Below are positions 1-39,004 of a DNA stretch of 39,004 nucleotides, one piece after another. This stretch comes from Shigella phage SFP21A. Each line of letters begins with the position of its first letter. Within the stretch, counting starts at the first letter, position 1. The stretch lies in sequence record OQ031074, one strand, 5' to 3'. The position numbers and the translations under genes were made by a program. The notes under the pieces are model-generated. The model ran no database searches and was not told the DNA's origin. It saw only the letters and a program-made list of their open reading frames with translations.

Positions 1-1050
1 ATGGCAAACGTTCCGGGTCAGAAAATTGGTGCAGACCAAGGTAAGGGCAAATCTAGTGCAGACCAGCTCGCACTGTTCCTTAAGGTCTTCGCTGGTGAAG
101 TCCTGACAGCTTTCACTCGCCGCTCTGTTACCGCTGACAAACATATTGTCCGCACCATTCAGAATGGTAAGTCCGCACAGTTCCCGGTAATGGGTCGCAC
201 CTCAGGTGTGTATCTTGCTCCCGGTGAGCGCCTGAGCGATAAGCGCAAGGGTATCAAACACACTGAGAAGGTTATCACCATTGATGGTCTGCTGACCGCT
301 GACGTGATGATTTTCGACATCGAAGACGCCATGAACCACTATGACGTGGCTGGCGAGTATTCCAACCAGCTCGGTGAGGCTCTGGCTATCGCTGCTGATG
401 GCGCGGTACTGGCTGAGATGGCGATTCTGTGTAACCTCCAGGCTGCATCCGACGAGAACATCGCTGGTCTGGGCAAGGCGTCCGTTCTGGAAGTTGGTAC
501 TAAAGCAGACCTGAACACTCCAGCCAAGCTTGGTGAAGCTATCATCGGTCAACTGACCATCGCACGTGCGAAGCTGACTGCCAACTACGTGCCTGCTGGC
601 GACCGCTACTTCTACACCACCCCTGACAACTACTCCGCGATTCTGGCGGCTCTGATGCCTAACGCTGCTAACTACGCTGCGCTGATTGACCCTGAGACGG
701 GCAACATCCGTAACGTAATGGGCTTCGTTGTGGTAGAAGTTCCTCACCTGACTCAGGGCGGTGCTGGTGAAACTCGTGGTGACGATGGTATCTCTATCGC
801 TTCCGGTCAGAAACACGCATTCCCGGCTACCGCCAGCTCTACCGTTAAGGTTGCTCTGGACAACGTTGTGGGCCTGTTCTCTCACCGTTCTGCTGTCGGT
901 ACTGTTAAGCTGCGCGACTTGGCGCTGGAACGTGACCGCGACGTCGATGCTCAGGGCGACCTGATTGTTGGTAAGTACGCTATGGGTCACGGCGGTCTGC
1001 GTCCAGAAGCGGCAGGCGCACTGGTTTTCAAGGCAGCGTCAGCGGGTTAA
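1..1050 (+). CDS. 10A: major capsid protein (T7 gp10A homolog)
   Basis: 349-aa ORF with T7-capsid blocks in the translation (KSAQFPV, HTEKVITIDGLLTADV, MPNAANYAALIDPE, HRSAVGTVKLRDLALER, KYAMGHGGLRPEAAG). Its RBS AGGAGA is at the window end (~38991-38996), so the start codon sits at the permutation point. Confidence 0.95.
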   Translation: MANVPGQKIGADQGKGKSSADQLALFLKVFAGEVLTAFTRRSVTADKHIVRTIQNGKSAQFPVMGRTSGVYLAPGERLSDKRKGIKHTEKVITIDGLLTADVMIFDIEDAMNHYDVAGEYSNQLGEALAIAADGAVLAEMAILCNLQAASDENIAGLGKASVLEVGTKADLNTPAKLGEAIIGQLTIARAKLTANYVPAGDRYFYTTPDNYSAILAALMPNAANYAALIDPETGNIRNVMGFVVVEVPHLTQGGAGETRGDDGISIASGQKHAFPATASSTVKVALDNVVGLFSHRSAVGTVKLRDLALERDRDVDAQGDLIVGKYAMGHGGLRPEAAGALVFKAASAG

Positions 1051-1313
1051 CGACCTTTAAGGCCCTCTCTACAGAGGGTCCTACCTTAGAGACATACAGT
1101 TCTACGGTGGGAACCAGCTTGAAGGTTGACTTCCCTGAGCTTTCAGACGTGACCGATTGGTCGCTGCTTGAGGTGACTACGCCTGATGGTGTTAGCTACT
1201 CCCGTAGAACCAACAGTCTCTACTTCAAGGCCACCTCTGGCGTGGAAGGTCTGGTGATTGTTGGGTATGACGGTTCGCCTGTGCGTTCCTTCAACGTATC
1301 TTTCACAAACTAA
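1023..1313 (+). CDS. 10B: putative -1 frameshift extension of capsid (10B-like minor capsid form)
   Basis: The -1 frame is open from 975 to the TAA at 1311-1313. A slip-prone G GUU UUC sits at 1023-1029 just before the 10A stop, at the position where T7 makes 10B. Track ORF 1107..1313 is in this frame. Confidence 0.45.
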   Translation, partial: GFQGSVSGLTTFKALSTEGPTLETYSSTVGTSLKVDFPELSDVTDWSLLEVTTPDGVSYSRRTNSLYFKATSGVEGLVIVGYDGSPVRSFNVSFTN

Positions 1314-1317
1314 TTGA

Positions 1318-1358
1318 AACCCCTTGGGTGCCTTCGGGTGCTTGAGGGGTTTTTTGCT
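1318..1358 (+). terminator. intrinsic terminator after capsid gene (T-phi-like)
   Basis: GC-rich hairpin CCCCTTGGGTGCC..GGTGCTTGAGGGG followed by TTTTTT (1351-1356). Same position and similar sequence to T7 T-phi as recalled. Confidence 0.75.
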
Positions 1359-1370
1359 TAAGGAGGGCCT

Positions 1371-1937
1371 ATGGCTCAATACATTCCGCTTAACGCTAAT
1401 GACGACTTGGATGCTGTTAACGATATGCTGGCTGCTATCGGTGAACCAGCAGTCCTACAGCTTGATGAAGGTAACGCAGACGTATCGAACGCTCAGCGCA
1501 TCCTACATCGAGTCAATCGTCAGGTCCAAGCTAAAGGCTGGAACTTTAACATCAATGAGGCCGCTGTCCTAACACCGGATGTCCAAGACCAAAGGATTCG
1601 ATTCCTCCCGTCTTACCTCCGGGTTATGACTGCTGGTGCTACCAGCTACTACAGTAACATGGGTGGCTATCTCTACGACCTCAGCACCCAGTCGACAACC
1701 TTCACTGGGCCGATTACAGTCGAGCTGGTGGAGATGAAACCATTCTCAGAGATGCCTGTGGTCTTCCGGGACTACATCGTTACCAAGGCAAGCCGTGAGT
1801 TCAACGCTAAGTTCTTCGGAAGCCCTGAGTCTGAAGCCTATCTGAGGGAGCAGGAAGCAGAACTGTACCAGCAGGTTATGGAGTACGAGATGGACACCGG
1901 GCGCTACAACATGATGTCTGACATCGGTCGAGACTAA
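1371..1937 (+). CDS. 11: tail tubular protein A (gp11)
   Basis: 188 aa; RBS AAGGAGG upstream; conserved blocks vs T7 gp11 (AVNDMLAAIGEP, GWNFNINE, IVTKASREFNAKFFGSPE, MEYEMD); position after capsid. Confidence 0.9.
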   Translation: MAQYIPLNANDDLDAVNDMLAAIGEPAVLQLDEGNADVSNAQRILHRVNRQVQAKGWNFNINEAAVLTPDVQDQRIRFLPSYLRVMTAGATSYYSNMGGYLYDLSTQSTTFTGPITVELVEMKPFSEMPVVFRDYIVTKASREFNAKFFGSPESEAYLREQEAELYQQVMEYEMDTGRYNMMSDIGRD

Positions 1938-1948
1938 TAGGAGGTGAT

Positions 1949-4318
1949 ATGCCACTTTACACGCAATCAATCAAGAACCTGAAGGGTGGCATTAGCCAAC
2001 AGCCGGACATCCTGAGGTTCTCTGACCAAGGTGAACAGCAGATTAACGGCTGGTCATCCGAGAGTGATGGGCTTCAGAAGCGACCACCGACCGTCTGGAA
2101 GAAAAGACTTTCAGCCGTGAACTGGGTCATCCCGAACAATGCTAAGTTCCACCTGATTAACAGGGACGAGAACGAGCAGTATTACATCGTCTTCACAGGA
2201 AAGGAAATCATGGTCTTTGACCTTGAGGGGAACCAGTACGCTGTTTCAGGTGTAACGGACTACGTGAACACTTCCAAGCCACGTGACGACATCCGGGTCA
2301 TTACGGTAGCTGACTACACGTTCGTAGTGAATCGCCGAACTGTGGTGGCTCAGGGGACAACTAAGGCAAACCCTACTTACAACATGAAGAACCGCGCTTT
2401 GATTAACCTTCGTGGTGGTCAGTACGGTAGATTGCTGAAGGTAGGAATCAATGGTGGGACAAAGGTTGAGCACCAGCTTCCTCCGGGAGATAACGCCAAA
2501 GATGACCCACCTAAAGTCGACGCTCAGGCTATCGGCAAGGCGTTAGTGGACCTGCTTGTCGTGGCCTATCCGAACTACACGTTCACCCTCGGGTCTGGCT
2601 ACATCGAGATTAAAGCACCAGCAGGGACCACCATCAACTCGGTGGAGACTGAGGATGGTTACGCCAACCAGCTCATCAATGCGGTACTTGATACTGTGCA
2701 GACTATCAGTAAGCTACCTCTGGCAGCACCTGAAGGCTACATCATCCGTATTCAAGGTGAGACCAACAGCTCAGCCGATGAGTATTTCGTGAAGTATGAC
2801 TCCGCGAAGAAGACTTGGCGTGAGACTGTGGAGCCGGGGACCATAACAGGCTTTGACGCTTCCACCATGCCACACGCTCTGGTCAGACAGGCAGATGGTA
2901 ACTTTAGGTTCCAGACCCTAGACTGGACTGAGCGTGGTGCTGGTAACGATGAGACCAACCCGATGCCTAGCTTCGTGAACTCTACGATTAACGATGTGTT
3001 CTTCTATCGTAACCGCTTAGGGTTCCTCTCCGGCGAGAACGTCATTATGTCCCGGTCTGCTGGATACTTTGCGTTCTTCCCTAAGAGCGTGGCTACCATC
3101 AGTGATGATGACCCGATTGACGTGGCTGTGAGTCACCCTCGAATCTCCATCCTGAAGTATGCTGTACCGTTCGCAGAACAGCTACTACTGTGGTCTGATG
3201 AGGTCCAGTTCGTGATGACCAGCTCTGGGGTCCTGACCGCCAAGTCCATTCAGCTTGACGTAGGCTCTGAGTTCGCTGTTAGTGATAATGCGCGACCGTT
3301 CGCAATTGGACGTTCAGTCTTCTTCGCTGCCCCTCGTGGCTCGTTCACCAGCATTAACCGTTACTTTGCGGTGGCTGACGTTACGGACGTGAAGGACGCA
3401 GACGATACGACCGGGCATGTACTGTCTTACATTCCTAATGGAGTATTCGACATCCAAGGGTCCTCTACCGAGAACTTCATCACCGTGTCGACTGAAGGCG
3501 CTCCGAACAAGCTGTTCATCTACAAGTTCCTCTTCAAGGATGGCGTACAGCTTCAAGCCTCGTGGTCACACTGGGAGCTGGAGCAGGGCGAGCAGATTAT
3601 GGCATCAGCCTGTATCGGGTCCGCTATGTACATCGTGCGTAAGCATGGCTATGGCGTGGACTTGGAGAAGCTGGAGTTCATCAAGGAGACTGTGGACATC
3701 GCTGGCGAACCCTACCGCCTGCATCTTGATGGCAAAACCACTATGGTCATTCCGACTAACGCGTTTAACCCTAACACATACACCTCGTCATTCGACGTTG
3801 GCGCTGCTTATGGTGGAGTTTTCCCACCAGCAGGGAAGTACGTAATGGTAGACTCCAGTGGGCGATTCGTCCAACTGCCGGATACCGTATGGTCCAGCAC
3901 TCGGTGGGTGACTGTGAAGGGGGACTGGTCAGGCAAGACAGTGTTCCTTGGTCGCGTCTATAAGTTCACCTACGCCTTCTCTCGGTTCCTCATTAAGTAT
4001 GAAGACCAGAACGGGACGGTGACGGAAGACTCCGGTCGACTACAGCTTCGCCGCGCTTGGGTGAACTATCAGCGAACTGGTGCTCTGGTGATGCGAGTTG
4101 TCAACCAGCACCGTGAGTTCCTGAACACTCTGAATGGCTACAAGCTGGGTCTACAGGACATCGGTCAGGTTAACATTGGTGACGGTCAGTTCAGGTTCCC
4201 AATGAACGGAGATGCTCTGCACACTCGGTTAATCCTTGAGTCAGACTATCCGACCCAAGTGTCCATCGTTGGTTGCGGCTGGGAGGCTTCATATGCCCGT
4301 AAAGCCAAAGCTATCTAA
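1949..4318 (+). CDS. 12: tail tubular protein B (gp12)
   Basis: 789 aa (T7 gp12 ~794 aa); RBS GGAGGTGA upstream; synteny between gp11 and the core proteins. Confidence 0.9.
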   Translation: MPLYTQSIKNLKGGISQQPDILRFSDQGEQQINGWSSESDGLQKRPPTVWKKRLSAVNWVIPNNAKFHLINRDENEQYYIVFTGKEIMVFDLEGNQYAVSGVTDYVNTSKPRDDIRVITVADYTFVVNRRTVVAQGTTKANPTYNMKNRALINLRGGQYGRLLKVGINGGTKVEHQLPPGDNAKDDPPKVDAQAIGKALVDLLVVAYPNYTFTLGSGYIEIKAPAGTTINSVETEDGYANQLINAVLDTVQTISKLPLAAPEGYIIRIQGETNSSADEYFVKYDSAKKTWRETVEPGTITGFDASTMPHALVRQADGNFRFQTLDWTERGAGNDETNPMPSFVNSTINDVFFYRNRLGFLSGENVIMSRSAGYFAFFPKSVATISDDDPIDVAVSHPRISILKYAVPFAEQLLLWSDEVQFVMTSSGVLTAKSIQLDVGSEFAVSDNARPFAIGRSVFFAAPRGSFTSINRYFAVADVTDVKDADDTTGHVLSYIPNGVFDIQGSSTENFITVSTEGAPNKLFIYKFLFKDGVQLQASWSHWELEQGEQIMASACIGSAMYIVRKHGYGVDLEKLEFIKETVDIAGEPYRLHLDGKTTMVIPTNAFNPNTYTSSFDVGAAYGGVFPPAGKYVMVDSSGRFVQLPDTVWSSTRWVTVKGDWSGKTVFLGRVYKFTYAFSRFLIKYEDQNGTVTEDSGRLQLRRAWVNYQRTGALVMRVVNQHREFLNTLNGYKLGLQDIGQVNIGDGQFRFPMNGDALHTRLILESDYPTQVSIVGCGWEASYARKAKAI

Positions 4319-4342
4319 CTAATTGAATGGCCTATAGTTTCA

Positions 4343-4365
4343 ACTTAACTATCACTATAGGGACT
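4343..4365 (+). promoter_or_regulatory. phage RNAP promoter (ACTTAACTATCACTATAGGGACT), +1 about 4360
   Basis: Match to the window's own 12-copy promoter consensus; shares TCACTATAGGGA with T7 class III promoters. Confidence 0.8.
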
Positions 4366-4393
4366 ATAGGCCCTTTAAGTTATAGGAGACTTT

Positions 4394-4864
4394 ATGTATA
4401 TTCGTAAGGCTACTGAACCAGATGTTCACTACCTATTGGGACATCTCTCACAGGATGACGTTAATGAGTGCATAGCAAACTTCGGGTCGACCAAGGGTCT
4501 GACCGACAGAATGCTCAGTCACCTCACTACGTCATCTGTGGTTTTGACGAATGGCGTAGGCGAAGTGTTTGCCTATGGAGGGAACCAAGGAGATAACGTG
4601 TGGTTCCTGACTTCAAGTCTTGTCGAAAGGTTACGTCCTAAAGACAAGCGTGAGTTCATTCAGCGCATCTCTGAGTACAGGGACTTAATGTTAGACCAAT
4701 ACGGGACCATCTGGAACTACGTGTGGTCAGGCAACAAGTCTCACATTAAATTCTTGCGGTTGCTGGGAGCTAAGTTTCACCCTGAGGTGACTATTAGTCC
4801 GGTAACAGGTGAGCGTTTTCAACTATTCACAATCTCTAAGGAGGACGTATGTGTGAACCCGTAA
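4394..4864 (+). CDS. 13: internal virion protein A (gp13-like)
   Basis: 156-aa ORF with RBS TAGGAGA; position between gp12 and gp14; downstream of a phage promoter. Confidence 0.7.
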   Translation: MYIRKATEPDVHYLLGHLSQDDVNECIANFGSTKGLTDRMLSHLTTSSVVLTNGVGEVFAYGGNQGDNVWFLTSSLVERLRPKDKREFIQRISEYRDLMLDQYGTIWNYVWSGNKSHIKFLRLLGAKFHPEVTISPVTGERFQLFTISKEDVCVNP

Positions 4865-5436
4865 GTATCGGAATGGGTATACTGGCTGTAGCCGGGGCCA
4901 CTATGTCCGCATCTCAACAGGCCAAGGCTGAGGGTGCTGCCATCGACGCTCAGAACAGACAGGCTCAGGAGATGATTAAGCAGATGAACTACTCTGACGC
5001 CAACCTGACGATGCAGGAGCGAGACCTTAAAGAGCAACAGGTCGCTGAGCTGACAGAGACAACCCTGAACGGTATTCGCAATCAGGGCATGGTCCGTGCA
5101 GCAGTGGCTGAGTCCGGTCTTGAAGGAAACTCCATGAAACGCATTGAGCGCTCAGTGGAAGGAGACACTGTGAAAGAACGTGCTGGCATCACCGAAAGTT
5201 ACAACCGAGACTATGCGGCTATCTTCGGGAACCGTATTGCCAACATCGAGAACACCAAGTCTGCCATCAAGGGTCAGGCCAAAATCATCAAGACCAGCCC
5301 TCTGGCTCACGCACTTAACGTCACCTCTGCTGGTATGCAGGGTTACGCTATGGGTAGCTCTATCTCTGGCGCTAAGCCGTCTGGCGGTGCTGCTCCAATT
5401 AGTGCTGCTAAAGGCACACCTACAGGTCATAGCTAA
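4849..5436 (+). CDS. 14: internal virion protein B (gp14)
   Basis: 195 aa, starts MC.. like T7 gp14; RBS AAGGAGGA; conserved MKRIERSVEG / RDYAAIF region; length matches T7 (196 aa). Confidence 0.85.
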   Translation: MCEPVSIGMGILAVAGATMSASQQAKAEGAAIDAQNRQAQEMIKQMNYSDANLTMQERDLKEQQVAELTETTLNGIRNQGMVRAAVAESGLEGNSMKRIERSVEGDTVKERAGITESYNRDYAAIFGNRIANIENTKSAIKGQAKIIKTSPLAHALNVTSAGMQGYAMGSSISGAKPSGGAAPISAAKGTPTGHS

Positions 5437-5447
5437 CAGGAGGACCA

Positions 5448-7730
5448 ATGGCTAGTAATATCGAATCAGCTTTAGCTAACCGGACTATGGGCCGTGGTCG
5501 CGCTCCGGGCAAAGCTATCAGTGTGGACTATCAGGCGGCGAACGTTCAGGGGCAGACTGGGGACTCCGGTCTTGCCCGTGCGTTCACTAACTTCGTGGAG
5601 TCCGGCACTGGTCTGTACAAGCAGTTCCAAGAGAAGGCCAAGAACCTCGGGGATGAGCGGTCTAACGAGATTATACGTAAGCTGACTCCCCAGCAAAGGC
5701 GTGAGGCTATCCAGAATGGAACCCTGCTGTATCAGGACGACCCGTATGCAATGGAGGCACTGAAAGTCAAGACTGGTCGAAACGCTGCCTATGCGGTAGA
5801 CGATGAGATTAACGTCAAGATTCAGAACGGTGAGTTCCGCACCCGTCAGGAAATGGAGGAGTACCGCCACCAGCGACTTCAGGATGCCGCTAAGTCTTAT
5901 GCTGACGAGGCTGGTATTAACCCCAATGATGAGCACTTCCAGCGTGGATTTAACGCAGACATCACGGACCGAAACATAGCAATCTATGGGTCGTTCAATA
6001 AGTATTTCTCTAAGCAGTCAGAGAATACTGCTATGCTGAACACCCGTGTAGAGCTGAACTCGTTCCTGAATGATGGGGACCTGATGCGTTCACCTGAGGC
6101 AGGCAAGTCTTTCATGGCGTATCTTCGCGATGGGCTGACCACTGCTGCCATTCCGTCTGACCGAAGGGCGACTGAAGTAATCACACAGACGGTACGGGAT
6201 GCAATCCAGAAGTCCGGTGGCGCTAACTTCCTCCAGCAGATTCGACAGGAACGTATCACCCTTAACGGGGTGGACGCCACGATTGAGGAGATTGTTGGGC
6301 CTGAGGTCTTCAACGCTGCTGTGGTCGAGGCGCAAGGAACCGAGTATAAGCTGGTAGCGAAGTATCAGGAAGACTTGTCTCTGGGAGTTCAGTCTGCACT
6401 ACTTCAGGATGACCCGACCATTGGTCTGGCTCAAATCCAGAAACTCAAGGCTCAGAACAACCAGCTTCAGCCGGGTGAGGAAATGACACCACAACGTCAG
6501 ATGCTCATCAATGCCGAGGCCAGCCTCTTAGAGTCCGTGAAGCGCAAGTCCGCTGAGCAGGCTAAGGAGAACACTAAGCTCATCCAGACTCAGAATAAGC
6601 AGTTGGTCATCGACCAAGTGTATCAGAGACGACTGGCTGGCGAAAACGTGTCCACCAACTATGAGGACCTCCCGGTATCCGAGGCCACTGGTGAGTTCAA
6701 GCGTTCGGACATGAACAACTACGCCATGGGTAAACTCCAGCAGATTGACCAGATGGATATACCTCAGGCTGCTAAGGATGCTCAGAAGGTTGCGCTGCTA
6801 CGAGCTGATACCAACAATGGCCCGTTCCGTAACGCCTTCCAGACGCTGACTCAGGATGCTGCTGGTGAGTGGCAAGCTGCGGTCATCCGTGGTCAATACG
6901 ACCCAGACAAGATGCAGCGCTTCGAGTCCCTGCGTAAGGTCTACACTCAGGACCCTTCCAGTTTCGCGGCTCTATACCCTGAGCAGGCCCAATTGTTCAC
7001 GACTTTCGAGCAGATGGATAAGATGGGTCTGGACCCTCAGACTATGATTGACGCTGACAAACAGGCTGCAAGTCAGTCCCGTGAGATGCGCATTGAGTCT
7101 GACAAGGCGTGGCAGGAGCTGAAGAATGACTCGAAGAACAAGGACCTCTCGCGTCTACCGACAAGTCTGGACGCAAGTGCTCGTAAGGTATGGGACTCAT
7201 GGTATTACCGCACAGGTAACGCCGATGCAGCTACCCAGAACACTCAGAAGTGGCTGAACGAGAACACCGTGACTTTCAATGATGATGGTCAGGACGGTAA
7301 GTCCATCGGCATGGTGTCCAAGCATCAACTTATGGTCGGGGATAACCCTGAGTCGTGGCAGGTTGGTCGAGACATTATTGACACAGCTCGCAAGCAACTC
7401 ATCAAAACTAACCCTTGGGTCGTGAACTCTCAGCTCTCTGTAGTTGAGCAGAACGGCTCGGTCTTCCTGCAAGACGCCACTGGGACCATTCGTATTCGCT
7501 ACGATAAGGAACTGGTAGGCAAACTGTACCGTGAACAGCAGAAACAAGCCGAGGATAAAGCCTACGCTGAAGCTGAACGTAAAGCCAACACCCGCGCTCG
7601 CATTGTCGAGACTAAAGCGGCTGGTGATAAACGTCGAGCGGAGCGTGAAGGTAACATCCAGAAACGCGGCGGTATGTACAGTGATGTCTCGCTGGAGGGT
7701 ATCGCAAACACCTTAATCGGTAAGGAGTAA
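5448..7730 (+). CDS. 15: internal virion protein C (gp15)
   Basis: 760 aa (T7 ~747 aa); RBS AGGAGGA; synteny. Confidence 0.85.
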   Translation: MASNIESALANRTMGRGRAPGKAISVDYQAANVQGQTGDSGLARAFTNFVESGTGLYKQFQEKAKNLGDERSNEIIRKLTPQQRREAIQNGTLLYQDDPYAMEALKVKTGRNAAYAVDDEINVKIQNGEFRTRQEMEEYRHQRLQDAAKSYADEAGINPNDEHFQRGFNADITDRNIAIYGSFNKYFSKQSENTAMLNTRVELNSFLNDGDLMRSPEAGKSFMAYLRDGLTTAAIPSDRRATEVITQTVRDAIQKSGGANFLQQIRQERITLNGVDATIEEIVGPEVFNAAVVEAQGTEYKLVAKYQEDLSLGVQSALLQDDPTIGLAQIQKLKAQNNQLQPGEEMTPQRQMLINAEASLLESVKRKSAEQAKENTKLIQTQNKQLVIDQVYQRRLAGENVSTNYEDLPVSEATGEFKRSDMNNYAMGKLQQIDQMDIPQAAKDAQKVALLRADTNNGPFRNAFQTLTQDAAGEWQAAVIRGQYDPDKMQRFESLRKVYTQDPSSFAALYPEQAQLFTTFEQMDKMGLDPQTMIDADKQAASQSREMRIESDKAWQELKNDSKNKDLSRLPTSLDASARKVWDSWYYRTGNADAATQNTQKWLNENTVTFNDDGQDGKSIGMVSKHQLMVGDNPESWQVGRDIIDTARKQLIKTNPWVVNSQLSVVEQNGSVFLQDATGTIRIRYDKELVGKLYREQQKQAEDKAYAEAERKANTRARIVETKAAGDKRRAEREGNIQKRGGMYSDVSLEGIANTLIGKE

Positions 7731-7735
7731 TAACA

Positions 7736-10700
7736 ATGGCGACTCGTGGTATTCGCAACAATAACATCGGGAACATTCGTGTTTCCAAAGACCAGTGGGA
7801 AGGAGCCACAGGAGACGATGGGTCTTTCGTAACGTTCGACACTCCTGACTCTGGCGTCCGCGCTCTGGCGAAGAACCTGATGTCCTACGGTCGCCAAGGC
7901 TACGACTCAATCGAGAAGATTATCAACCGATGGGCACCGCCTAGCGAGAACGACACTCAGTCCTACATCAACTCTGTTGTGGCGGCTACTGGTATCCCAG
8001 CCACCCAAAGTCTAGACCTGACGAACCCTGATGTCCTCGCCTCTCTGTCTGAGGCTATCGGCTACCACGAGACTGGTTCCCGGTATGACCCTGAGGTCTA
8101 CAAGCTCGGAGTCTCTCGCGCCTTAAGTGGTGCGGGAGGCATCACCCCAAAGACCCCACCAGTAAGCGCTAACGTCTTCGACGCTCTCACGGAGGGCTTG
8201 AAGGCTAAACCTAAAGTCGCTCTTGGAGAGAACCTTCCGGGCGTTACTGGCATGAACATCGAAGGTCAGGAACCTGAGGCTCCCAATGAGTCTTTCGGAG
8301 AGATGTTCTATAAGTCAACTGGAGAGACGCTGGACCAAAGAGCGGACCGCTCTACATGGTTCGGCTTCGGTGGGGCTGCTGAGGCTGAAGTGAAGAACTC
8401 TCTGGTTGGCGTGGCTGTCCGCGCTGGTCAGACCGAGGACTCGCTGGATGTCATTGGCGACGTGTTTAACCCTACCCGCTGGAACAACCACAAGTGGTCC
8501 CGCGAGGAGTTAGACCAGATTCGTAACGCTGGGGTGCTTCCTCAGTATTACGGAGTCATCACTGGTGGTTCGCCTCAGAATCTGACTGAGCTGATTAACT
8601 TGGCGCTGGAGAACCAGAAGTTAGACGCTGAGAAGGCTAAGGCCGGGACTGGCGCTCAACTGGCGGCTGGTGTGATTGGCGCTGGAGTGGACCCACTGAC
8701 CTATGTTCCTATTGCCGGACAGGTAGGTAAAGGCGGTAAGCTGGTTAACAAGATGTTCACCGTGGCTGCTCAGTCTGGTGCGTTGGCTGGCGCGTCTGAG
8801 ATTGCTCGTACCTCTGTTGCTGGTGGCGATGCTCACGTGGCTGAGGCAATTATGGGCGGTGCTCTCTTCGGTGGTGGCATGACTGCTATCGGTGACGCTC
8901 TTGGCAAGGCTCTTGGAAAGTCTACCAATGAGTTCGCTGGTCCAGCTACACGTCTTGAGGCACGTGAGACTGCTCGTAACGTTGACGGTCAGGACCTGTC
9001 GCGTCTACCAATCCGTGAAGGAGAGGAGACCTTCAGTCACCAAGGCGTTAAGTTTGCTGACGTTCCTAACGAGCCGGGAAGTGTGCGACTGGAAGATGGT
9101 TCAATCCTGATTGGCGAGAACCCACTGAACCCTAAGACACGCCAAGTCTTCGACGAGGTGATTGAGCCTGAGCGTGCTGCTGCTGGTGTAAACCTTGGTG
9201 GACTTACCGAGATTGGCTTGAAACTCTTGAGGTCTGAGAACCCTGAGATTCGCGGACTTGCCGCTGACTTGGTGCGTTCCCCTACAGGTATGCAGTCGGG
9301 TGCTAGCGGGAAGATTGGAACTACAGCGTCAGACGTATTCGAGCGACTTCGTGCAGTGGACCATCGGTTCTACAACGACATCGACGATGCGGTGACTGAA
9401 GCCCTGAAGGACCCGTACTTCCAGACCAACTTCAACCGGGACACAGGGGCTTTCCGTCAGGACATCTACCAGCGTGTAGCTCTGGCTATCGAGGACGGAA
9501 GTGGAAACCTGAAGTCTGAGCTTACTCCGGGCGAACTGAAGGTCTACGACCTGCTGAAGAACCAGTTCGACGCCAAGCGTGAGATGATGGAGAACCCCGC
9601 GATGTTCGGTCGGGTGGACGCTAAGTCTATCTTCCCCGGCAGCCGATTCAAGGGAACATACGTACCTCACGTCTACAGCAACCAGATGAAGGAGTTGTAC
9701 ATCAAGGAGCTTGGAAGTCCTGAGGCGCTGCAAGAAGCAATCAAGAAGTCGTGGCTCACGAGCTATGCGTCAAGACCTGAGGTCAAAGCGCGGGTGGATG
9801 AGGCACTGATGGAAGCTGACCCTAACCTGACCCCAGAAGGACTTGCGGCTGCGGTCGATAAATATGCCAACGATAAGGCTTACGGTATCTCTCACACCGA
9901 CCTATTCGAGCGCTCGTCTGTCATGGAAGAGAACATCAACGGTCTGGTGGGTCTGGAGAACAACAACTTCCTTGAGGCCCGTAACCTGTTCGATAGCGAT
10001 ATGTCTATCATCCTGCCAAACGGTCAACCGTTCAGTGTGAACAGCCTCCGTGAGTGGGACATGGATAAGATTGTCCCGGCGTACAACCGTCGAGTCAATG
10101 GGGACATTGCTATCATGGCTGGGACCGGGAAGACCACGAAGGAGATGAAGGACGCAGTAGAGACCCTGATGAACCGTGCGGGTGATGACGGTAAACTGAA
10201 GGGTGAAGTCTCAACACTGCGTGACACCCTGAAGATTCTGACTGGTCGTGCTCGACGTGATGGTGCAGACGATGCTGCCTTTGCTACAGTGATGCGCACA
10301 ATGACAGACCTGTCCTTCTTCGCTAAGAATGCCTACATGGGTGTTCAGAATTTAACGGAGATTGGTGGTATGCTGGCTCGTGGTAACGTTCGTGCATTGC
10401 TACATGGAGTACCTATGTTCCGTGACCTAGCCTTCCGTAACAAGAAGGTAGGGGCCTCAGAGATTAAGGACCTGCACAATGTTATCTTCGGTAAGGAACT
10501 GGACGACTCAATCCGTCCGTCCAAACAGGATGTCATTGACCGCCTGAGGGCTTATAGCGCCCTAAGCAAACCTTCTGCCATCGCCTTGGGTTCTGCCAAG
10601 TATTACACAGGGGAACTTGCGGTCCGCTCTCCGTTTACGAAGGTCCTGAACGGCACGACGAACTACCTGCTGGATGCTGGACGTCAAGGCTTCCTGTCTG

Positions 10701-11632
10701 ACATCGTGGAGCACAGCCTGACTGGAAGTAAGCGTAAGTTTGATGACCGCTGGTTGAAGACCGCTGGTATTTCGGACGAGCAGTGGAAGGGCATTAAGTC
10801 CCTCATCCGTGAGTCAGTGACTCGTGGTCCAGACGGGAAGTACACCATCAAGGATAAGAAGGCGTTCAGTCAGGACCCAAGGGCTATGGACCTCTGGCGT
10901 ATGGGTGATGCCATCGCTGACGAGACCATGATTCGTCCGCACAAGCTGAGCAACATGGATGCCAAGGCGTATGGACCGATGGCGAAGACTGTCTTGCAGT
11001 TTAAGAACTTCGTTATCAAGTCCATCAACGGTCGAACCATGCGTACCTTCTACAATGCCACCAAGAACAACCGAGCGATGGACGCTGCGCTGTCAACGGT
11101 TATGTCTATGGGTCTGGCTGGAATGTACTACATGGCTCAGGCTCACATCAAGGCTTACGCTATGCAGGATGGTCGTGACCGAGAGTATCTGAAGCAAGCC
11201 CTTAACCCGACGATGATTGGCTATGCGGCTCTGTCCCGTAGCTCCCACTTGGGTGGACCACTGGGGGTAGCCAACATTCTGGGTGGAATCGCTGGGTATG
11301 AGGACACTAAGATGCTCCGCTCGTCAATCCTTCCGCGCTCACCTACCGAGAAACCCGAACGTGCTATTACCTATGGCGCTGCTAAGAGTGACCCGGTGAT
11401 GAATGTGGTTGGAAACTTCCTTGAGCAGGTTCCGGCTTTCGGCTACGCCGCTAACGTTGGGGCTTCTGCCTACAACTTGGCTGGATACCTGAAGGCTGAT
11501 ACCAGAGTGAACGAACGAGACTATATGACCGGGATGTATAACACTTTCCGAGAGCTGGTCCCGAACGACCCTATTACTCAGAAGCTCCTGTTGGGAACCT
11601 TTGAGGAACAAGGTATTCACATCAAGGACTAA
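7736..11632 (+). CDS. 16: internal virion protein D (gp16), ejection/core protein
   Basis: 1298 aa; long stretches recognisably like T7 gp16 (FGFGGAAEAE, EARETARN, SPTGMQSGASGK, RPEVKARVDE, ISHTDLFE, FLEARNLFDSDMSI, KTTKEMKD, LNGTTNYLLDA, MDLWRMGD, FKNFVIKS, LVPNDPITQ). The first ~130 aa are different, see findings. Confidence 0.9.
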   Translation: MATRGIRNNNIGNIRVSKDQWEGATGDDGSFVTFDTPDSGVRALAKNLMSYGRQGYDSIEKIINRWAPPSENDTQSYINSVVAATGIPATQSLDLTNPDVLASLSEAIGYHETGSRYDPEVYKLGVSRALSGAGGITPKTPPVSANVFDALTEGLKAKPKVALGENLPGVTGMNIEGQEPEAPNESFGEMFYKSTGETLDQRADRSTWFGFGGAAEAEVKNSLVGVAVRAGQTEDSLDVIGDVFNPTRWNNHKWSREELDQIRNAGVLPQYYGVITGGSPQNLTELINLALENQKLDAEKAKAGTGAQLAAGVIGAGVDPLTYVPIAGQVGKGGKLVNKMFTVAAQSGALAGASEIARTSVAGGDAHVAEAIMGGALFGGGMTAIGDALGKALGKSTNEFAGPATRLEARETARNVDGQDLSRLPIREGEETFSHQGVKFADVPNEPGSVRLEDGSILIGENPLNPKTRQVFDEVIEPERAAAGVNLGGLTEIGLKLLRSENPEIRGLAADLVRSPTGMQSGASGKIGTTASDVFERLRAVDHRFYNDIDDAVTEALKDPYFQTNFNRDTGAFRQDIYQRVALAIEDGSGNLKSELTPGELKVYDLLKNQFDAKREMMENPAMFGRVDAKSIFPGSRFKGTYVPHVYSNQMKELYIKELGSPEALQEAIKKSWLTSYASRPEVKARVDEALMEADPNLTPEGLAAAVDKYANDKAYGISHTDLFERSSVMEENINGLVGLENNNFLEARNLFDSDMSIILPNGQPFSVNSLREWDMDKIVPAYNRRVNGDIAIMAGTGKTTKEMKDAVETLMNRAGDDGKLKGEVSTLRDTLKILTGRARRDGADDAAFATVMRTMTDLSFFAKNAYMGVQNLTEIGGMLARGNVRALLHGVPMFRDLAFRNKKVGASEIKDLHNVIFGKELDDSIRPSKQDVIDRLRAYSALSKPSAIALGSAKYYTGELAVRSPFTKVLNGTTNYLLDAGRQGFLSDIVEHSLTGSKRKFDDRWLKTAGISDEQWKGIKSLIRESVTRGPDGKYTIKDKKAFSQDPRAMDLWRMGDAIADETMIRPHKLSNMDAKAYGPMAKTVLQFKNFVIKSINGRTMRTFYNATKNNRAMDAALSTVMSMGLAGMYYMAQAHIKAYAMQDGRDREYLKQALNPTMIGYAALSRSSHLGGPLGVANILGGIAGYEDTKMLRSSILPRSPTEKPERAITYGAAKSDPVMNVVGNFLEQVPAFGYAANVGASAYNLAGYLKADTRVNERDYMTGMYNTFRELVPNDPITQKLLLGTFEEQGIHIKD

Positions 11633-11650
11633 ACTATCACTATAGGAAAC
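11628..11650 (+). promoter_or_regulatory. phage RNAP promoter (ACTAAACTATCACTATAGGAAAC), +1 about 11645
   Basis: Consensus match; overlaps the stop of gene 16; followed by a 5' hairpin GGGAG..CTCCC. Confidence 0.8.
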
Positions 11651-11690
11651 GGGAGTGCTACCATAGGCTCCCATTTAATTCAACACTTAA

Positions 11691-14198
<2,508 letters not shown>

Positions 14199-14244
14199 CC
14201 GATAACTTTGGGTCAAGGACGACCCGTTTAACAATGGAGGTATT

Positions 14245-14439
14245 ATGATTGAGTTCGACTTCAAGAATGAGGTCCTCAAAGCCTCGCCTATCGTCGGGAC
14301 CGCTGCGGCTGATGGTGCCAGTCGGTTCTTCTTTGGGTTAACACTCAACGAATGGTTCTACGTCGCTGCTATCGCGTATACTGTGGTGCAGATTGGCGTA
14401 CTGATTTACAAGACGATTAAGAGCGGAGGTAAGACATGA
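14245..14439 (+). CDS. 17.5: class II holin (gp17.5)
   Basis: 64 aa; strongly similar to T7 gp17.5 (APIVGT, FFGLTLNEWFYVAAIAYTVVQIG); one hydrophobic TM segment; RBS GGAGGT. Confidence 0.85.
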   Translation: MIEFDFKNEVLKASPIVGTAAADGASRFFFGLTLNEWFYVAAIAYTVVQIGVLIYKTIKSGGKT

Positions 14440-14699
14440 CGCAGATGGACTTAGAGAAGTTCCTGTTAATGCTGGACACTGAACGTGCAAGACTTATGCT
14501 GCAAGACCTGCGGGATGACTCCAAGCGTTCACCTCAGCTTTATAACGCCATCGAGAAGCTGCTAGCTCGCCACAACTTTGTGCTCAGCAAGGTGTCTGTG
14601 GATGAGAAACAGTTAGCTGACATGGAGGCGCTGAACAGGGAGTACGATAAGGTGCTCTCAGCTACTGAGGATAATGACACCGGGTATGGTGTACAGTAA
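14436..14699 (+). CDS. 18: terminase small subunit (gp18)
   Basis: 87 aa; conserved LLMLDTE, RSPQLYNAIEKLLARH as in T7 gp18; directly upstream of the lysis/terminase block. Confidence 0.8.
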   Translation: MTQMDLEKFLLMLDTERARLMLQDLRDDSKRSPQLYNAIEKLLARHNFVLSKVSVDEKQLADMEALNREYDKVLSATEDNDTGYGVQ

Positions 14700-14756
14700 G
14701 TGTTAGACTCAAGGTCATTACCACTATATGTAGTGGCCTTTATGATTAACACACAC
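14699..14756 (+). ncRNA. RNase III-type processing hairpin (conserved motif copy 1)
   Basis: AGACTCAAGGTCAT..CCACTA-TATG-TAGTGG..CCTTTATGATTAAC: upper stem, internal loop and lower stem. The same flanking motif recurs at 24397 and 31047. Confidence 0.55.
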
Positions 14757-14803
14757 TACGGGCGGCGACGCTACGTGGATTCTGAGAAACTAGGAGGGCA
14801 ACT

Positions 14804-15253
14804 ATGCTCGAACTTTTACGTAGATGCGCCCCTTGGCTGGTGGCAGGACTCCTGTTCTGCTCAGGTTACTGGGTGGCAGACAATAAGTGGGAGGCGAAGG
14901 TAAGCAATGAGTACATCACGAAACTTGAGGCACGAGAGAATCAACGGGCTGCTATCCAAGGTGAAATCGACAAAGTGTCAGCAGAGTGGCAAGACAAGAT
15001 GTCCGCGCTGGAAGGCTCTACTGATAGGATTATTGCTGACCTTAACCGCGATAACAAGCGGCTGCGCATCCGAGTCAAACCAACCAGTGGCACAGTCCAG
15101 ACTGACGGTCGATGCGTCATTGATGGTTACGCCGAACTTGACGAACGAGATGCTAAGCGTCTTATCGCCATCGGACTGAAAGGCGACGAATGGATTAAGG
15201 CCCTCCAGAAGACCGTGAGAGCCATGCAGCAAGAGAAGGAGGTGAAACCTTGA
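14804..15253 (+). CDS. 18.5: Rz-like i-spanin (gp18.5)
   Basis: 149 aa; N-terminal TM ([13 protein letters not shown]) then coiled region; conserved [27 protein letters not shown] as in T7 gp18.5. Confidence 0.8.
14907..15179 (+). CDS. Rz1-like o-spanin embedded in +1 frame of Rz (gp18.7-like)
   Basis: ORF wholly inside gene 18.5 in another frame; contains a lipoprotein-like signal [17 protein letters not shown]. The true start may be an internal GTG, so the N-terminus is uncertain. Confidence 0.4.
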   Translation: MSTSRNLRHERINGLLSKVKSTKCQQSGKTRCPRWKALLIGLLLTLTAITSGCASESNQPVAQSRLTVDASLMVTPNLTNEMLSVLSPSD

Positions 15254-17013
15254 GTCAAGACTTAGCGGCGCGTCAGGCGCTTATGACTGCCCGTATGAAG
15301 GCAGACTTCGTGTTCTTCCTGTTCGTTCTGTGGAAAGCTCTGTCACTTCCTGTTCCGACTCGCTGTCAGATTGACATGGCGAAGAAGCTATCGGCTGGGG
15401 ACAACAGGCGTTTCATCTTACAGGCGTTCCGTGGTATCGGGAAGTCCTTCATTACGTGTGCCTTCGTGGTCTGGAAGCTGTGGAATAACCCGGACTTGAA
15501 GTTCATGATTGTGTCGGCCTCAAAGGAACGAGCCGATGCTAACTCCATCTTCATCAAGCGTATCATAGACCTGATGCCTCAGCTCCAAGAGTTGAAGCCT
15601 AAGCAGGGACAGCGAGACGCAGTAATCAGCTTTGACGTAGGGCCTGCCAAGCCTGACCACTCTCCTTCGGTTAAGTCCGTTGGTATCACTGGTCAGTTAA
15701 CTGGTAGTCGTGCTGACATCCTGATTGCCGATGACGTAGAGGTCCCCGGTAACTCAGCTACTCAGGCAGCGCGTGACCGACTGTCCGAGCTGGTGAAGGA
15801 GTTCGACGCAATCCTGAAGCCGGGTGGTACGGTTATCTATCTGGGTACGCCTCAGACCGAGATGACCCTATACCGCCAGCTTGAGGGTCGTGGTTATTCG
15901 ACTACCATCTGGCCTGCTCGCTACCCACGGGATGAGAAGGACTGGAAGTCTTACGGCGACCGTCTGGCTCCTATGCTTCAGGCCGAGCTTGAGTCTGACC
16001 CTGAGGGCTACTACTGGAGACCTACCGATGAGGTTCGCTTCGATGATGAGGACCTGAAGGAACGTGAGCTGTCCTACGGTAAGGCTGGCTTCGCTCTACA
16101 GTTCATGCTCAACCCGAACCTAGGGGATGCCGAGAAGTACCCTCTGAAGCTGCGTGACCTTATCGTAGCGGACTTGGACCCTGAGTCTAGCCCTATGGTC
16201 TACCAGTGGCTGCCGAACCTTCAGAACAAGCGTGATGACGTTCCTAACGTGGGACTCATGGGTGATTCCTACCACACGTATCAGACTGTAGGTTCTGCCT
16301 TCAGTTCGTACACCCAGAAGATTCTGGTCATTGACCCAAGTGGTCGAGGTAAGGATGAGACCGGATATGCGGTTCTGTACCAGCTCAACGGCTACATCTT
16401 CGTGATGGAAGCTGGTGGTATGCGAGGAGGCTACGAGGACTCTACGCTGGAAGCTCTGGCGAAGATTGGTCGCAAGTGGAAGATTAACGAGTACGTCATT
16501 GAGGGTAACTTCGGTGATGGCATGTATCTCGAATTATTCAAGCCTGTAGCGGCCCGTATTCACCCGGCAGCAGTTACCGAGGTCAAGAGTAAGGGTCAGA
16601 AGGAGCTACGCATCTGCGACGTTCTGGAGCCTATCATGGGGTCTCACCGACTCATCGTGAACTCCTCGACCATTGTGTCTGACTACCAGACTGCCACTGA
16701 TAAGGATGGAGTCCGCAACCCTATCTACTCACTGTTCTATCAGATGACCCGTATCAGCCGTGAACGTGGGGCCTTGGCTCACGATGACCGACTTGATGCT
16801 CTGGCTATCGGTGTGCAGTTCTTCGTAGAGTCTATGGCGAAGGATGCCATAAAGGGACAGCGTGAAGTAACCGAGGAGTGGCTGGAGGAACAGATGGAGG
16901 ACCCACGGAAAGGCTTTAAGTCCATCGAGACTGACTATTGGGACAATGGGGTCCGGGTCCAGTTCAATACGGATGATGACTTGGGCTTAGGGTCCTACGT
17001 ACAGTTCCACTAA
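15250..17013 (+). CDS. 19: terminase large subunit (gp19)
   Basis: 587 aa; near-identical blocks to T7 gp19 ([109 protein letters not shown]). Apparent TTG start 9 nt after GGAGG. Confidence 0.95.
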
Positions 17014-17106
17014 CCTAATGAATACCTACGCATGAAATCTGCATGTATAAGCAGTAAGTAGTGCGTTAGGTATCTCTCGTAACTTAATGATTCTAAAGGG
17101 AAATGG

Positions 17107-17129
17107 ACTTAACTATCACTATAGGGAAG
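17107..17129 (+). promoter_or_regulatory. phage RNAP promoter after gene 19 (phi-OR-like), +1 about 17124
   Basis: ACTTAACTATCACTATAGGGAAG; position equivalent to T7 phi-OR near the right genome end. Confidence 0.75.
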
Positions 17130-17303
17130 ACCCCCGGTTGCTTATAGTAAAGACTCAATGAATAAGCATATGCACACTTTATGCAAGACCTTAGGAGGCA
17201 GACTCCTGAGTTCTTACCTAAGGTTAACACCGATGGAGAGGGTGATTGTAATCATCACACCCTCATAACTTAAGTAGACCCTAAGCGACAGGAGGTATGT
17301 AGC

Positions 17304-17462
17304 ATGGGTAAGACCAAAGCTGTTCTCAAAGCTCTGGCGACCAATAGAGCTACATACAGGTTTCTTGCTGCTGTTCTACTTGCTGCTGGCGTTACTGCTG
17401 GAAGTCAGTGGGCCTGGTGGGTCGAGACTCTCGTATGTACTCTGGTGTCTGAGTGTCATTAA
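17304..17462 (+). CDS. small hydrophobic protein (gene 19.5 position)
   Basis: 52-aa ORF (MGKTKAVLKALATNRATYRFLAAVLLAAGVTAG..) with strong RBS GGAGGT 7 nt upstream; downstream of the phi-OR-like promoter; last ORF before the repeat region. Confidence 0.45.
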   Translation: MGKTKAVLKALATNRATYRFLAAVLLAAGVTAGSQWAWWVETLVCTLVSECH

Positions 17463-17489
17463 TGCCATCATGGTAACAATCAACGAAAG

Positions 17490-18060
17490 ACGGACCTAAG
17501 GTCAGTTCATAGCTGACGCTACTCTACTGACCTTAGCTACTGTAGTCAAGGACTTTAGGTAATACCCTAATAGAAGCTCACTTAGGGTCATCCTACTCAC
17601 TGGTCTACCCTAGTGTCGCCTGACCTACGGTCCTTGACCTACAGTGGCTGAGGCCTACAGTAGGGACGATGAGTTTTGGACCAAAAGTTTGAGACCACAT
17701 CTCACAGTTCAAGAACCTCAAGTCTCCCCATAGGGTCACTTCCAGTCAGACCAAAGGCCACCACCCCTAGACCTTCGGTCTAAACCTCAAGTCATTGACC
17801 CGAAGTCGACCCGAAGTCTGGACCGATAGGGCCTATATCTTGTGGTTGGGACGATGGGTCGGGACTATATGTTGTGTCTCCGAGTCCCTATCTGTATCAG
17901 CCTCAAGTCATCACCTTCAGTCTCACTACCTACAGTCATCGACCATCGGTAAAGCCGCTACCTACAGTCATCGACCTACAGTCAGTAGACACCATGTTGA
18001 CCTACAGTTTATCAGAGTCCTAAGGTCTAGACTCACAGGTTATCACATCCGGTCCGTTTA
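17490..18060. repeat. non-coding terminal region: short direct/inverted repeat arrays flanking a putative collapsed direct terminal repeat (about 17700-17889)
   Basis: Inverted repeat CCTAAGGTCAG / CTGACCTTAGG (17495-17537). Repeated CCTACAGT/GACCTACAGT units (17620-17660, 17930-18015), CCTCAAGTC x3, tandem GACCCGAAGTC x2 (17800-17822), 19-bp CTACCTACAGTCATCGACC x2 (17926-17975). 17700-17889 begins TCTCACAG.. and ends ..TCCCT, like the T7 160-bp terminal repeat as recalled. Confidence 0.5.
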
Positions 18061-18210
18061 GCAGTCAGAGACCATAGCTGACTAGGGTTATTAGTTAGTG
18101 TCTTGCTAACTGGACTCTCATTATCCACAGTCCAGACTTAAAGTCAATCATCTGTAGTCATCCTTATATAGTCATTGGACTACTGTATAAATTACCATGA
18201 TAAATAGTTG

Positions 18211-18240
18211 TTGACAGTGGGTCTAACTTTTGGTTTAATA
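18211..18240 (+). promoter_or_regulatory. host sigma70-type early promoter (T7 A1-like)
   Basis: TTGACA (18211-18216), 17-nt spacer, TTTAAT (18234-18239). Surrounding sequence resembles the T7 A1 region (GTCTAAC..). Confidence 0.65.
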
Positions 18241-18354
18241 GCTTCCGTCAACACGACACGGCAAACACCGGATAGTGAAGACGCCGGGTCGGTCCGGTTA
18301 AGTAGTCAGCCTGTAAGACATACGAAAAACAGGCAACCGACAGAAAGAAAGTAG

Positions 18355-18385
18355 TTGACAAGCAGTAACGACTTAAAGTAGTATG
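18355..18385 (+). promoter_or_regulatory. host sigma70-type early promoter (T7 A2/A3-like)
   Basis: TTGACA (18355-18360), ~17-18 nt spacer, -10-like GTAGTAT, then ATGTACCACATCGAAACGACAGTGAG, very similar to the transcribed region of T7 A3 as recalled. Confidence 0.65.
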
Positions 18386-18535
18386 TACCACATCGAAACG
18401 ACAGTGAGGCCTAACACTGAAACAGGCTAGCGAGGCGACGACAGCCAAGCGAATGCTCTTTAACAATCTGGATAAACTCTTAATGTGCGCCGATAGTAAG
18501 CGATTAACTCAAGAGACTTGTTGGCTACTGCGGGT

Positions 18536-18578
18536 CAGGCTCAAGATGAGCGCCTAAGGTCTCTTTATGATAATCACT
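18536..18578 (+). ncRNA. putative RNase III site upstream of gene 0.3 (R0.3-like)
   Basis: GGCTCAAGATGAGCGCCTAAGGTCTCTTTATGATAATCACT resembles the T7 R0.3 region (CTCAAGG..CCCTTTATGATATTCACT) and the window's own hairpin motif. Confidence 0.4.
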
Positions 18579-18597
18579 CACTTAAAGGATACACATC

Positions 18598-19050
18598 ATG
18601 ATTTACACTAACGAACCAGCTAACGTCTTCTATGTGCTCGTGTCAGCCGCTCGTGCTGGACTGTCAGACATAGTGAACATGGGCCGTCAGTTAGACCTTA
18701 AGGCACTGCTACAAGCTGAGCCAGACTACTACGGTGTGCTCGAATGCACTGGGCTTACAGGATGCTACCGCGAGGAAGGGCAAGAGGTCGCCACTGAGGA
18801 GAGAACATATCGTGTGCGCTGTGAGTCCAAAGCTCAGGCTATCAACGTTGCGCGGCTGGCCTGCAATGACTTTGAGCAAGACTGCGTGATGGTCTACAAG
18901 TCTCAGACTCACACGGCTGGCCTGATGTTCTGCAAAGGTCTGGATGGCTACCGCACTGAGCGCCTGCACGGGTCATTCCAGCAAGTCGATGCGCCCAAGG
19001 GTGAATGCTTCACGAAAGACGCTGAAGGACGCTTCTGGGAGGTTGTGTAA
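18598..19050 (+). CDS. 0.3: S-adenosyl-L-methionine hydrolase/lyase (T3 gene 0.3-type anti-restriction protein)
   Basis: 150 aa; N-terminus MIYTNEPANVFYVLVSA.. and blocks TGCYRE, RVRCESKAQAINVARLACN, QDCVMVYKSQTHTAGLMF match the T3 SAMase as recalled; first gene after the sigma70 promoters; RBS AAAGGA. Confidence 0.75.
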   Translation: MIYTNEPANVFYVLVSAARAGLSDIVNMGRQLDLKALLQAEPDYYGVLECTGLTGCYREEGQEVATEERTYRVRCESKAQAINVARLACNDFEQDCVMVYKSQTHTAGLMFCKGLDGYRTERLHGSFQQVDAPKGECFTKDAEGRFWEVV

Positions 19051-19051
19051 G

Positions 19052-19255
19052 ATGGTTAACTCATACCCTAATCACATCAAGCCATGGATAACGGTTGATA
19101 TTGAGACCGTGGGCGACTCCAAGTTTGTGACCATACGGTCAAGCATACACGTTAACAAGGAGTTCAAGCTACCACACAGCTACAGCCTGAGCTGGGGAGA
19201 CTGGGAGATTCTGCGTGATGGCGCTTTCCTCAAGTACGCAAGGAGGTTCTACTGA
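19052..19255 (+). CDS. hypothetical early protein
   Basis: 67-aa ORF starting ATG 19052 immediately after the SAMase stop (MVNSYPNHIKPWITVDIE..); early-region position; no recognisable motif. Confidence 0.4.
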   Translation: MVNSYPNHIKPWITVDIETVGDSKFVTIRSSIHVNKEFKLPHSYSLSWGDWEILRDGAFLKYARRFY

Positions 19256-19380
19256 TGTACACGATAAGCTACAGCAGCGAGCAGGCGTTCTATGATGGTC
19301 TCGTCGAGCTGATGAAGCGCGGGGCCTGCTACACGGCTAACCACCATGCGCTAACCATAACGCTGACAGGCGGGTACTGA
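19255..19380 (+). CDS. hypothetical small early protein
   Basis: 41-aa ORF (MYTISYSSEQAFYDGLVELMKRGACYTANHHALTITLTGGY); start overlaps the upstream stop (TGATG); RBS AGGAGG at 19241-19246. Confidence 0.35.
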   Translation: MYTISYSSEQAFYDGLVELMKRGACYTANHHALTITLTGGY

Positions 19381-19424
19381 GTGTTAACTGATTGTCACTT
19401 AACCACAAGAAGGAAACACACGTA

Positions 19425-20159
19425 ATGAACGCACACGATAAAGTAATCATGAATAACCTGATGTCTCAACTTCACGCTATAATCTGCGAGGAGTGCTACA
19501 AGATTGAAGACCCGTTCGCTGGCATAGCTGGTCAGCCACGCTGGGGAGCCTTTGAGATACTGGCCCGTGAGCATGGCTACAAGCTGTTAGGTCTGGGACA
19601 CTTCGCCGCTGCCTTTGAGCATGAGGACCTGCCGGGATATGCAATAAAGGTGGGCTTCAAGAAGGATGACTCAGGCGCTGCATATGCGGCCTTCTGCCGA
19701 GAGAATGAGGGTCTGGCTGGACTTCCGGTCATCCATCTGGTCAAGCGCTTCAGCAGGGCTTACATGGTGGCTATGGACAAGTACCGCTCACTGAATGACA
19801 TTGGTGGTGACTACTGCCGGGATGGTGAGACCTACGAGCAGCGAGTATTAAACGTGTCATGGCGTGTGGTCAACGCGATAATAGACCATTGCGAGCAACC
19901 GTCTGAGGCCCTGAGCTGGTGGCTGGACCAAGACGCACGGGCTGAGTTTGCACACGTCGAGGCTCAGTATATCAAGGACCTTGCGCAGACCGCTAAGAAG
20001 ATTAACAGTTTCTTCTACGGGCTGGCATCATTCGACACTCACCGCGCTAACGTGATGGTCGACAATAACGGGCGCTTGATAATCACGGACCCAGTGTCAT
20101 GGACCGCAATCGACCATCAAGATGAGCTGCAAGGAAAGCTGAATGCAATAGCTGAGTGA
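19425..20159 (+). CDS. 0.7: serine/threonine protein kinase (gp0.7 homolog), kinase domain only
   Basis: 244 aa from ATG 19425 (RBS AAGGAAAC); blocks GLGHFAAAF, IKVGFKKDDSGAAYAAFCR, GLASFDTHRANVMV, ITDPVSW match the T7 gp0.7 kinase domain; lacks the ~110-aa C-terminal shut-off region of T7 gp0.7. Confidence 0.8.
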   Translation: MNAHDKVIMNNLMSQLHAIICEECYKIEDPFAGIAGQPRWGAFEILAREHGYKLLGLGHFAAAFEHEDLPGYAIKVGFKKDDSGAAYAAFCRENEGLAGLPVIHLVKRFSRAYMVAMDKYRSLNDIGGDYCRDGETYEQRVLNVSWRVVNAIIDHCEQPSEALSWWLDQDARAEFAHVEAQYIKDLAQTAKKINSFFYGLASFDTHRANVMVDNNGRLIITDPVSWTAIDHQDELQGKLNAIAE

Positions 20160-20165
20160 TAGACG

Positions 20166-20190
20166 AGAGGCCACTACATCTAGTGGTCTC
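20166..20190 (+). ncRNA. stem-loop after kinase gene (possible RNase III site)
   Basis: GAGAGGCCACTACATCTAGTGGTCTC: stem CCACTA/TAGTGG shared with the hairpin at 14720; no U-tract, so a processing site is more likely than a terminator. Confidence 0.35.
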
Positions 20191-20224
20191 AAAGATTATT
20201 ACTCACAACATATAGAGGTGAACT

Positions 20225-20314
20225 ATGAACATTGGTTACTGGGTGTGCCTATCTCCGGTAATATTCCTGATAGCCTTCGGTCTTCTGGACGCAATCAAGC
20301 GAGGGTCATTATAA
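20225..20314 (+). CDS. hypothetical 29-aa hydrophobic peptide
   Basis: MNIGYWVCLSPVIFLIAFGLLDAIKRGSL; RBS GAGGTGA 7 nt upstream; stop overlaps the next start (TAATG). Confidence 0.3.
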   Translation: MNIGYWVCLSPVIFLIAFGLLDAIKRGSL

Positions 20315-20508
20315 TGGGCTGGCTACTTCTGGTCATCGGCTATGGTCTGATAGCTGCAATCCTTGCTAAGGACATAACCAAGGCACGTAAAGTCTACCGC
20401 TTCCAGTACGTATCACTGGGCCGCTGGACTGTAAGACAACCAAACGGACGCTTTATGCGCAACCTCGCAAACGTCTGGGACATCGCAACCTTAGGGAGTA
20501 AACTGTAA
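20314..20508 (+). CDS. hypothetical small membrane protein
   Basis: 64 aa with N-terminal TM segment (MGWLLLVIGYGLIAAILA) and basic tail; stop overlaps the next start (TAATG). Confidence 0.4.
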   Translation: MGWLLLVIGYGLIAAILAKDITKARKVYRFQYVSLGRWTVRQPNGRFMRNLANVWDIATLGSKL

Positions 20509-20834
20509 TGAGCAAGTCATATGGGATTAATCTGGTTCATGCGCTGGACGCAGACCTTAACCTACTTTCAGCACTGGCTACAGGCTACCGTCACGGGACC
20601 TCAAGTCACACCATTCGTCAGCAGCAGGAGCGCGACCGGGTGCTGCAAGCAAGACTCCGGGCCGAGGGCCAAAAGTCCGAGCTGATGTGTCTGGCGTATG
20701 GTGGACGACCTCGCACTGACGATGGTAAACTTCTGGTCTCAGGCTGGAGGGCGATAGACCAGCGGTCCGACATCAAGCATACATCCAAAGGAGACTTCAG
20801 CCATCTCCATGCTAACCCACTGATATGCAAGTAG
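20508..20834 (+). CDS. hypothetical early protein
   Basis: 108-aa ORF; RBS GGGAG upstream; no recognisable motif; directly upstream of the RNAP promoter/leader. Confidence 0.5.
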   Translation: MSKSYGINLVHALDADLNLLSALATGYRHGTSSHTIRQQQERDRVLQARLRAEGQKSELMCLAYGGRPRTDDGKLLVSGWRAIDQRSDIKHTSKGDFSHLHANPLICK

Positions 20835-20839
20835 TTTGG

Positions 20840-20862
20840 ACTAAACTATCACTAAAGGACTC
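20840..20862 (+). promoter_or_regulatory. phage RNAP promoter variant (..CTAAACTATCACTAAAGGAC), +1 about 20857, upstream of gene 1
   Basis: Exact 14-nt match to the upstream consensus, but CACTAAAGG instead of CACTATAGG (T3-like -2 base); followed by a structured leader. Confidence 0.5.
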
Positions 20863-20937
20863 AAGGTCGAAAGACTCTAAGTCAGGACTGAAGTGAAAGA
20901 CTTTAGTGATAAGACAACAGTTATAAGGACTTTAAGT

Positions 20938-23619
20938 ATGAGCGTCATCTCAATTGACAAACACGACTTCTCTGATGTGTCGAATGCAATCGAACCTTTC
21001 AACGTACTGGCGGACCACTACGGACAAGACCTAGCAGTCAAACAGCTCCAGCTAGAGCATGAGGCATACACTGAAGGTGAGCGACGTTTCATTAAGAACC
21101 TTGAGCGTCAGACTGAGCGCGGGGAACTGGCAGACAATCAGGTTGCTAAGCCACTGATGCAAACGCTGGTCCCGACCCTCGCTAAGGCTGTGCGTGAGTG
21201 GCATGAAGGCCCGGACGGTAAGTCCTCGACCTCGCGTCCAAGCGTAGCGTTTACCATGCTAAGCACTGATGAGAAGGCCGTCAAAGACCGCACTCTGCGC
21301 ATCTCCGCCGAGTCTGCTGCGGTCATCATACTGAAAGTAATCCTCAGCAAGCTGGTAAAGCCTGAAGGCATTCCGATAACTCCTATGGCGTCCGCGATAG
21401 GTCGCACACTGGAAGATGAAATCCGCTTTGGTCGCATCCGTGAGCAGGAGCAGGAGCACTTCAAGAAGACCATAGCGGAGAACCTGAAGAAACGCGCTGG
21501 CGCAAGCTACAAGAAAGCCTACATGCAGGCGGTCGAGGCGTCTATGCTTGAGCAGGGGCAACTGGCTGACGCGTGGGGGACTTGGAGTCCGACCGAGGCA
21601 GTTCACGTAGGCATCAAGATGCTAGAGCTGGTCATCCAGTCATCGCAACTGGTCGAGCTGAAGCGCTACGGTGCGGGGAATGCAGCAGCGGACGTCGAGA
21701 TGGTTCACCTGTCTGACTTCTGGGTCAAGAAGATGGCTCAGCGTGGCTTCTCTCTGGCGGGAATTGCCCCAGTTTACCAGCCATGCGTCGTGCCACCTAA
21801 GCCGTGGACCGGGGTGGTTGGAGGTGGGTACTGGGCTAAAGGTCGCAGGCCACTACCTCTGATTCGCTTAGGGTCTAAGGCTGCGGTCCAGCGCTACGAA
21901 GACGTGTACATGCCTGAAGTGTACGAGGCCGTGAACATCATTCAGCAGACTCCTTGGAAGGTAAACAAGAAGGTGCTGGAAGTGGTTAACATGGTCGAGA
22001 AGCTGAATAACACGCCTATCGCTGACATCCCTCAGATGGAGCCGCTGAAGCCTGAAGACTATGCGGGTGAGACCGAGGAGGAGCTTAAGGCTTGGAAGAA
22101 ATCTGCGGCTGGCATCTATCGACGCGAGAAGGCACGACAGTCTCGCCGTTTATCGCTGAGCTTCATCGTCTCACAGGCTAACAAGTTCTCTCAGTTCAAG
22201 GCCATCTGGTTCCCGTACAACATGGACTGGCGAGGTCGTGTTTACGCTGTCCCGATGTTCAACCCTCAGGGCAACGATATGCAGAAGGGCCTGCTGACTC
22301 TGGCGGTAGGCAAGCCAATCGGTGCGGACGGCTTCAAATGGCTGAAGGTACACGGTGCAAACTGCGCGGGTGTCGATAAAGTCACCTTTGAGGAGCGCAT
22401 CAAGTGGGTTGAGGACAATCACGACAACATCCTCGCGACTGCTAAGAGTCCGATGGATAGCATTGACTGGTGGGGCCAGCTAGACTCTCCGTTCTGCTTC
22501 CTCGCGTTCTGCTTTGAGTATGCCGGGGTTATGCACCACGGGCTGAGCTACTCCTGCTCTCTGCCTATCGCGTTCGATGGGTCCTGCTCTGGGATTCAAC
22601 ACTTCAGCGCCATGCTCCGTGACCACGTTGGTGGACATGCGGTAAACCTAACGCCTTCCGGTAAGGTCCAAGACATCTACCGCATTGTGTCCGACCGGGT
22701 GGAAGAACAGCTCAAGGAACTGCTGGTCAACGGCAGTGACAACGAGGTGAAGACCTTCGAGGACAAGAAGACAGGCGAGATTACTGAACGTCTGGTCCTT
22801 GGGACCCGTGAGCTGGCCCGACAGTGGCTGACCTACGGGATGTCACGCTCGGTCACTAAACGCTCGGTCATGACTCTGGCCTACGGGTCGAAGGAATACG
22901 GGTTCGCGGACCAAGTGTTTGAGGACACCGTGATGCCAGCGATTGACAGTGGCAAGGGCGCAATGTTCACCGACCCAAGCCAAGCGTCTCGCTTCATGGC
23001 TAAGATGATATGGGACGCTGTGAGTGTGACCGTAGTGGCTGCGGTGGATGCAATGAAGTGGCTTCAGGGTGCGGCTAAACTGCTGGCTGCCGAGGTCAAG
23101 GACAAGAAGACCAAAGAGGTCCTTAAGCCTTGCCTCCCGGTTCACTGGGTAACGCCTGATGGATTCCCGGTCTGGCAGGAATACCGCAAGAAAGACACCA
23201 CACGTCTGAACCTCCTGTTCCTTGGGTCGTTCAACCTGCAACCGACAGTCAACAAAGGGTCGAAGAAAGAGCTGGATAAGCACAAGCAGGAATCCGGTAT
23301 CAGCCCTAACTTTGTACACTCACAGGACGGCAGTCACCTGAGGAAGACTGTAGTCCACACCCACCGCAAGTATGGCGTGATGTCATTCGCGGTGATTCAC
23401 GACAGCTTTGGAACCATCCCGGCAGACGCTGAGTTCCTGTTCAAGGGAGTCCGTGAGACGATGGTCGAGACCTACCGCGACAACGATGTGCTGCAAGACT
23501 TCTACGAGCAGTTCGCAGACCAGCTTCATGAGAGCCAGCGCGACAAGTTGCCAGAGCTACCGAAGCGCGGTAAACTGAACATCGAAGACATTCTGTTATC
23601 TGACTTTGCATTCGCCTGA
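20938..23619 (+). CDS. 1: DNA-directed RNA polymerase, single-subunit (T7 gene 1 homolog)
   Basis: ~893 aa from ATG 20938; extensive near-identity to T7 RNAP blocks (PCVVPPKPWTG, RYEDVYMPEVY, AIWFPYNMDWRGRVYAV, MFNPQGNDM, SPFCFLAFCFEYAG, AFDGSCSGIQHFSAMLRD, VTKRSVMTLAYGSKE, HDSFGT, C-terminal DFAFA). Confidence 0.97.
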   Translation: MSVISIDKHDFSDVSNAIEPFNVLADHYGQDLAVKQLQLEHEAYTEGERRFIKNLERQTERGELADNQVAKPLMQTLVPTLAKAVREWHEGPDGKSSTSRPSVAFTMLSTDEKAVKDRTLRISAESAAVIILKVILSKLVKPEGIPITPMASAIGRTLEDEIRFGRIREQEQEHFKKTIAENLKKRAGASYKKAYMQAVEASMLEQGQLADAWGTWSPTEAVHVGIKMLELVIQSSQLVELKRYGAGNAAADVEMVHLSDFWVKKMAQRGFSLAGIAPVYQPCVVPPKPWTGVVGGGYWAKGRRPLPLIRLGSKAAVQRYEDVYMPEVYEAVNIIQQTPWKVNKKVLEVVNMVEKLNNTPIADIPQMEPLKPEDYAGETEEELKAWKKSAAGIYRREKARQSRRLSLSFIVSQANKFSQFKAIWFPYNMDWRGRVYAVPMFNPQGNDMQKGLLTLAVGKPIGADGFKWLKVHGANCAGVDKVTFEERIKWVEDNHDNILATAKSPMDSIDWWGQLDSPFCFLAFCFEYAGVMHHGLSYSCSLPIAFDGSCSGIQHFSAMLRDHVGGHAVNLTPSGKVQDIYRIVSDRVEEQLKELLVNGSDNEVKTFEDKKTGEITERLVLGTRELARQWLTYGMSRSVTKRSVMTLAYGSKEYGFADQVFEDTVMPAIDSGKGAMFTDPSQASRFMAKMIWDAVSVTVVAAVDAMKWLQGAAKLLAAEVKDKKTKEVLKPCLPVHWVTPDGFPVWQEYRKKDTTRLNLLFLGSFNLQPTVNKGSKKELDKHKQESGISPNFVHSQDGSHLRKTVVHTHRKYGVMSFAVIHDSFGTIPADAEFLFKGVRETMVETYRDNDVLQDFYEQFADQLHESQRDKLPELPKRGKLNIEDILLSDFAFA

Positions 23620-23632
23620 GGAGGCACTAACT

Positions 23633-23833
23633 ATGAAATTCGCACACAAGCAAACTGGCGTTAAAGGCGGTACTCAAATCGTGACCGTGACCGAGCGCAA
23701 CGGCAAGGGTCTGGTCAAGACCACGGTCATCCCAACAGAGATGTCCAAGGAGCTGAACGTCCCCTTCAAGTGGCTGGTTAAGCTGGTTCAGGAGCGCCAC
23801 GAGTCAGAACTCCGAGAGGCGGCAACTAAATGA
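23633..23833 (+). CDS. hypothetical protein
   Basis: 66-aa ORF from ATG 23633 with RBS GAGGAGG; immediately after RNAP. Confidence 0.5.
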   Translation: MKFAHKQTGVKGGTQIVTVTERNGKGLVKTTVIPTEMSKELNVPFKWLVKLVQERHESELREAATK

Positions 23834-23907
23834 CAGACCTTAAGTGGCTGGCCCTATGGCTGGCCTTCTTAGCAGTGTACACCTTAATCCAACGCAGAAG
23901 AGGTTAA
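23830..23907 (+). CDS. hypothetical 25-aa hydrophobic peptide
   Basis: MTDLKWLALWLAFLAVYTLIQRRRG; start overlaps the upstream stop (ATGA); predicted single TM helix; very short. Confidence 0.25.
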   Translation: MTDLKWLALWLAFLAVYTLIQRRRG

Positions 23908-23911
23908 CCCT

Positions 23912-24382
23912 ATGTTCTTTAACTCCGCACTGAAAGCACGTATCGCAGAACTTGAGTCACGACTGAAGATTAAAGACGCAACTAACGAGAGGCTCTTTGA
24001 GAAGATGGGAAAGTACGTCTCGAAGGTTTCAGAACTGGAGAAGCAGATTGAGTCTAAGCGTGAAGTCGAGCCGTTCCATGTTAAGCGTATGGTCGGCCTG
24101 AAGTTCAAGGCGCTATTCAACGGTCTCTACCAGCCGACTGAGTTCAAGACCGGGCCGGGACCATGCGGAAAGACGGTGACGCACTTCACCACAAGTCGAG
24201 ACGAACGGACCCTGACCATCCACCAGCACCACACGGATGGGTCCAGCAAGAGCTTCGAGTATCGACTGAGTGACATCGACGGTCGCATCCAGTACGACTA
24301 CGAGAACGTGATGGTCTACGGAGAAGAGGCAGAACGCGAGCGAGCACACTACGTCTTCCTGAGACGCCAGCGCTTCGCCTAA
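23912..24382 (+). CDS. hypothetical protein with N-terminal coiled-coil
   Basis: 156-aa ORF, RBS GAGG upstream; N-terminal heptad-like region (ARIAELESRLKIKDATNERLFEKMGKYVSKVSELEKQIE); no recognised catalytic motif. Confidence 0.55.
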   Translation: MFFNSALKARIAELESRLKIKDATNERLFEKMGKYVSKVSELEKQIESKREVEPFHVKRMVGLKFKALFNGLYQPTEFKTGPGPCGKTVTHFTTSRDERTLTIHQHHTDGSSKSFEYRLSDIDGRIQYDYENVMVYGEEAERERAHYVFLRRQRFA

Positions 24383-24400
24383 ACTATCACTATAGGATTA
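24378..24400 (+). promoter_or_regulatory. phage RNAP promoter (CCTAAACTATCACTATAGGATTA), +1 about 24395
   Basis: Consensus match; immediately followed by an RNase III-type hairpin. Confidence 0.75.
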
Positions 24401-24446
24401 GACTCAAGGTCATGACACAAAGTCGTGGCCTTCATGATTAACCCTA
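24397..24446 (+). ncRNA. RNase III-type processing hairpin (conserved motif copy 2)
   Basis: AGACTCAAGGTCATGAC-ACAAA-GTCGTGGCCTTCATGATTAAC; the stem GGUCAUGAC/GUCGUGGCC pairs with G-U wobbles; same flanks as 14699 and 31047. Confidence 0.55.
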
Positions 24447-24470
24447 ACTCATTCAATCAGGAGCTACACC

Positions 24471-24650
24471 ATGTATCAGAACACCATCAACTTCGAGCGC
24501 ATCCGTGAACGTCAGCAGACTGAGGGCTACATGCCTAAGGGTCGCAAGCTGAACAAGCCTAAACGTGGCGGTGGCGTGAAGGGTGCTTTCCGTAACGCTG
24601 AAGGCAAAGATTCTCTGGTCAACCAAGAGAAGTATTTCGTAGGAGCGTAA
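24471..24650 (+). CDS. gp1.1-like small basic protein
   Basis: 59-aa ORF (below the track cutoff); KGRKLNKPKRGG resembles T7 gp1.1 (KGRKLNKTKRDR as recalled); RBS CAGGAG. Confidence 0.5.
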   Translation: MYQNTINFERIRERQQTEGYMPKGRKLNKPKRGGGVKGAFRNAEGKDSLVNQEKYFVGA

Positions 24651-24652
24651 GA

Positions 24653-24940
24653 ATGGGCATGTTCTCAAGAGCACATAGTGGCAATCTGAACACTCTGCGT
24701 CAAGCCATCCACAACTGGCAGTCCGAGACCGACTACAACGCAGTAGTGAGCACTTGGTTTGACCCGGCGATGAACAGACACTGCGTCCGAGCGGTGATAG
24801 TCAACGTCCACACACGAGAGGTCCTCATTGAGAAGGACTTCACGGAGTACCCGAATATCCGCGACGAAGATGTGCAGACCGTAACGGTCGCCACTTGGTT
24901 CAACAAACAGTTCAACGACTACACTGGTCGCTTCCTTTAA
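24653..24940 (+). CDS. hypothetical protein at gene 1.2 position (possible gp1.2-like)
   Basis: 95 aa; starts MGMFSRAHSGNL.. (T7 gp1.2 starts MGRLYSGNL.. as recalled); RBS AGGAG; sits between the 1.1-like gene and ligase. Confidence 0.45.
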   Translation: MGMFSRAHSGNLNTLRQAIHNWQSETDYNAVVSTWFDPAMNRHCVRAVIVNVHTREVLIEKDFTEYPNIRDEDVQTVTVATWFNKQFNDYTGRFL

Positions 24941-24957
24941 TTCTGGAGACACTATCA

Positions 24958-26025
24958 ATGACTACTACCCTCAAGACCAACCCGCATCGCGCTGTAGATT
25001 ACTCTGAGTCTGGCGTTAAGAAAGCACTGGAAGCTGCCGGGTCGCTGGAAGCTGAAGTGAAGTATGACGGTGTGCGTATAAACATCCCGGTCTTCCCTAC
25101 TGGCGAGACGCAATGGTTAAGCCGAGAGTCTAAGCCTCTTCCGTCCCTGAGCTGGCTGTCTGTGCCAGAAGGTATCCACCAGTCTCCGGGAGAGCAGCAG
25201 AATGCAAGCGACTGGCGATGGTTCCTGAAGCAAGCAGGACATGAGGTATCTGGCCTGATGGTTGATGGCGAGGTGATGGTCAAGGGTGTAGACTTCAACA
25301 CGTCCTCAGGTCTTATCCGCACCATGTGGTCTGACCGCAAGAACTACAAGTGGAACATGAACCCTAAGGCCGACATGGAGACCAAGAAGTCTAACAAGGT
25401 TCCATTCCAGATTAGCCCTGAGTTCCTACAAGTGGTCGTCTACGGGGTCATCGACCTTAACGTCATCAACAACCCGAAAGCTGAAGGTCCTATCCATAGC
25501 GTCACTCGCCTGAAGGCCGAAGCTATTGTCCCTCTCCTCCAGAAATACTTCCCGGAAATCGACTGGGTTCTGTCTGAGTCACACACGGTCTATGACCTTG
25601 AGTCGCTCAACTCCCTGTACGAAGAGAAGCGTCTGGAAGGACACGAGGGCCTGGTAGTCAAGGACCCACTGGGCAAATACAAGCGTGGCAAGAAGTCAGG
25701 CATGTGGAAGATGAAGCCTGAGGAGACCATCGACGGGACCGTGTGTGGCCTCGTGTGGGGGACTCCGGGTAAGGCCAACGAAGGAAAGGTCATCGGCTTT
25801 GAGGTCCTGCTGGAGGATGGAATGGTGGTCAATGCCTGCGGTCTGACTGAAACGCAGAAGGACGAGTTCACCGCAGCGGTAAAAGAGTACCCAGAAGGTG
25901 AGGAGTTCTTCAACGGCTGGCAGTGTGAAGTCCTCTTCATGGAGCGGTTCCCGGATGGCTCACTCCGTCATCCCAGCTTCAAATGCTGGCGTGGAACTGA
26001 AGACAACCCAACCGTTAAGAGTTAA
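24958..26025 (+). CDS. 1.3: ATP-dependent DNA ligase (gp1.3)
   Basis: 355 aa from ATG 24958; adenylation motif EVKYDG; many blocks shared with T7 ligase (LKTNP, MVKGVDFNTSSGLIRT, YFPEIDW, EGHEGLVVKDP, YKRGKKSGMWKMKPE, GKVIGFEVLLE, PDGSLRHPSF, RGTEDNP). Confidence 0.93.
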   Translation: MTTTLKTNPHRAVDYSESGVKKALEAAGSLEAEVKYDGVRINIPVFPTGETQWLSRESKPLPSLSWLSVPEGIHQSPGEQQNASDWRWFLKQAGHEVSGLMVDGEVMVKGVDFNTSSGLIRTMWSDRKNYKWNMNPKADMETKKSNKVPFQISPEFLQVVVYGVIDLNVINNPKAEGPIHSVTRLKAEAIVPLLQKYFPEIDWVLSESHTVYDLESLNSLYEEKRLEGHEGLVVKDPLGKYKRGKKSGMWKMKPEETIDGTVCGLVWGTPGKANEGKVIGFEVLLEDGMVVNACGLTETQKDEFTAAVKEYPEGEEFFNGWQCEVLFMERFPDGSLRHPSFKCWRGTEDNPTVKS

Positions 26026-26034
26026 CTGAACGTC

Positions 26035-26070
26035 AACCCAGTGGTCTTCGCGGACTGCTGGGTTTCTTTG
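26035..26070 (+). terminator. intrinsic terminator after ligase (early terminator TE-like)
   Basis: 12-bp stem AACCCAGTGGTC / GACTGCTGGGTT (with G-U pairs), 6-nt loop, then U-rich TCTTTG; position equals T7 TE after gene 1.3. Confidence 0.7.
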
Positions 26071-26091
26071 CGTCTGGGCCACCATCCCGAC

Positions 26092-26114
26092 CCTAAGCTA
26101 TCACTATAGGACAA
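26092..26114 (+). promoter_or_regulatory. phage RNAP promoter (CCTAAGCTATCACTATAGGACAA), +1 about 26109
   Basis: Consensus match just downstream of the TE-like terminator. Confidence 0.75.
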
Positions 26115-26142
26115 CCATAAATTCGACCTAAGGAGGCCGACC

Positions 26143-26403
26143 ATGTTTAAGAACTTAATGTTCAACCGTTATTCCAATACCTTCCATCTGTCCAACAACC
26201 CGTTCGCTTGCATTAAGCGCAACGAGAAGCTGGGCTACTTCGGGAAGGCCGTTAAGCTGGCACCTACAGTCTTCGCTCTGATTACTACGGGCAAAGCTGA
26301 AGAGGCTCGCCAGAAGCGTGAGACCAACGTACCAGTGGTCTACACCAAGTGGCCTCGTGTTCGCCTGTTCGTTGAGTCTGTGAAGGAGGTGGTCAATGAC
26401 TAA
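26143..26403 (+). CDS. hypothetical protein (gene 1.6 position)
   Basis: 86-aa ORF with strong RBS AAGGAGG; no recognisable motif. Confidence 0.5.
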   Translation: MFKNLMFNRYSNTFHLSNNPFACIKRNEKLGYFGKAVKLAPTVFALITTGKAEEARQKRETNVPVVYTKWPRVRLFVESVKEVVND

Positions 26404-26704
26404 AAATGAACAGCCTATCTACACTGGCGGTTCTGCTGACTACTATCAGGTCCACATAAAGAGCACCACTACCCCCGGTCGACCTGAGTACATCGCTGAG
26501 TGCAACGACATCATCGAAGCTCTGGGCATGAACTTTGCGGAAGGCAATGCGTTCAAGGCAATATGGCGTCGAGCCGCCCAACGGACCTTGGGTCTGCGTA
26601 AAGCTGGCGCTAAAGATGATGGTCTTTACGATGCAGAGAAAGTCGAGTTCTTCGGTGCTCGTATGGTAGCTCAGAGTAAGGCGGGTAGTCATGACTCCAA
26701 GTGA
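26396..26704 (+). CDS. gp1.7 C-terminal-domain-like protein
   Basis: 102 aa; YQVHIK..IEALGMNFAEGNAFKAIWRRAAQRTLGLRKAGAK resembles the C-terminal conserved region of T7 gp1.7 (..EAIEVIARSM..GYCFGNILKYRLRAGKK as recalled); RBS GGAGGTGG. Confidence 0.45.
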   Translation: MTKNEQPIYTGGSADYYQVHIKSTTTPGRPEYIAECNDIIEALGMNFAEGNAFKAIWRRAAQRTLGLRKAGAKDDGLYDAEKVEFFGARMVAQSKAGSHDSK

Positions 26705-26786
26705 ATGGTGCGAGATGATGTTCGAGAGGACAGGCAACACAGACTATCTCGAAATGTATAACCTGTGGAAGGGGAGAGGGCTATGA
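26691..26786 (+). CDS. hypothetical 31-aa protein
   Basis: [31 protein letters not shown]; overlaps the upstream and downstream genes by a few nt (ATGA coupling); short, uncertain. Confidence 0.3.
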
Positions 26787-26947
26787 GCCTTGAAGAAAAG
26801 AAGTACATCGTGGAGCTTGAGGGTCGCGTTCAGTCCTTTGAGGTCCCGGTATACGCCAAGTCTCTGGACGAGGCGACCCTCAAGTCTCAGGAATATGAAG
26901 ATGCTGGTTTCGTGGTAGGCCGCATCCGACCTGAGCTGCACGACTAA
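26783..26947 (+). CDS. 2: host RNA polymerase inhibitor (gp2 homolog)
   Basis: 54 aa from ATG 26783; [34 protein letters not shown] parallels T7 gp2 ([34 protein letters not shown] as recalled). Confidence 0.7.
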
Positions 26948-26965
26948 ACTATCACTTTAGGAACA
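26943..26965 (+). promoter_or_regulatory. phage RNAP promoter variant (ACTAAACTATCACTTTAGGAACA), +1 about 26960
   Basis: Consensus upstream half; -3 A>T; upstream of the SSB gene. Confidence 0.65.
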
Positions 26966-26994
26966 CCTTAACTTTAACTAGGAGATTTACACCG

Positions 26995-27693
26995 ATGGCT
27001 AAAGAGCAACTGAAGACTTTCACCACTCCGGTAGCTGGTATCGTTGAGCCTTACGCATGGCTTAACAAAGCAGACACCAAGTTCAACGAGCGCGGTGAGC
27101 ATAAAGTCAACCTGACATTCGACCTGAGCGACCCGAAGGTCCGCAAGATGATTGATGTCTTGCAGAAGATTCACGACGATGCGTATGCGAAAGCACTCGC
27201 AGACCACGAGAAGAACCCTCCACAGGTTCAGCGTGGCAAGAAGCCTATCGAACCACGTGAAGGCGACATGCCGTGGATTGAGAACGGTGATGGCACTGTT
27301 ACCCTGAAGTTCAAATGCTTTGCGTCTTACTTGAAAGATGGCAAGTCCGAGCCTATCGTATTACGGTTCTACGACACCGATGCTAAACTCATCCGTGACG
27401 TCCCGAATATTGGCTCAGGGTCCAAGCTGAAGGTCAAGTTCAAAGTCCTGCCGTTCAAATGGAACGCTGCGACTGGTGCGAGCGTGAAGCTGCAACTGGA
27501 GTCCTGCCTGCTGGTCGAACTGAAAGAGTGGTCCGGCGATGGCACTGGTGGAGACGGTGGCTGGGGTGACGATGAAGACATCGGCTCTGGTGGCTACAAA
27601 GCGTCTACTGACGGTGACTTCGGGTCTGACGACTTCGGTGAAGATGCCGATGGTGGTGATGACTCTGCGTCCGGTGGCGACTACGACTTCTAA
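26995..27693 (+). CDS. 2.5: single-stranded DNA-binding protein (gp2.5)
   Basis: 232 aa; blocks AYAKALADHEKNPP, RGKKPIEP, EGDMPW, NGDGTVTLKFKCFAS, GSGSKLKVKF, WNAATGASVKLQLES as in T7 gp2.5; acidic C-terminal tail ending ..GDYDF. Confidence 0.93.
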   Translation: MAKEQLKTFTTPVAGIVEPYAWLNKADTKFNERGEHKVNLTFDLSDPKVRKMIDVLQKIHDDAYAKALADHEKNPPQVQRGKKPIEPREGDMPWIENGDGTVTLKFKCFASYLKDGKSEPIVLRFYDTDAKLIRDVPNIGSGSKLKVKFKVLPFKWNAATGASVKLQLESCLLVELKEWSGDGTGGDGGWGDDEDIGSGGYKASTDGDFGSDDFGEDADGGDDSASGGDYDF

Positions 27694-27695
27694 TC

Positions 27696-28148
27696 GTGGC
27701 TGCATGGACACCAAAACGGGGGCACTCTGTGGGTGCCTACCGCTCTGGACTTGAGGCCAAGAACCAGCAGTGGCTGGAGCAGAACGGCGTCAAAGCGGAG
27801 TACGAAAGCCATTATATCAACTATGTGATTCCGGCTTCCGACCACAAGTACACACCAGACTTCATCCTTCCGAATGGCATCATCGTCGAGACCAAAGGTA
27901 TCTTCGACAGTGAGGACCGCAAGAAGCATTTGCTGGTGCGAGAGCAACACCCTGAGCTGGACATCCGGTTCGTGTTCTCGTCCTCCCGCTCCAAGCTATA
28001 CAAGGGGTCCCCGACCACGTATGGCGCATGGTGCGAAAAGAACGGCTTTAAGTTTGCCGACAAGTTTATCCCGGTTGAGTGGCTGAGAGAGGCGACTGTA
28101 CGTCTGCCCTCAGGTATACTCATCCCGAAGAAAGGAGCTAAGAAATGA
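27696..28148 (+). CDS. 3: endonuclease I, Holliday-junction resolvase (gp3)
   Basis: 150 aa; GTG start right after the SSB stop; blocks YRSGLE, YVIPASDHKYTPDFILPNGIIVETKG, DRKKHLLVREQHPELDIRFVFSSSRSKLYKGSPT, KFADKFIP as in T7 gp3. Confidence 0.9.
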   Translation: MAAWTPKRGHSVGAYRSGLEAKNQQWLEQNGVKAEYESHYINYVIPASDHKYTPDFILPNGIIVETKGIFDSEDRKKHLLVREQHPELDIRFVFSSSRSKLYKGSPTTYGAWCEKNGFKFADKFIPVEWLREATVRLPSGILIPKKGAKK

Positions 28149-28369
28149 CTAAAGAAGTGCAGGTAGTCCGCGAGCGCCTGACCATTGATAAAATCCCAGT
28201 GGGCTACGCGTTCATCGTTCATGGTCGACCGGACGAAGTGTACGTGAAGATTAGCAACTCGCACGTCTTCAACCATAAGCGCCTACAGATGCACACGACT
28301 GTTAGCGAGCGCTTCAAGTCTCACCTGAATCTCGTAATCGTCGAGCTGGTGGTGTACAATGGTAAGTAA
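28145..28369 (+). CDS. hypothetical protein
   Basis: 74-aa ORF, RBS AAAGGAG, start overlaps the gp3 stop (ATGA); fills the gap between endonuclease and amidase. Confidence 0.5.
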   Translation: MTKEVQVVRERLTIDKIPVGYAFIVHGRPDEVYVKISNSHVFNHKRLQMHTTVSERFKSHLNLVIVELVVYNGK

Positions 28370-28817
28370 GGTTCAGTTCAAACCGCGTACAGTAACTGAC
28401 GCAATCTTCGTCCACTGTAGTGCGACCAAACCATCTCAGGACATCGGGGTAGACACTATCCGCATGTGGCACAAGCAGCAGGGCTGGCTGGACGTAGGCT
28501 ATCACTTCGTCATAAAGCGTGATGGCACTGTGGAAGAAGGCCGCCCGGTCGATGTAGTAGGGTCCCACGTTAAGGACTGGAACTCCCGGTCCGTAGGCGT
28601 CTGCCTTGTAGGTGGAATTGACGCCAAGGGCAAGTTTGAAGCCAACTTCACTCCTGCTCAGATGAGCGCTCTACGCAACAAGCTGGCTGAACTGAAGACG
28701 CTGTACCCTCAGGCAGACATCAAGGCTCACCACGATGTAGCACCAAAGGCTTGCCCAAGTTTTGACTTGCAGCGCTGGCTGAATACTAACGAACTGGTCA
28801 CTTCCGACCGAGGCTAA
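28359..28817 (+). CDS. 3.5: N-acetylmuramoyl-L-alanine amidase / T7 lysozyme (gp3.5)
   Basis: 152 aa; very close to T7 gp3.5 (VQFKPR, DAIFVHCSATKPSQ, QGWLDVGYHF, KRDGTVE, GSH, SVGVCLVGGID, KGKFEANFTPAQM, APKACPSFDL, NELVTSDRG). Confidence 0.93.
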   Translation: MVSKVQFKPRTVTDAIFVHCSATKPSQDIGVDTIRMWHKQQGWLDVGYHFVIKRDGTVEEGRPVDVVGSHVKDWNSRSVGVCLVGGIDAKGKFEANFTPAQMSALRNKLAELKTLYPQADIKAHHDVAPKACPSFDLQRWLNTNELVTSDRG

Positions 28818-28831
28818 CAAGGAGTATTAAC

Positions 28832-29044
28832 ATGATTAAGTTTATTGAATTTCTGGGTCGTCTGGTTGTGCGTGGCTATGCTCGTGCTGCGAGTGTGGAA
28901 CGAAAGGTCGCATCTGCTGCGGCTAAAGGTGCGGAAGCGGCTGCTGCGGAAGCGGATAGCCTGCGCATCAAGTCTCTGGACGCTGGCCTACGTGCCAAAG
29001 GTCTTGACAAGAAAGCCGAGCAACTGAAAGGCTTCTTCAGCTAA
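28832..29044 (+). CDS. hypothetical alanine-rich small protein
   Basis: 70-aa ORF with RBS AAGGAG; Ala/Lys-rich helical-looking sequence (KVASAAAKGAEAAAAEADSLRIKSLDAGLRAKGL). Confidence 0.5.
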   Translation: MIKFIEFLGRLVVRGYARAASVERKVASAAAKGAEAAAAEADSLRIKSLDAGLRAKGLDKKAEQLKGFFS

Positions 29045-29062
29045 ACTATCACCTTAGGGATG
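29040..29062 (+). promoter_or_regulatory. phage RNAP promoter variant (GCTAAACTATCACCTTAGGGATG), +1 about 29057
   Basis: Upstream half consensus; two changes in the -4/-3 region; precedes gene 4. Confidence 0.55.
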
Positions 29063-29109
29063 AGACCATGAGTCTTGTCCCTTTGTTCGCATTATTGACT
29101 AAGGAGTGA

Positions 29110-30816
<1,707 letters not shown>

Positions 30817-30867
30817 ATGTCAATGCCCTGAGTGCGACTGGAAGTCACCATATGGAGGACACCATTA

Positions 30868-31032
30868 GTGTTTAAGAAACTTAAAGCCCGATACCACACG
30901 TTCATGTACAAGTGGTGGAACGAGGAGGCCAACTGTCTGTCCCGAATCCTTGGAGACCAGCGGTTTGACTCTAAGGCGTGGAAGCGAGCGAACCAGAAGT
31001 TCATGTATCACTTCCTGCGTATCGACTACTAA
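30868..31032 (+). CDS. hypothetical protein (gene 4.x position)
   Basis: 54 aa from GTG 30868 (VFKKLKARYHTFMYKWWNEE..), with GGAGGA 8 nt upstream; ends just before the next promoter. Confidence 0.4.
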   Translation: MFKKLKARYHTFMYKWWNEEANCLSRILGDQRFDSKAWKRANQKFMYHFLRIDY

Positions 31033-31050
31033 GCTATCACTGTAGGATAG
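31028..31050 (+). promoter_or_regulatory. phage RNAP promoter variant (ACTAAGCTATCACTGTAGGATAG), +1 about 31045
   Basis: Consensus upstream half; -2 T>G; immediately followed by an RNase III-type hairpin and gene 5. Confidence 0.6.
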
Positions 31051-31090
31051 ACTCAAGGTCATTCACTTCGAGTGGCCTTTATGATTAGAC
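31047..31090 (+). ncRNA. RNase III-type processing hairpin (conserved motif copy 3)
   Basis: AGACTCAAGGTCATTCACT-TCG-AGTGGCCTTTATGATTAGAC; same conserved flanks as copies at 14699 and 24397. Confidence 0.55.
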
Positions 31091-31103
31091 TATAGGAGAC
31101 ATT

Positions 31104-33275
31104 ATGATTGACTTACAGAACATCTGGGGTTCGGACATCGAGACCAACGGTCTTCTTGATACCGTGTCCCAGTTCCACTGTGGGGTCCTGATTAACGCCG
31201 AGTCGAATGAGACCCTGAAGTATGGGGTAGCTCCGATGGTAGGTATCGTCGGTGGCTTCAAAGAGTATGTGCAGAAGGTCGAAGAGATTGCAGCCACACC
31301 GCATGGACTTCTGGTCTTCCACAACGGGATTAACTATGACGTCCCGGCTATTGACATTCTGAAGCGTAAGTATTTCGGTAAACGTTTTAACTTCCCGAAA
31401 CACAAGATGATTGACACGCTGGTCATGGGCCGCCTGATGTACCCGAACATTAAGTTCTCGGACATGGGTGCTGTGAAAGCTGGTCGTCTCCCACCTAAGA
31501 TGATGGGACGACAGTCTCTTGAAGCATGGGGCTACCGTCTCGGTGAGATGAAGGGTGAGTACAAGACCGATTACATTGCCAAGTGCAAGGCAGAAGGCAT
31601 CGAATATAAGGCTGGCGACGAGTGGTTGTTCCCGAGCCAAGAGATGCTTGACTATAACGTCCAAGACGTTGTGGTCACTCTGGCCCTGTTCAAGAAGTTC
31701 CTTACCGACAAGTTCTACTTCGGGTCTCCTGAGGCCGGACTTGAGGCTGTGTACGCACTGCGTCTCGAACATGATTCTGCGTGGACATGCGCTAAGATGG
31801 AGCGTAACGGCTACCCGATGAACTCGGAGATAGTCGAGGGCTTGTATCGTGAGCTATCAGTCAAACGTGCAGAGCTTTTAGATAAGCTGCGGTCGACGTT
31901 CGGTAGTTGGTATTCACCTAAGGGTGGCAAAGAGTTCTTCAAGCACCCACGAACCGGGGTAGACCTGCCGAAATACCCGCGAGTCATCTACCCGAAGGTA
32001 GGGGCAATCTTCAAGAAGCCGAAGAACAAAGCTCAGCGCTTAGGTCTGGAGCCTTGCGAACGAGACTCACGAGATACGATGGAAGGCGCACCGTTCACAC
32101 CGATTACCTTCGTTGAGTTCAATCCGGGCAGTGGCGACCACTTAGCTAAGGTTCTGATGGACCGGGGCTGGGAACCTACTGAGTTCACGGATACAGGTAA
32201 GCCTAAGTGTGATGACGAAACTCTGGAGCACGTTAAGCTGGCAGACCCAGAAGCTCAGGCTTGCGTAGAGCTGGTCCGTGAGTATCTGGTGGTCCAGAAG
32301 CGCATTGGTCAGGCGGCTGAAGGTAAGAACGCATGGCTTCGACTTGTGGGTCCTGACGGAAGGATGCACGGGTCGATTAACCCATGTGGTGCTGTAACCG
32401 GACGTGCGACTCACAGTTCACCTAACATGGCTCAGGTCCCGGCTAACGGTGCTCCTTGGGGTGAAATCTGCCGAAGTGCTTTCGGTGCTCAGTGGAACAA
32501 GAACAATGGCAAGCCAGACCCGTGGATTCAAGTTGGGGTCGATGCCTCAGGCCTTGAACTCCGTTGTCTGGGGAACCGTGCGTCCCCGTTCGATGGTGGT
32601 GAATATGCGAAGACTGTGGTCGAGGGAGACATCCACTGGGCTAATGCGGTCAACGCCGGGTTAGCACCTAACGTCCCACGCGATAAGTCCAGCCACGACC
32701 ACGATGCGTTCCGTAACAACGCCAAGACGTTCATCTATGCGTTCCTGTATGGTGCAGGGGCCGCGAAGATTGGACTGATAGTTGGCGGTGGTAAGAAGGA
32801 AGGTTCCGCCCTGATGAAGAAATTCATTGAGGGTACACCAGCTATCAAGGACCTGCGAGAGGCGGTGCAAAACACGCTCATCTCCGAGTCCAAGTGGGTA
32901 GATGGTGAGAACATCGTGAAGTGGAAACGCCGCTGGCTTAAAGGTCTGGACGGTAGACGTATCCACATCCGGTCTCCACACTCAGCACTTAACGCCTTAC
33001 TTCAGGGCGATGGTGCGGTAGTATGTAAGCACTGGATTGTCGAGACTGAACGTATGCTCGAAGAGGCCGGGTATGTCCACGGCTGGGAAGGAGACTTTGC
33101 GTACATGGCATGGGTCCACGACGAATTGCAGATTGCGTGTCGTACTCAGGAGATTGCCGAAGAAGTCGTCAAGATTGCTCAACTTGCTATGCGTAAGGTG
33201 GGTGAGTTCTATAACTTTAAATGCGTCCTTGATACCGAAGGTAAGATTGGACCAACGTGGAAGGAGTGTCACTAA
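31104..33275 (+). CDS. 5: DNA polymerase (gp5), family A with 3'-5' exonuclease
   Basis: 723 aa; blocks DIETNGLL, KFHCGV, LVFHNGINYDVPA, EAWGYRLGEMKGEYK, DYNVQDVVVT, FGSWY, VEFNPGS, GAVTGRATHSSPN, DASGLELRCL, NAKTFIYAFLYGAG, KRRWLKGLDGR, YMAWVHDE as in T7 gp5. Confidence 0.97.
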   Translation: MIDLQNIWGSDIETNGLLDTVSQFHCGVLINAESNETLKYGVAPMVGIVGGFKEYVQKVEEIAATPHGLLVFHNGINYDVPAIDILKRKYFGKRFNFPKHKMIDTLVMGRLMYPNIKFSDMGAVKAGRLPPKMMGRQSLEAWGYRLGEMKGEYKTDYIAKCKAEGIEYKAGDEWLFPSQEMLDYNVQDVVVTLALFKKFLTDKFYFGSPEAGLEAVYALRLEHDSAWTCAKMERNGYPMNSEIVEGLYRELSVKRAELLDKLRSTFGSWYSPKGGKEFFKHPRTGVDLPKYPRVIYPKVGAIFKKPKNKAQRLGLEPCERDSRDTMEGAPFTPITFVEFNPGSGDHLAKVLMDRGWEPTEFTDTGKPKCDDETLEHVKLADPEAQACVELVREYLVVQKRIGQAAEGKNAWLRLVGPDGRMHGSINPCGAVTGRATHSSPNMAQVPANGAPWGEICRSAFGAQWNKNNGKPDPWIQVGVDASGLELRCLGNRASPFDGGEYAKTVVEGDIHWANAVNAGLAPNVPRDKSSHDHDAFRNNAKTFIYAFLYGAGAAKIGLIVGGGKKEGSALMKKFIEGTPAIKDLREAVQNTLISESKWVDGENIVKWKRRWLKGLDGRRIHIRSPHSALNALLQGDGAVVCKHWIVETERMLEEAGYVHGWEGDFAYMAWVHDELQIACRTQEIAEEVVKIAQLAMRKVGEFYNFKCVLDTEGKIGPTWKECH

Positions 33276-33559
33276 TGGCTATTACTAAACGCCTGACCTG
33301 TAAGTTTGACCTGAAGATTGTCTTTACGTCTGAGGACGTAGAGTCCTACTCTCGTGAGCTGGTGGAGATGACCAAGGGTTATGTCTCCGGTAAGAAGCAG
33401 GATGGCCTTACCCGCAAGCTGGTTGAGACTGCCGTAGAGCATGGGGTAGAGTCTGCCATTGAGCTGCACCTGAAGTCTGTGCTGGCGTCCAAGCTGAAAG
33501 ATGAGCTGCCGGAAGACGGGGCGACCCTCTCGAATATCAGCGTGGGGTTCAAGCAATGA
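33275..33559 (+). CDS. hypothetical protein (gene 5.5 position)
   Basis: 94 aa from ATG 33275 overlapping the DNAP stop (TAATG); starts MAITKRL..; T7 gp5.5 occupies this slot, homology not verified. Confidence 0.45.
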   Translation: MAITKRLTCKFDLKIVFTSEDVESYSRELVEMTKGYVSGKKQDGLTRKLVETAVEHGVESAIELHLKSVLASKLKDELPEDGATLSNISVGFKQ

Positions 33560-33765
33560 GTGAATACTTACGGGTCCTAGCGGCCCTTAAGTCCTGCCCG
33601 AAGACCTTCCAGTCCAACTATGTGCGCAACAACGCTGCACTTGTGGCTGAGGCTGCGAGTCGTGGACATCTAAGCTGCCTGTCTATGGATGGGCGTAACA
33701 ACGGTGCGTGGGAGATTACCGCTGCTGGCACCAAGTTCCTGAACCAACACGGAGGCTGTCTATGA
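33556..33765 (+). CDS. 5.7: gp5.7 homolog
   Basis: 69 aa; near-identical to T7 gp5.7 as recalled (LKSCPKTFQSNYVRNNAALVAEAASRGH, GAWEITAAGTKFL). Confidence 0.7.
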   Translation: MSEYLRVLAALKSCPKTFQSNYVRNNAALVAEAASRGHLSCLSMDGRNNGAWEITAAGTKFLNQHGGCL

Positions 33766-34094
33766 GCTTACTAGAAACTTTACAATCCCTGCTGCGTGAG
33801 AACCCTTGGTCAGACGAGCTGCCAGACGAGTGGGAAATCCTTGAGGATGGAGACTGGTGTGACAACCATAAGTCCGAGGCCAAAGAGGACATCGTTAAGC
33901 ACCTGCCTTCCGGTAAAATCTTCCGCGTGTCTCTGGGTCGAACTGGGGACTACTGGCAGGGCTACGAGACTGAGTTCTATGATGCTGAAGAGGTTGAACC
34001 TTATGAAGCGGTCGTGGTTCTATACCGTCCTGTGAAACTTCTGGATGTCACTGTCCCGGCAATGAGTAAAGCCAAGGCGGTGAGCAATGAGTGA
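33762..34094 (+). CDS. hypothetical acidic protein (gene 5.9 position)
   Basis: 110 aa from ATG 33762 (ATGA overlap with 5.7); strongly acidic (DELPDEWEILEDGDW.., YDAEEVEPYE); no similarity to T7 gp5.9 as recalled. Confidence 0.55.
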   Translation: MSLLETLQSLLRENPWSDELPDEWEILEDGDWCDNHKSEAKEDIVKHLPSGKIFRVSLGRTGDYWQGYETEFYDAEEVEPYEAVVVLYRPVKLLDVTVPAMSKAKAVSNE

Positions 34095-34953
34095 GAAGAA
34101 GATAGCTCTGGTTCTGGATGGTGACTATCTGGTCTTCTCTTCTATGGCTGCTGCCGAGGACGAGACAGACTGGGGCGATGACATCTGGACACTTATCTGC
34201 GACCATGAGAAGGCTCGTCGTATCCTTGAGAACACCATCGCTGAAATCGTTAAGAAGCGCAAGGCGTGGAAAGACGCTAAGATTGTGATGTGCTTCACCG
34301 ATGACGATAACTGGCGTAAGGGTGTTCTGCCTACCTATAAAGCCAACCGTAAAGGTTCTCGCAAGCCTGTCGGTTACAAGAAGTTCGTAGCCGAAGTGAT
34401 GGCTGACCCACGGTTCAACAGCTTCCTGCGCCCTACGCTTGAGGGTGATGACTGTATGGGTATCATCGGGACCCGACCTCAAATTGTCGGATGTGACCAT
34501 GCGGTGCTGGTGTCCTGTGATAAGGACTTCAAGACCATCCCGAACTGTGAGTTCTTCTGGTTAACCACTGGTGAAATCCTGAGCCATACGACTGCCGAGG
34601 CAGACTACTGGCACATGGAGCAGACCATTAAGGGCGACACTACAGATGGCTACGGCGGGATTCCGGGGATGGGTGAGGACACCACTCGTGCGTTCCTTGA
34701 TGAGCCGTACTACTTCGTGCAGGAGAGCCGCGAGCTTAAGACTGGCAAGAACAAAGGCCAGATTAAGACTGAGTGGAAGAAGTATCCGAAGCGCGAAGAC
34801 CAGACGTTATGGGACTGCATGGTGACTCTGGCTGCTAAAGCTGGGATGACCGAACAGGAGCTACTGGTACAAGCTCAGGTCGCTCGCATCTGTCGGGCAT
34901 CTGACTACGACCCTAAGTCCAAGGAGGTCATTCTGTGGACACCCTCCATGTAG
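34087..34953 (+). CDS. 6: 5'-3' exonuclease (gp6)
   Basis: 288 aa; blocks VLDGDYLVF, CDHEKARRILE, TYKANRKG, KPVGY, LEGDDCMGIIG, SCDKDFKTIPNC, QTIKGDTTDGY, GKNKGQ, TLWDC, AKAGMTE as in T7 gp6. Confidence 0.93.
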   Translation: MSEKKIALVLDGDYLVFSSMAAAEDETDWGDDIWTLICDHEKARRILENTIAEIVKKRKAWKDAKIVMCFTDDDNWRKGVLPTYKANRKGSRKPVGYKKFVAEVMADPRFNSFLRPTLEGDDCMGIIGTRPQIVGCDHAVLVSCDKDFKTIPNCEFFWLTTGEILSHTTAEADYWHMEQTIKGDTTDGYGGIPGMGEDTTRAFLDEPYYFVQESRELKTGKNKGQIKTEWKKYPKREDQTLWDCMVTLAAKAGMTEQELLVQAQVARICRASDYDPKSKEVILWTPSM

Positions 34954-35075
34954 TGTATTGGGCCGGACTGCTGGCCCTTTACTTACTGTACACGTTCAGT
35001 GGGACAAATCGTCCTAAGCATTGAGTTTAACCGATAGTCATAACCTATCGACCTACAGCTACCCATAGGTGAAAC

Positions 35076-35098
35076 ACTAAACTATCACTATAGGGACT
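35076..35098 (+). promoter_or_regulatory. phage RNAP promoter (ACTAAACTATCACTATAGGGACT), +1 about 35093
   Basis: Full consensus; precedes the 6.5/6.7/7/7.3/portal block. Confidence 0.8.
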
Positions 35099-35160
35099 TT
35101 AGGACCTAAGTTATGACTATAAGATAAACTTAAGTTAATACTTTAAGAGGAGACTTTAAG

Positions 35161-35433
35161 ATGGGCCTGAAAGCCATTGATGATATTGTTAATCAGCAAC
35201 TCGACGAGAGACTTAAGGTCCCTGCATTCTCCGAGTCCGCTATCCAATTCCTTCACGTTCTGTTCAACGAGCGGTATGTATCCCGTTGTGGGACAATCCG
35301 TGACCTGAAGGCTGCTGGCTACAGTGATGCCTATATTGCTGGGTTCATCGCTGGTCTGGGCTATGCCTCGGAGTCTGTGGACTCTGCGCTGGCTAAGCGT
35401 CAGAACCTGAAGGACAACATTCAGTTCGACTAA
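35161..35433 (+). CDS. hypothetical protein (gene 6.5 position)
   Basis: 90-aa ORF, RBS AGAGGAGA; first gene after the promoter. Confidence 0.5.
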   Translation: MGLKAIDDIVNQQLDERLKVPAFSESAIQFLHVLFNERYVSRCGTIRDLKAAGYSDAYIAGFIAGLGYASESVDSALAKRQNLKDNIQFD

Positions 35434-35442
35434 GGAGGGACT

Positions 35443-35667
35443 ATGTGTTTCAGCCCGAAGATTAGCACTCCGAAGCCATCGACCGCTGCACCTGAGCCTG
35501 CACCTCTGAGCGAGGAAGTAGCCAGTGTCGACATCGGGGCAGAGGCTGACGCAGACACCAAAGAGACCAAAGGTATTTCAGACCTGAAAGTCAAGAAGGA
35601 GTCTGCACCGAAAGATAAATCGTCCGTGAGCCGTGCTATGCGAGCTTCCGGCGTTAACATGGGGTAA
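35443..35667 (+). CDS. 6.7: gp6.7-like virion protein
   Basis: 74 aa starting MCFSPKISTPK.. (T7 gp6.7 starts MCFSPKIKTPK as recalled); RBS AAGGAGGG. Confidence 0.65.
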   Translation: MCFSPKISTPKPSTAAPEPAPLSEEVASVDIGAEADADTKETKGISDLKVKKESAPKDKSSVSRAMRASGVNMG

Positions 35668-35671
35668 GACT

Positions 35672-36073
35672 ATGCTCCACTACCGAAACTCAAGCGATGG
35701 TCGCCTCATGGCTGCATATCGCCTCTGGGAAGACGGACAGTCTGACTTCGCCTCCTTCTCCGAGTTCAAGCAGCATACCTTCCGTATGGCTGATGAGCTT
35801 GAGGGCGAGGAGTACACAATCTACGATGATGAGTGTAAGCCTGTGGCCTACCTCTACATGCTGGCTTCAGCGTCTTGGCACCGAAAGACTCCCGGTCTTG
35901 ACCTTTCCATTCTCGCTATCCGTAGTGACTCGCAGTCCTCCCGCAAGGTTCTTGAGACTGTCAGACACATTATTGACGGAGAGTGCAGACGATGGGGTCT
36001 TAACTGGTGGTCCCGTGTCAAGCACAATGGGCCAGTAGACATCGTTACAACCAAGGAGATTAACCGTGGGTAA
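35672..36073 (+). CDS. gp7-like protein (gene 7 position)
   Basis: 133 aa from ATG 35672; same length and position as T7 gp7; sequence homology not verified. Confidence 0.5.
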   Translation: MLHYRNSSDGRLMAAYRLWEDGQSDFASFSEFKQHTFRMADELEGEEYTIYDDECKPVAYLYMLASASWHRKTPGLDLSILAIRSDSQSSRKVLETVRHIIDGECRRWGLNWWSRVKHNGPVDIVTTKEINRG

Positions 36074-36317
36074 ATCCATTAGTAAAGCCTTTAAGAAAGT
36101 TGTCGGCGGCGCGCTGAACACAGTTGGTCTGGGACCCTCTGCTCCTCAGCCTAAAGCTCAGGACGTTCAGGTAGCTGCTGCTCCGGTAGAAGTGCCTCAG
36201 GACCAAGTGACTGACGTTGAGACCGATGTGACCGAGACCGATAAGAAGAAGGTCAAGTCAACTGGTAAGCGTGGACTTCAGGTCTCTCGCACATCCGGTG
36301 GCGGTATCTCAATTTAA
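36066..36317 (+). CDS. 7.3: gp7.3-like tail/virion protein
   Basis: 83 aa, GTG start after AAGGAG; MGK.. N-terminus and C-terminal ..RTSGGGISI mirror T7 gp7.3 (..RSSGGGINI as recalled). Confidence 0.65.
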   Translation: MGKSISKAFKKVVGGALNTVGLGPSAPQPKAQDVQVAAAPVEVPQDQVTDVETDVTETDKKKVKSTGKRGLQVSRTSGGGISI

Positions 36318-36331
36318 GCAGGAGGTGACAA

Positions 36332-37900
36332 ATGGCTGAACGTGAAGGCTTCGCTGCTGAAGGGGCCAAAGCGGTCTATGACCGACTGAAGAACGGACGA
36401 CAGCCGTATGAGACCCGTGCTCAGAACTGTGCTGCTGTCACCATACCGTCGCTGTTTCCGAAAGAGTCTGACAACTCCTCAACCGAGTATACGACTCCGT
36501 GGCAGGCGGTGGGCGCTCGCTGTCTGAACAACCTCGCTGCCAAGCTGATGCTGGCCCTGTTCCCACAAGCCCCGTGGATGAGACTTACCGTCTCTGAATA
36601 TGAGGCAAAGGCCCTGAGTCAAGACTCTGAGGCTGCTGCCCGTGTTGACGAGGGGCTGGCTATGGTGGAACGTGTTCTGATGGCCTATATGGAGACTAAC
36701 AGTTTCCGTGTCCCGCTGTTCGAGGCCCTTAAGCAGCTTATCGTCGCAGGCAACTGTCTGCTGTACGTTCCTGAACCTGAGCAAGGGACCTACAGTCCTA
36801 TGCGCATGTATCGTCTGGTCTCCTATGTAGTCCAGCGTGATGCGTTCGGCAACGTTCTACAGATTGTCACCCTAGACAAGGTGGCTTACAGCGCACTGCC
36901 GGAAGACGTTAAGTCTCAGCTAAACGCTGACGACTACGAGCCGGACACAGAGCTGGAAGTCTACACGCACATCTATCGTCAAGACGATGAGTACCTGCGC
37001 TATGAGGAAGTGGAGGGAATAGAGGTGAAGGGGACCGATGGTTCCTACCCGCTGAATGCCTGTCCTTACATCCCGGTACGAATGGTTCGACTGGATGGTG
37101 AAGACTATGGTCGTTCTTACTGCGAGGAATATCTGGGAGACCTGAACTCGCTGGAGACGATTACAGAAGCTATCACCAAAATGGCTAAGGTAGCCTCCAA
37201 AGTGGTGGGCCTCGTTAATCCGAACGGTATAACGCAACCTCGACGTCTAAACAAGGCGGCTACAGGTGAGTTCGTGGCTGGTCGCGTAGAGGACATCAAC
37301 TTCCTTCAACTGACGAAAGGTCAGGACTTTACGATTGCTAAATCGGTGGCTGACGCTATCGAGCAACGTCTAGGCTGGGCCTTCCTTCTTAATAGTGCTG
37401 TTCAGCGTAATGCTGAGCGAGTAACTGCTGAAGAGATTCGTTATGTTGCTGGCGAACTGGAGGCGACCTTAGGTGGCGTGTACTCTGTACAGTCTCAGGA
37501 GATGCAGTTACCTCTGGTCCGTGTGTTGCTGAACCAGCTTCAGTCCGCTGGCATGATTCCTGACCTTCCGAAAGAAGCGGTAGAGCCTACGGTCTCCACT
37601 GGTCTGGAAGCTCTGGGTCGTGGTCAGGACTTGGAGAAGCTGACTCAGGCGGTGAACATGATGACTGGACTTCAGCCTCTGGCTCAGGACCCGGACATTA
37701 ACTTGCCTACCCTTAAGCTGAGACTTCTCAACGCTCTGGGTATCGACACATCCGGTCTACTCCTGACGCAGGACGAGAAGATTCAGCGCATGGCTGAGCA
37801 GTCGTCCCAAAATGCAGTAGTCCAAGGTGCTGGTGTTGCTGGTGCTAACATGGGCGCTGCTGTTGGTCAAGGGGCTGGTGAGGATATGGCTCAGGCTTAA
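36332..37900 (+). CDS. 8: portal (head-to-tail connector) protein (gp8)
   Basis: 522 aa; long identity runs with T7 gp8 (YETRAQNCA, TIPSLFPK, TPWQAVGAR, LNNLA.KLMLALFP, SEYEAK, VDEGL.MVER, LFEALKQL, YRL.SYVVQRDAFGNVLQ, PYIP.RMVRLDGE.YGRSY.EEYLGDL, GLVNP.GITQPRRL, ERVTAEEIRYVA, LPLVRVLL, PKEAVEPT.STGLEA.GRGQDL). Confidence 0.97.
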   Translation: MAEREGFAAEGAKAVYDRLKNGRQPYETRAQNCAAVTIPSLFPKESDNSSTEYTTPWQAVGARCLNNLAAKLMLALFPQAPWMRLTVSEYEAKALSQDSEAAARVDEGLAMVERVLMAYMETNSFRVPLFEALKQLIVAGNCLLYVPEPEQGTYSPMRMYRLVSYVVQRDAFGNVLQIVTLDKVAYSALPEDVKSQLNADDYEPDTELEVYTHIYRQDDEYLRYEEVEGIEVKGTDGSYPLNACPYIPVRMVRLDGEDYGRSYCEEYLGDLNSLETITEAITKMAKVASKVVGLVNPNGITQPRRLNKAATGEFVAGRVEDINFLQLTKGQDFTIAKSVADAIEQRLGWAFLLNSAVQRNAERVTAEEIRYVAGELEATLGGVYSVQSQEMQLPLVRVLLNQLQSAGMIPDLPKEAVEPTVSTGLEALGRGQDLEKLTQAVNMMTGLQPLAQDPDINLPTLKLRLLNALGIDTSGLLLTQDEKIQRMAEQSSQNAVVQGAGVAGANMGAAVGQGAGEDMAQA

Positions 37901-37917
37901 CTATCACTATAGGAACA
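37895..37917 (+). promoter_or_regulatory. phage RNAP promoter (GCTTAACTATCACTATAGGAACA), +1 about 37912
   Basis: Consensus match; followed by a 9-bp perfect stem GGAACAACG / CGTTGTTCC (37912-37961) at the transcript 5' end. Confidence 0.75.
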
Positions 37918-37988
37918 ACGTCTGGTCTACAATTTGTAGGTTTCTAGTCCCGTTGTTCCTACCATTTCAATCAAAGGAGAACGACTCA

Positions 37989-38873
37989 ATGTCCCAATCA
38001 GTTTATGCCGAGTTCGGCGTTAGCCCTAATGCAATCACTGGCTCCGTTGAGGACCTGAACGAACACCAGCGGTCTATGCTCGAACAGGACGTAGCAGTTC
38101 GCGATGGCGATGATGCTATTACCTTCAAGCAACTGGAAGACGAGAACGACTCGACTACCGAAGAAGACGAAAACGTCGACGAGACTGAAGGTGATGATGA
38201 TACCGAAGGCAACGACGATGAGTCTGATACCGAAGGTGATGACCAAGAGTTTGTCGAACTGGGTGAAACTCCTAAAGAGCTGACCGAAAGTGTCACCGCT
38301 CTGAACGAGAACGAAGCTGCCTTCGACGACATGGTTTCTGCTGCTGTAGAGGCTGGCAAGGTCACTGCTGATGACATCACCGCTATTAAGGCCGAATACG
38401 CCTCTAAAGGTGAGCTGTCCGAGGCATCCTATGCTAAGCTGGCTGAAGCTGGTTACACAAAGCGTTTCGTCGATTCATTCGTCCGTGGTCAGGAAGCTCT
38501 GGCTGAGCAGTATGCTGCTGGTGTGGTTCGCTACGCTGGTGGGGCTGAGCAGTTTAACCGCATCCTGTCTCACCTTGAGGCTAACGATAAGTCAACCAAG
38601 GAAGCCCTTGAGTCTGCAATCATCCGTAAGGACCTTGCGACCGCTAAGGCCATCCTGAATCTGGCTGGTCGTAACCTCGGTAAGACCCGTGGAGTTGCCC
38701 CTCAGCGAACCTTGACTACTCAAGGTAAGCCAGCGGTATCCGCACCGAAGGTCCAGACCGAAGGTTTCAGCTCCAAGGCCGATATGGTCAAGGCGATGAG
38801 TGACCCACGCTACCTGCGTGACGCGAAGTACACAATGGAGGTACGCGCTAAGGTTGCAGCGTCTAGTCTGTAA
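37989..38873 (+). CDS. 9: capsid assembly (scaffold) protein (gp9)
   Basis: 294 aa from ATG 37989 (RBS AAAGGAGA); blocks VYAEFGV, EHQRSMLEQDVAVRDGDDAI, FVELGETPKEL, LSEASYAKLAEAGYTK.FVDSFVRGQEALAEQY, RKDLATAKAILNLAG, KAMSDPRY as in T7 gp9; acidic central region. Confidence 0.93.
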   Translation: MSQSVYAEFGVSPNAITGSVEDLNEHQRSMLEQDVAVRDGDDAITFKQLEDENDSTTEEDENVDETEGDDDTEGNDDESDTEGDDQEFVELGETPKELTESVTALNENEAAFDDMVSAAVEAGKVTADDITAIKAEYASKGELSEASYAKLAEAGYTKRFVDSFVRGQEALAEQYAAGVVRYAGGAEQFNRILSHLEANDKSTKEALESAIIRKDLATAKAILNLAGRNLGKTRGVAPQRTLTTQGKPAVSAPKVQTEGFSSKADMVKAMSDPRYLRDAKYTMEVRAKVAASSL

Positions 38874-38877
38874 GAGG

Positions 38878-38900
38878 ACTAAACTATCACTATAGGGAGA
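38878..38900 (+). promoter_or_regulatory. phage RNAP promoter for capsid gene (phi-10-like), +1 about 38895
   Basis: ACTAAACTATCACTATAGGGAGA with the full GGGAGACC initiating region; ~100-nt leader and RBS AGGAGA run to the window end, and the capsid ATG is at position 1. Confidence 0.85.
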
Positions 38901-39004
38901 CCAAGAGTATGACTCAAGGTTTCCCTGTAACTTCAGTCCATACGGATTGGGCATAGCGAAGTAACTAAACTTTATTTCTTTCATTCGAATAGGAGAATTA
39001 TCAT

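What the first reader, a model, noticed from the sequence alone, without database searches (positions are those of the whole stretch)
20840..20937. Variant phage promoter with T3-like core upstream of the RNA polymerase gene
A promoter copy with a perfect upstream half but CACTAAAGG core (T3-like -2 base) sits ~80 nt upstream of gene 1, followed by an imperfect hairpin (CTCAAGGTC-GAAA-GACTCTAAG). In T7 no phage promoter precedes gene 1, which is transcribed only by host RNAP. A functional promoter here would give autogenous positive feedback on polymerase synthesis, with the variant core perhaps keeping it weak.
Basis: partly seen in the sequence, partly recalled or inferred. Interest (0 to 1): 0.45.

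Follow-up and report, generated by a model that had tools for sequence, protein, structure and literature searches.

The report
Known phage promoter before polymerase gene
This is a real and almost certainly working copy of the phage's own promoter sitting just in front of its RNA polymerase gene, but it is a conserved, already annotated feature of K1F-like phages, and its one odd base probably does not weaken it.

Summary
The window is a circularly permuted K1F-like phage genome (genus Kayfunavirus). Positions 20840-20862 (+) are one of 12 same-strand copies of the phage promoter CTAAACTATCACTATAGGR. The predicted start is G20857, 81 nt before the RNA polymerase ATG at 20938, and A replaces T at -2 (20855).

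The site is not new. About 219 GenBank relatives and 18 IMG/VR contigs carry a promoter at this position. It is annotated as a promoter in EcoDS1 and CR44b.

The site follows polymerase specificity. Kayfunaviruses with a T3-like specificity loop (D748/R756) have a T3-like promoter here, as at the other 11 sites. This argues strongly that it is used.

Self-amplifying transcription of gene 1 is therefore likely, as proposed for phages phiA318 and LUZ100.

T7 does have a co-directional phage promoter upstream of gene 1 (phiOL), which this genus lacks. And -2 T>A keeps about 88% of wild-type activity in a T7 promoter library, so "kept weak" is unsupported.

The local hairpin is allele-specific and is not a T7/T3-type RNase III site. 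A strong site of that type lies at 20155-20204.

Interest is low.

The parts
20840..20862 (+). Phage RNA polymerase promoter (-17 to +6), K1F specificity class: ACTAAACTATCACTAAAGGACTC. It is the leftmost phage promoter on the physical genome.
   Evidence: One of 12 family members. Leave-one-out PWM score is 28.5 bits, against 14.6 bits for the best non-family hit. Homologous to the annotated 'promoter phi' at EcoDS1 2244-2266 and the 'predicted promoter' at CR44b 1814-1836.
20855..20855 (+). The -2 position: A instead of the family's T (T3-like).
   Evidence: position table: 11 T and 1 A. Fixed in the 'type B' allele, found in 5 IMG/VR loci and about 33 GenBank records.
20857..20857 (+). Predicted transcription start (+1 G of GGACTC).
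   Evidence: Register taken from the alignment with the other 11 copies and with T7/T3 promoters. Inferred, not measured.
20858..20883 (+).
   Evidence: -8.1 kcal/mol, z = -2.1. Present only in the type B allele and absent from the RNAalifold consensus of 14 leader variants.
20859..20868 (+). 5' arm of the only pairing shared by all leader variants (ACUCAAGGUC). Same motif as the 5' arm of T7/T3 RNase III sites.
   Evidence: RNAalifold consensus and pair counts: 99.2% of cells paired, no covariation because both arms are invariant. Motif compared with T7 R1.1.
20928..20937 (+). 3' arm of that pairing (GACUUUAAGU), lying between the Shine-Dalgarno AAGGA (20925-20929) and the AUG.
   Evidence: The stretch GGACTTTAAGTATG is identical to the stretch just before the T7 gene 1.1 start codon.
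20938..23619 (+). Gene 1, single-subunit RNA polymerase (893 aa), with a K1F-type specificity loop RLNLLFLGSFNLQ.
   Evidence: 93.5% identity to K1F gp1 and 63% to T7 gp1.
20508..20834 (+). Upstream small ORF (108 aa, gp0.38-like). Its stop codon lies 5 nt before the promoter.
20155..20204 (+). T7/T3-type RNase III hairpin directly after the kinase gene. It is the positional equivalent of R1.
   Evidence: Covariance model hit of 25.1 bits, E = 0.001. Fold of -25 kcal/mol, z = -5.5.
18211..18385 (+). Host-type (sigma-70) early promoters that must provide the first gene 1 transcripts.
   Evidence: Aligned to EcoDS1 'host RNAP promoter' features. TTGACA-18-TAGTAT at 18355.
26035..26064 (+). Early terminator TE, the likely end of the transcription unit that starts at 20857.
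   Evidence: 28 of 30 identity to the annotated EcoDS1 TE.
28359..28814 (+). gp3.5 amidase/lysozyme homologue, the likely brake on the polymerase (inferred from T7).
   Evidence: tblastn, 96.7% identity to the SFP21B amidase.

Best explanation
Positions 20840-20862 are a functional promoter for the phage's own K1F-type RNA polymerase. It is the leftmost phage promoter of a genome that has no phiOL. Proposed sequence of events: host RNA polymerase, starting at the early promoters near 18211-18385, makes the first gene 1 message. The new phage polymerase then starts at G20857 and transcribes its own gene, probably continuing through genes 1.05-1.3 to TE at 26035. Polymerase synthesis is thereby amplified (an inferred positive feedback loop) until general controls shut class II-type promoters down. 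By analogy with T7, that control would be the gp3.5 lysozyme homologue encoded at 28359-28814. The -2 A is a nearly neutral A/T swap in the melting segment, fixed in one allele of the intergenic region, and is not an attenuating device. Shown here: sequence membership, position, conservation, and co-variation with polymerase specificity. Inferred: initiation at 20857, the feedback, and the brake.
For: Family membership: 12 copies, 0 expected by chance, all on the + strand. The PWM score is 28.5 bits, rank 9 of 12, with a wide gap to the best background hit at 14.6 bits. Conservation: K1F, 18 IMG/VR contigs and 219 GenBank records have a promoter at the same place. The middle of the leader has diverged into two alleles that are 60-80% identical over the 116-nt query. 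Co-variation: Kayfunaviruses SFP21B and vB_CtuP_B1 carry AAACCCTCACT(A/G)TAGG at this site. In SFP21B all 12 syntenic sites are T3-like, and its polymerase loop reads RLDLMFLGTFRLQ (D748, R756), against RLNL(L/M)FLGSFNLQ in the window and K1F. The site therefore follows the enzyme that reads it. Tolerance of -2A: about 0.88 of wild type in a T7 library. T3 uses A at -2 natively. SFP21B phi4 also has TAAA. The same site reads TTTA in Mt1B1_P3 and TGTA in vB_CtuP_B1. No terminator-like site lies between 20857 and 20938. Independent annotators marked the homologous site as a promoter in EcoDS1 and CR44b. Precedent: LUZ100 phi1 directly upstream of its RNAP was mapped by ONT-cappable-seq, with positive feedback proposed (PMC10134795). 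phiA318 has a phage promoter upstream of its kinase and RNAP genes, with autoregulation proposed (PMC4099482).
Against: I found no transcript, in vitro transcription or reporter data for any Kayfunavirus (one search found none, and Scholl & Merril 2005 is not held). The -2A measurement is for T7 RNAP on a T7 promoter, not this enzyme. The start GGACTC differs from the GGGAGA of the strongest promoters, so its strength is unknown. The quantitative weight of feedback, relative to host-driven transcription of gene 1, is also unknown. The promoter could be kept mainly for other jobs such as genome entry, class II gene transcription or replication priming.
Confidence: 0.72

Rival explanations
1. 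The promoter's main job is not polymerase autoregulation. As the only phage promoter left of gene 1.1 in a genome without phiOL, it lets the phage polymerase take over genome internalisation and transcription of genes 1 to 1.3. It may also prime replication, as T7 phiOL and phi1.1A/B do. Extra gene 1 mRNA would then be a by-product.
For: There is no phiOL in the window or in EcoDS1. T7, T3, K11 and BA14 have phiOL plus a promoter straight after gene 1. In this genus the next promoter comes only after gene 1.05, at 24372. The leader is AT-rich, 38% GC against 52.6% for the genome. The roles of T7 promoters in DNA entry and origin function are established knowledge recalled from memory, not tested here.
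Against: This is not exclusive of feedback, since any transcript from 20857 must cross gene 1. No origin features were tested. Nothing in the sequence separates these roles.
Confidence: 0.3
2. One reading: the -2 A deliberately weakens the promoter so that feedback on polymerase synthesis stays mild.
For: It is the only one of the 12 copies with A at -2, and it scores below 8 of the other 11. The allele is fixed in a subclade.
Against: The -2 T>A variant is about 88% of wild type in the T7 library. Roughly 180 of 219 relatives have consensus TATA at this very site, so weakness is not a conserved requirement. Three other promoters in the same genome deviate more.
Confidence: 0.12
3. The leader that follows the promoter is an RNase III processing site, the R1 of this phage. 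This would repeat the promoter-plus-R-site pairs of T7 and T3.
For: +3 to +12 (ACTCAAGGTC) is the same motif as the 5' arm of T7 R1.1 and of three canonical sites in the window. In T3, promoters phi1.1 and phi1.3 abut R1.1 and R1.3. The whole leader folds at -19.7 kcal/mol, z = -2.0.
Against: The 3' arm GTGGCCTT(T/C)ATGATT is absent. A covariance model built from 9 T3, T7 and window sites found two extra sites in the window (20155-20204 and 18531-18579) but nothing in 20857-20937, even at E <= 10 with filters off. The K1F-type leader folds no better than shuffles, z = -0.3.
Confidence: 0.1
4. It is a dead relic or a chance copy of the promoter with no function.
For: Nothing beyond the absence of direct transcript data.
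Against: 0 expected by chance. It is conserved at the same place in more than 200 genomes. It has been converted to the T3-like specificity class in lineages whose polymerase changed.
Confidence: 0.03

Closest known systems
Annotated 'phi' promoter upstream of gene 1 in Escherichia phage EcoDS1 (NC_011042, 2244-2266), the 'predicted promoter' in Citrobacter phage CR44b (HG818823, 1814-1836), and the homologous site in K1F (NC_007456, about 2473-2495)
   Same: Same genus, same position (about 70-80 nt before the gene 1 ATG, straight after the preceding ORF), same -16 to -5 specificity sequence, identical +1 to +12 (GGACTCAAGGTC) and identical last ~20 nt of the leader.
   Different: Those phages have consensus TATA at -4 to -1 and T rather than A at -14. 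The middle of the leader is a different allele with indels.
LUZ100 phi1 (Pseudomonas T7-like phage) and phiA318 phi-A8 (Vibrio phage): phage-specific promoters upstream of the RNAP gene
   Same: A cognate promoter directly upstream of the phage RNAP gene, with positive feedback or autoregulation proposed. The LUZ100 start site was mapped experimentally (PMC10134795; PMC4099482).
   Different: They belong to other genera with unrelated promoter sequences. LUZ100 couples the promoter to a MarR-like repressor and a lysogeny module, which are absent here. In phiA318 the promoter also precedes the kinase gene.
T7/T3 phiOL and class II promoters (phi1.1A/B, phi1.3)
   Same: A 23-bp promoter with a -5 to +2 CACTATAGG core, a GGA-type start as in T7 phi1.1B, location inside the early region upstream of TE, and the downstream ACTCAAGGTC motif found after T7 phi1.1A.
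   Different: phiOL lies left of the host promoters, about 2.7 kb from gene 1. T7, T3, K11 and BA14 have no phage promoter directly before gene 1. T7 and T3 instead have a minor E. coli promoter C there, and T3 annotates RNase III site R1.
Engineered T7 autogene (T7 gene 1 under a T7 promoter; Dubendorff & Studier 1991, recalled from memory and not checked here)
   Same: A polymerase gene driven by its own cognate promoter, forming a positive feedback loop.
   Different: It is an artificial plasmid construct that needs tight repression. Here the loop is natural and runs inside a lytic cycle that kills the cell anyway.

Membership tests
Studiervirinae phage-RNAP promoter, K1F specificity class | About 23 bp matching the genome's own repeated consensus (CTWAACTATCACTATAGGR) | tested here: met
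   22 of 23 positions match the majority base. Leave-one-out score is 28.5 bits, and the family is 12 copies against 0 expected.
Studiervirinae phage-RNAP promoter, K1F specificity class | Same strand as the genes, at an intergenic position or the 3' end of a gene | tested here: met
   + strand. It starts 5 nt after the stop of ORF 20508-20834 and the +1 is 81 nt before the gene 1 ATG.
Studiervirinae phage-RNAP promoter, K1F specificity class | Bases -12 to -8 fit the specificity loop of the polymerase encoded in the same genome | tested here: met
   The window and K1F loop (N748, N756) go with ACTAT. The SFP21B loop (D748, R756) goes with ACCCT, at this site and at the other 11.
Studiervirinae phage-RNAP promoter, K1F specificity class | A/T-rich -4 to -1 melting segment followed by +1 GG | tested here: met
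   TAAA then GGA. Variants TTTA, CTTA and TGTA occur in sister promoters.
Studiervirinae phage-RNAP promoter, K1F specificity class | Specific initiation by the cognate polymerase | not testable with these tools
   This needs in vitro transcription or 5'-end mapping. No such data were found in the held literature.
T7/T3-type RNase III processing site | Upper stem AAGGTCA...GTGGCCTT flanked by a lower stem (conserved sequence plus structure) | tested here: not met
   Covariance model R1 gave no hit in 20857-20937 at E <= 10 with filters off, yet it found 20155-20204 and 18531-18579. The 3' arm is absent from the sequence.
T7/T3-type RNase III processing site | A hairpin significantly more stable than shuffled sequence | tested here: inconclusive
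   The window leader gives z = -2.0 and the K1F leader z = -0.3. Canonical sites give z = -3.1 to -5.5.
Natural polymerase autogene (cognate promoter driving the phage RNAP gene, as in LUZ100 phi1) | A cognate promoter upstream of the RNAP gene, co-oriented, with no terminator between | tested here: met
Natural polymerase autogene (cognate promoter driving the phage RNAP gene, as in LUZ100 phi1) | Gene 1 transcripts that start at the phage promoter during infection | not testable with these tools
   No transcriptome is available for this genus.

The most novel reading that the evidence does not exclude
Kayfunaviruses may have swapped the T7-group left-end promoter phiOL for a promoter fused to gene 1, making polymerase synthesis obligatorily self-amplifying. 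The invariant pairing between the first 12 nt of that transcript (20859-20868) and the stretch between the Shine-Dalgarno and the AUG (20928-20937) could then give the phage-made gene 1 mRNA a 5'-terminal helix. That helix would set its stability or translation apart from the host-made read-through mRNA, acting as a post-transcriptional governor on the feedback loop. The type B allele (-2 A plus the GNRA hairpin) would be one tuning state of it.
Probability: 0.12. Interest if true: 0.4.

Novelty: already known. Interest (0 to 1): 0.18.

Why it matters
If the promoter fires as predicted, K1F-like phages run a natural polymerase autogene that T7 and T3 lack. That bears on how quickly they switch from host to phage transcription. 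It also matters to anyone reusing K1F-type polymerase/promoter pairs as orthogonal expression parts. The site itself is already annotated in relatives, and the idea is already published for other T7-like phages. What this analysis adds is modest. It gives comparative evidence that the site is functional because it co-varies with polymerase specificity. It shows that the -2 A is probably neutral. And it places the RNase III R1 equivalent elsewhere, at 20155-20204.

Tried and rejected
(1) The K1F genome paper (Scholl & Merril 2005) and Chen & Schneider 2005 could not be read, because they are not held. I cannot say what they state about this promoter. (2) A literature search for single-base promoter mutagenesis returned irrelevant papers. 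A second search found Komura 2018, whose supplement gave the -2A values. (3) A search for Kayfunavirus or K1F transcriptomes or TSS maps found nothing relevant. (4) An IMG/VR scan for the 15-mer AACTATCACTAAAGG was too unspecific, giving 120+ mostly unrelated contigs, and was discarded. (5) The RNase III-site hypothesis for the leader was tested with a purpose-built covariance model and rejected for canonical sites. (6) Covariation support for the leader pairing was sought and not found, because both arms are invariant. The pairing stays a possibility only. (7) The simple sigma-70 scan found no host-type promoter next to gene 1 comparable to T7 promoter C. The two early host promoters were located by alignment to the EcoDS1 annotation, and the third EcoDS1 host promoter has no clear counterpart in the window.

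Full report
WHAT THE WINDOW IS. A 1.2-kb query around the finding matches 204 GenBank phage records. Nearly all are Kayfunavirus (K1F-like Studiervirinae), and the best hits are Salmonella phage ST57 and Enterobacter phage EP1 at 96%. The window is a circularly permuted whole genome. Alignment to the annotated EcoDS1 record places the terminal repeat at about 17700-17889. It places host-type early promoters at 18211 and 18355, the early terminator TE at 26035-26064, and phiOR at 17107-17129. Gene 1, the RNA polymerase, is 20938-23619 (893 aa) and is 93.5% identical to K1F gp1 and 63% to T7 gp1.

THE OBSERVATION. The window holds 12 copies of a roughly 20-nt element, CTAAACTATCACTATAGGR, all on the + strand. 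They start at 4337, 11622, 17101, 20834, 24372, 26086, 26937, 29034, 31022, 35070, 37889 and 38872 (26-nt frames). A 22-mer search with up to 3 mismatches finds 6 copies against 0 in 100 shuffles.

By synteny with EcoDS1 these are phi13, phi17, phiOR, the gene-1 promoter, phi1.1, phi1.6, phi2.5, phi4, an extra one before the DNA polymerase region, phi6.5, phi9 and phi10.

The copy in question spans 20840-20862 (-17 to +6), with +1 at G20857 and -2 at A20855. Positions -16 to -5 match the majority base at each position. The other 11 copies have T at -2. T3 promoters have A at -2. The leader to the ATG is 81 nt.

IS IT A REAL PROMOTER? Four lines of evidence bear on this.

(i) Score. The leave-one-out PWM score is 28.5 bits. 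That is rank 9 of 12, above the copies at 26086, 31022 and 29034. The best non-family hit in either strand of the window scores 14.6 bits.

(ii) Conservation. K1F has GACTTAACTATCACTATAGGACTCAAGGTC at the homologous place, and so do 18 IMG/VR contigs. The 116-nt region matches 219 GenBank records. Of these, 33 are at 95% identity or more (the window's 'type B' allele, with TAAA) and about 180 are at 60-80% (the K1F 'type A' allele, with TATA). Across 14 distinct leader variants, +1 to +5 and +9 to +12 of GGACTCAAGGTC and the last ~18 nt before the ATG are invariant. The middle of the leader differs by substitutions and indels.

(iii) Co-variation with the enzyme. This is the strongest argument. 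Shigella phage SFP21B and Cronobacter phage vB_CtuP_B1 are Kayfunaviruses whose site upstream of gene 1 reads ATTAAACCCTCACT(A/G)TAGGACTCAAGGTC, which is T3-like at -11 to -8. In SFP21B all 12 syntenic promoter sites are of this type and none is K1F-type. Its polymerase is 92% identical to the window's, but its specificity loop differs. It reads RLDLMFLGTFRLQ (T7 numbering D748, R756), against RLNL(L/M)FLGSFNLQ (N748, N756) in the window, K1F and EcoDS1. Residues 748, 756 and 758 are the published contacts to bases -11/-10, -9 and -8 (as summarised in PMC5937735). A site that is rewritten together with the other promoters when the polymerase changes specificity is being read by that polymerase.

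(iv) Independent annotators marked the homologous site as a promoter in EcoDS1 ('promoter phi', 2244-2266) and CR44b ('predicted promoter', 1814-1836). A 2026 description of Kayfunavirus Sparklingdew lists a promoter repeat at the 3' end of the gene preceding the polymerase gene (PMC13298934).

IS THE -2 A A WEAKENING CHANGE? Probably not. In the barcoded T7 promoter library of Komura et al., TAATACGACTCACTAAAGG gave RNA/DNA ratios of 161.2 and 137.7. Five wild-type barcodes gave 188.2, 188.1, 176.5, 152.8 and 141.6. The ratio of means is about 0.88 (PMC5937735 S2 File).

That measurement is for T7 RNAP, so it is an analogy, but the comparative data agree. T3 uses A at -2 natively, and SFP21B phi4 has TAAA. 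The gene-1 site itself reads TATA, TAAA, TTTA (Mt1B1_P3) or TGTA (vB_CtuP_B1) in different lineages. Sister promoters in the window read TTTA, CTTA and TGTA. The -4 to -2 segment is simply the least constrained part of the core. Most relatives carry the consensus at this very site, so a weak promoter is not a conserved requirement.

COMPARISON WITH T7 AND ITS RELATIVES. The T7, T3, K11 and BA14 records have no phage promoter directly before gene 1. T7 and T3 have the minor E. coli promoter C there, and T3 annotates RNase III site R1.

All four do have phiOL, a phage promoter left of the host promoters that points towards gene 1. The statement that no phage promoter precedes T7 gene 1 is therefore too strong.

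EcoDS1 has no annotated phiOL, and the PWM scan finds none in the window. In this genus the gene-1 promoter is thus the leftmost phage promoter. The next one comes only after gene 1.05, at 24372.

THE HAIRPIN AND RNase III. The whole leader folds at -19.7 kcal/mol with z = -2.0. The K1F leader is no better than shuffles, z = -0.3.

The motif ACTCAAGGTC at +3 to +12 is the same as the 5' arm of T7 R1.1. It also matches three canonical sites in the window, at 14699-14754, 24394-24445 and 31044-31093, two of which directly follow promoters. I built a covariance model from five annotated T3 sites, T7 R1.1 and these three window sites and searched the window with filters off.

Besides the training sites, the model found 20155-20204 (25 bits, E = 0.001). 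This hairpin folds at -25 kcal/mol with z = -5.5 and lies right after the kinase gene. It is the positional counterpart of R1. The model also found a weak hit at 18531-18579, before gene 0.3. It found nothing in 20857-20937.

The leader is therefore not a canonical RNase III site. It keeps only the 5' arm motif.

RNAalifold on the 14 leader variants returns a single shared helix. It pairs 20859-20868 with 20928-20937, the stretch between the Shine-Dalgarno and the AUG. This helix pairs in 99% of cells but has no covariation, because both arms are invariant. It is a possibility, not a finding.

MECHANISM. Shown: a cognate promoter lies 81 nt upstream of, and co-oriented with, the polymerase gene, and no terminator-like site intervenes.

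Inferred: host RNA polymerase supplies the first gene 1 mRNA from the early promoters. The phage polymerase then initiates at G20857 and transcribes its own gene and probably genes 1.05-1.3 up to TE, which amplifies polymerase synthesis. The GGA start and the position inside the early region make it class II-like.

By analogy with T7 (established knowledge, not tested here), the gp3.5 lysozyme homologue at 28359-28814 would damp such promoters later in infection. The same transcription would also help pull the genome into the cell and could serve replication. These roles cannot be separated by sequence.

NOVELTY. The site is annotated in two genus members. The region is 100% identical to several deposited phages, including Pisces, IMM-002 and BHUENT8. 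Self-amplifying polymerase transcription from a cognate promoter has been proposed for Vibrio phage phiA318 (PMC4099482). It has also been proposed for Pseudomonas phage LUZ100, where the start site was mapped experimentally (PMC10134795). The finding is therefore already known, and only the -2 A allele is a minor variant. I found no direct transcript data for this genus. The K1F genome paper could not be read.

VERDICT. Confidence that the promoter is used by the phage polymerase is about 0.7-0.75. Interest is low, 0.18.

Noticed in passing
window 20155-20204 (+): A strong T7/T3-type RNase III hairpin (-25 kcal/mol, z = -5.5; covariance model 25 bits) lies directly after the kinase-like ORF 19392-20159. 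It is the positional R1. Two small ORFs (20218-20508, 20508-20834) and the phage promoter lie between it and gene 1, unlike T7 and T3, where R1 abuts gene 1.
   Followed up: partly
window 35099-35127 (+): A decayed second promoter-like copy (CCTAAGTTATGACTATAAGATAA, 14.6 bits) sits a few bases downstream of the phi6.5 promoter. It may be a degenerate tandem promoter.
   Followed up: no
L033 (Shigella phage SFP21B, whole genome) and L027 (Cronobacter phage vB_CtuP_B1): Kayfunavirus contains two promoter-specificity classes at about 92% polymerase identity. One is K1F-type AACTATCAC with loop residues N748/N756. The other is T3-like AACCCTCAC with D748/R756 and a different AT-rich recognition loop. 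In SFP21B all 12 syntenic promoters have switched, a compact natural example of polymerase-promoter co-evolution.
   Followed up: partly
window 31022-31093 (+): A promoter (CACTGTAGGA) is immediately followed by a canonical RNase III-type site before the DNA polymerase region. EcoDS1 annotates no promoter there (11 against 12 promoters), but SFP21B has the equivalent site at 31376.
   Followed up: no
window 20859-20868 with 20928-20937 (+): The first 12 nt of the predicted transcript can pair with the stretch between the Shine-Dalgarno and the gene 1 AUG. Both arms are invariant in 14 leader variants, so covariation cannot test the pairing. The stretch GGACTTTAAGTATG is identical to the stretch just before the T7 gene 1.1 start codon.
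   Followed up: partly
window 18531-18579 (+): A weak covariance-model hit (15 bits, E = 0.3) for an RNase III-type site lies just upstream of the gene 0.3 homologue (SAM hydrolase, 18598-19047), at the position of R0.3. Its fold is no better than shuffled sequence.
   Followed up: no

What the first reader, a model, noticed from the sequence alone, without database searches (positions are those of the whole stretch)
23633..24382. Unassigned genes between RNA polymerase and the gene 1.1 homolog
Three ORFs (66 aa, 25-aa hydrophobic peptide, 156 aa with N-terminal coiled-coil) lie between gene 1 and the next phage promoter, where T7 has only a short intergenic region. The 156-aa protein has an ~60-residue heptad-like region followed by a compact Gly/Pro/His-containing domain and no recognisable enzyme motif. 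Their placement in the early-to-middle transition region makes them candidates for host-interaction or regulatory functions.
Basis: inference. Interest (0 to 1): 0.5.

Follow-up and report, generated by a model that had tools for sequence, protein, structure and literature searches.

The report
Three small early genes after phage RNA polymerase
The three open reading frames after the RNA polymerase gene of this T7-like Shigella phage are real, conserved early genes, and the largest belongs to the already named but uncharacterised phage T3 "gene 1.05" family, so the locus is mostly ordinary with function still unknown.

Summary
The window is the 39,004-bp genome of Shigella phage SFP21A, a Kayfunavirus related to T7. 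Each has a Shine-Dalgarno sequence and evolves under purifying selection (dN/dS about 0.2).

- **orfA (23633-23833, 66 aa)** is a basic protein found only in this genus, with no detectable relatives elsewhere.
- **orfB (23830-23907, 25 aa)** is a single-pass membrane miniprotein. Its start overlaps the orfA stop (ATGA). It is 25 codons long in every relative examined and is usually left unannotated.
- **orfC (23912-24382, 156 aa)** is not unassigned. It is a homolog of T3 gene 1.05 (Pfam PF25755, 92 bits) and is already called gp1.05 in phage EcoDS1.

In 8 of 22 Kayfunavirus loci gene 1.05 is cleanly missing while orfA and orfB remain, so it is a dispensable accessory cassette. A host-interaction role is plausible but untested. 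I rate this a new member of a known, uncharacterised kind, of modest interest.

The parts
20938..23619 (+). Gene 1, the T7-type RNA polymerase (context). The three ORFs follow it with no intervening promoter or terminator.
   Evidence: The ORF is listed. The start is taken at MSVISIDKHDF, as in the 893-aa relatives. Promoter scans are.
23633..23833 (+). orfA: a 66-aa basic protein (net charge +5) specific to Kayfunavirus, function unknown (phrog_8082).
   Evidence: It has a strong GAGGAGG ribosome-binding motif and matches phrog_8082 at 2e-38. Searches found 152 (sequence) and 177 (profile) relatives, none with a Pfam domain; those on long contigs are about 39-40 kb. It occurs in 219 phage records. 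dN/dS is 0.21. There is no PDB sequence match.
23830..23907 (+). orfB: a 25-aa single-pass membrane miniprotein (hydrophobic core W6-I20 followed by QRRRG), translationally coupled to orfA through an ATGA overlap.
   Evidence: It is always 25 codons, with an ATGA or GTGA overlap, in all 15 aligned loci and in the 22 loci. dN/dS is 0.20, and some pairs show 6-8 synonymous and 0 non-synonymous changes. The mean Kyte-Doolittle value over 17 residues is 1.9. It is kept even where orfC is missing.
23912..24382 (+). orfC: a 156-aa homolog of T3 gene 1.05 (PF25755).
   Evidence: Pfam PF25755 scores 92.3 bits against a cut-off of 27, E 1.9e-26, over residues 60-130. phrog_8103 matches at 5e-54. BLASTP to T3 gp1.05 gives 37% identity and E 3e-13; to phiSG-JL2 gp1.05, 42% and E 4e-15. 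The AF2 model has pLDDT 95.5.
23921..24061 (+). orfC residues 4-50: one long helix with a continuous heptad register (a likely dimerising coiled coil). It evolves fast among relatives.
   Evidence: AF2 helix 4-50. Positions a/d are 71% hydrophobic against 21% elsewhere, and 17 of 2000 shuffles do as well. pN is 0.45 against 0.12 in the domain.
24074..24316 (+). orfC residues 55-135: the conserved gp1.05 domain, a six-stranded small beta-barrel. Invariant residues are G81, C85, Q105 and F115. Nearly invariant are F78, G83, G86, V89, D109, K113, Y117, G124 and R125.
24320..24376 (+). orfC residues 137-155: a basic C-terminal helix. The short, domain-only family members such as T3 gp1.05 end right after the barrel and lack it.
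   Evidence: AF2 helix 137-155.
24378..24400 (+). Phage RNA polymerase promoter (the phi1.1 equivalent), overlapping the orfC stop codon as in T3 and phiSG-JL2.
   Evidence: It matches the consensus shared by about 10 sites in the window. The same arrangement is annotated in T3 and phiSG-JL2.
24399..24440 (+). Hairpin module resembling an R1.1 RNase III site, which would form the 3' boundary of the processed mRNA carrying gene 1, orfA, orfB and orfC.
   Evidence: The RNA fold gives -21.1 kcal/mol, z -2.5. The module TAGACTCAAGGTCAT...GTGGCCTT.ATGATTA recurs at 31048 and 14704. A stem-loop is annotated at the same place in T3 and phiSG-JL2.
24471..24650 (+). Gene 1.1 homolog (context, the downstream boundary of the locus).
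   Evidence: Pfam PF08200, E 3.4e-10.

Best explanation
**Shown.** The interval holds three genuine protein-coding early genes of a Kayfunavirus. No promoter or terminator separates them from gene 1, and each start is tightly spaced to the preceding stop (14 nt, ATGA overlap, 4 nt).

- orfA is a small basic soluble protein restricted to this genus.
- orfB is a 25-residue membrane miniprotein. Its charges (RRR after the hydrophobic core) predict the C-terminus in the cytoplasm.
- orfC is the Kayfunavirus version of T3 gene 1.05. It consists of a coiled-coil stalk, a conserved small beta-barrel head and a basic C-terminal helix.
- Gene 1.05 is an optional cassette, while orfA and orfB stay together in every locus examined.

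**Inferred.**
- The three ORFs share the gene 1 mRNA bounded by RNase III-type hairpins and are translationally coupled.
- The orfC coiled coil forms a dimer that presents two barrel heads.
- The barrel binds a host macromolecule in the cytoplasm, close to the inner membrane. The reason is that many relatives, including phiSG-JL2 gp1.05, carry the same barrel behind an N-terminal membrane helix and a coiled coil.
- gp1.05 therefore acts as a non-essential host-takeover or counter-defence accessory factor, not as an enzyme or virion part.
- orfA and orfB form a separate, more constant early pair that acts at the membrane.

No target is identified for any of the three.
For: **Identity and family.**
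- The closest protein match is SFP21A, 100% identical on a 39,004-bp contig. The nearest phage records are Kayfunavirus.
- orfC hits PF25755 at 92 bits. It aligns directly to the T3 and phiSG-JL2 gp1.05 proteins.
- Synteny with T3 and phiSG-JL2 holds from gene 1.05 onward: promoter over the stop codon, hairpin, then gene 1.1.

**Coding.** dN/dS is 0.16-0.35 for all parts. orfB keeps its length and overlap in every locus.

**Structure.** AF2 gives pLDDT 95.5 for the full protein and 95.7 for the domain. The heptad register is continuous.

**Architectures.** Among 99 family representatives clustered at 50% identity, about 29-33 have an N-terminal membrane helix, about 13-17 are long without one, and 53 are short, mostly barrel-only. 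A membrane-helix type (P0284) sits between RNA polymerase and gene 1.1 in a T3-like contig.

**Early expression elsewhere.** Barrel-only genes lie in the early regions of a Pifdecavirus and a Pienvirus.

**Dispensability.** In 8 of 22 Kayfunavirus loci orfB is followed directly by the promoter, and one locus has orfC truncated to 70 aa. orfA occurs in 219 phage records, against 90 with a near-full-length orfC match.

**Phage restriction.** The exact core motif FKLGLGPCG found 2 loci among 185,579 species genomes. The one on a long contig lies among phage-like replication genes.

**No enzyme or defence family hit**.
Against: - No functional evidence exists. No paper in the held library reports a phenotype or partner for gp1.05.
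- Dimerisation, membrane proximity and host binding are inferred from sequence patterns and from the architectures of relatives, not tested here.
- This orfC has no membrane helix of its own. Coiled-coil-type relatives in other genera also lack one and lack an upstream membrane ORF, so membrane proximity may not apply to it.
- The Sphingobium locus has the gene among DNA-replication genes, and T3 annotates its replication origin partly over gene 1.05. A role in DNA metabolism is therefore not excluded.
Confidence: 0.6

Rival explanations
1. orfB and orfC together form a two-piece version of the single-chain proteins (membrane helix, coiled coil, barrel) seen in phiSG-JL2-like phages. On this view orfB is the detached anchor that holds gp1.05 at the inner membrane, either non-covalently or after a frameshift fusion.
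For: - About a third of family representatives, and phiSG-JL2 gp1.05, have an N-terminal membrane helix followed by basic residues and a coiled coil.
- orfB has the same signature (hydrophobic core then RRR) and ends 4 nt before orfC, with the orfC ribosome-binding site inside it.
- The combined length, 25 + 156 aa, falls within the 165-200 aa of most coiled-coil-containing single-chain forms.
Against: - orfB persists unchanged in 8 of 22 loci that lack orfC entirely, so it has a function of its own.
- orfB is coupled to orfA by the ATGA overlap in every locus.
- Coiled-coil-type gp1.05 genes in other genera have no upstream membrane ORF.
- A frameshift fusion is unlikely. The orfB-orfC spacer is 4 nt in 12 loci and 5 nt in 3, so the frame relation is not conserved. 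There is also no slippery codon before the stop.
Confidence: 0.12
2. The gp1.05 barrel is a Sm-like or WYL-like nucleic-acid-binding module. It would bind RNA or single-stranded DNA, for example to sequester a damage or infection signal, or to act at the nearby replication origin.
For: - The layout of an N-terminal helix followed by bent antiparallel strands resembles the Sm layout.
- The protein is basic, net charge +5.
- T3 and phiSG-JL2 annotate the replication origin next to or over gene 1.05.
Against: - hhalign of the family profile against E. coli Hfq gives 0.24% probability.
- There is no Pfam WYL or LSM hit.
- The family has six strands and its own conserved GxGPCG and HTDG loops.
Confidence: 0.1
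3. The interval is mainly a cis-acting DNA or RNA region, such as a replication origin or mRNA-processing region as in T7 and T3. On this view some ORFs, especially the 25-codon one, are not translated.
For: - T7 and T3 place promoters and the primary origin between gene 1 and gene 1.1.
- Most database records do not annotate orfB.
- The 3' end of orfB is nearly invariant at the DNA level.
Against: - Substitutions in orfB are mostly synonymous or conservative (dN/dS 0.20).
- Length, start overlap and stop are kept despite up to about 25% nucleotide divergence, and L007 uses a GTG start with many changes yet keeps the same hydrophobic profile.
- No promoter, terminator, Rfam family or AT-rich stretch lies within 23633-24374.
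- The invariant 3' end is explained by the orfC ribosome-binding site.
Confidence: 0.04

Closest known systems
Phage T3 gene 1.05 protein family (Pfam PF25755, Phage_T3_1_05; phrog_8103, 6379, 6440)
   Same: - The conserved domain with its motif (EFKxGxGPCGKxV ... QxHTDGxxKxFxY ... DIxGRI).
- The genomic position after gene 1, ending under the phi1.1 promoter and before the R1.1 hairpin and gene 1.1.
- Function unknown in both.
   Different: - T3 gp1.05 is 90 aa, essentially the barrel alone. This one adds a 47-residue coiled coil and a basic C-terminal helix.
- T3 has its own phi1.05 promoter and the annotated origin upstream. Here two extra genes (orfA, orfB) occupy that space and there is no promoter.
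phiSG-JL2 gp1.05 and related proteins with a membrane helix, coiled coil and barrel
   Same: A coiled-coil stalk followed by the same barrel (42% identity over 74 aa), at the same locus.
   Different: Those proteins carry an N-terminal membrane helix in the same chain. Here the chain has none, and a separate 25-aa membrane ORF lies just upstream but also exists without gene 1.05.
EcoDS1 gp1.05 and other Kayfunavirus orthologs
   Same: Same architecture and length (about 150-160 aa), 57-97% identity, and the same orfA-orfB-1.05 order.
   Different: The coiled-coil segment is highly divergent and mosaic between phages. About a third of the related genomes examined lack the gene.
Sm/Hfq and WYL small beta-barrels
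   Different: There is no sequence-profile similarity. The family has six strands, its own conserved loops, and scores no better than generic small barrels. It is not a member on present evidence.

Membership tests
T3 gene 1.05 family (PF25755) | Match to the family HMM above the curated cut-off | tested here: met
   92.3 bits against a cut-off of 27, E 1.9e-26, residues 60-130 covering profile positions 2-73 of 73.
T3 gene 1.05 family (PF25755) | Direct similarity to the founding protein, T3 gp1.05 | tested here: met
   BLASTP gives 37% identity over 79 aa, E 3e-13. To phiSG-JL2 gp1.05 it gives 42% over 74 aa, E 4e-15.
T3 gene 1.05 family (PF25755) | Conserved core residues of the family present | tested here: met
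   G81, C85, Q105 and F115 are invariant. F78, G83, G86, V89, D109, K113, Y117, G124 and R125 are at least 90% conserved in 111 sequences, and all are present in the window protein.
T3 gene 1.05 family (PF25755) | Position between gene 1 and gene 1.1, with the phi1.1 promoter over the stop codon and a hairpin after it | tested here: met
   Window layout. T3 and phiSG-JL2 annotations.
T3 gene 1.05 locus (not the protein family) | Own phage promoter (phi1.05) and origin region directly upstream of the gene | tested here: not met
   No promoter copy lies between 20850 and 24388. orfA and orfB occupy that space.
Sm / Hfq-like fold | Significant structural match to Sm or Hfq proteins | tested here: not met
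Sm / Hfq-like fold | Sequence-profile similarity | tested here: not met
   hhalign of profile A4 against E. coli Hfq gives probability 0.24%. There is no LSM hit in Pfam.
WYL domain | Pfam WYL match or a strong structural match | tested here: not met
P-loop NTPase | Conserved Walker A motif GxxxxGK[ST] within an alpha/beta fold | tested here: not met
   The window sequence G81-PGPC-G86-K87-T88 fits the pattern. K87 and T88 are not among the residues conserved at 90% or more, and some members have Leu or another residue there. The domain is all-beta and about 80 aa.
Named small membrane protein families for orfB (DUF5325; DUF2842 as annotated in IMM-002) | HMM match above the cut-off | tested here: not met
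   DUF5325 scores 13.7 bits against a cut-off of 25. There is no DUF2842 hit.
Known anti-phage defence proteins (PADLOC) | HMM match | tested here: not met
   None of the three proteins gives a hit.

The most novel reading that the evidence does not exclude
The gp1.05 barrel is a new fold class of early effector in Autographiviridae that works at the cytoplasmic face of the inner membrane. It would be anchored by its own membrane helix in many phages, and in Kayfunavirus possibly through the separately encoded 25-aa orfB. There it would capture a host protein or nucleic acid to aid takeover or to blunt a defence. The hypervariable coiled coil and the presence/absence pattern would then reflect an arms race.
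Probability: 0.15. Interest if true: 0.55.

Novelty: new member of a known kind. Interest (0 to 1): 0.33.

Why it matters
The locus itself is ordinary, but three points have practical value.

- **A missed gene.** A 25-codon membrane gene under clear purifying selection is missing from most deposited Kayfunavirus annotations.
- **An open family.** The gp1.05 family is widespread in T7-like phages, is almost confined to phages, and models confidently as a small barrel with no solved homolog. It comes in three architectures (barrel alone, coiled coil plus barrel, membrane helix plus coiled coil plus barrel). No paper in the held library reports a function for it.
- **A natural experiment.** Closely related phages with and without gene 1.05 already exist. 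They provide a ready comparison for finding its host-range or counter-defence phenotype, which is relevant to phages considered for therapy against Shigella, E. coli, Salmonella and Klebsiella.

Tried and rejected
- **afdb50 library.** It was not available.
- **PDB sequence searches.** Single-sequence and profile searches for orfC and orfA found only keratin and other coiled-coil noise.
- **PADLOC and NCBIfam.** Nothing.
- **Walker A reading of GPGPCGKT.** Rejected, because K and T are not conserved and the fold is all-beta.
- **Large repeat proteins.** The matches of residues 57-103 to P0252, P0281 and P0326 are short motif-level hits to 'PGxCG...TWTATDxCGR' repeats. I did not treat them as homologs.
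- **+1 frameshift joining orfB to orfC.** Rejected. The spacer is 4 nt or 5 nt in different relatives and there is no slippery site.
- **orfB as an obligatory anchor of orfC.** Weakened by the 8 loci that have orfB but no orfC and by coiled-coil-type genes elsewhere having no upstream membrane ORF.
- **Remote homologs of orfA.** The profile search stayed within the same 177 proteins.
- **Rfam and sigma-70 promoter/terminator scans of the region.** Nothing relevant.
- **Literature.** Searches for gp1.05, gene 1.05, PF25755 and SFP21A returned only genome-annotation tables. The K1F genome paper is not held.

Full report
**What the window is.** The 156-aa protein is 100% identical to a hypothetical protein of Shigella phage SFP21A, found on a contig of exactly 39,004 bp. 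The nearest phage records are Kayfunavirus, in the subfamily Studiervirinae of the Autographiviridae. The window is therefore a complete T7-like genome, circularly permuted relative to the usual T7 map. The RNA polymerase gene lies at about 20938-23619.

**Checking the observation.** All three ORFs are present as described.
- orfA is at 23633-23833 (66 aa). A GAGGAGG motif precedes it, and it starts 14 nt after the gene 1 stop.
- orfB is at 23830-23907 (25 aa, MTDLKWLALWLAFLAVYTLIQRRRG). Its ATG overlaps the orfA stop as ATGA.
- orfC is at 23912-24382 (156 aa). It starts 4 nt after the orfB stop, with its GAGG inside the last orfB codons.

The phage promoter consensus ctaaactatCACTATAGGa occurs about ten times in the window. 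The copy at 24388 overlaps the orfC stop, and there is no copy between 20850 and 24388. No sigma-70 promoter of note, terminator or Rfam family lies in the interval. In T7 the gap between gene 1 and gene 1.1 is 184 nt and holds only the phi1.1A and phi1.1B promoters. Here it is 851 nt.

**Are the ORFs genes?** Yes.
- Across 17 distinct related loci, Nei-Gojobori dN/dS is 0.21 for orfA and 0.20 for orfB. For orfC it is 0.35 for the coiled coil, 0.16 for the domain and 0.21 for the tail.
- The coiled-coil value is unreliable because synonymous sites are saturated there.
- orfB is the ORF most likely to be dismissed, yet it is exactly 25 codons in all 15 aligned loci and in the 22 loci; these two sets partly overlap. 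The ATGA (once GTGA) overlap is always kept.
- Several orfB pairs differ by 6-8 synonymous and no non-synonymous changes. The most divergent copy, L007, changes many nucleotides yet keeps the hydrophobic core and the basic tail.
- Most deposited genomes do not annotate orfB. IMM-002 labels it 'DUF2842 domain-containing protein', which my Pfam scan does not support.

**What orfC is.**
- It matches Pfam PF25755, 'Enterobacteria phage T3 gene 1.05 protein', at 92.3 bits against a cut-off of 27. It also matches phrog_8103.
- It aligns directly to T3 gp1.05 (37% over 79 aa, E 3e-13) and to phiSG-JL2 gp1.05 (42% over 74 aa).
- The T3 and phiSG-JL2 records show this order: gene 1, phi1.05 promoter and origin, gene 1.05, phi1.1 promoter over its stop codon, R1.1 stem-loop, gene 1.1.
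- The window has the same order from gene 1.05 onward. That includes the promoter over the stop codon and a stable hairpin at 24399-24440 (-21.1 kcal/mol, z -2.5).
- The ortholog in phage EcoDS1 is already named gp1.05.
- The gene is therefore 'assigned' by name, but no paper in the held library reports a function.

**Structure of orfC.**
- With a 111-sequence alignment, AlphaFold2 gives a mean pLDDT of 95.5. The model has a helix at residues 4-50, six strands between 55 and 135, and a helix at 137-155.
- The first helix has one continuous heptad register. Positions a/d are 71% hydrophobic against 21% elsewhere, and 17 of 2000 shuffles do as well. Homologs keep the pattern although the sequence diverges strongly (pN 0.45).
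- The full model found only long-helix matches in the PDB. I therefore modelled residues 54-138 alone (pLDDT 95.7, pTM 0.81).
- A profile comparison with E. coli Hfq gives 0.24% probability.
- Against predicted viral structures, the matches are uncharacterised proteins of Autographiviridae. These phages infect Escherichia, Salmonella, Klebsiella, Pectobacterium, Dickeya, Pseudomonas, Ralstonia, Providencia, Aeromonas and Delftia.
- The segment G81-PGPC-G86-K87-T88 looks like a Walker A motif. K and T are not conserved across the family and the fold is all-beta, so I reject that reading.

**The family.** An exhaustive search of 1.84 billion representatives found 103 clusters. Three of these are large repeat proteins that I excluded as motif-level matches. 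The rest fall into three architectures:
- barrel alone, about 75-115 aa, as in T3;
- coiled coil plus barrel, as here;
- N-terminal membrane helix plus coiled coil plus barrel, about 165-220 aa, as in phiSG-JL2 gp1.05.

One membrane-helix member sits between RNA polymerase and gene 1.1 in a T3-like metagenomic phage. Barrel-only members lie in the early regions of a Pifdecavirus, just upstream of RNA polymerase, and of a Pienvirus.

A scan of one genome from each of 185,579 bacterial and archaeal species, using the exact core motif, found two loci. The one on a long contig lies among phage-like replication genes: DNA polymerase A and a 5'-3' exonuclease. The family is thus essentially phage-borne. 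The caveat is that the scan needed the exact motif FKLGLGPCG.

**orfB and orfC: one function or two?** The membrane-helix relatives suggested that orfB could be the detached anchor of orfC. Three results argue against an obligatory link.
- In 8 of 22 Kayfunavirus loci carrying orfB, gene 1.05 is absent and the orfB stop runs straight into the promoter (GGTTAACCCTAAACTATCAC). The junction shares a CCTA microhomology with the two ends of orfC in the window.
- One further phage has orfC truncated to 70 aa.
- Coiled-coil-type gp1.05 genes in other genera have no membrane ORF upstream.

A frameshift fusion is also unlikely, because the orfB-orfC spacer is 4 nt in twelve loci and 5 nt in three.

Counts in the phage collection agree. 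orfA is in 219 records, while near-full-length orfC matches are in 90. Gene 1.05 is therefore a dispensable presence/absence cassette, and orfA-orfB is the constant pair.

**orfA.** It is basic (net charge +5) and matches only phrog_8082. Sequence and profile searches return 152 and 177 proteins with no Pfam domain; those on long contigs are Kayfunavirus-sized, and the tblastn hits in the phage collection are Kayfunavirus-type phages. There is no PDB sequence match. Two allelic forms, about 52% identical, exist. The window's orfA form and orfC form recombine independently among relatives: CHRF_30001 has 97% identical orfC but only 52% identical orfA.

**Most likely mechanism.**
- *Shown:* these are three conserved early genes, tightly spaced with an ATGA overlap between orfA and orfB, and with no promoter or terminator between them and gene 1. 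A hairpin module follows the phi1.1 promoter.
- *Inferred:* they share the gene 1 mRNA between RNase III-type sites and are translationally coupled. gp1.05 dimerises through its coiled coil and uses two small barrels to bind a host macromolecule near the inner membrane. It acts as a non-essential takeover or counter-defence factor. orfA and orfB form a separate membrane-associated early pair.
- I give about 0.6 to this overall picture. Within it, gene identity and family membership are near certain, and the host-interaction role is about even odds.
- Rivals are the two-piece anchor model (0.12), Sm/WYL-like nucleic-acid binding (0.10), and untranslated or cis-acting sequence (0.04).

**Verdict.** This is a new member of a known but uncharacterised family, together with two genus-specific small genes. 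Interest is modest.

Noticed in passing
window 20836-20858: A near-consensus phage promoter (ctaaactatCACTAAAGGa, one core mismatch) lies just upstream of the RNA polymerase gene and is followed by 'gactcaaggtc' and hairpins. T7 has no phage promoter before gene 1, so if this one is active it would let the phage polymerase transcribe its own gene.
   Followed up: partly
window 24399-24440, 31048-31087, 14704-14748: A conserved hairpin module (TAGACTCAAGGTCAT - loop - GTGGCCTT.ATGATTA) recurs three times, twice right after a phage promoter. These are probably RNase III processing sites like T7 R1.1 and its counterparts.
   Followed up: partly
L032, L033, L036, L038, L039, L040, L042, L045 (compare window 23905-24390): Gene 1.05 is cleanly absent in these Kayfunavirus genomes. 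The junction shows a CCTA microhomology matching both ends of orfC in the window, which suggests deletion or insertion of the gene as a cassette.
   Followed up: yes
L014 1501-1713 (same phage as L031): orfC is truncated to 70 aa in this phage, with the remainder readable in another frame. This looks like a natural pseudogene of gene 1.05.
   Followed up: partly
L001 3233-3982 compared with window 23633-24382: Salmonella phage CHRF_30001 has 97% identical orfC and identical orfB but only 52% identical orfA. The three genes are shuffled independently, and the nearly invariant orfB may be the crossover point.
   Followed up: partly
L016 666-1122 (EcoDS1); L002 (Dev2); H94 (CR44b): Naming is inconsistent in public records. 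The orfA homolog is called gp1.1 in EcoDS1 and Dev2, and '1.05' in CR44b. EcoDS1 also has an extra 76-aa ORF between gene 1 and orfA.
   Followed up: no
L046 3779-4174 (Sphingobium sp. CCH11-B1 contig): A 131-aa protein with the gp1.05 domain (PF25755, E 1.6e-21) lies between DNA polymerase A and 5'-3' exonuclease genes in a bacterial assembly. This is probably a phage or prophage, and the gene is in the replication module rather than next to an RNA polymerase gene.
   Followed up: partly
window 4353-4370: Two overlapping promoter cores occur in tandem (CACTATAGG GACTATAGG), with an inverted near-copy at 4331-4339. This may lie near the physical genome end or terminal repeat of this permuted record.
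   Followed up: no
P0227 (84 aa): One orfA homolog is extended by 18 residues because its stop codon is lost, so it reads on across the orfB start.
   Followed up: no
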